Part shown: positions 1-32,000 of the stretch, in pieces
Layout: the number at the start of each line of letters is the position of its first letter
Numbering within the stretch: the stretch's first letter is position 1
DNA from: Candidatus Saccharimonadota bacterium
Lineage (GTDB): Bacteria > Patescibacteriota > Gracilibacteria > BD1-5 > UBA6164
Length of the DNA stretch: 32,000 bases
Direction: 5' to 3'
Assembly: GCA_965229705.1 (NCBI GenBank)
Contig: OZ245922.1
Coordinates: 450,001 to 482,000, forward strand
Notes under the pieces: generated by a model
Database searches by the model: none
Told to the model about the DNA's origin: nothing
Seen by the model: only the letters and a program-made list of their open reading frames with translations
Made by a program: the position numbers and the translations under genes

Positions 1-657
1 TATAATTCTCAATCTCTCTACGAGTGTAGTCAGTGTCAATGAGAAGTAGTAGCTGATTTTCGTGAACAAATATCCAATATCACTATCAAAACAAAAAATT
101 ACCAAGACGGAATCCAAATCTGGAAAGATGCCTGGAACTTACTCACAGGAAAAGACCCTCAATGACAAAAAAGAAGTGAAGAAGACAGAGTCCTCAAAGA
201 GTATCTTTCATCGCAAAACATCAACTCAGGACAAGGAGATATTGTAGTAGAAAATCTCAAGAGGTATGAAAGTTCATGAATATCAAGCTCTGATCCCCTC
301 ATGAACTCAGAGAGGTATTTACAAGATGCAACTCAAAGAGAAGAAAATACCTTTCAGCAGACACTTGCGGAAAAGTTTAAAAATCAAGAGAGAGTTTCTA
401 TCACAGATATTGTGAAAGCAAATAAGCAAATATCAAATACCGCTGATATAGAAAAGAGTATTAATACGCTTTTTGAAGAACAAAAACCTTTTGCTTTTAC
501 TCAAGATGTTGCGACCCAGCAAGTACAGTCTCGCCTCATAAATATGCACTACTCACTTACAAGGTCTATCAATATATTGGAAAACATTTCTCAAAGAGCT
601 TCCAAAGTATGTGACCGACAATGAACGGGTCTCGGAAAATGTAACTATAGTAGATAA
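1..657 (+). CDS. hypothetical protein, C-terminal part (5' end outside the window)
   Basis: Frame 1 is open from base 1 to TAA 655-657 once TGA is read as Gly (in-frame TGA at 40, 163, 277, 622). Track ORF 301..624 is only its tail. No domain recognised. The protein ends ...KVCDRQGTGLGKCNYSR. Confidence 0.5.
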
Positions 658-668
658 CTTTTCAAAAA

Positions 669-1412
669 ATGCTCACAAAGAAACAACAAGAAATCCTCAG
701 AAAAAATGGAAAGATTCATAAAAAAATATTTGCAGCTATCAAAGATATGCTTGCCGTATGAGTGAGCGCAAAAGAGGTAGACCAACTCGCTCTCAGGATG
801 TGCCGCGATAGCTGAGTCGTTTCTGCTTTTACCTGAGTATATGGCTATAAATATACTCTTCAAACGAGCGTAAACAGTGTTGTTGTGCATGGAAGACCTC
901 TGTCGTCTATCATATTTCAAGAAGGTGATGTAGTAACAATAGATTTTTGAGTCAAAGATAAGGAGTATGGGATTTGTACTGATGCTGCATTTACGACTAT
1001 TATCTGAGACGCTGATACATTTCCGGAAAAAAAAGAATTTCTACGAGTATGAGAAAAAGCTCTGAAAAAAGCTCTTGCAAAAGCAACCGCAGGAAATACT
1101 ACCTGAGACATAGGGCATGCTATAGAAAAATATGTCGAAAAACATGACTATCATATTATTCGAGATCTTACCGGACATGGGGTTGGAAAGAGCTTGCATG
1201 AACAGCCATATATTTATAACTACGGAACTCCTGGTCAGTGACCAGAACTCAAAGCGTGAATGGCACTTGCAATAGAACCTATCATCGGGTATTCTTGTGG
1301 TAAAATCACTGATGAGTGAAACTGGGAAATATATGTTGCTGATGGGAGTCTTGGTTGCCAGTTTGAGCATACGATTTTGGTAACTGAGGGAGAAGCTGAA
1401 ATTATTGTGTAA
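669..1412 (+). CDS. map: methionine aminopeptidase, type I
   Basis: The table-25 translation MLTKKQQEILRKNGKIHKKIF...GDVVTIDFGVKDKEYGICTDAAFT...DLTGHGVGKSLHEQPYIYNYG...LKAGMALAIEPII...GCQFEHTILVT is a full-length MetAP. It has 10 in-frame TGA, several at conserved Gly (IDF-G-V, KA-G-M). No TAA/TAG occurs before TAA 1410-1412. Confidence 0.9.
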
Positions 1413-1421
1413 CAATATAAA

Positions 1422-2342
1422 ATGAAGTTCCAACAAGCATATACAGATTTTCTCGACTGGCTCGAAGCAGTAAAAAATAAATCTCAAAGAACTGTAGAGC
1501 AGTACGGGAGGCATCTTGAGAAATTTTCTGAGTACCTCGAAGAAAAAAACATTGATAGTTTACGCTTCGAGGTAGAAAAAATAACATTAAAACTTGCTGA
1601 GTGATTTCGGTCATATCTGTATAAAAACAATAAAAATATTTCTATCAAAACGGCAAACGCTTATATGATTACTCTCAGGAGTTTTCTCAAGTATCTCGAA
1701 AAAAAATGAATAACTTCTCTCTCCCCTAGCTCTATTGATCTCATCAAAGCCGAAGCTCGAAAAGTCGAGTTTCTCACAAATGAGGAACTAGAAAAAATAT
1801 TTGCTATCCCAAACACAAAGACACTCATAGGAAAGCGTGACAGAGCCATTATGGAATGTATTTATTCAACAGGACTGCGTATTTCAGAGCTTACCGCGCT
1901 CAATAAAAATGACATTAACTTACAAACGCAAGAATTTGCCGTGAGAGGAAAGTGAAGAAAGCTCAGAGTCGTCTACCTCACAAATACTGCTACCTGACTG
2001 ATACAAGAATATCTCTCTGCAAGAAATGATCACCTCTCTCCCCTCTTTATCAGACATAATATTAAAACAGATAATATTGATATACTCGAAGATGAAAATA
2101 TGCGCCTCACACGCTTTTTTATTACTGCAATGATCAAGTCTACAGCGCAAAAAGCAATGATACTCAAAAATGTCTCAGCTCATACGTTGCGCCATAGTTT
2201 TGCAACAACGCTTCTTTGAGCTGGTGCTGATCTGAGGAGTATTCAAGAAATGCTTGGACACTCAAGTATTACTACTACGCAAGTATATACCCATGTCACA
2301 AACCCCCATCTCAAAAATATTCATAAAAAATTTATGAAATAA
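1422..2342 (+). CDS. tyrosine site-specific recombinase, XerC/XerD family
   Basis: The N-terminal SAM-like domain reads [32 protein letters not shown]. The catalytic signature is STGLRISEL ... [12 protein letters not shown] ... [14 protein letters not shown] (R, HxxR, Y). There are 5 in-frame TGA and the stop is TAA 2340-2342. Confidence 0.85.
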
Positions 2343-2357
2343 TATAAAAAAATAACT

Positions 2358-4334
2358 ATGAAAATCATTGTCTGACTCTGAAATCCTTGAAAAAAATATA
2401 GCTCTACCAGGCACAATCTTGGTTTTTTATTCTTGGAGAAGTTTGCTCAAGAGCAAGATTTTTCCCCGTGGAAGTATGAGTGAAAATTTCTTGCTGATAT
2501 TTCTGAGGGTTTTCTCAATAGTTCTTCTAATCCGCAGGAAAAAGTCATCCTTCTCAAACCACAAACATTTATGAATGCATCATGACAAGCTCTCAAAAAA
2601 ATACGAAGTTTTTATAAGCTTTCTGTTGAAGATTTTACCATAATATACGATGATATTTCTCTAGAGTTTGGAAAAATTCGACACAGAAAAAAGTGAAGTG
2701 CTGGAGGTCATAATGGGATAAAAGATATTATACGAGTTTTTGGTGAAGCCTTTCCGCGTATAAAGGTATGAGTAGGAAATAATACTCATTATGATGTTTC
2801 TGATTGGGTGCTTTCGAAGTTTTCTCAAGAGGAACTCATAGAAATAGACTCTCACATTTATACATGAATATATGATACTCTGATGAGCTCTCTTTGTGAT
2901 ACCCCACTGAAGGCAAAAAAAGCAGAAAAAAACTCTCCCAAAAAAAAAGAAATATATTTTGTATGAATCGGCTGAATTTGAGTTTCTGCTCTTGCAAGAT
3001 ACTATCTCTCAGAATGATATACAGTATATGGAAGTGATAGTGTAAATAGTGATCTTATAAAAAGTCTTCAAAACGATGGCTGTGATATCACTATTTGAGA
3101 AGCTCCTGAGAAAATACACAAAAATCTTGAACTTTGTATTTTTTCACAGGCAGTTCCAGAGTCACAAAGTGAAATACAAAGAGCTCGCTCTCTTTGAGTT
3201 ACAACACTTTGTTATAATGTTGCTCTCTGAAATATCGTAAATCAGTATAAACTCATTGCTATTACTGGAACTCATGGGAAATCTACTACAACGAGTATGA
3301 TAGCTCAGATTTTTCAAAACAGCAATGAATCATTCAAGGCGATAGTTGGAACACTTCTCAAAGAATTTGATGGGAAAAACTTTTATACCTCTCCTAAAAA
3401 CGAATCTGTTTCTCATCTCTCTTCATCATCAAAAAATAGGTATTTCATCATTGAAGCTTGTGAGTATAAAGAGCATTTTCTTGCCTACAAACCGAGTGTT
3501 GCCGTGATAACAAATATTGAGTATGATCATGCAGATTTTTTTACTACTCCTGAAAGTTATCTCCAAGCGTATGAAAAGTTTGTAGAAAATATTGTTCCAT
3601 GAGGTTTTTGTATTCTCTACGGAAACGACACTCTCTCATCATCACTTATCTGAAAAAGGTGAGATATTCACTATATTGTCACGTATGAAAAAAACTTTGA
3701 GCTTATCACTCCTCAAACTTGAGTGCAAGAGCAAAAACAACGCTTTGATTTTCCAGAAATTATACTTCATATTCCGGGAGACCATATTATGATTGATGCA
3801 AAACTTGCGTATATAGCCTGATATTTAGCTGGGATTTTAGAGCGTAGCATGCTCGAAACTCTTGAGAATTATAGTGGAGTTTGGCGTCGTATGGAGCAGA
3901 TCTGATATACCAAGCATCATCATCTCCTTATGAGTGATTATGGTCATCATCCTACGGAGATATCTCTGACTCTTGAAGCCATCAAAAAATCTCACCAAAA
4001 CACTCCTATTCTCACTATTTTTCAGCCTCATCAGTATAGTCGTACGATTGAACTGTTTGAAGAGTTTCGAAACTGTTTTTCATATACTGATATACTGATT
4101 GTTCCAGATATTTATGAGTCTCGTGATAGTGATGAAGATATAGCAAAAATGAGTAGCAAGATTTTTACTCAAGCACTTCATCATTCGAATGCTCTTGATG
4201 GTCAGTGAATGAAAAATACCCTTCATCTTATTAAAAAATATGATAAAGAGTATTCTTGAAAAGAGCTTATTATTCTCTTACTGTGAGCGGGAAATATCGA
4301 TAGTTTGAGGTATGAGATAGAGATGGGTGAATAA
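2358..4334 (+). CDS. pth/murC: single ORF fusing peptidyl-tRNA hydrolase (about 2358-2882) to UDP-N-acetylmuramate--L-alanine ligase (about 2883-4334)
   Basis: The N-part [23 protein letters not shown]...GGHNGIKDI is Pth; all three Gly of GLGNPG are TGA (2373, 2379, 2388). A Lys-rich linker follows (MSSLCDTPLKAKKAEKNSPKKKE, ATG at 2883). MurC follows: IYFVGIGGIGVSALA...ITGTHGKSTTTSM...DYGHHPTEI. I checked every codon and found no TAA/TAG until TAA 4332-4334. Confidence 0.8.
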
Positions 4335-4346
4335 TACTTGTAATTC

Positions 4347-4943
4347 TTACTGTCTCGTCATATGACCGTCTCATTTTTCTGGGATTTCAACTATGCAAGA
4401 TTCTCCTTTTCCTCGAAACCTGTTATAGGTTCGTAAACGCAGTCTTTGTAAAAAATTTATTTTATTTTTGAGAGTGTATAAGTCTGTAAAAAACTTAATA
4501 GGTAATGATAAAGATACGTACAGACCGCATGATGATAATAGTGTCTTAACAGGTGTTTTTATAAGGTTGGCTGTTCATGAACTAGAAATATCTCACACAT
4601 GCTTTGCAACATCTACTGATACATCCAAATGTTCTCGAGAGATTGTATCTCAAGAAAAATTGAAAAGAAAAGATGGGTTTGAAACAATATACATTGCAGC
4701 ATTTCATATATCCTCTATTGTATGAGTAACACCGTGTCACATTTTTAAAAGAACTTCCCCAATATAACTTTGAGATTCAGGAGAGTACGCAGCTGCATGA
4801 GCTCAAGCATATGTCGCAAGAGTTACACCTACAGCTTTACCAATAAGTCAAGTAAACGCTGTTATTTTTTCTTTTGCTGTTAGTTTCTCTGGAGTAAAAT
4901 ATCACTTAATTGTATTTTCTTGTTGTGGTCTGATGGTATGCAT
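4347..4943 (-). CDS. hypothetical protein (198 aa)
   Basis: ATG at 4943-4941 and TAA at 4349-4347. Open under table 25 (about 8 TGA); I checked it triplet by triplet. Translation: MHTIRPQQENTIKGYFTPEKLTAKEKITAFTGLIGKAVGVTLATYAGAHAAAYSPE... No family recognised. It competes with track ORF 4468..4725 on the plus strand, which is shorter. Confidence 0.4.
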
Positions 4944-5100
4944 AAAATAATTATTATGTGTAAATATTTTATATATAATAATTATTTATTATTTGTCAAA
5001 TTTTTTTTAAAAAAAACATGTAACGGCTCAAGAAAACACCTAAAAAGCTTTTTCAGTGCTACTCCCTGTGAATACTCTGATATGTCATATTTTTGATATA

Positions 5101-6459
5101 CTACTTCTTGACTCAAATAAAGTTCTTTTCACTTACCTGACAAGCTGCAAGCATTTGTATAAAAAATCTTGAAACAAAAAATACTGAAAATAAGCTCACA
5201 ACAATTCATACTGCAAGGATAAAACCAAACCCTTTAATCATATTGATTCAAAAAATAAAGAGTATCAGAGCAACGATAAAACCCGTGATATTCGCGTCCC
5301 AAATAGCAGAAAAAGATTTCTCAAAACCTTTTCTTTGTGCACTTATGATATTCTGCCCTTTTTTGAGTTCATCTTTTATTCTTTCAAATATGAGTATATT
5401 TGCATCAATAGCAATACCAAGAGAGAGTACCAGTCAGGCAATAGATGCAAGAGTCAATACTACTCAAAATTGCTTGAGTATTGCCAGAATAATCACCACA
5501 TAAATAAAGAGTGCTACAGCAGCTATAAGTCATGAGAGTCTGTATACTCATATAAGGAATATGAGAATCAAGACAAAGCCTGTGGCTCCAGCAAATATGA
5601 TTTTTTGCAGTGAATCATTTCCGAGTCGCGCATCTATTGTCCTCTCACTTGTAAGCAATATAGGTGCTGGAACAACTCCTATATTGATATCATCTGAGAG
5701 AGCCTTTGCTGATTCTGGTGTATAGTTTCAAGTGATTACTGCTCTTCCCGAGAGAATAGGCTCATTGATATTTGGAGCGGTAAGGAGCTCTCATCATACA
5801 AAGATTGCGAGAGGTTGACCAACCAGTCTCTTGGTCAGTTCTCCAAATATTTCAGCTCACTGGGTATTAAATGTGAGTTCTACCATAGGATTAAAAGCTT
5901 CATTGTATTGCAAAGATGAATTCACAAAATATCTATCATCAAGGACTCTACCTTGTGAGTCTTCTGCCTCTATCCATATATCATCTCCGAGCGCTTCTCT
6001 TTGTTCATCACTCAAAGCGCTAAGGTCTTTGAGTTCTTTGAAGGCTATAGTCACTACTTTTCCTATTGCTGCTTTTGCTTTTTGGATATTTTCTGAGTTT
6101 TCGAGGCTCGTATTTCCCTTGAGTGGAATTTGTACAATAATATGCTCTTCTCAACCATAACTCGCATCTGTGATAATAGAGTCATTAATGTTAAGAGACT
6201 CTATTCTTTTATCGATAATAGATTTGAGTCCTTCGATGATAGATTTTTTTCTACTGACATCATATCACTCTTCCTGCTTTGCTTCTGTAAGATCTACTTT
6301 ATAATCCAGCTCTATTCACCCGGAGAGATCAAGTCAGAGTTTGTACTCTTGGTTACTTACTGGAAAGTTGATTCACAGATGATTCCATGGTAAAGCAAGC
6401 GAAAGTATGCACAGTCAAGCTATAAAAGTGCACAGGAGTTGTAGTATCAGTTTTTTCAT
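5101..6459 (-). CDS. secD: protein translocase subunit SecD
   Basis: Translation: MKKLILQLLCTFIAGLCILSLALP (TM/signal) ...LGLDLSGGIELDYKV...VTIAFKEL...NPMVELTFNTQGAEIFGELT...LSLGIAIDANILIFERIKDEL... ATG at 6459-6457 and TAG at 5103-5101. Track ORF 6353..6571 is off-frame. No secF follows it. Confidence 0.85.
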
Positions 6460-6580
6460 ATTTTTTATGGATGTAGTAGTTGTAATGATGGTCTATTTTA
6501 CAAAAAACAATAAAGGAATTATATACATAAACGAAGAAGTTTGAAAAAATACCAAAAATAATTTTTGACATATTTTATTT

Positions 6581-7639
6581 TTAGCCCTTTTTTTCTTCCT
6601 TTTTTTTTCGAGCCAACTGACCACAGGCAGCATCTATATCATCTCCCATTGTCGCGCGAATCGTAGAGACAACACCATATTTCTCCAATATTTTTTGAAA
6701 CTTCTCTATAATAAAACGCGGTGTTGTAGAGTATCCATCTGACGATGTTCCTTCTCCAGGATTATAGGGAATAAAGTTCACATGAGCGAGTCTCCCTTCT
6801 AAAAGTCTTCACAGTTCATCAGCAAGTTTGAGATGATCATTTACCCCGTTAATCATAATATACTCATAAAATATTCTCTTATTTGTTTTGTTAGTATACC
6901 TATCCAAACTCGTCATCAGTTTTTCAATATCATAGGTATGATCAACCGGCATAATCGATTTACGAATCTCATCATTTGGAGCATGGAGACTGACAGCAAG
7001 AGAGGTCTGAGGAAAATCCTGAGTAAATCTCTCTATCCCAGGGACAATACCACAGGTAGAAACCGTGACTCTCCTATTTGAGAGATCAAACTTTTTTTGA
7101 TGAGTAAAGATATCTATCGCCTGCTTCATAACATCATAGTTGAGCATAGGTTCTCCCATACCCATAAACACAACATTTCTCAGTTTACTACCCTCTGAGT
7201 TGAGTCTCCTACTGGCAAACATTACTTGTTCTACTACTTCATGAAGAAGAAGATTTTTTTGGAGTCAGAGCTTCCCTGTCGCGCAAAAAGTGCATGCCAT
7301 AGGACATCCAGCCTGACAGCTAATACATAGCGTATTTCTCCCTGAAAGATGACGCATAATCACTGACTCTATTAAGAGCCCATCCTCGGTTTTGAAGAGA
7401 AATTTTGTTGTTTGACCATTTTTCGACTGAGCTTCATGGTCGAGAGTCAGACTCTGATAAAAACAATTTTCTTCTAACAGTTCTCTGATATCTTTGGGTA
7501 TTGTTTGAATTTCAGCAAAATCTGTAATATCGTTTTTGTATATCGCGTTTTCTATCTGCGCATAACGAAAAGCAGGAATCTGGTGTTCCTGAAAAAGTTC
7601 TTTGAGACTTTTTTCGTCATGAATAGAAAAACGTCGCAT
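6581..7639 (-). CDS. rlmN: 23S rRNA/tRNA adenine-C2 methyltransferase RlmN (radical SAM)
   Basis: Track fragments 7265..7639, 6809..7222 and 6581..6781 share one frame and are joined by TGA. Motifs: CPMACTFCATG (CxxxCxxC), GMGEP, SLHAPNDE, NFIPYNP, C-terminal AACGQL. The stop is TAA 6581-6583. Confidence 0.9.
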
Positions 7640-7775
7640 AATATTGGGGTTAAGGCTGGAGGATTGTATAGAAAAAGCTTTCTATGTAAAGCAGAAAAAA
7701 TTGAGATATTTTCGCAAATTTTTATACTCAAAAATATCCTGCTTCATAGTTTGTTTTTTCTAAAGTATCTCATCA

Positions 7776-8405
7776 ATGAAATACTCCCTCACAGCTACAT
7801 CTATCGTTGAGTCTCTTGTGGTATTACTCATAGTAGTTGTTGGAGTAGTTGGTGTTTTTAGCATCATGAACTCTGCACAAAAACTTTCACAGGCAACAGA
7901 TGATCGTATAGAGGCTATACAGATTGCCCGTGATGGACTTGAAGCATTTACTAACATTCGTGATACTAACTGGCTCTTGTACAGTGCAGACTTACAAAAC
8001 TGTTGGAATACCCTCAACTATGATGCTAACTGTATTTGAAATACTTGAGACTCAACAGACATAACTGCATGATCATACCGAATTTATAGAGACAGTTCCA
8101 CTGATCGTTTTGTTCTCTCTGCATCAAATCAAACAGGTGGTTTTGTAGATCCAGATTATCGAAGCAGTTTTCAAGTATTTCTCGATGATCGAAAACTCTA
8201 TACACAAATATCAGGAGAACCTCTAAAGTCACTCTTTACTCGTCGAATGCTTCTTGAATACTACAAACAAGATGATACTCTGTGAGACTCAGGTGATCCA
8301 AAGATGAAAGTCACTGCCATCGTTGAGTGGAATAATAGCGCCAAGCAGTCACCAAGCATTCTAGAGATAGATATGCTCCTCACAAACTGGAAAGAGAATC
8401 TTTAG
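7776..8405 (+). CDS. pseudopilin / type IV pilin-like protein
   Basis: The N-terminus MKYSLTA|TSIVESLVVLLIVVVGVVGVFSIM has a short leader, Glu at +5 and a hydrophobic helix, like a prepilin N-terminal domain. 4 in-frame TGA were checked. The stop is TAG 8403-8405. Confidence 0.5.
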
Positions 8406-8410
8406 GAAAG

Positions 8411-8543
8411 CTCTGAGAAACTCCTTTTCCAAAGGAGAAGAATCTATTCTCCCTTATCAAGGGAGGGGTTGGGGGAGGGTTATATATTCTAGAGATGGCT
8501 CGATAGAGCCAGAGAGGATTAGAAATTTTTCTATTTTTCAGAA
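8411..8543 (+). repeat. family A structured intergenic repeat, copy 1 (MITE/REP-like)
   Basis: It matches the reverse complement of 22686-22833. Exact shared runs include aaggagaagaatctattctccc and gggttatatattctagagatggctcgatagag (32 nt). The left end is ctctgagaaac. It contains GGGAGGGGTTGGGGGAGGG (8461-8479) and several hairpins. The right end is degenerate, so boundaries are approximate. Confidence 0.8.
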
Positions 8544-8548
8544 CTTCT

Positions 8549-11500
8549 TTAAGCTGCCCTCTTTGACTTTCCTATAGTATCACTCGCCTTTCCTTTAATA
8601 AGATCTGAGAGTGTTTCAGGATCTTCTTGTTTTTCCGTATCAGTAAAAATATATCCTCATTTTCCATCGCTTCTGGTAGGTCTCTTATAACTAATACCGT
8701 GAATTTCATAATCAATAACTTGCCGAACAAGCCTGTCTAAGAGGTCTTTGTTTCCTCATTTTTTAATACTCTCTACATCAGCTCAAGCATCTACCATTTC
8801 ATTAAAATATACTCCCCAATGGTTCAGTGCTGTATGGTATCATGTTGGAGCATTAAAACTCTCTATCCCTCGTCAGGAAGTATAAGTACCCAAAACAGCT
8901 GAGATAAACTCTCGCAGGTTATGTTCCAAGAGCTTTTCCTGCATCTTTCTCGTTTTTTCAGGATCTCCAGGATAATAATCTCTTTTGGGAATAGCTTTGA
9001 ATTCATTCTCTATCTCCTTCCACATAATTGGTCATGCCTCGTGCTTTCTCCAAATACCATCATTTCATTTTTCAAGAAGTTGTTTTGTAGCTCTATATAA
9101 ACTCACTCATGATGTTCCTGCCATTGCAAATGCATCTGCCATAAGCTCTTCATTTGCGCCATAGTTTCCATCTGCATATATATATCACTGCATTTTCTCA
9201 TAATACTGGCGAAAAATGGGTTCTTCATCTTTTTCAAAGAATATCATCTTATTGTGTTTATCTTCTGTATTTCAGGTATTGAGCATATACAAAATATTCG
9301 TCAATATCTCACCATATTCCTCATAAAATGTAATTGTTTCTCGTTGTTTTTGTCGTTCGTCTATTTTTTCATATCTGTTATCATAAATCCTTCTGGCTTT
9401 TTTTTCTATTCCACTATGTCCTCTTGTTTCAAGACGAGTACATATCTTCATAATGGTATCATTGAGAAGGTCTATATCAGCCCTATAAGACATCATCCTG
9501 AGCATCATAAGCATGCGTGACTCACCTGGGAACCTCTTTACCTTATCAAGAAGGTTTTTTTCATAATTGTACGCCATACCAGAAAACACCATCACAAAGG
9601 GTATCATATTCATCTGCTTCATTGTTCCTCACTTATCTGTCACGCTCTCAAGCCATCCAAAAGCATTGGGGTAGTTTCCTGACTCAAGCTCTGAGAGTCC
9701 TCAGTCAAGTCTATCCTTAATATCACGCTCGTTTCCACCGTCTTTTTTCCCTGTCTCGTACTCTTCATCTTTTCCCTGTCCTCTTTTTGCCTTGAGTTCT
9801 TTATCAAGTTTTGACCGACGAGAAACACCATTGTATCATCCGGGAGCAGTTTGCTTTTTCATGAGCATATATACCAGCTCCTCTTCTGTGGTATTTTGCT
9901 TTGGATCTCGGTTATTTTTTGTATGTACATCTTTCCAGTTAGAGTCTCCAATGCGGCCTCACATCTTTTGATACCAAAAATATTGTCCCTGATATTTATA
10001 CAGTTCCTTAGCGCAAAGAGCACCATACTTTTCAAACATATAAAACATCCCTGCTTCTTTTTTGTACTCTGGTGTGCGTGGATCTTTGAGCCAAGACTCG
10101 ATCATGCGTGTCGCAATTTTTGAGTTGATATCTTTGAGACGAGTGATGATCTCGTCCATATTTTTTTTCTGTGTTTGTTCAACGCGGGAAACAAGGTCGG
10201 TTCTCGAATCTCACAAGAGCGGTCAAAATACTGAGAGTGCAAACTTATTTGCTTTATCATCTTCTGACTCAGTGAGCATGTTTTTTATTTGCTCAATACC
10301 CGTCTGTCATCACTTTATTGCAGCAGAAATAGACATATTTTGAAAAAACCAGTTCATCAAACCAAATTTTGTTTCTGGTGTTGGTATCCCTGCTATTTTT
10401 TCTTCTTTTACTTTTTCCTCGTCGATGCTTCGAAACTCAAGCTTATTTTTACGAATATAGTGATCTAGTACTCATGCAGTGATGTAGTAGTCTCTATTTT
10501 CTACGGCAAATATTTCTCATTTTTCATCTCATTTTTTAGGTGCTTTCTTCTGTGTTTTTGCTTCTCAAAAACTCACTCGTATCATACTCCCTTCGATACC
10601 GTGAATCTTGAGAAGTTCTTGACTCGATGAATCCTTCTTTGGAACAAGATAGTCATAATCTATATTGAGCTTTGTTTTTTTATTTTTTATTTTTCCTTCT
10701 TGAAGTTCGAAGCTGCTCCAAGAAGTATATGTATCATCTGTTTGATGAAAGAGCTCTCAAAAATCGTTTATTTTTGAGACACGCTGTGATTTCTTCTTTT
10801 TAAATGCTGTGAGAAAGTCATGATAATCAATAATTTCACTGTTTCCAAGTCATTTTATTGTGATTTTTTGATTGACTTCGTCAATATCTTGCACCGAGTA
10901 AACATCTCATTTTCCTTCATCTGTTACAAAGTTCACTCCTGTTTCAAAACCATGTGTCTCTCAGAGATGATCATACTCATTGAGAGCATTTTTGAGGACT
11001 GTCAGGTTATTTGCCTCAATGCTTTCTATCAAAGACATTTTTTCTTCTTTGAGTTTATAGAGCTCTTTGAGTTTTGCTGCTGAACTTTCTTCACGAGAAA
11101 GTCTTTCTTGATCTGCGTGTTCTTGGGCTTCATAAAGAGTTATGCCTGATGAAAAATCAGATAGTGGAATACCTTCATCCATGAATTCCTTATAAGACTC
11201 TATCTGCCTATTGAGTTCGTCTATTTCTTGAGAAATTCATAACCGAGACTCAAAACGACCGTTCATATTTTTGTCCGTTACTTCTCAGGCACGAATCTTG
11301 TGATCTAATATCTCAGGAGAAGCTATCTCAACACTTTTGAGGATATGTCCCTTTGTAGCAAAATCGACAAATTCACTATATGTTTGTCGTGATGTTTTTA
11401 CATTTCTCGCTGAATTATCATATATATCTACTCATTTTTCTGCTATAGTAAATGTTCCTCCTGTTCACAGAGAAACAATATCGGCAAAAAGTGTTACGGC

Positions 11501-12625
11501 TTTTGTATTTCATGACGCATCTTTCTCTTGTTTTTGTACAATGATTGTTGCGCCTTGCTGAAAGTGTTCTATTCATGAAATATGATCTACAGACGAAAGC
11601 ATATCTTGCATCTCTCGAACACTTTGGATACTTTTTTCTGAGAGTCTTTCTTCTATTTTTTCTACTACAGTGTTGAGTTCTTTTTGAAATTTCTCAAAGA
11701 AAAAGTTTTTTTCAAATAACTTCTCCTGATCTTCTGCATTTTCAAAAATCCCCTTCGTAGAAACAAATACTTTTTTGTTATCTATCTCATCAATATAGTT
11801 ATCAATATGTATTCCATCAAGGTTCCTATCTCAAAAAGTATACTCTAAGAGTTGTCTCTTTACCTGACGAATAACAGATATATCCCATAGTTTCAATTGC
11901 AATATATCATCAAGTGAAATATCTGGCATACATGCTTCTATCACGCCTTGCTTTTCCTTTGTGGTGAGAATCTTTGACTCAAAAAATACCATAATATCCT
12001 CTAGTTCAAAGCGTTCTCTTCATCGCATTTTTCTGAGGTTATCTTGAAATGCTGTCTGCAAATGAGGTTCAAGCCTATCAAAGCGTTTCTCTATATCAAG
12101 ATCTTTTAAGGCCTTACTCACGAGCTTTCTTTTTGGCGTCTTTTTTTTGCAAGTGTTTGTGATATATGCTTCTCGTTTTTCTGATGACGCGCAAAGACTT
12201 TGGATATCTTTTTCTTTTGTGATGGCATTAATGCTTGGTGAAAGAGATTGATCATACTCATGAGGAGAGATATCGTATTCTTGGAGTATTGTTTTTCTCA
12301 GAGTCATTTTCTGAGACTCAATACCAACAAGATAGTGTCATATTTCTCTGTGTATATCCCGAGGAGAAAAAGTATCTTCATCTATAGAGGCACCCTGAAA
12401 TTCTGATTTTCACTGTTGAAAAGAGTGTATTTCTGCTATAAATTTTGCTGTCAATTTTGGAGCATTTCCTATTTCTTGAGCAAAGGACAATCTCTGATCG
12501 GTATTTTCGAGTTTTTTTCATACATATGCTCTCAAAAGACGCTGGTTTTTCTCCTGCGTTGTGAATTTTTTATTTGCTGATTCTGAAGATGTTTCACGCA
12601 TATTTCCAGTATTTACTCCTGTCAT
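8549..12625 (-). CDS. very large hypothetical protein (1358 aa), no recognisable domain
   Basis: Track fragments 12020..12307, 10961..11182, 9959..10159 and 9272..9622 are in one frame. I scanned all plus-strand triplets of that frame from 8549 to 12727 and found no tta/cta (no TAA/TAG). ATG at 12625; alternative ATGs at 12673, 12658 and 12601. TAA at 8551-8549. Dozens of TGA codons. Confidence 0.7.
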
Positions 12626-12727
12626 ATACTCTGATTTATAAAGTATTTGATATATCATACCAAAAAATAGCATAAAAATCAAAAAACTTCCTCTTTTTTT
12701 GCTTGTAAAAGGTTTGAGACTGATATA

Positions 12728-12766
12728 CTAGGGAAGCACGGAAAAATAAGATCCGTATTTCCCGAG
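12728..12766 (-). repeat. family B repeat, minimal copy (two terminal repeats, no core)
   Basis: The sequence is ctagggaagcacggaaaaataag + atccgtatttcccgag. These are the two terminal inverted repeats of the 14645-14792 element, placed back to back. Confidence 0.6.
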
Positions 12767-12807
12767 AAAAGAAAAATAGATACACATGTATATTCTGAAA
12801 CATTTTT

Positions 12808-14007
12808 ATGATTATTTTATGAGTCATCATCGCGTTTCTCGTTCTGAGTAGTATCATACTGATCCATGAATATGGACACTACATCAGCGCTCGAGTATTT
12901 TGAATGCATGTGGAAGAATTTTGACTTGGTATTCCTCCAAGAGCAAAGAAACTTTGGAAAAATTCTGAGGAAACACTCTTTACTCTCAACTGGATTCCTC
13001 TTGGTGGTTTTGTGAGAATTTATGGCCAAGACATGCCTCTGAAATCAGGAGAAAAAGAGACAAAAAAGAGTTTCTCTTCAAAAAATATTTTTCAAAAAAC
13101 TCTTGTTCTTCTTGCCGGATCATGTATGAATTTTCTACTTTGATGCTTGCTCTTATGGCTTATTTTTTCTTTTGGAGGAAAACCTATTGGGATAAACACT
13201 CTCATCGATATAGACTCCGAGAGTCTTCTCTTGCCAAGTCTTGAATACGCTGAAGAAATAGGTTTTGTGATTCGAGAGCCTGGAATACTGCTTTTTCCAC
13301 TCCCGCAATCTCTTGCAGAAGTATCAGGAATACTTCCTGGAGATATACTACTCACTATTGACACGATGAGTTTTCAAAGCCCTGAAGAGATCGTGAACTA
13401 TATATCTTCTCGCCCTGATCAAGAAGTCACTCTTCTCTTAGAAAGATCTCTCGAAAACGAGCAAACAAAAACTCTCACTCTCTCACTAACAACCTCTCCT
13501 GAGTGAAAAATATGAAGCGTTCTTGCTCCACGTATCTCTATTGATGAAGATTTTCACTATGACTTCACTTTTTCAGAGTCTTTTCTCGCTGCGATTCATG
13601 AGAGTTATGTGCATATCAAGCTTTCTCTTTCGGGGCTCACTCTTTTGTGAAAAAATATCTTTCATCCCGAAACACCAGAACAGAGACAGGAAGCCGTCCA
13701 GCAAGTAAGTGGTCCTATAGGCATCTTTGCTCTTATTAGTCGCTCTGTAGAACTTTGAATCTTATATATACTGAGTATTATGGCAGTACTCTCTGTGAGT
13801 ATCTGAGTCCTCAACCTCATACCCTTGCCTGCTCTTGATGGATGAAGAATCATTCTGTTGTATATTCGTAGTGGTGTTTCTGCGATTTTTGGAAAAGCAG
13901 CTCTTGGTTATATGGTAGAAAACTTTTTACACTTTCTCTTCTTTGTACTCATAATTGCATTATCTATTTTTATAGCGTATAATGACATCATAAAACTATT
14001 TTGATAA
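12808..14007 (+). CDS. rseP: RIP metalloprotease RseP (site-2 protease, M50 family)
   Basis: Translation: MIILGVIIAFLVLSSIILIHEYGHYISARVFG (HExxH in TM1), WIPLGGFVRI, PDZ-like GILPGDILLTID, NLIPLPALDGGRI. One frame checked throughout. It ends ...LFG then TAA 14005-14007. Confidence 0.9.
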
Positions 14008-14017
14008 AATATCATTC

Positions 14018-14605
14018 ATGAACAAAGAACTCATTGCTGATATAAAAAAATATGTAAACTATCTCACTCTTCCTCTTGAAGATCATTACTATCATCACTA
14101 TCATCATGCCTTGAGTGTCATGGAGCGCGCCGTATATCTCTGAACTATGGAATGATGCAACAGTCGCGAAATAGAACTCCTTGCTATCTCATCACTCTTT
14201 CACGATGTAGGTTTTGTTATTACCTACGAGGACAATGAATTATTTGGCGCGAAAATAGCACAAAACTATCTCCGAACGATTCTCTATCCTCCTGAAGATA
14301 TTGCAGTGATTGAAAAGATAATTCTCGCAACACACCCAAAAAAAGAACCAAGCAATCTTTTAGAAAAGATTATCAAAGATGCAGATATGGATAATCTTGG
14401 ACGAGATGATTTTTTTGATACTGGAGAAAAGTTGCGCCGAGAAAGGGAGTTGATCCAACATATCAAGATTCGTGATCCTGACTGGAGACACGCTTCTCTG
14501 GAACTCTTAGAATGACATAGTTTTTATACGGCAACCCAGAGAAAGGAGCGCTATGCTCAGTTACTAGAAAATACGAATATTCTCAAAAAAGAGCTCTGAG
14601 GATAG
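14018..14605 (+). CDS. HD-domain metal-dependent phosphohydrolase
   Basis: Motifs: ...HHYHHALSVMERAVYLG...SSLFHDVGF...KDADMDNLGR... 4 in-frame TGA. The stop is TAG 14603-14605. Confidence 0.75.
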
Positions 14606-14644
14606 CCCTCAAAGCTCTAAGCAACAAAAATCCTCCAATCCACT

Positions 14645-14792
14645 CTAGGGAAATACGGAAAACTTCGTATTTCATCGTCAAAGTGCAACATTGTCTTCAA
14701 ACTCGTACAATGAGTACGCTTATTTCAGCCAAGTTGCATTTTCCTTGAAATACTTGTTTTTACACACTTCCTATTTTTCCGTGCTTCCTTAG
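14645..14792 (+). repeat. family B structured intergenic repeat, full copy (MITE/REP-like)
   Basis: The terminal inverted repeats are ctagggaaatacggaaaa ... ttttccgtgcttccttag. An internal hairpin is gaaatacg-gaaaactt-cgtatttc. The core matches the reverse complement of 16657-16807, with exact runs cttcgtatttcatcgtcaaa and caacattgtcttcaaactcgta. Confidence 0.8.
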
Positions 14793-15251
14793 TATGCCTC
14801 TTATCCATTTTTTAAATCTATTTCGTTCTCATGAAAAATTTGTGAGAGAGTTTTCTATAAAGTTTCAGCTTCAAACACGATTAAGAAGGTCACTCATAGC
14901 TGATTGTGCTTCATGACTGAGATGTTTCTCAACAAACTTTTTATAAACATACGCAAATGCTTCTGCCGAATCTATGCATAATTTACGTATATTGTCTTCT
15001 TGTACAGAGATATCTCAAGATGCTCATAATGGTATCAAATATGACTTTTCACTCTCTTCTATAAAAAAAAGCTCTCCTTCTCTCATTTCAAAACGAGATT
15101 TTTTGCTCTGTTTCAAACTGTAGTTGATCGAATCAAATATCGTGTCAGTATACTCAGGATTACTTGGATCTGCTGACTCGTAAAGAAAGCCCAAAATCTC
15201 TGTAAAGCCATCGTTTCAAGGAGTCTCACTTACTGGAGTAACACCTCACAT
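14760..15251 (-). CDS. hypothetical protein (163 aa)
   Basis: ATG at 15251 (alternative at 15275) and TAA at 14762-14760. Open under table 25 and checked. Translation: MGGVTPVSETPGNDGFTEILGFLYESADPSNPEYTD... The last 10 codons (LRKHGKIGSV) are encoded by repeat B. Confidence 0.4.
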
Positions 15252-15299
15252 AGCTCTTTTTCTTACTCAATACATACAAAAAAAATTAAAAAATAAATA

Positions 15300-15328
15300 T
15301 TGACGCTTTTTGATTTTAGTTGATAAAT
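15300..15328 (+). promoter_or_regulatory. candidate sigma70-type promoter upstream of tgt
   Basis: TTGACG (15300-15305), a 17-nt spacer, then ATAAAT (15323-15328). It lies in an AT-rich divergent intergenic region about 120 nt upstream of the tgt ATG. Confidence 0.35.
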
Positions 15329-15449
15329 AATCAATTGCAAACTTTTTTTTGAAAAAAATAAAAAATACCACAATTTCAATATTTTCATATACTTAATTTG
15401 AGAAGAAGTTCTGACAAGAAAACTTGGAAAATATTTCATAAAACAATAT

Positions 15450-16604
<1,155 letters not shown>

Positions 16605-16656
16605 TTTTTTCTTAATGGATATACTTTCTATATATTCAGGAAGCTCTGAGAAATCC

Positions 16657-16807
16657 CTGAAAAAATCATGGAAAAATAAGAAATGTGCAAAAACAAGTAG
16701 TTCAAGGAAAAATCAACTTGTCTGAAATAAGCGTATCTCTTATACGAGTTTGAAGACAATGTTGGATTTTGACGATGAAATACGAAGTTTTTCCGCATTT
16801 CCTTAAG
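16657..16807 (-). repeat. family B structured intergenic repeat, full copy (inverted relative to 14645-14792)
   Basis: Its reverse complement reads cttaaggaaatgcggaaaaacttcgtatttcatcgtcaaaatccaacattgtcttcaaactcgta... and aligns along the whole 14645-14792 copy. The left boundary is approximate. Confidence 0.8.
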
Positions 16808-16875
16808 AAATATTTTTATAAGAAATAACAGTGGCAGAAATACTCTCACATACACTTTTAAAAAAAGGAGTTTGG

Positions 16876-18336
16876 ATGTACCTCTTCTCTTTTATCATTG
16901 CTCCTCTCTGATATATGACCAAGATTCTTATCTCTGGCGAGATAAGCGTCTCTGAGCTCGGAATACTTTATGGAGTTATCAGTCTCATCACGCTTCTTTC
17001 AGCATTCTCAGATCTGTGAGTATCTGAGTCACTCAAGCACTTTATCCCTCAATACAGACAAAAAAAAGAATTTCATCACATAAAAAGTATACTCTTCTAC
17101 AGTCTGATAATCCAAATGTTTTCTTGATGTGTCCTCGCATGATTCTTCTTTTTTTGAGCAGACTTTATCGCAGAAAAATATTTCACAACAGACGCAGCAA
17201 AAAGCATCTTGCGTATATTTTCTCTCTTCTTCATTGGGATAAATATTTTTCAGATGCTCAGCAGTTTTTTCCTTGCCTGTGAAAATACTCTGTATTTTAA
17301 ACTTTGTGAGTTTATTCGACATATGGGAATATTTCTTAGTGTTATTATCCTCATCTTTTGATGAAGTCCACAACTTTCTGACTTTGCGTGGAGCTGGATC
17401 ATATGACTTTATATAGCTATAGGATTTGCTCTGGTACTCTTTTTGTACTGATATGCCAGCTCTATATCGTCAGCAAAAATTCTTTGGTCAAAAAAACTCT
17501 GAAAAACATTCTTTTCTTATGCAGCACTAGTGTTTCTTTCTGTACAAGCTGGCGTGATTCTCAGTCAAATAGATATGCAAATGATTATTTTTCTTCTCAG
17601 CGTTGAGTCAGCTGGGTACTACTCTGTGTATTTGAGTCTGATTATGATTCCTTTTTTTATTATCACTCCTCTTTTTTCCCTTCTTCTCCCGACATTCTCT
17701 CGACTTTGGGGAAATAATCAGGAAGCATCTATCATGCATCTGAAAAGACAGCTCACAAATATATTTACGAATATTGCTCTGTTTTTCTCTCTTTTCTTCT
17801 TTATTTTTGCTCACGAGATTGCTTTTGTATTTTTTGGAGAAAGTTATATTTTTTCATGAGACATCCTTCGCTACTCTTGCCTCTTCCTCATATCTAATAT
17901 CTTATTGCAAATAAACTTTAACATTCTTTGATGAATGTGAAAAATACGATGTAAACTTTATATTACTCTTATAGCTTGCCTGTGAAACGCTTTTCTCAAT
18001 ATTATATTTTTATCTCTACTATGAGTTGCAGGTGCCGCACTCGCAACAGGTATCGGATGGGTGTGTATATGGATAATGTCTGAGAGATGCCTTCCTCAAA
18101 AATACCACATACTCAATCACTATAAAGACATTTTGTCTCTCAAAAGTATTTTTCTTCTTTTCTTTCTTACAACAATATCTTATGTGTTCGGAAAAGATAT
18201 TTGAGAAAATCTATGACGATCAGAGACATTTCTGATGCTGTGAATATATACATCAATATGGGCAACATTATTTCTTGTTGTCCATAAGAAATATGTTTTA
18301 AGAGTAAAGGAAATATGGTGAAAAAAAACTGTCTAA
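16876..18336 (+). CDS. multi-pass membrane protein, MOP-superfamily flippase-like (Wzx/MurJ/polysaccharide biosynthesis protein)
   Basis: AAGGAG at 16865-16870 precedes ATG 16876. The 486-aa product is strongly hydrophobic with many predicted TM segments, for example GILYGVISLITLLSAFSDLGVSESLKHFIP and AGYYSVYLSLIMIPFFIITPLFSLLLP. The frame was checked to TAA 18334-18336. The family call rests on overall resemblance only. Confidence 0.55.
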
Positions 18337-18363
18337 TACTTGTATCTTAAACTGTCTATTTTT

Positions 18364-18401
18364 AAAAAAAAATACTGTCAATATTGACAGTATTTTTTTT
18401 T
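18364..18401. terminator. bidirectional intrinsic terminator between convergent genes
   Basis: The sequence is A9-tactgtcaat/attgacagta-T9, a perfect palindrome flanked by A and T runs. It therefore reads as hairpin plus U-tract on both strands. It lies 28 nt after the flippase stop and 23 nt after the rsmA stop. Confidence 0.7.
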
Positions 18402-18423
18402 AGAATAAAGGTTTCTTAGGATT

Positions 18424-19224
18424 TTATATTTGTATTAAACTTATCCAGTCATTAATATGTAGTTCTTCTGCTCTGATGTTTTGACTCCATCATTTTTGAC
18501 AAAAAATCTTTTCTAAAATAGACACATTGTATCCTGAGTTTTGGAGATTTTTTATAAGTTTTTTTCGTGGAGCAGAAAATCATGCTTTGAGATATCATAA
18601 AAATACATCATCGTCAATTTCTTTATATGTATCATGTGTGGTAAAAACAACCACACTTGAATCTACTTTTGGAACAGGAAAAAATGCTGTAGGCGGAACA
18701 TATATTTTTTCTCGAGCAATAGCTTTTTTTTCTATCATGAGTGAGAGAAAGGAGTTGGTATTTTTCTTTGATTTGCATATTTTTTCTGCAACATCTTTTT
18801 GCATGAGTATACACATCTCTTCTGGCATATTTTTGCTCTCATAGAGAAATTTTCTCAGAATTGGTGAAGTAATATAGTATGGGATATTTGCTATAACGCT
18901 ATATTTCGAAAATTCTGGAACATACTTTAATACATCTTGCTGTAAAATATGTATATTTCAGCGTCAAAAATCTCCTCTGATATTTCTCTTTTGCAAAATA
19001 GATACCATATCCCTATCAAGTTCAATAAGCTCTAAATTTTGAGGTTTTTGGGAACTAATATATGAGCTAAGGGCTCAATATCAGGGTCATATCTCTATGA
19101 TATTTTTTCCTCATACATGCAAAAGTTGACTCATAGCCTCGAGAATATCTTCATCTTGCAAAAAATTTTGCCCAAGAGATTTCTTGGCAGAAATTCAAAA
19201 CTCATGTATGATTTGCTCTGACAT
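18424..19224 (-). CDS. rsmA: 16S rRNA (adenine1518/1519-N6)-dimethyltransferase RsmA/KsgA
   Basis: Translation: MSEQIIHEFGISAKKSLGQNFL...IIEIGPGYGALS...VIANIPYYITSPIL... ATG at 19224 and TAA at 18426-18424. The frame was checked. Confidence 0.88.
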
Positions 19225-19228
19225 GAAG

Positions 19229-19963
19229 CTACTGAAGTGGTCTTGGAGTATAATGCGTAATTCCCGACGAAAGCCTCTCACCATGACCAAGAATCTTCAT
19301 CATCTGATTTGCCAGTCAGGTAAATCTATCTGACTGCTGACGAGAATATGAACGAAAGCTATCTTCTATAAAACGACTTTTACTCTTATTTACATGAATA
19401 TAAGCCACCGAACGAAGAGCATTGAGCTTGTACTCTACGAGCCCTAAACACTCAGAACCTCCAGCACCACGAGCAATAAAGGTAGACGCTGTAGAACTTG
19501 GTACACCACCAACACTACACTCTGCACGCTTTAATAAGATACCTCAGTCACACAGAGCTCGGTACTCCCTGTAAAAACTCCCTTCTATTCACAAAGTCAT
19601 CTCAATATCATCAAGCGCCTGCAATGGATTATTGGCGTTTCATTCGACATCATCAGCAAGAGCTTGCGTCCACTCAAGAGCTCTTTGATCTATTTTTTGA
19701 AACTCTTCATCCAAAATTATCTGCCCAAGCATTAACTCAATATTTCCTGTCGCAGGACATATAAAATCGAGGCTTCTAACGCTTCCATTCTTATTTGCAA
19801 TGATACACTGTTCCAGCTTTGAACTATACGAGCAAGTTGGAGCAATATCTGGTATACTGGTATCAAGAGAAGCTGAAGTATAGTAAAAAACTCCTCAAAA
19901 AAAAAGTGAGCATATGAGTCAGATAGAACAGTATATGCGTTTATATGATATCGTTTTCAACAT
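19229..19963 (-). CDS. hypothetical secreted/membrane-anchored Cys-containing protein (244 aa)
   Basis: ATG at 19963 and TAG at 19231-19229. The N-terminus MLKTISYKRIYCSIGLICSLFFGGVFYYTSAS looks like a signal or anchor. The rest (...LDFICPATGNIELMLGQ...ECSVGGVPSS...) matches no family I recognise. The frame was checked. Confidence 0.5.
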
Positions 19964-20214
19964 ATTTTATTTTTTGTTTTGTAAAAACTCGATAGCCTGA
20001 ACCATACTTTTTCCAAAATGTTTGAGTCATATTCGAGCATATTTTTTTCCTTTCATACTGATTTTTCACCATATTTTTTTTCACTTTTTTGTGCGAGAAA
20101 GACCAAAAATAGAGGCAGCAGCTCAACCAATAATGATTCATGTGATAAGTTTATCCATTCATCTTGCTGACGAATTGACAGTTTTTTTACTTCGACGAAA
20201 TATCATAATATCTA

Positions 20215-20628
20215 TTATATATCTATCTTTTCTATTTGTATTTTGCTACTTTCTGTTCGAATCTTTGGAATGTGTATCACTAAAAGGTTATTTTCCATCA
20301 CTGCCTTAATAGCAGAAAAATCCATATTTTCTGGTAGCATCACTTTTCTGAGAAAGCCTCACCAAAAACATTCTTCATTTCTCAACTCCATCTCATACTC
20401 ATAAAACTCTTTTGGTTTTTTTCGTGTTCCTCGAATACTGAGCGTCGTTTCATGGACAGAGATATCTATCTCCTCGAGAGTGATACCCGCAATTGGAGCC
20501 AATACATAGATACTCTCAGCATTTTCTAACACATCAATTGCGAGATTTCATAACTCCTCATCTCACTCTTCTGAGTCATATTCGAGCAATGCTGAGTCTG
20601 TTTTTTTCCAAAAAGAGAGAAAAGACAT
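20215..20628 (-). CDS. Hsp20/alpha-crystallin family small heat-shock protein
   Basis: Translation: ...AIDVLENAESIYVLAPIAGITLEEIDISVHETTLSIRGTRKKP...FWGGFLRKVMLPENMDFSAIKAVMENNLLVIHIPK... ATG at 20628 and TAA at 20217-20215. Confidence 0.8.
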
Positions 20629-20689
20629 ATACGAAAAACAAGAAGTATTCACGAAAAATATACAAAAAAAACACAAAAACACAATTTTT

Positions 20690-21619
20690 TTACACTGCAA
20701 TTTTCTTGAGTAGCTCTCTCATATCTGCTTTTACAGGAGCAATGAAAGTATGAAGTTTTCATTGAAGTTCTATACAGAGCTCTTCTGCGTGAAGCATTTG
20801 TCTCTTGATATCGTACTGAATAAGCGCCTGTTTATTAAGCTCTGCATTTCCATATACAGCGTCTCAGAGTATTGGATATCATATACTTGCAAGGTGTACT
20901 CGTATTTGGTGTGTTCTTCATGTATGTAGGTCAATACGAAGAACCGTATATCTCTCGTCAATATATCAAAGTACTTCCCCAGAGCTAAGAGCTGCTTTTG
21001 GGTTAAGAGGATTTTTTACCGTCATTTTCGTGCTATCTTTTTGGTGTCTTCAGATATGAGAAGATATCTGAAACTTTTTTTCTGATAATATTCCTCACAC
21101 TATGGCAATATAATATTTTTTTACCTCTCTATTTTTGATTTTTTCTGCAATTTCTTTCATAGACCTGTCATTTTTGGCAGTAATAATCACTCAAGAAGTA
21201 TCTTTATCAAGCCTGTGAACAATTCCCGGACGCTCTTGACCAGATATGATCGGAAGCTCTTCGTTGCAATGATACATTAGGGCATTCACGAGAGTTCCTT
21301 TTTTGCCTTCGATTCATGGAGTTGGGTGTACGTTTATTCATGCATCTTTGTTAATGACGCATATATCTCTGTTTTCATAAATAATGTCCAGTGGAATATT
21401 TTGTGGAATAATATTAGACTGCGTCACTATCTCTTGTATGAAAAGTTCGTCCTGGCAGTGTATTTTCAGATTTTTTTTTATGATTTTTCCATTTACTTTC
21501 ACTGATCATGTATCTATAAGTTTTTGGATATAACTACGAGAAAGTTCTCAAAAAAGAGCTGACAGGTATATATCAACTCTTTGTGTTTTTTCTATAAAAA
21601 CTGAGAAAGAATAGTTCAT
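20690..21619 (-). CDS. rluD: RluA-family pseudouridine synthase (RluD-like)
   Basis: It has an S4-like N-terminus (RVDIYLS...SRSYIQKLI), [15 protein letters not shown] (catalytic Asp) and [21 protein letters not shown]. The frame was checked. The stop is TAA 20692-20690. Confidence 0.88.
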
Positions 21620-21640
21620 GTGTTTTGAGTAGGAAAAGTC

Positions 21641-22039
21641 TTACAGACCTAAGCTCTTTTTGATTTCTTCTTCTTTTTCTTTGTCTTGATCCTCTTTTGC
21701 TTTATTCTCAAGTTCTGATTTATACAAATCTCCAAGCTGAATCCATTCTGTTTGTTGTTTTACTAGGAGCTTTTTGATATCTTCTGGATGTTCTTTTGCA
21801 AGCTCACGAAACTTTTCTCTCTCTTCTGTAAATACCTTTGTCAGCTCATCAAACTGGAATTGTGAAAGTGTTGGAACAGCATCGACCACCCGTTTCTTCT
21901 CCATAGTATTGAGAGAAAGTGAATGTTTTAAGAGATCATGAAAAGCTGCAGGATCTACTTCTACTGCAGAAGAATGGAGTTTTAAGAGACTGAGTATAAT
22001 ACTATCAACCTCTGCTTCGCTCATTTGCGGTACTGTCAT
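21641..22039 (-). CDS. hypothetical protein (132 aa)
   Basis: The ORF is intact even in the standard code (no TGA). It has a Lys/Glu-rich C-terminus. No family recognised. Confidence 0.5.
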   Translation of the reverse strand: MTVPQMSEAEVDSIILSLLKLHSSAVEVDPAAFHDLLKHSLSLNTMEKKRVVDAVPTLSQFQFDELTKVFTEEREKFRELAKEHPEDIKKLLVKQQTEWIQLGDLYKSELENKAKEDQDKEKEEEIKKSLGL

Positions 22040-22047
22040 GGCAAAAT

Positions 22048-22075
22048 TTGATTACAAGTAAAAATTCTCTAAAAT
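22048..22075 (+). promoter_or_regulatory. candidate sigma70-type promoter upstream of the recO-like gene
   Basis: TTGATT (22048-22053), a 16-nt spacer, then TAAAAT (22070-22075). It lies about 47 nt upstream of ATG 22122. Confidence 0.3.
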
Positions 22076-22121
22076 TATATGCATTATTTATGAAACACAA
22101 TTTTTTTTCACTCCAGAAACA

Positions 22122-22709
22122 ATGAGTATATTTAGAACACAAGGAATTGTTTTAGAAAGCAAGAAGAGTCTGGATGGTGAGAGGTTTTATAAGATTTTTT
22201 TTCTTGATTACGGAACACTGCTTGTATCCAAAAAAAAACAAACTCAAGAGCGACCACTAGATATATGATATCTCATTAATTGTGAGATTAGCACAAAAAC
22301 TGGAAGAGATATTCATACTATTTGAGCTGTAAAAATACTGCGAGAGTTTCGCTGTCAGGAAAAAAGTTCATGAGAAATAATGCATTTTCTCGGTCTTATA
22401 GCTACCTTGAGTCAGGATATCATGATAGGAAGTCCTCAAAAAAATATCTTTGATCTTGTCTCACAGTTTCTCTCTCATAGTGATAATCATTCTCTACCAT
22501 ACATCATCCTCATACATCTGAAAATACATATGTTACTGTGAAATATATGAGACTCACATGAGAATATTCATGTGCAAAAAATCCTAAAGTTTATCTATCA
22601 GGAAAAAAAATGTGAAACTCTGCTTCGTTTATGAAATATTCCTCAGGAAAGTCTTGAGGTGCTCAAGAGACTTTGTTTAAGAAATCTCTGAGAAACAAAA
22701 ATTTTCTAA
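22122..22709 (+). CDS. recO: RecO-like DNA repair protein (short, 195 aa)
   Basis: The N-terminus MSIFRTQGIVLESKKSLDGERFYKIFFLDYGTLLVSKK resembles the RecO OB-fold start. The frame was checked. The stop TAA 22707-22709 lies inside repeat A copy 2. Confidence 0.45.
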
Positions 22710-22833
22710 TCCTCTTTGCCTCTATCGAGCCATCTCTAGAATATATAACCCTCCCCAACCCCTCCCTTGATAAGGGAGGGGAGAATAGATTCTTCTCCTT
22801 TACAAAAAGAGAGAAAAAATGAGTTTCTCAGAG
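22686..22833 (-). repeat. family A structured intergenic repeat, copy 2 (intact, with terminal inverted repeats)
   Basis: It has perfect 11-bp terminal inverted repeats ctctgagaaac (22686-22696) and gtttctcagag (22823-22833). A 10-bp perfect hairpin cccctccctt-gat-aagggagggg lies at 22759-22781. The C-rich tract ccctccccaacccctccc (22749-22766) is a G4 motif on the minus strand. Confidence 0.85.
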
Positions 22834-22839
22834 TCTCCT

Positions 22840-23547
22840 TTAATAGCCAATATTATCTCGAATCTGTTCGAGTAAACTCTTATCTGTATCAGAAATACTT
22901 TTTGGCATAAGCGCATCTATTTGTACTATAAGATTTCCTTTCTTCCCTGCCTCCGACTTTCCAAACTCTTTCACGCGAAACTTTGTTCCTGGTTTGGTTC
23001 CTGCAGGAATCTTGAGTTTCGCCTTTTGTCAGTACACTCAAGAGACTTCTATCTTGCAACCAAGTATGATATCGAAGACTGGAACCTCATAAGATTTTTC
23101 AAAATCGAGTGATACTGACTGTTTTGCTGTTTTTGAGCTTGTTTTGCCATTTCTTGTTCATCAAAAAGTACTTCACGAGCTATTTCAAAATATATCTCCA
23201 AAATCAAACTCTACACTTTGAGATCATCATCAGGAAAAACTTGAAAATATATCCTCAAAACCTCAAAAACCTTGAGATCATGATGCTCATCAAAAAGGAT
23301 TTCCTCTTGCTGATCAGCCAAAGGGATTTCCTCCAGTAGCACCAAATGTGTCATACTGTTTTCTCTTGGTATCGTCTGAAAGTGTTTGGTATGCTTCGTT
23401 TACTTCTTTAAACTTTTTTTCTGCAGCATTATCTCACTTATTCTTATCTGGATGGTACTTCATTGCTTGTTTTCGATAGGCTTTTTTTATCTCATCAGAT
23501 GAAGCTGATCTCGAAACTCAGAGTACATCATATAGATTTTTTGACAT
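22840..23547 (-). CDS. J-domain co-chaperone, DnaJ/CbpA type (no zinc-finger domain)
   Basis: Translation: [36 protein letters not shown] (HPD), a Gly/Phe-rich linker, then a C-terminal substrate-binding-like part. The frame was checked. 12 TGA codons fall in the G/F region. The stop is TAA 22842-22840. Confidence 0.85.
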
Positions 23548-23616
23548 AATTTAATTGACTTTTATTATTATATTTATATAAATTCTTTATTATACATCAT
23601 TAACTTCCTTCAGAAA

Positions 23617-24060
23617 ATGAAAAATAAAATATACCAAACTATACTCTGCTTTTTTTTGTTTTCAAGCCTTTGTCCTATGAGCAGCTTTGCAAGTGAAGTA
23701 GATGAGCTCTTTGGTTTTCCTTATAGTGTTGAGGTTTTTTCCCTCCAAATGACCGATAGAGAAGTCCGAGAGTTTGATAATACTGATGTGCAAAAAGCAT
23801 ACAATGACTTTCTGATATTAGATAGTAACATACAAAACGCCCTTATAACTGAGTACCAACTGGGAAATATCAGCTACTACGAGATGCAGGATGTTATCGC
23901 AGCATATAAAAGTTTTGTTTTTTACACTCAGCGGGTGTTTTACTATATCAGCCTTGAAGAAAAAATGCATCGCTCACAAACAACGAGAAACGCTATCTAT
24001 AGTGCCTATGTCAATATGAGAACTAGCTATGAGAGAGTGCAAAATATTTTAGAAAAATAA
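23617..24060 (+). CDS. hypothetical secreted protein (147 aa)
   Basis: Standard-code ORF with the signal-peptide-like N-terminus MKNKIYQTILCFFLFSSLCPMSSFASE. TAA stop. Confidence 0.55.
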   Translation: MKNKIYQTILCFFLFSSLCPMSSFASEVDELFGFPYSVEVFSLQMTDREVREFDNTDVQKAYNDFLILDSNIQNALITEYQLGNISYYEMQDVIAAYKSFVFYTQRVFYYISLEEKMHRSQTTRNAIYSAYVNMRTSYERVQNILEK

Positions 24061-24177
24061 TACCATGACTCAAACCATACTCACGATTACTTTTGAAGGT
24101 CCTCTCCCTACTACCACAAGAGAATTTCGCAGTAGTATCAAATATATACTCCGTCATGGAGGAAAAATTACTCTGAG

Positions 24178-25479
24178 GGTATAGTTCTGAAAAAGTGTGT
24201 AAAAATAGATATGAGGTATGTATGTAAATTATTGTAATAAAAATTTACAGAACAGGAATTCTTTTTTCTCAAAAGAAAGCTACGAGTTCCATTCTTAATG
24301 AATGAAAATCACGTACTTTTTTGAGAGATTTTTGTTTATTCTGTACTGCAAGAAATATAGATATTTCAGCAGATCTCTGAGTAAAGTATACTCTTCTTTT
24401 TCAAATATTAGATTTAATAAGTCCATTAAAATTCTCAATCACATTCGTAGAATATATAAGCTTTCTGAGAGGATAAGAATATTTAAAATACCCTCCCCAT
24501 ACATCAATATTATAAAACCATTCCTGAAGCAAGATACTATATTTTTCCCATTTCTGCTTCATAGCCTCTAAAAACTTGAGAGCCTCCTCTTGAGAAACAG
24601 CGTTATACACTTTCTTAAACTCCATAAAAAATTCTGTTTTATCTTTGTATGAAATGGACTGGAGAAGGTTTCTGACTCTGTGCACGATACAGGGCTGAAC
24701 TTGAGTGTTCGGAAAACAAGATTGTATTGCTTCTTGAAATCCGGCCAGTCCATCAACACAAGCTATGAGAATATCATCTACGCCTCGATTTTTTATACTA
24801 TTTATAATTTCTTGCCATACAGCTGATGATTCTGGTTTTTGCATCACCACAAAGTCTAAAATATCTTTTTCTCCGTATATATTTACTCAGATGATGAAAT
24901 ATACTGGCACACTTTTAATACAGCTTCTGCCACTATGACTCTCAACCTTCATCTTTATATAGGTAGCATCCAGATATACTATTGTGTAAAAATTAAGTAA
25001 GGTTCTTGACTTGAAACCCAGAAGTTCATCATATACGCTGATATTTTTGAGAGCAAATCATTAGAAAATCCAAAACCATATACTTCTGTAAAATACTGTC
25101 TTATATCTTCAAAAGTATTTCATAATCGCATCAGACCAAGTATCTGACTCCAAATGGTATCGAATATTTGTTCGAGTGTTTTTGCTTTTATTTCAGAAAA
25201 AAACACTGTGCCTTCTTCTTTTTTTCAACGGGTACGAGGTATTTCTAAATCCATACGACCAAAGTAGGTTTTAGGGCGTATCTTACGAGTTCCGTTCTTA
25301 TACACATCTACTCGTGATACAAAATCCTCAAATTCTTCGTATATAGCACTCTCTATTGTGCTTTTTAATCTTTGCAATATAGTTTCCATATCCTAAGGGA
25401 TTAAAAAAATAAGGTACATATTTGCATACATACCTTATTTTTTTATCTCTTATTTTACACACTTTTTTGAAACAGTGCC
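24178..25479 (-). mobile_element. IS256-family insertion sequence (1302 bp)
   Basis: The ends are GGTATAGTTCTGAAAAAGTGTGTAAAAATAG and the reverse complement of GGCACTGTTTCAAAAAAGTGTGTAAAATAAG, identical at 22 of 31 positions. It is flanked by the direct repeat ACTCTGAG (24170-24177 and 25480-25487). It encodes a Mutator/IS256-type transposase. Confidence 0.88.
24245..25389 (-). CDS. IS256-family transposase in two overlapping frames (frameshift near 25044-25048)
   Basis: ORF A is 25389..24979 (METILQRLKST...VYGFGFSNDLLSKISAY...). ORF B is 25060..24245 (...VYDELLGFKSRTLLNFYTIVYLDATYIK...IACVDGLAGFQEAIQSCFPNTQVQPCIVHRVRN...). B is in the -1 frame relative to A. The two parts together align with the single ORF of IS256-type transposases as I recall it. 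Confidence 0.8.
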
Positions 25480-26007
25480 ACTCTGAGTGGAGATGAGCAA
25501 TCAAAGAAAGCTGTCTATGATATTATAGCAAAGTTTGAATCAGAGCTTGTGCCTGAATGACTCCAGCAACTTCATAATATTTGTGCGCCAAAACAAGCAT
25601 GATGAGCAGAGAAACCCATGACAATATTTTATCAAAGCTTTTCACTCACAGATGTGAGAGGAGCCATAGAAGTCTTCATGGATGATGAGAAGTTTGAAAA
25701 AGCCAAAGCCACTGAATGACTCTGAGCATTAAGTATTGTGAAGATTATGAAAGCACTTATGCATTTTCCTAAGTATGCTCAATATAATTTTTGTGATGAT
25801 GGCAAAGAACTCTCAGAACTTTTTCCAGGACTTCGCATAGAACTTCCTGATCGCGAAAGCATTCAACAAAAATGAATCAACTCATTCCCACACTGCTTAA
25901 GATTAACTTCTCAAACTCACAAAGATGCGACAGATATTTTTCGAGCTCTATTTACGAGATGAGTTATTATTCCACAAAAAAACTCAGACAATATGGAAGA
26001 GTAATAT

Positions 26008-27108
26008 TTAAACTAATTTAATATCATTTGAGAATGAAATAAAATCTAACTTTGGAGAAACTCATATATTTATATTTTTAACTTTTAATCATTCATTTAC
26101 AATACTAAAATTAAATGAATCATAATTTGGAGTAAATTTTTCAGAAATATTAATAATATTATCGCATATTTTTAACAATGGTTCTGTATCAATATTATAT
26201 ACCCTATATATTATGAATTTTTTACAATCTTTTATAAATCTAAGTTCATTTCAACTAAAAAACATATCTTGTTCAAATTTATATCATGTAGTTTTAACAT
26301 CAGAAAAAATTGACTCTCAATCTTTATCTATTATTTCAAAGTCATAAGGAAGATATGATTCTCCTAAACTATTAAACCATTCAAAACTAGTAATTAATCA
26401 GTTATTTTTTAATTCTTTTAAATAAGTATTAATCAACTCCTCCCCTTTTCTTCAAACTTCTATAAATCTTTTTTTAGCTTTTTCTATATCATATTTTCTA
26501 GTGTTAACTCTATTAATTAACTTAGGTGATAATTCTCATAGTTGAACAATACTTTCTAATTCTTCTAAATACTCAATATTTACCTTATTTATTTTACTAT
26601 TTAGATATTCAATAATGCCTTCAAAATTACTATCTTTTATTCATAAAGACAATTTATCTAGACTATCTCATCATGTAATAAATGATGTTAAGTAATTATA
26701 GTCTTTATCATTTTGTTTAAATAAGAAAAAAATTATATCATTGTTATCTAATCAAAACCACATTAAATACCATTTATTATTAATATCACCATCTACAATT
26801 TCTCTAATCTCTTTTACAACTGAATTCACATTTATTCAAGATAATTCAGATCTATTTCAAGAACGTATTTTAGGACTTCTATATGAGCCATCTGATTTTT
26901 TAATTAAATCTAAAAAAGTAGCTAATTCCTTAACACTATCCTCATAAATGAATTGAGCAAAAGACTGATGATGAGTATTATCTATAAAATCTAATGTATC
27001 TTCGAATAATCATATATGTGTTTGATGACTAGTCTCTCATATTCATAAATCAGCTTCTGAAAGTAATTTACAACCTATTTTTGCACTATCATGTAGTTTA
27101 AAAAACAT
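26008..27108 (-). CDS. candidate restriction endonuclease: EcoRII-N/B3-like N-domain + DUF3883-like PD-(D/E)xK C-domain (366 aa)
   Basis: ATG at 27108 lies 4 nt after the M2 stop; TAA at 26010-26008. The frame was checked line by line. The N-terminus has GCKLLSEADLGIGETSHQTHIGLF (compare EcoRII IKRLSANDTGATGGHQVGLYIP). The C-terminus has GRKGEELINTYL...LPYDFEIIDKDGESIFSDVKTTGYKF...FFSGNELRFIKDCKKFIIYRVYN, which fits the D...(D/E)xK and DUF3883 pattern. Confidence 0.65.
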
Positions 27109-27112
27109 AATT

Positions 27113-28201
27113 CTATTTTATATAATTAAAGTCTATCAAATATCTTAAAACCGAATATACAGTATTAATACTTACTGCATTTCATGCTTGTTTATATAGT
27201 TGGTGATCACTAATTCATACATTTGATGCATTAGTATAAAAATCATATCAAAATCATTGTAATTTTAAAGCTTCCCAAGGAGTTATTTTTCTAATTTTAT
27301 GCTTAATTTCATCATCTTTATCAAATTTATTTTCTAGATATGTATATTTACACTTACTATCTAAAAACTCTTGTGAATAATAATTATCTTGACATGCTCT
27401 ATGCATTTTTACCATTGAGGCAGTCAAAGGTCTTGCTATTAACTGATTTATTTCAGATTTTGACTTAAAAGACTTTGTTCAATTAGATAAAATAGTTGGC
27501 TTTATTTTTTCTGATAAGAAATACTTATCATCATCTAGTTGTAAATCTAATAATCAATCTAACACATCATTGTATATATTAATACTAGAACTATTACTAA
27601 ATCATTTAAAACTTTCTTGAACTAAATTTTCATCAAATTTAGTTCAAGAATCTAAATTTCTCTTAACTGCATAAATATATAATCTTCTCCTTGTTTGAGG
27701 TAATCAATAATCAGAGGTGTTAAATATATCTTCATATACATTATATCAAGAAATTTCTAAAGTAGTTTTTATAATATTATATGTTTCTCAATTATTATGT
27801 GTAAATAGATTTCTAACATTTTCTAATAAAATATATTTTGGCATTTTAACCTCAACTATTTTCATAACGGAAAAAAACAACCCTCATCTATCGTCATTTA
27901 ATCATAATTGCTTTCACATCATGCTAAAAGGTTGACAAGGAAATCATCAAAATAGTATATCAAAATCTTCAATTTTATTAATATTATTATTTTCAACAAA
28001 ATTTACAATATCTCAAATTTCATGTTCTTTATCTGTACAATAATTAGATTTATAAGAATTTGTTGCAAATTTATCAATTTCTGAGAATCACACACATTTT
28101 GTTTCAAATCATAAGTCATTTCCTAATAACTCTAAAGACTTTCTAAATCCTCCAATTCAAGAAAATAAATCTAAAAATTTTATTTGTTTTATCTTTTTCA
28201 T
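27113..28201 (-). CDS. DNA (cytosine-5)-methyltransferase M2 (362 aa)
   Basis: Motifs in order: I DLFSGIGGF, IV GGFPCQPFS, VI LLENV, VIII LPQTRRRLYIYA, IX ITPWEALKLQGF, X AGNAVS. ATG at 28201 and TAG at 27115-27113. The frame was checked line by line. There are many TGA codons, so nothing appears in the track. Confidence 0.9.
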
Positions 28202-28211
28202 AAGTATTTAA

Positions 28212-29609
28212 TTATTTTAAATGCTTAATAATATGTTTTCATATTAATTCTGCTAATTTAACTGGTACAGCATTTCAAATCTGCGCATACCAAGTATTAT
28301 TAGCTCACATAAAAATATAATCATCCGGAAAAGTCTGCAACCTAGCTGATTCTCTCGGACTTAATCATCTCGATTGAGTAGGATGAATATACATATTACA
28401 ATCCATTTTCATATGAGAAGTTATAGTTTTAGAAACCTCTAATTCATGTAATTTATAATATTTATCCTTAAAAATATGATTTCTCTTATTATATGGCATA
28501 ATATCACTTATAGAATCATGTAAAGAATTAGCTCACTGAGGTAATCTAGAAAAAATTTCTATATCTCTTTCATTATTATATCTATTAGTATGATTGAATA
28601 AATAATTAACTGATCTATTGTTTAAATACGATTCATATTTTGTTATAGAATATTTATAGTCTTTTATTTTAAATCAGATAATATCATTTTCTAATTCTGA
28701 ATTATTTTTATGCATTTTAACTCATAAAACTGGTAATCAATCCAATGCATCTTTTAACTTAAAATTTAAACTATTTTCTTTTTCATTAACTATATCTTTA
28801 GTTATATCTTTTGCACTTACATTATCTAATCTACTTCATATTACAAATACTCTTTCTCTATTTTGTGGTATACCAAAGTCTTTTGCATTTAATAACATAA
28901 TTGATATTGAATAATTATTTCATAAATTATTTAAAAAGTCATTTTTAACTTCATCAGATTTATTCATCATTCATTTTACATTTTCCATTACAAAAAACTT
29001 AGGATGAATTAGTTTTAATAATTTTAAATAATATCTATATAACTCATTTCTAGGATCATCTATTACTCTTTGTCTATTTGCCATTGAAAATCATTGACAA
29101 GGAGGTCATCAAACTATTAAGTCTATATTTTCAAAATTAGTCTTATATAATTCAAATTCATCAACTAATTTCCTTATATCATCACAATAATAATTATCTA
29201 ATTTAATATCTCTATTAAAATAATATGATTCAAGAAATTTAGGTTCAATTTCATTAATAAAAACTGGATTAAATCAAACATTCTCCATTCATAAACTTAA
29301 ACCTCAACATCAAGCAAAAGTATCAACAAATTTAAATCTTTTATTTTTATTATCTTGATTCTTACTTATAAATTTCAACAAAGTATCTGATAAGTTTTCC
29401 TTATTTTTAATCAGTGTATAATATAATTGATTTACTCTTTCCCAATCTTTACTTAAAAGTCATTCATTGTAATCTTCAGATAAACAATATGAATAATTCT
29501 CAACTATATTTATTCATTCAATTAACAATAATTTTTCTAAATCTTTTGTTAATCTACCAACCTTTGATTTATAATTATTTTTTAAATATTTTTTATAAAA
29601 CTCAATCAT
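28212..29609 (-). CDS. DNA (cytosine-5)-methyltransferase M1 (465 aa, about 95-aa N-terminal extension)
   Basis: Motifs in order: I DTFAGCGGLSLG, IV GGPPCQGFS, VI VMENV, VIII IPQNRERVFVIG, IX RESARLQTFPDDY, X IGNAVPV. ATG at 29609 and TAA at 28214-28212. The frame was checked line by line. Confidence 0.92.
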
Positions 29610-29770
29610 TTTCTACTTTAATTATATGTCTTTTTAATTATAAATATAAAAAAATACCAAGCATACAAGATGTATTTTAAATACAGCTAATATATACATT
29701 ATATATACATATTTAAAAATCAAGTTTATATTAATAATATATGATCTCTTGACTCTATCGTGTGGTGGAG

Positions 29771-30460
29771 CTACTCTCTCTCCAAGTTATACTCCCCCTC
29801 TTCAATATCACTCACTACCTGCTTGCCCTGAAATGTTATTACTCGTCTCTTCATCTGATTCACAATGTTTTTGTCATGCGTAGCAATGATAATAGTCTTT
29901 CCGTCTTTATGAAGATCATCAAAGATTTTCATAATCTCCTCTGCCGTAACTGGATCAAGATTCCCTGTTGGTTCGTCTCCTATGATGATACTTGGTTCAT
30001 GAACCAATGCTCTCGCGATAGAAACGCGCTGTTTTTCACCACCTGATAATTCTTTTACGGAAGTATCTTTCTTCATCAAGAGCCCTACCTGTTCAAGAGC
30101 TGTTGGAACTTTTTTGTATATTTGAGAATTTTTATATCCACACACCTCCATCGCAAAAGCAACATTTTCAAATACTGTTTTTGACTCCATGAGTTTATAG
30201 TCCTGAAAAATCACTCCAATAGACTTTCGATATGCCAGTAAAAGTTTCTCTGTAAGATTTTTATACAAAAACCCTCCATTATCTAAAACAATATCTCCTC
30301 TCTCTGGAGGAAAATCTCCTATAAGAGAACGGATAAGTGTTGTTTTTCACGATCATGAATGACCGATAAAAAATACAAACTCTCCAGGATGAATTTCAAG
30401 AGAAATATCCCGAAGAACGATTTTGTTTTTAAAACTGAGAGTGAGCCTGTCTATTTTCAT
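29771..30460 (-). CDS. ftsE: cell-division ABC transporter ATP-binding protein FtsE
   Basis: Translation: MKIDRLTLSFKNKIVLRDISLEIHPGEFVFFIGHSGSGKTTLIR (both Gly of the Walker A SGSGK are TGA) ...LSGGEKQRVSIARAL...IIIGDEPTGNLD... TAG at 29773-29771. Confidence 0.88.
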
Positions 30461-30484
30461 TTTTTAGATATAAATCTTCCTTTG

Positions 30485-30535
30485 AATTCCCTCTTTTGAC
30501 GATGAAACACGAAGCTCTTTCGCATTTCCCTAAAG
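30485..30535 (-). repeat. family B repeat, partial copy (one end only)
   Basis: The reverse complement ctttagggaaatgcgaaagagcttcgtgtttcatcgtcaaaagaggg matches the first ~45 nt of the 14645-14792 element, then diverges. Confidence 0.6.
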
Positions 30536-30566
30536 ACTAAAAAGAAATACATAAAAATCAAGAGCA

Positions 30567-32000
30567 TTAGCTTGCTTGTTCTTGTGCTTGCTGCCTTTTC
30601 TTTTCTTCTATTTTTTCGAGTTGTTTCATGCGTTTTTCTTCTTCTTTTTTTTGTTTTAGCTCTTCTTTTCTCTTTTCCCACTCATCTTCTTGTTTTTCGA
30701 TTTCTTGCATGGATTTATTTATTTTTTCCTCTACGAGCTCTTTTTTCTTACAATACCTTTCTCGTGAAACTTGGAGGATATTTTCATACCGCTCTCGAAA
30801 CTCTTCAGGATCTTTTGGATGTGGAGGAAATGTTGCCGCTGAAAAAATAGGAGATGGCATTCCATCTATGAGTTGTTTGAGATATATCGTATACTTTTTT
30901 TGGTTCATCAAGTCTTCTGCCTCTATATCCCCAGCAAAAGCTTCAGAGAGAAGTTTTGCATCATTGTGCCCTACCTGAAAAGACACAAGTGTTCAGACAT
31001 TTCCAAATACGGCTCATCTCACTGTTTCTGTCATTTGATCTATATACTGGTTTGCCATAACAAGATTGAGCTTATATTTACGAGCCTCTGAAAGAATGGT
31101 AGAAAAACTATCTGTAGCAAAGTTCTGAAACTCATCAACATAGAGATAAAAATCCTCTCGCTGATCTTCTGGGATATCTGCCCGACTCATCGCATCAAGC
31201 TGAAACTTCGTCACCATCATCGCTCAAAGCAGACTCGAAGCATCTTCTCAGATTTTTCATTTTGAGAGATTGACAATAATAATCTTCTTTTTATCCATTG
31301 CCCACCGCATAGAAAAAGAATTTTTTGGCTGTCACAATACATTTCTCAAAAGAGTACTTGAGAGAAATTGCCCAACCTTATTGAGTATCGGACCTGCTGT
31401 TTCATTTCTTTGCTGAGGAGTGAGTTTTCCATACTCGTGAGTCCAAAACTTTTTTACTACAGGATCTGTGATTTTTTTTATAACCTTATTTCTATACACT
31501 TCACTGGTAAGCATGAGCGGAATAGAAATCAGTGTCGTATTAGGGTACTCCATCAACGCCAACACCGTATTACGAAGTGTGTGTTCAAGTCTTGGTCACC
31601 AACTATCACCAAAAATTCTTTTAAAAATTCACACCAGTCCCGAAGCAATAAATGGTCGTTGTTCATCAGAAATATTTTCCAGCATATTAAATCCCAAAGG
31701 CCACTGTGTATCACTAGGGTCAAATATAATCGTCGCATTTGTTCTGTTTTTTGGAATGAGACCAATAATTCCTTCTGCCAAATCCCCATGAGGATCAATC
31801 ACGGCAACTCATCGTCATTTTTTAATATCATCGAGAATCATATTCTCTAAAAGTACGGATTTCCCCATACCTGTTTTTCCTATGATATAAGTATGTCTTC
31901 GTCTATCATTTGGTCACATACCAAAACTCATATCTGTACCTCGAAAATTTGTTTTTCCTATAGGGGTCAACTCTGACTCGGGAGAAATATCATCGCTCAG
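30567..32000 (-). CDS. P-loop NTPase of the TraG/VirD4/TrwB (T4SS coupling protein-like, FtsK/HerA-related) type, N-terminus outside the window
   Basis: Open from 32000 to TAA 30569-30567 under table 25; every line was checked. Walker A is IIGKTGMGKSVLL (about 31857-31886). Walker B-like is FYLYVDEFQNF, followed by LVMANQY. The C-terminal ~60 aa form a Lys/Glu-rich tail. Confidence 0.7.

Follow-up and report, generated by a model that had tools for sequence, protein, structure and literature searches.

PilY1 is made with a signal peptide, has a beta-propeller at its C-terminus and shares a transcript with the minor pilins. The gene that we describe here lies in a window of 32,000 nucleotides (contig OZ245922.1, positions 450,001 to 482,000), and it recalls PilY1-type proteins in that the gene for a protein longer than 1100 aa lies beside a PilV-like minor-pilin gene. 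Its closest described counterparts are Candidatus Gracilibacteria proteins annotated as 'hypothetical protein' (for example on contigs CALDZK010000005.1 and JAHDGX010000003.1; P0002-P0164), which are collinear full-length homologues at identities from 95% down to approximately 20%, and which have in common with the window protein a length of 1200-1450 aa, the domain order and the invariant residues. Pfam, NCBIfam and PHROGs contain no model of this family, which carries no name from any source, and two papers on Gracilibacteria (PMC6851277 and PMC11452946) do not mention the window protein. A second set of proteins, from Peregrinibacteria of the same GTDB class, contains HExxH, is of similar size and shows weak similarity to the window protein at the start of its alpha core.

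The gene was previously described from its sequence as the largest in the window and as continuous without TAA or TAG, and both statements held, the first against the list of open reading frames and the second provided that TGA is a sense codon. The minus-strand frame comprises 1358 codons and a TAA stop at 8549-8551, with 37 in-frame TGA codons and no TAA or TAG; given the gene's own base composition, the probability of finding neither in 1358 codons is approximately 6e-36, and the remaining five frames contain 11-48 TAA/TAG apiece. With table 11 the longest ORF of the region is only 116 aa, and with table 25 the open frame extends over 8549..12682, or 1377 aa counted from a TTG at 12682. The gene uses code 25, and TGA encodes glycine within its protein family. 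In the TGA columns of the family alignment, glycine was enriched 4-fold and tryptophan stood at 0.19-fold; 14 columns contained only TGA and glycine, and none contained only TGA and tryptophan. The total of TGA and GGN codons was roughly constant across homologues, 37 of the 97 glycine codons of the gene were TGA, and neighbouring housekeeping genes likewise require TGA as sense. Homologues start with MTGPN or MAGPN at the position of ATG 12625, and Shine-Dalgarno sites are generally absent from genes of the host genome, so this ATG is likely the true start. If the promoter-like site listed in Table 1 is used, TTG 12682 would fall inside the promoter, but the match is weak, as its consensus was found twice against 1.9 times expected in shuffles. 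An assembly chimera or frameshift, which had been named as a way in which the gene could prove spurious, is excluded because collinear full-length homologues exist in dozens of genomes. The protein is indeed rich in Lys (10.4%), Glu (9.9%) and Asp (6.8%), and both peptides that had been cited as aromatic clusters occur in the 1358-aa translation.

Table 1. Features of the locus in window coordinates. Domains are predicted from two AlphaFold models (N model and C model); residue numbers of the domain map count from TTG at 12682.
Feature	Position	Strand	Basis or remark
Coding sequence	8549..12625	-	Table 25; TGA read as Gly; start from homologue alignment
N-terminal all-helical domain, residues 42-362	11597..12559	-	Helices 23-343 of model m8ecf18041b39
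SH3-like beta-barrel 1, residues 379-454	11321..11548	-	Strands 360-435, N model
Antiparallel two-helix hairpin, residues 480-570	10973..11245	-	
Beta-rich region, residues 583-751	10430..10936	-	2-3 small SH3/Tudor/FeoA-like barrels
Conserved aromatic segment KFGLMNWFFQNMSISAAIKGG..., residues 772-800	10283..10369	-	Low-confidence model
All-alpha core, residues 792-1328	8699..10309	-	Helices 248-784, C model
Conservation hot spot, residues 865-1035	9578..10090	-	Column frequencies, 119-sequence alignment A2
C-terminal tail, residues 1336-1376	8555..8677	-	Beta hairpin (strands 792-802) and helix 814-832, C model
Promoter-like site TTGATT-17 nt-TG-TATGAT	12654..12682	-	Consensus match; ~22-29 nt upstream of ATG
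pilV-like neighbour, 209 aa	7776..8405	+	Convergent; conserved within GTDB family
Repeat A copy	8401..8545		Insertion filling spacer to convergent pilV-like gene; outside 1358-aa gene
Repeat B remnant, 27 nt	12725..12751		Divergent spacer shared with rseP

The sequence-only reading had called the gene an orphan, but it belongs to a sizeable family. We recovered 223 representatives of 50%-identity clusters by exhaustive search, nearly all of 1200-1450 aa, and 15 near-full-length homologues in a homologue search. Of 65 genomes sampled from its own GTDB family, 64 contain the gene, and a narrow profile did not find the family in 200 other genomes of the phylum; a wider profile detected it in all three families of the order, in 13 of 13, 7 of 7 and, weakly, 1 of 1 genomes. 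When a profile of the alpha core was run against proteins of 64-996 aa, no stand-alone or fused forms were found, and the only matches were same-family fragments from standard-code gene calls. The gene is single-copy in its own genome, a BD1-5-type Gracilibacteria genome of 1.0 Mb, where it is intact and vertically inherited, and its family is restricted to this lineage, extends throughout one order of tiny uncultured Gracilibacteria and lies outside described sequence families. As a single-copy gene of 4 kb found in nearly every genome of the order, it is likely to matter to the cell. A role tied to TGA reassignment was rejected, since detection of the family did not extend to every TGA-recoding relative sampled, and weak relatives exist in lineages with the standard code. 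A defence system was rejected because the gene is core and syntenic and has no PADLOC match, and a phage or mobile origin because the slot is fixed and neither BFVD nor PHROGs gave a match.

This slot, within the GTDB family of the window genome, reads tgt-HD-rseP, the gene, the convergent pilV-like gene and rlmN-secD, and the order is retained at 30-50% protein identity; synteny is lost in the sister family, including the pilV-like adjacency. The 209-aa neighbour resembles a minor pilin, with a hydrophobic helix at its N-terminus, Glu at +5 and PilV/ComGE matches below threshold, and it adjoins the gene in loci L014, L017 and L018, where the convergent genes are 3-27 nt apart. The surroundings are rich in genes for RNA modification and translation: tgt, rlmN, an RrnaAD-family rRNA adenine dimethylase, a pseudouridine synthase and pth. 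The gene had also been described as bracketed by two repeat families. The positions proved correct, as repeat A runs to within a few bases of the stop codon and the repeat B remnant, which is 93% complementary to 14769-14795, lies 100 nt upstream of the ATG. Repeat A has at least 40 matches distributed round the genome of 1.0 Mb, and other genomes lack it in the corresponding spacer. We therefore rejected a functional link between the gene and repeats A and B, which are genome-wide elements absent at this locus in other genomes, and regard the bracketing as incidental.

The earlier statement that the protein contains no recognisable domain was borne out by searches of Pfam, NCBIfam, PHROGs, PADLOC and PDB sequence profiles. 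The best Pfam match, DUF7234, had an E value of 0.075 and reached 13.6 bits where the cut-off is 24.4, and none of 36 divergent family members matched Pfam; NCBIfam, PHROGs and PADLOC returned nothing meaningful for the 1358-aa protein; and the best E values against PDB sequence profiles were 5 with a 16-sequence profile and 1.8 with a 119-sequence profile. A search of the ESM Atlas with the family representative P0007 gave nothing usable. Sequence scans and the libraries likewise agreed with the earlier view that catalytic motifs, a signal peptide and membrane topology are absent. P-loop, HExxH and CxxC motifs are missing from the protein and a conserved His from the family alignment; the N-terminus (MTGVNTGNMRETSSE) is polar by composition and hydropathy and does not resemble a signal peptide; and the maximum 19-residue Kyte-Doolittle mean is 1.36, so that no membrane span is predicted.

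We examined the fold with two AlphaFold models, of 833 and 539 residues (pLDDT 87.7, pTM 0.76; pLDDT 88.0, pTM 0.71), which were queried whole with Foldseek against PDB and BFVD and with VIA-align in wide and second-look searches. Modelling of this kind, suggested in the sequence-only reading for segments of approximately 300 aa, gave confident folds, but the matches were only to generic small barrels and hairpins. Matches to solenoid, Cas12, DH-PH, Spt6 and RasGEF folds were all insignificant, and because the models were searched whole a known single-domain fold, above all in the alpha core, may have been missed. The models predict a soluble multi-domain protein in which a helical N-terminal domain, an SH3-like barrel, a hairpin and two to three further SH3-like barrels precede an alpha core of approximately 540 residues. 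The N-terminal helical domain (pLDDT mostly above 90) is the least conserved part of the protein and has no fold match. For barrel 1, Foldseek returned ribosomal-subunit chains, Agenet and a small protein without assigned function, with probabilities of 0.9-0.97 and E values above 0.1. The beta-rich region contains a conserved basic motif, KAKRVSK (R634 98% conserved), and a Lys-rich loop (residues 706-723; 10514-10567) that was modelled with low confidence. Confidence was also low in the aromatic segment (pLDDT below 50 at C-model residues 228-256), in which F780 is invariant and S784 and K790 are nearly so. The alpha core is the best-conserved part of the protein (pLDDT mostly 90-98), and the C-terminal tail is poorly conserved.

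Conservation within the alpha core is concentrated in a hot spot of approximately 170 residues. Near-invariant there are E876, K885, Y886, K892, W903, Y904, D913, E933, E934, Q944, R955, R956, K961, E974, E998, N1006 and S1034, along with many conserved glycines, and D913, E933 and F1029 are invariant in alignment A3. These approximately 17 polar or aromatic residues, among which there is no His or Cys, sit in short helices and loops, and the protein elsewhere drifts to 20-30% identity. This pattern marks the hot spot as a candidate active or ligand-binding site and putative functional centre of the protein, and it fits a catalytic or ligand pocket better than a passive scaffold because so many residues are near-invariant while the rest drifts.

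A tentative mechanism can be drawn from these features. The hot spot would form the functional centre, with a catalytic or specific ligand-binding pocket, and the small barrels and hairpin may dock the protein onto a partner macromolecule; SH3-like barrels usually bind nucleic acid or the transcription or translation machinery. The combination of hot spot and docking barrels led us to a tentative working model of a lineage-specific housekeeping factor that acts in nucleic-acid or ribosome/RNA metabolism and carries a new functional domain, the alpha-helical core. The neighbourhood rich in RNA-modification and translation genes favours it, although that theme is weak, in that the genes differ in orientation and the sister family does not keep the synteny. 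The tRNA-modification genes nearby (tgt and rlmN, with dus beside one Peregrinibacteria relative) are a weak lead to function, and the neighbours of other relatives are unrelated. Two further points count against the working model: many proteins with SH3-like barrels do not bind nucleic acid, and the gene is the fastest-evolving of its neighbourhood, its identity of 30-34% in genome pairs whose RlmN proteins reach 72-85% being more typical of envelope or conflict proteins.

It is possible, although we consider it somewhat doubtful, that the window protein is a highly diverged orthologue of the zincin-type proteins of 1100-1500 aa in Peregrinibacteria-like relatives, one that has lost the protease module and kept only the alpha domain. 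The wider profile matched a stretch of approximately 100 residues in other families of the class with per-genome E values of 1e-5 to 1e-8, in ORFs of 1071-1362 aa that contain no TGA and at a matching relative position; one match is the Candidatus Peregrinibacteria hypothetical protein JW758_05790 (P0165, 1356 aa), and the similarity begins at the aromatic segment. These proteins share the consensus IHExxHxEF and match DUF6782, M78 and M91 weakly, and one such genome again has rseP close by, on the opposite strand. Set against this, hhalign of the two families gave an E value of 0.0019 with a probability of 14%, BLAST found 27% identity over 113 residues, and the orthology, even if true, would be silent on the role of the shared domain. 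A broader proposal, which we think unlikely, takes the alpha core, with the invariant acidic, basic and aromatic patch of its hot spot, for a new enzyme or ligand-binding fold whose function all BD1-5 Gracilibacteria require, perhaps in place of a conventional RNA or ribosome factor lacking in these reduced genomes, and whose ancestry is shared with the zincin-bearing Peregrinibacteria giants.

The sequence-only reading had raised, as speculation, a role in host interaction. Such a factor would leave the cell by non-classical export, possibly linked to type IV pilus-like machinery, and act on or at the host cell of the presumed episymbiont. The family is lineage-restricted, its conserved convergent neighbour is minor-pilin-like, and the possible Peregrinibacteria relatives carry HExxH with weak matches to effector-type zincins; fast evolution is the sole trait of the protein itself that fits. 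We nevertheless consider this role improbable. The protein lacks a signal peptide and a membrane segment, shows neither adhesin-type repeats nor beta-rich surface domains, and is instead helical and Lys/Glu-rich; the gene is single-copy, with collinear full-length conservation and no module swapping; it occupies a fixed housekeeping slot and encodes an invariant polar patch; the pilin-like neighbour is convergent rather than co-transcribed, and in the sister family the two genes no longer adjoin; and HExxH and a conserved His are absent from the window family. Because the protein is helical and Lys/Glu-rich and has neither signal peptide nor membrane span, we infer that it acts inside the cell, and with low confidence we favour, over a surface protein that interacts with the host, a housekeeping factor of the cytoplasm whose alpha domain is new and either binds a ligand or is catalytic.

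A purely structural scaffold in the cytoplasm, or an element resembling a cytoskeleton, in which a non-catalytic irregular alpha-solenoid with docking barrels organises a lineage-specific complex, also seems improbable. The helical hairpin and several small interaction-type barrels would suit it, and the top Foldseek rows for the alpha core, though insignificant, are the alpha-solenoids CAND1, importin-beta, Rpn2, beta-catenin and PUF, but their TM-scores are 0.1-0.18 with E values above 0.04. Pfam detected no sequence repeats, and most of the conserved residues are charged or polar and fall within approximately 170 residues, unlike the hydrophobic repeat-core conservation of solenoids. An SMC/Rad50-type coiled-coil ATPase was rejected because there is no P-loop, only a single hairpin of approximately 90 residues is present and the Rad50, condensin and MukB coil matches are generic; a zincin metallopeptidase, on the missing HExxH and conserved His; and a Sec substrate or adhesin, on the polar N-terminus, the low hydropathy maximum and the mostly helical models.

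The protein is new in the sense that the searches detected neither a known family nor a known fold, a claim that does not extend to mechanism. Confident models that match nothing described, together with a conserved polar patch, provide a starting point for mutagenesis and biochemistry. Large proteins without assigned function are common in Gracilibacteria, which makes this one a good target rather than a surprise, and the gene is better treated as a defined family that could become a new Pfam entry than as an orphan or an oddity associated with repeats.

Among known systems, proteins with small SH3-like barrels (Tudor/Agenet, Spt5 KOW, FeoA, the TraI translocation-signal domain and TnsB) resemble the window protein with scores in the range of a common arrangement; sequence similarity to them is absent, an aromatic-cage or KOW motif was not identified here, and the small barrels make up less than one quarter of the protein. 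Unlike PilY1, the window protein is mostly helical, with an all-alpha C-terminal half, it lacks a signal peptide and its gene is convergent to the pilin-like gene, and a PilY1-like tip protein was rejected on these grounds. The Peregrinibacteria proteins carry a zincin-like HExxH block that is absent here and use the standard code, and their homology is tentative. With the Candidatus Gracilibacteria hypothetical proteins there is no difference of substance: homologues of the same GTDB family occupy the matching genomic slot, and the window gene is an ordinary member of that family.

We found that the gene for the large protein (1358 aa) is real and intact, with TGA read as glycine. Under the standard bacterial code, the longest ORF in the region 8549-12682 is 116 aa; under table 25, the minus strand carries one open frame that encodes 1377 aa if read from the TTG at 12682 and 1358 aa if read from the ATG at 12625; it ends at a TAA (8549-8551) and contains 37 in-frame TGA codons. 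The five alternative frames hold 11-48 TAA or TAG codons each, and the probability of 1358 codons without either, computed from the base composition of the gene itself (36% G+C), is about 6e-36. A sequence-only reading had called this the largest gene in the window, without TAA or TAG in 4077 nt, and both statements hold; the two peptides that it quoted are present in the protein. We examined the meaning of TGA in 15 homologous genes taken from whole genomes, masking TGA as unknown in the alignment. In TGA-containing columns, Gly was fourfold enriched and Trp was down to 0.19-fold; 14 well-occupied columns held only TGA and Gly, none held only TGA and Trp, and the sum of TGA and GGN was about constant between homologous genes. 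The gene uses TGA more often than any other Gly codon (37 of 97). The neighbours Pth-MurC, SecD, RlmN, RseP, the HD protein and a MurJ-like protein have full Pfam domains only with TGA readthrough.

The ATG at 12625, with which the earlier coordinates agree, is our preferred start, on the basis of homologue starts, the general lack of Shine-Dalgarno sites in this genome's genes and a promoter-like site over the TTG. Homologues begin with MTGPN or MAGPN precisely at this position. Shine-Dalgarno sequences were generally absent from the 17 genes checked, which have A/T-rich leaders directly 5' of their start codons. The promoter-like site (TTGATT-17 nt-TG-TATGAT, 12682-12654) is a consensus match only, and the upstream TTG would fall within it. 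AGAGGAAG, located 5' of the TTG, is unusual for a genome whose genes lack Shine-Dalgarno sequences, and for this reason is probably not a ribosome-binding site.

The gene had also been described as bracketed by both repeat families. Repeat A does adjoin it, and 27 nt of repeat B are found 100 nt 5' of the ATG, but the bracketing is incidental, because matches to repeat A or to its ~52-nt module number at least 40 across the 1.0-Mb genome (about seven long copies and at least 35 of the module, 87-100% identity) and repeat A was not found at any homologous locus fetched from related genomes; in three genomes of the same GTDB family (L014, L017 and L018), no more than 3-27 nt separate the two convergent genes. 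The repeats beside the gene are dispersed small elements that landed in intergenic spacers. In related genomes tgt directly follows the HD gene; in the window about 850 nt separate them, a spacer that holds the first copy of repeat B together with an ORF of 203 aa. A second, inverted copy lies just past tgt, which is thus flanked by inverted B copies.

The earlier label 'orphan' did not survive. Word-seeded searching yielded 15 relatives of nearly full length (1187-1390 aa, 95% to 28% identity). When 1.8 billion cluster representatives were scanned exhaustively with HMMER, 223 matched at E <=0.001, 113 of them at E <=1e-30; almost all are 1200-1450 aa long and collinear with the large protein. 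A profile of 16 close relatives matched 64 of 65 genomes of its own GTDB family, 31 of 66 in the sister family (f97), 0 of 19 in the third family of the order (f98) and 0 of 200 in the rest of the phylum; with a profile of 36 divergent members, the order's three families gave 13/13, 7/7 and 1/1 genomes, the last a weak match. The family thus extends across the order as a single-copy gene that is almost universal wherever it is detectable. It is vertically inherited. The window's genome, a single contig of 1,006,762 bp (96.7% complete), carries one copy. Public data contain the family only as unnamed hypothetical proteins.

That the protein has no recognisable domain was confirmed at the sequence level: Pfam, NCBIfam, PHROGs and PADLOC gave no family match for it or for 36 divergent members, and profiles of 16 and 119 family sequences matched no PDB chain. 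It is rich in Lys (10.4%), Glu (9.9%) and Asp (6.8%), as had been noted, approximately neutral overall and low in Cys (0.4%). The reported lack of a catalytic motif, signal peptide or clear transmembrane topology was likewise upheld, as the N terminus is polar, no segment is hydrophobic enough to span a membrane, and P-loop, HExxH and CxxC motifs are absent. Two AlphaFold2 models from alignments of ~60 diverse homologues (residues 20-558, pLDDT 88.0, pTM 0.71; residues 545-1377, pLDDT 87.7, pTM 0.76) predict a multi-domain protein with confidence. Fold comparison of both models gave nothing recognisable, with scores in the range of common arrangements, although models of more than 400 residues can mask single-domain matches. 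As the searches made detected no described family or solved fold, the family is new by its distance from known kinds. Its function is unproven and big proteins without a known role are frequent in Gracilibacteria, so we see in it a good and clearly defined target more than a sensational result.

Features of the window and of the large protein (residues counted from the TTG at 12682)
Feature	Position	Strand	Description
Pth-MurC frame	2358-4334	+	One 658-aa frame fusing a peptidyl-tRNA hydrolase domain and a complete MurC-type Mur ligase (Pfam matches, both halves)
Small convergent neighbour	7776-8405	+	209 aa; conserved within GTDB family
Repeat A	8401-8545		Fills spacer between large-protein gene and convergent 209-aa gene
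Repeat A module	8491-8542		~52 nt
Large-protein gene	8549-12625	-	1358 aa
Region of HD-tgt spacer, tgt and B copies	14606-16791		
203-aa ORF	14760-15371	-	No Pfam match
tgt	15450-16604		Order as in L014, L017 and L018
Repeat B, second copy	16664-16791		Inverted
Low-G+C island	26001-30000		21-25% versus ~35% elsewhere; three tightly packed minus-strand ORFs
Helical N-domain	residues 42-362		AlphaFold2 model
Small beta-barrel	residues 379-454		AlphaFold2 model
Two-helix hairpin	residues 480-570		AlphaFold2 model
Beta-rich region	residues 583-751		AlphaFold2 model; two or three small barrels, Lys-rich loop 706-723
Conserved aromatic segment	residues 772-800		Poorly modelled
All-alpha core	residues 792-1328		AlphaFold2 model
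C-terminal hairpin and helix	residues 1336-1376		AlphaFold2 model; short

Gene order is common to L014, L017 and L018, whose copies are 30-50% identical to the window's, and to the window itself: tgt, the HD-domain gene and rseP share a strand, and the large-protein gene diverges from rseP and is followed by a convergent gene (204-295 aa), rlmN and secD. For the same genome pairs, identities were 72-85% for RlmN, 64-80% for SecD, 55-70% for the HD protein, 37-45% for RseP and 39-43% for the small convergent neighbour. Of the six proteins, the large one has the lowest identity in L017 and in L018; in L014, its identity exceeds that of RseP and that of the small neighbour. Judged by these identities, its rate of evolution is one of the highest in a neighbourhood of housekeeping genes. 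The sister family has a homologue (20-24% identity), and none of these neighbours lies within ~7 kb of it, so the shared order reflects vertical descent inside one family rather than an operon.

In a 119-sequence alignment, with members mostly 20-35% identical to the query, conservation peaked at residues 865-1035, where E876, K885, Y886, K892, W903, Y904, D913, E933, E934, Q944, R955, R956, K961, E974, E998, N1006 and S1034, and many glycines, are 85-100% conserved; nowhere in the alignment is a conserved position occupied by His or Cys. In the model, these residues map to short helices and intervening loops. That charged and aromatic side chains are so sharply conserved over a short span, in a protein that otherwise drifts fast, suggests, with modest confidence, a functional pocket, catalytic or for specific binding. 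With similar reserve, the small barrels and hairpin may be docking modules. The usual roles of small barrels, together with surroundings rich in RNA modification (tgt, rlmN, an RrnaAD-family rRNA adenine dimethylase, a pseudouridine synthase and pth), modestly favour a housekeeping role, perhaps one linked to nucleic acids or ribosomes. The protein may act in the cytoplasm, again with modest confidence.

The main rival is the earlier speculation about a host-interaction factor, in favour of which only the family's lineage restriction, its fast divergence and its pilin-like convergent neighbour speak. The N terminus of that neighbour forms a hydrophobic helix and has Glu at position +5, as in type IV pilins (MKYSLTA/TSIVE), and the protein gives sub-threshold PilV/ComGE matches; it is isolated, with no pilus operon visible nearby. 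However, the large protein has no export signal, its make-up is helical and charged, its conservation is strictly single-copy and collinear, and the pilin adjacency is lost in the sister family. The large protein may instead be a pure scaffold, or it may descend from a zincin-bearing ancestor.

The last idea concerns weak ~100-residue matches of the 36-member profile (per-genome E between 1e-5 and 1e-8) where the alpha core begins. They lie in ORFs that contain no TGA (1071-1362 aa) and come from other families of the class. One of these ORFs is annotated as a hypothetical protein of Candidatus Peregrinibacteria. The consensus of the matched family contains IHExxHxEF, with weak matches to the putative zincins DUF6782, M78 and M91. 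The neighbours of these relatives showed no common theme; in one such genome, rseP lies near the matching gene on the opposite strand. Comparing the profiles of the two families gave a weak match (E 0.0019, a probability of 14%), located at the same relative position. Peregrinibacteria-type genomes (L021, L022 and L023), which use the standard code, encode 1084-1356-aa proteins that have no Pfam assignment and carry the conserved IHExxHxEF block of a putative zincin. Their similarity to the large protein is weak and lies where its alpha core begins, and we treat a possible distant kinship with them as a lead, not a result.

Follow-up and report, generated by a model that had tools for sequence, protein, structure and literature searches.

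A putative B3-like DNA reader joined to a NOV_C nuclease domain in a candidate Type IIS-like restriction-modification operon of a TGA=Gly bacterium

The LlaJI system consists of two methyltransferases (M1 and M2), the R1 subunit, in which a B3 reader is joined to a McrB-like GTPase, and the R2 subunit, a McrC-like PD-(D/E)xK nuclease, and its site is GACGC. LlaJI restricts unmethylated DNA with a specificity that is set by the R1 subunit (PMC1459862) and acts through the B3 domain of this subunit (PMC7680126). The combination of a B3 domain with a PD-(D/E)xK domain is already known from EcoRII and UbaLAI (PMC5766183), Type IIE enzymes with sequence-specific catalytic domains of the PspGI or MvaI/MutH type and a (pseudo)palindromic site, CCWGG. 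In the Type IIS enzyme BfiI (ACTGGG), an asymmetric site is read solely by a B3-like domain, to which a non-specific nuclease is joined (PMC5766183, PMC3973309); this nuclease is of the metal-independent phospholipase-D type. The HgaI and MhoVI systems, Type IIS with the site GACGC, are built from three genes encoding two m5C methyltransferases and a single-chain nuclease (PMC12376442). Experiments have shown that the NOV_C (DUF3883) domain works as a nuclease/nickase module (PMC11232893, PMC6765204). It is the catalytic family of McaZI, BwiMMI, EfaL9I and YenY4I, in which an N-terminal reader of the DUF3427 (SauUSI-like) type senses 5mC/5hmC (PMC6765204), and it forms the nickase of the Snf2 helicase fusion HmaA, where the D...ExK...E residues are essential (PMC11232893).

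The locus described here lies in a 32,000-nucleotide stretch of a Candidatus Saccharimonadota genome (contig OZ245922.1, positions 450,001 to 482,000; this whole stretch is referred to as the window) and consists of three genes on the reverse strand in the order M1-M2-R. M1 (28212-29609) encodes a C5 cytosine DNA methyltransferase of 465 aa with an N-terminal extension of ~90 aa (PF00145, 1e-73), M2 (27113-28201) encodes a C5 cytosine DNA methyltransferase of 362 aa (PF00145, 5e-74; TIGR00675, 5e-75), and R (26008-27108) encodes a 366-aa candidate restriction endonuclease, with gaps of 10 nt between M1 and M2 and 4 nt between M2 and R. The arrangement resembles LlaJI in that two m5C methyltransferases precede a restriction module on one strand, but the window operon is limited to M1, M2 and R, with neither an LlaJI R1 (reader and McrB-like GTPase) nor an R2 (PF09563); it does without a GTPase motor and joins a reader to NOV_C in a single chain of 366 aa. 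The HgaI and MhoVI systems share the three-gene layout, but their nucleases are by description 485-520 aa long (520 aa for R.MhoVI; PMC12376442), and their methyltransferases are ~360 aa and lack the M1 extension. M1 and M2 do not appear to be close to HgaI-type methyltransferases, and no named HgaI relative is present among the R homologs. Taken together, the results set out below indicate that R is probably the restriction endonuclease of a three-gene Type II operon, M1-M2-R, and combines a B3-like reader with NOV_C in a Type IIS-like enzyme.

The reading frame of R depends on the genetic code. Table 11 splits the region into ORFs of <70 aa and was rejected as yielding gene fragments; with TGA as a sense codon, a single frame of 366 codons is obtained on the reverse strand, ending in a TAA stop at 26008-26010 and containing 17 TGA codons. 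At 22% GC, the chance of a 366-codon frame free of TAA and TAG is ~1e-12, as estimated from base composition. The TGA codons of M1 and M2 fall on the invariant glycines of the FxGxGG, GGxPCQ and QxGNAV motifs, and codons 22, 33 and 219 of R align with glycines that are at least 90% conserved among homologs. TGA therefore encodes Gly (code 25) rather than Trp, and the same positions rule out table 4 (TGA=Trp) for R and for M1/M2. The public protein P0001 differs from R only in that its 17 TGA codons are all read as Trp, and this public translation is wrong. All peptides quoted in a preliminary description of the gene are found in R, with GCKLLSEADLGIGETSHQTHIGLF at residues 12-35, WYLMWFGLDNNDIIFFLF at residues 113-130, and GRKGEEL, YDFEI, DVKTT, SGNELRF and YRVYN likewise in place.

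For the N-terminal part of R (residues 1-160, 26629-27108 on the reverse strand), the predicted fold and a short motif support a B3-type DNA-binding pseudobarrel that is the putative sequence reader. Two independent AF2 models, built from database sequences rather than from the table-25 translation of R itself, have pLDDT values of 91.8 and 91.5 and pTM values of 0.84-0.85, and both form a barrel of eight strands and two helices within residues 1-155. The preliminary call of an N-terminal B3/EcoRII-N-like reader is borne out by Foldseek searches with the two models, the lists of which are headed by B3-like domains, some from restriction enzymes and others from plant transcription factors, including BfiI-C, UbaLAI-N, LEC2 (TMt 0.65), ARF1 and At1g16640. 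The top match is 6c5d, the LlaJI.R1-N domain of H. pylori (E 9e-4, TMt 0.57-0.59), and the further PDB matches comprise 6j9c (TMt 0.56-0.65), 1yel, 3zi5, 2c1l, 5o63, 4ld* and 7et6; the statistics are modest, with a best E of ~1e-3 and TM values of 0.57-0.65 on a small target. The EcoRII segment KRLSANDTGATGGHQVGLYIP corresponds exactly to EcoRII residues 23-43 and has the pattern K.LS..D.G...HQ..GL in common with R. The resemblance to B3 and EcoRII-N thus stands as regards the fold and this short motif, but it does not extend to profile or sequence homology: Pfam B3, EcoRII-N and DUF3427 have no match in the 109 family members, no Pfam reader family appears at E<=5, phmmer and hmmsearch of the PDB are empty, and Pfam, NCBIfam and PADLOC return nothing on R besides NOV_C. 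Comparison of the reader with LlaJI.R1-type N-domains by hhalign gives a probability of 0.5%, and neither BLASTP nor hhalign detects homology to the Treponema LlaJI.R1 N-domain, which has only five close relatives.

The most conserved blocks of the reader coincide with the positions expected for the arms. The putative N-arm (residues 14-35, 27004-27069), a strand-loop-strand element with the pattern K-x-L-S-x-A-D-L-G...S-H-Q-T-H-I-G-L-F, has a conservation of 0.94 in strand beta2, with K14, T30, I32 and L34 invariant, and by analogy with UbaLAI-N and EcoRII-N (PMC5766183) it may be a DNA-contacting arm. The beta-hairpin at residues 58-82 (26863-26937), which ends in NPDGS-RSPKIR, is the putative C-arm, with a conservation of 0.73 at the hairpin tip and 0.87 in beta5, an invariant P79, and R77, S78, K80 and I81 conserved at 90% or more. 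If the analogy holds, the two arms would read bases in the major groove. The reader is followed by two linker helices and a hinge (residues 161-204, 26497-26628); the hinge, at ~190-204, is poorly conserved and modeled with low confidence (pLDDT block 58, conservation 0.40).

The C-terminal part of R (residues 205-366, 26011-26496 on the reverse strand) comprises a NOV_C/DUF3883 PD-(D/E)xK domain and a C-terminal helix and strand. PF13020 matches residues 226-312 with 46.4 bits (cutoff 22.1, E 4.1e-12) and is found in all 109 family members, and the nuclease signature E223...D256...D270-x-K272...E288 is invariant in the same 109 sequences, in agreement with the earlier DUF3883 PD-(D/E)xK assignment. 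The catalytic core (26293-26343) consists of D256 (26341-26343), D270 (26299-26301) and K272 (26293-26295), with E223 (26440-26442) and E288 (26245-26247) as further invariant residues, and the spacing from D256 to E288 matches the D...ExK...E spacing of HmaA (PMC11232893). HmaA differs from R in its size of ~1150 aa, in being helicase-driven and in having neither a sequence reader nor methyltransferases. The order of secondary structure in the AF2 models fits an alpha-beta-beta-beta-alpha-beta core. Foldseek gives weak matches of the C-domain to Hjc (prob 0.5-0.7, TMt 0.44), and these come from one of the two models only. The profile search and the structure models place neither half of R in a non-nuclease fold. 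The preliminary description regarded the pairing of a B3 reader with DUF3883 as unusual and DUF3883 as usually attached to ATPase or helicase proteins. What is new is the combination of a B3-like reader with DUF3883 and the family that carries it, but B3 is joined to other PD-(D/E)xK domains in EcoRII and UbaLAI, and DUF3883 already serves as a restriction catalytic domain in McaZI and YenY4I (PMC6765204).

Two m5C methyltransferase genes accompany the R gene in nearly every case. A locus search with a 16-sequence alignment gives 69 related loci that extend far enough upstream to be informative; 68 of these, from more than 10 phyla, carry the operon, with M1-M2 directly upstream of R on the same strand in 65 of them and M2-M1 directly downstream in three. 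The methyltransferases in the linked loci are 48-71% identical to M1/M2 of the window, the two enzymes are the same throughout and co-diverge, and the operon holds no further nuclease gene. R is truncated at its 5' end in the single locus that lacks methyltransferases and is frameshifted in two other loci. The full-length homologs of R number more than 230 and are named only 'DUF3883/NO VEIN domain-containing' or 'hypothetical'; a characterized close homolog, as the preliminary description had considered, was not found among them (REBASE not covered). The NOV_C domain is also found joined to other N-domains, and some of the relatives whose similarity to R is limited to the NOV_C half are solitary.

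The family resemblance to McaZI, BwiMMI, EfaL9I and YenY4I raises the alternative that R is a modification-dependent (Type IV/IIM) nuclease whose reader senses 5mC/5hmC and that the adjacent methyltransferases belong elsewhere. R shares with these enzymes the DUF3883/NOV_C catalytic family, a similar size (~330-370 aa) and a layout with an N-terminal reader (PMC6765204); McaZI-type enzymes are often found near methyltransferases in defence islands (PMC6765204), and the solitary relatives of the NOV_C half would fit the same explanation. However, PF11907 (DUF3427) matches 0 of 109 members, a PUA/SRA signal is likewise absent from them, SauUSI does not occur among the listed fold matches, and the fold matches of the reader are to B3 sequence readers. 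R is operonic with its own two methyltransferases, the copy without methyltransferases is truncated, and the same methylation module is elsewhere paired with a LlaJI-type module, LlaJI being a system that restricts unmethylated DNA (PMC1459862). A modification-dependent R is therefore very unlikely, and the 'modification-sensing' option of the preliminary description is unsupported because the operon with two m5C methyltransferases is nearly constant. If R is instead the restriction endonuclease of M1-M2-R, a nuclease family that spans more than 10 phyla, including common gut Bacteroidota such as Segatella copri, is labeled only 'DUF3883 domain-containing', and R genes with their paired methyltransferases could be called as R-M systems, which is relevant to how readily gut anaerobes and CPR bacteria can be manipulated genetically.

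The reader of R is not confined to NOV_C. R-type N-domains with 35-43% identity are elsewhere fused to HNH, to McrB-like AAA+ or occur in a 557-aa form, and each of these alternative fusions lies directly downstream of an M1-M2 pair that is 48-56% identical to that of the window. The HNH and 557-aa fusions keep the N- and C-arm motifs, and in P0252 and P0259 the R-type reader is fused to McrB-like AAA+ beside orthologous methyltransferases. The methyltransferases of Treponema pTS1, 56% and 49% identical to M1 and M2 of the window, nest inside the R-family M1 and M2 trees, and downstream of them lie an AAA ATPase and a PF09563 RE_LlaJI nuclease; the methyltransferase link to LlaJI runs through this Treponema system (R2 = PF09563). 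Because the reader and the methyltransferases stay while the catalytic module is swapped, specificity appears to travel with the reader. The NOV_C domain of the R family is small and is replaced by other nucleases in sister systems, and it is therefore most likely a non-specific cleavage module, which in turn makes R Type IIS-like. Recognition and cleavage are separable in that the model has two domains with a hinge and the reader and NOV_C each occur with other partners. On balance, the data lean toward a fixed specificity unit of M1-M2 and a B3-like reader that has been combined with four or more engines (NOV_C, HNH, a McrB-like AAA+ motor with its partner, and the 557-aa form). Domain exchange would then connect simple Type IIS-like enzymes with LlaJI-type motor nucleases, and the NOV_C branch would be a compact Type IIS family, possibly of new specificity, that is maintained here in a TGA=Gly bacterium. 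Such a NOV_C/HNH/McrB-type series would allow the study of how restriction systems change engines without losing specificity, and of the relationship between LlaJI-type hybrids and simple Type II enzymes.

The same swapping bears on a Type IIE reading, in which R would function like EcoRII and UbaLAI, with the B3-like domain binding a second copy of the site as allosteric effector and the C-domain both recognizing and cutting. R has the domain order of these enzymes, an N-terminal B3 followed by a C-terminal PD-(D/E)xK domain from the same two superfamilies (PMC5766183), UbaLAI-N is among its fold matches, the short motif is common with EcoRII-N, and the pTM values suggest a compact, possibly autoinhibited arrangement. 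In contrast to EcoRII and UbaLAI, the catalytic domain of R is NOV_C and not of the EcoRII-C/PspGI or MvaI/MutH type, this small domain is replaced by HNH or AAA+ in sister systems as reader and methyltransferases remain, and R is accompanied by two methyltransferases, which imply an asymmetric site, whereas CCWGG needs only one. A Type IIE mode is thus unlikely; from the earlier label 'Type IIE/IIS-like', the Type IIS-like part is favored over the Type IIE part, NOV_C being the only domain detected in the C-terminal half.

In the favored Type IIS-like reading, the B3-like domain would act as a monomer and read a short asymmetric site via two arms with the conserved motifs ADLG...SHQTHIGL and NPDGS-RSPKIR. 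M1 and M2 would each methylate one cytosine, one per strand of the site, and this methylation would keep R from binding or cutting host DNA, while the tethered NOV_C domain would cleave unmethylated incoming DNA with Mg2+ via E223, D256, D270 and K272. The architecture suggests that R may cut beside its site in the manner of FokI or BfiI, and a double-strand break could arise by transient dimerization or by two sequential nicks. BfiI, which ranks high together with BfiI-C in both Foldseek lists, is comparable in its use of a B3-like domain as sole reader of an asymmetric site and in its tethered non-specific nuclease, but the domain order is reversed, with a C-terminal reader, and the nuclease is of a different type. 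If the reading is correct, R, with reader and nuclease in 366 aa, is a candidate Type IIS tool for asymmetric sites and a clean system in which to study DNA reading by the B3 fold.

The operons of m5C methyltransferases often carry a small PD-(D/E)xK-like Vsr gene, and R could in principle be such a Vsr-like nickase or repair nuclease for T:G mismatches from 5mC deamination, or a DNA-binding regulator beside an orphan methyltransferase pair, and not take part in restriction. The one NOV_C domain with measured activity in the literature covered is a nickase (PMC11232893). However, Pfam and NCBIfam profile searches reveal no similarity of R to Vsr, nor to AAA or RE_LlaJI, and sister operons hold bona fide restriction modules at this position (LlaJI R1/R2, HNH and McrB-like fusions). 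The full catalytic tetrad is invariant, and R is lost or broken in loci where the methyltransferases are kept, a form of decay typical of toxic nucleases. A role outside restriction is accordingly highly improbable.

An asymmetric recognition site is expected for M1-M2-R because the operon has two distinct m5C methyltransferases and a monomeric B3-type reader. The sequence GACGC/GCGTC is a weak candidate for this site. Pooled depletion across 80 host loci yields no more than this candidate. In 697 kb of host DNA, GACGC is the most depleted of ~55 known asymmetric sites (O/E 0.80, z -5.4); it is under-represented in 53 of 68 loci (p 4e-6) and the lowest of 45 composition-matched 5-mers, all comparisons within host DNA alone. 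GACGC is neither depleted within the window (20 observed, 20.1 expected) nor enriched upstream of M1, and recurrent motifs upstream of M1 and local avoidance give no informative site signal. Transfer of GACGC from lactococcal LlaJI was considered and rejected: M1 has only five plasmid relatives in the plasmid collection searched, pNP40 not being part of it, and the Lactococcus petauri match is an HpaII system.

The three genes form a low-GC island (26000-29750) with a GC content of 21-25% compared with 34-38% in the flanks and a GC3 of 10-12% compared with ~30% outside. An IS256-like element with a split transposase adjoins the island, and a scan of the locus for promoters and terminators gives nothing above chance. 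These features could point to a silent or decaying remnant, a recently acquired island beside the IS element that is unexpressed or inactive, and the promoter signal at chance level and the absence of local GACGC avoidance would be compatible with it. Against such a remnant, which is extremely unlikely, M1, M2 and R each have an unbroken frame and retain all invariant residues, the co-occurrence of intact methyltransferases and intact R is the functional configuration, and the full adaptation of the operon to code 25 shows in 57 in-frame TGA=Gly codons across the three genes. The share of TGA among Gly codons is 81% in the island and 43% outside, and the 57 codons show that M1-M2-R systems move among code-25 lineages and persist in them.

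Read in the standard bacterial code, the region of the candidate nuclease R is a run of short ORFs only. With TGA treated as a sense codon, the window has 16.5 kaa of ORF sequence longer than 100 aa instead of 1.7 kaa, and R emerges as a single 366-codon ORF (26008-27108, minus strand), in whose translation every peptide quoted in the preliminary description is found. Judged from alignments, TGA codes for glycine here, since it occupies the invariant glycine positions of the C5-methyltransferase motifs FxGxGG, GGxPCQxFS and QxGNAV in the adjoining M1 and M2 genes and, at codons 22, 33 and 219 of R, positions where at least 90% of homologs have glycine. The public entry for R (P0001, NCBI/ENA, 1.0-Mb contig) has tryptophan at all 17 TGA codons, and the deposited translation therefore uses the wrong code, table 4 instead of table 25. 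The same replacement of conserved glycines by Trp is seen in P0020, a homolog with 47% identity (1.66-Mb contig).

R closes a minus-strand operon, in which it follows two strong C5 cytosine methyltransferases, M1 (28212-29609, 465 aa) and M2 (27113-28201, 362 aa), with gaps of 10 nt between M1 and M2 and 4 nt between M2 and R. The operon forms a low-GC island (26000-29750) with 21-25% GC versus 34-38% in the flanks, a GC3 of 10-12% versus about 30% in flanking genes, and TGA making up 81% of glycine codons versus 43% in flanking genes. As its composition and TGA usage depart from the surroundings in this way, the island probably evolved in, or was acquired from, another code-25 lineage of lower GC. 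In a host with the standard code, the 57 in-frame TGA codons would prevent expression, and the island could not function there.

The C-terminal half of R matches PF13020 (NOV_C, formerly DUF3883) at residues 226-312 (Pfam, E 4e-12), as do 109 of 109 aligned family members, and E223, D256, D270, K272 and E288, invariant across these 109 sequences, form the standard signature of the PD-(D/E)xK superfamily, in which DUF3883 was placed in 2012 (PMC3424549); the DUF3883-type domain proposed in the preliminary description is thus borne out. Residues 1-220 have no match in Pfam, NCBIfam, PADLOC or PDB sequences. Two AlphaFold2 models, of the 54% identical homolog P0002 with correct glycines and of the window's own deposited product (pLDDT 91.8 and 91.5; pTM 0.84 and 0.85), agree on eight strands and two helices for residues 1-155, followed by two linker helices, a low-confidence hinge at about 190-204 and an alpha/beta domain with the catalytic residues. 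Eight strands and two helices constitute the fold of the DNA-binding pseudobarrel superfamily (PMC5766183). For both models the top Foldseek match of this reader domain in the PDB is the N-terminal domain of H. pylori LlaJI.R1 (E 9e-4, TM 0.57-0.59 on target), followed by BfiI, BfiI-C, the UbaLAI B3 domain and the plant B3 domains LEC2 (TM up to 0.65, rmsd 3.4 Å), ARF1, At1g16640 and TEM1, which are superfamily members named in the UbaLAI paper (PMC5766183); B3-like domains thus head both lists, as the preliminary description had anticipated. The family consensus K-K-L-S-x-A-D-L-G...S-H-Q-T-H-I-G-L also has K.LS..D.G...HQ..GL in common with EcoRII 23-43, exactly the segment compared there. The B3/EcoRII-N-like assignment of the reader is therefore backed by fold and short motif, and not by any profile. 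The most conserved reader blocks, namely beta1, the loop into beta2, and the beta4-beta5 hairpin tip with beta5 (RSPKIR), would occupy the positions of the DNA-reading N-arm and C-arm of UbaLAI-N and EcoRII-N.

Full-length homologs (about 360 aa, 38-54% identity) number more than 230 and are named only as "DUF3883/NO VEIN domain-containing" or "hypothetical", with 116 representatives at E<=1e-30 in a library clustered at 50% identity. The 80 homologous loci from reference genomes span Uhrbacteria, Saccharibacteria, Campylobacterota, many Bacteroidota (Segatella copri, Leyella, Alistipes, Flavobacterium), Clostridia, Treponema, Gastranaerophilales, Alphaproteobacteria, Acholeplasmatales, Elusimicrobia and a methanogen. 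Among the 69 with at least 2.4 kb upstream of R, M1 and then M2 lie directly 5′ of R on the same strand in 65 (48-71% identical to those of the window), M2 and M1 lie directly downstream in three of Treponema type, and a methyltransferase is absent in one, L020 (7001-8044), where R lacks its first 15 codons and start codon. Such near-constant linkage, with the one solitary copy broken, is what a nuclease that kills cells lacking its methyltransferases would be expected to show. Modification-dependent enzymes of McaZI type have the DUF3883 domain and the size in common with R (PMC6765204), but methyltransferases adjoin R in 68 of 69 loci, which speaks against placing R with them; the modification-sensing option raised earlier is accordingly not supported. 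R is very probably the restriction endonuclease of a classical R-M system. Elsewhere R is frameshifted (L084, 7001-8058; L080, 1157-1910) or cut off at residue 317 beside a partial M1 (L032), and the Treponema/Spirochaetales members with reversed R-M2-M1 order (L041, L043, L044, L047, L050) have the most divergent methyltransferases, at 41-47% identity.

The reader also occurs at the N-terminus of other proteins (110-200 bits in an exhaustive profile search), joined to HNH (P0240, P0247), to McrB-like AAA+ (P0252, P0259) or to a 380-aa region without family match (P0207). P0247, P0252 and P0207, whose readers are 35-43% identical to that of R, each come immediately after an M1-M2 pair with 48-56% identity to that of the window. 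What stays constant is therefore the two methyltransferases plus the reader, with the nuclease interchangeable, and this is the strongest argument for the reader setting specificity and NOV_C acting as a generic cutter. Certain proteins of about 350 aa have only the linker and NOV_C half in common with R, one in the same HTH-M-M-R operon and two solitary. Among plasmids, M1 and M2 have their closest relatives (56% and 49% identity) on Treponema saccharophilum pTS1. In neighbour-joining trees these nest deep within the clade linked to the B3-NOV_C nuclease, and the genes after them encode an AAA ATPase and a nuclease with a PF09563 RE_LlaJI match (2e-42), by sequence a LlaJI-type restriction module. 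The N-domain of the Treponema R1 has no sequence or profile similarity to the R reader. At L088 (5512-11168), the 900-aa AAA+ fusion is flanked by 158-aa and 818-aa ORFs without family match, and a 557-aa reader fusion at L092 (2963-4636) ends in about 380 aa without family match; these could represent nuclease partners or engines not described before. P0206 (970 aa) carries a reader domain (residues 4-193), ankyrin repeats and a complete sigma-70 (regions 2-4), and may be an ORF-fusion artefact of stop-codon read-through in gene calling or a genuine reader-transcription factor fusion.

Both kinds of domain are already known. B3-like readers are an established restriction-enzyme building block (EcoRII, UbaLAI, BfiI, NgoAVII, LlaJI.R1; PMC5766183, PMC7680126) and DUF3883 is likewise established as the catalytic domain in nucleases of restriction type (PMC6765204, PMC11232893), a DUF3883 group having been entered as presumed Type IIR in an archaeal survey (PMC10609329). 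In the literature, with REBASE, where a characterised member may be listed, outside the search scope, we came across no account of B3-like readers joined to NOV_C, in agreement with the preliminary description, nor of the family as the restriction part of a system with two methyltransferases, nor of engine exchange around a constant reader and methyltransferase unit.

With slightly better than even probability R works in Type IIS mode, in which a monomeric reader would bind an unmethylated, asymmetric site, M1 and M2 would each protect one strand, and the tethered NOV_C domain would cut near the site, either through transient dimers, as for FokI, or through successive nicks, as for BfiI; cleavage near a reader-bound site would make R Type IIS-like. 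The other class suggested at the outset, Type IIE, is less likely, the catalytic domain being small, swappable and of a different family from EcoRII-C and UbaLAI-C. LlaJI restricts unmethylated GACGC/GCGTC, with R1 as specificity subunit (PMC1459862) binding DNA via its B3 domain (PMC7680126). In 697 kb of host-only DNA flanking the 80 systems, GACGC/GCGTC has an O/E of 0.80 (z -5.4) and shares with GAGTC the strongest depletion among about 55 known asymmetric sites; it is also the lowest among 45 composition-matched 5-mers and under-represented in 53 of 68 loci (p 4e-6). Within the window no GACGC avoidance was seen, and no recurrent motif was found upstream of M1. GACGC is a weak candidate for the site of R, a lead and not a result. 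M1 and M2 are not of the methyltransferase type described for HgaI/MhoVI, a family whose nuclease has 485-520 aa (PMC12376442) compared with 366 aa in R.

Some members have a small HTH_3 (controller-protein-like) gene directly 5′ of M1 (L002, 3185-3496; L094, 5-280; L015, L019 and L026); the window operon has none, and M1 is preceded by about 160 bp of AT-rich intergenic DNA and then an ABC-ATPase gene. Terminator-like sites number two versus 0.4 expected from shuffles, and one within the M2 coding region (27614-27650, minus strand) has a 16-bp hairpin that looks perfect and, after it, a T-rich tail. Convergent with R is a 128-aa code-25 ORF (25618-26004, plus strand) with no Pfam match. About 540 bp past the 3′ end of R lies an IS256-like element (24190-25467) with imperfect terminal inverted repeats (24190-24229 and 25420-25467), between which a minus-strand Mutator-family transposase is divided over two ORFs that do not share a reading frame (24979-25389 and 24245-24952); this represents either a pseudogene with a frameshift or a case of programmed frameshifting.
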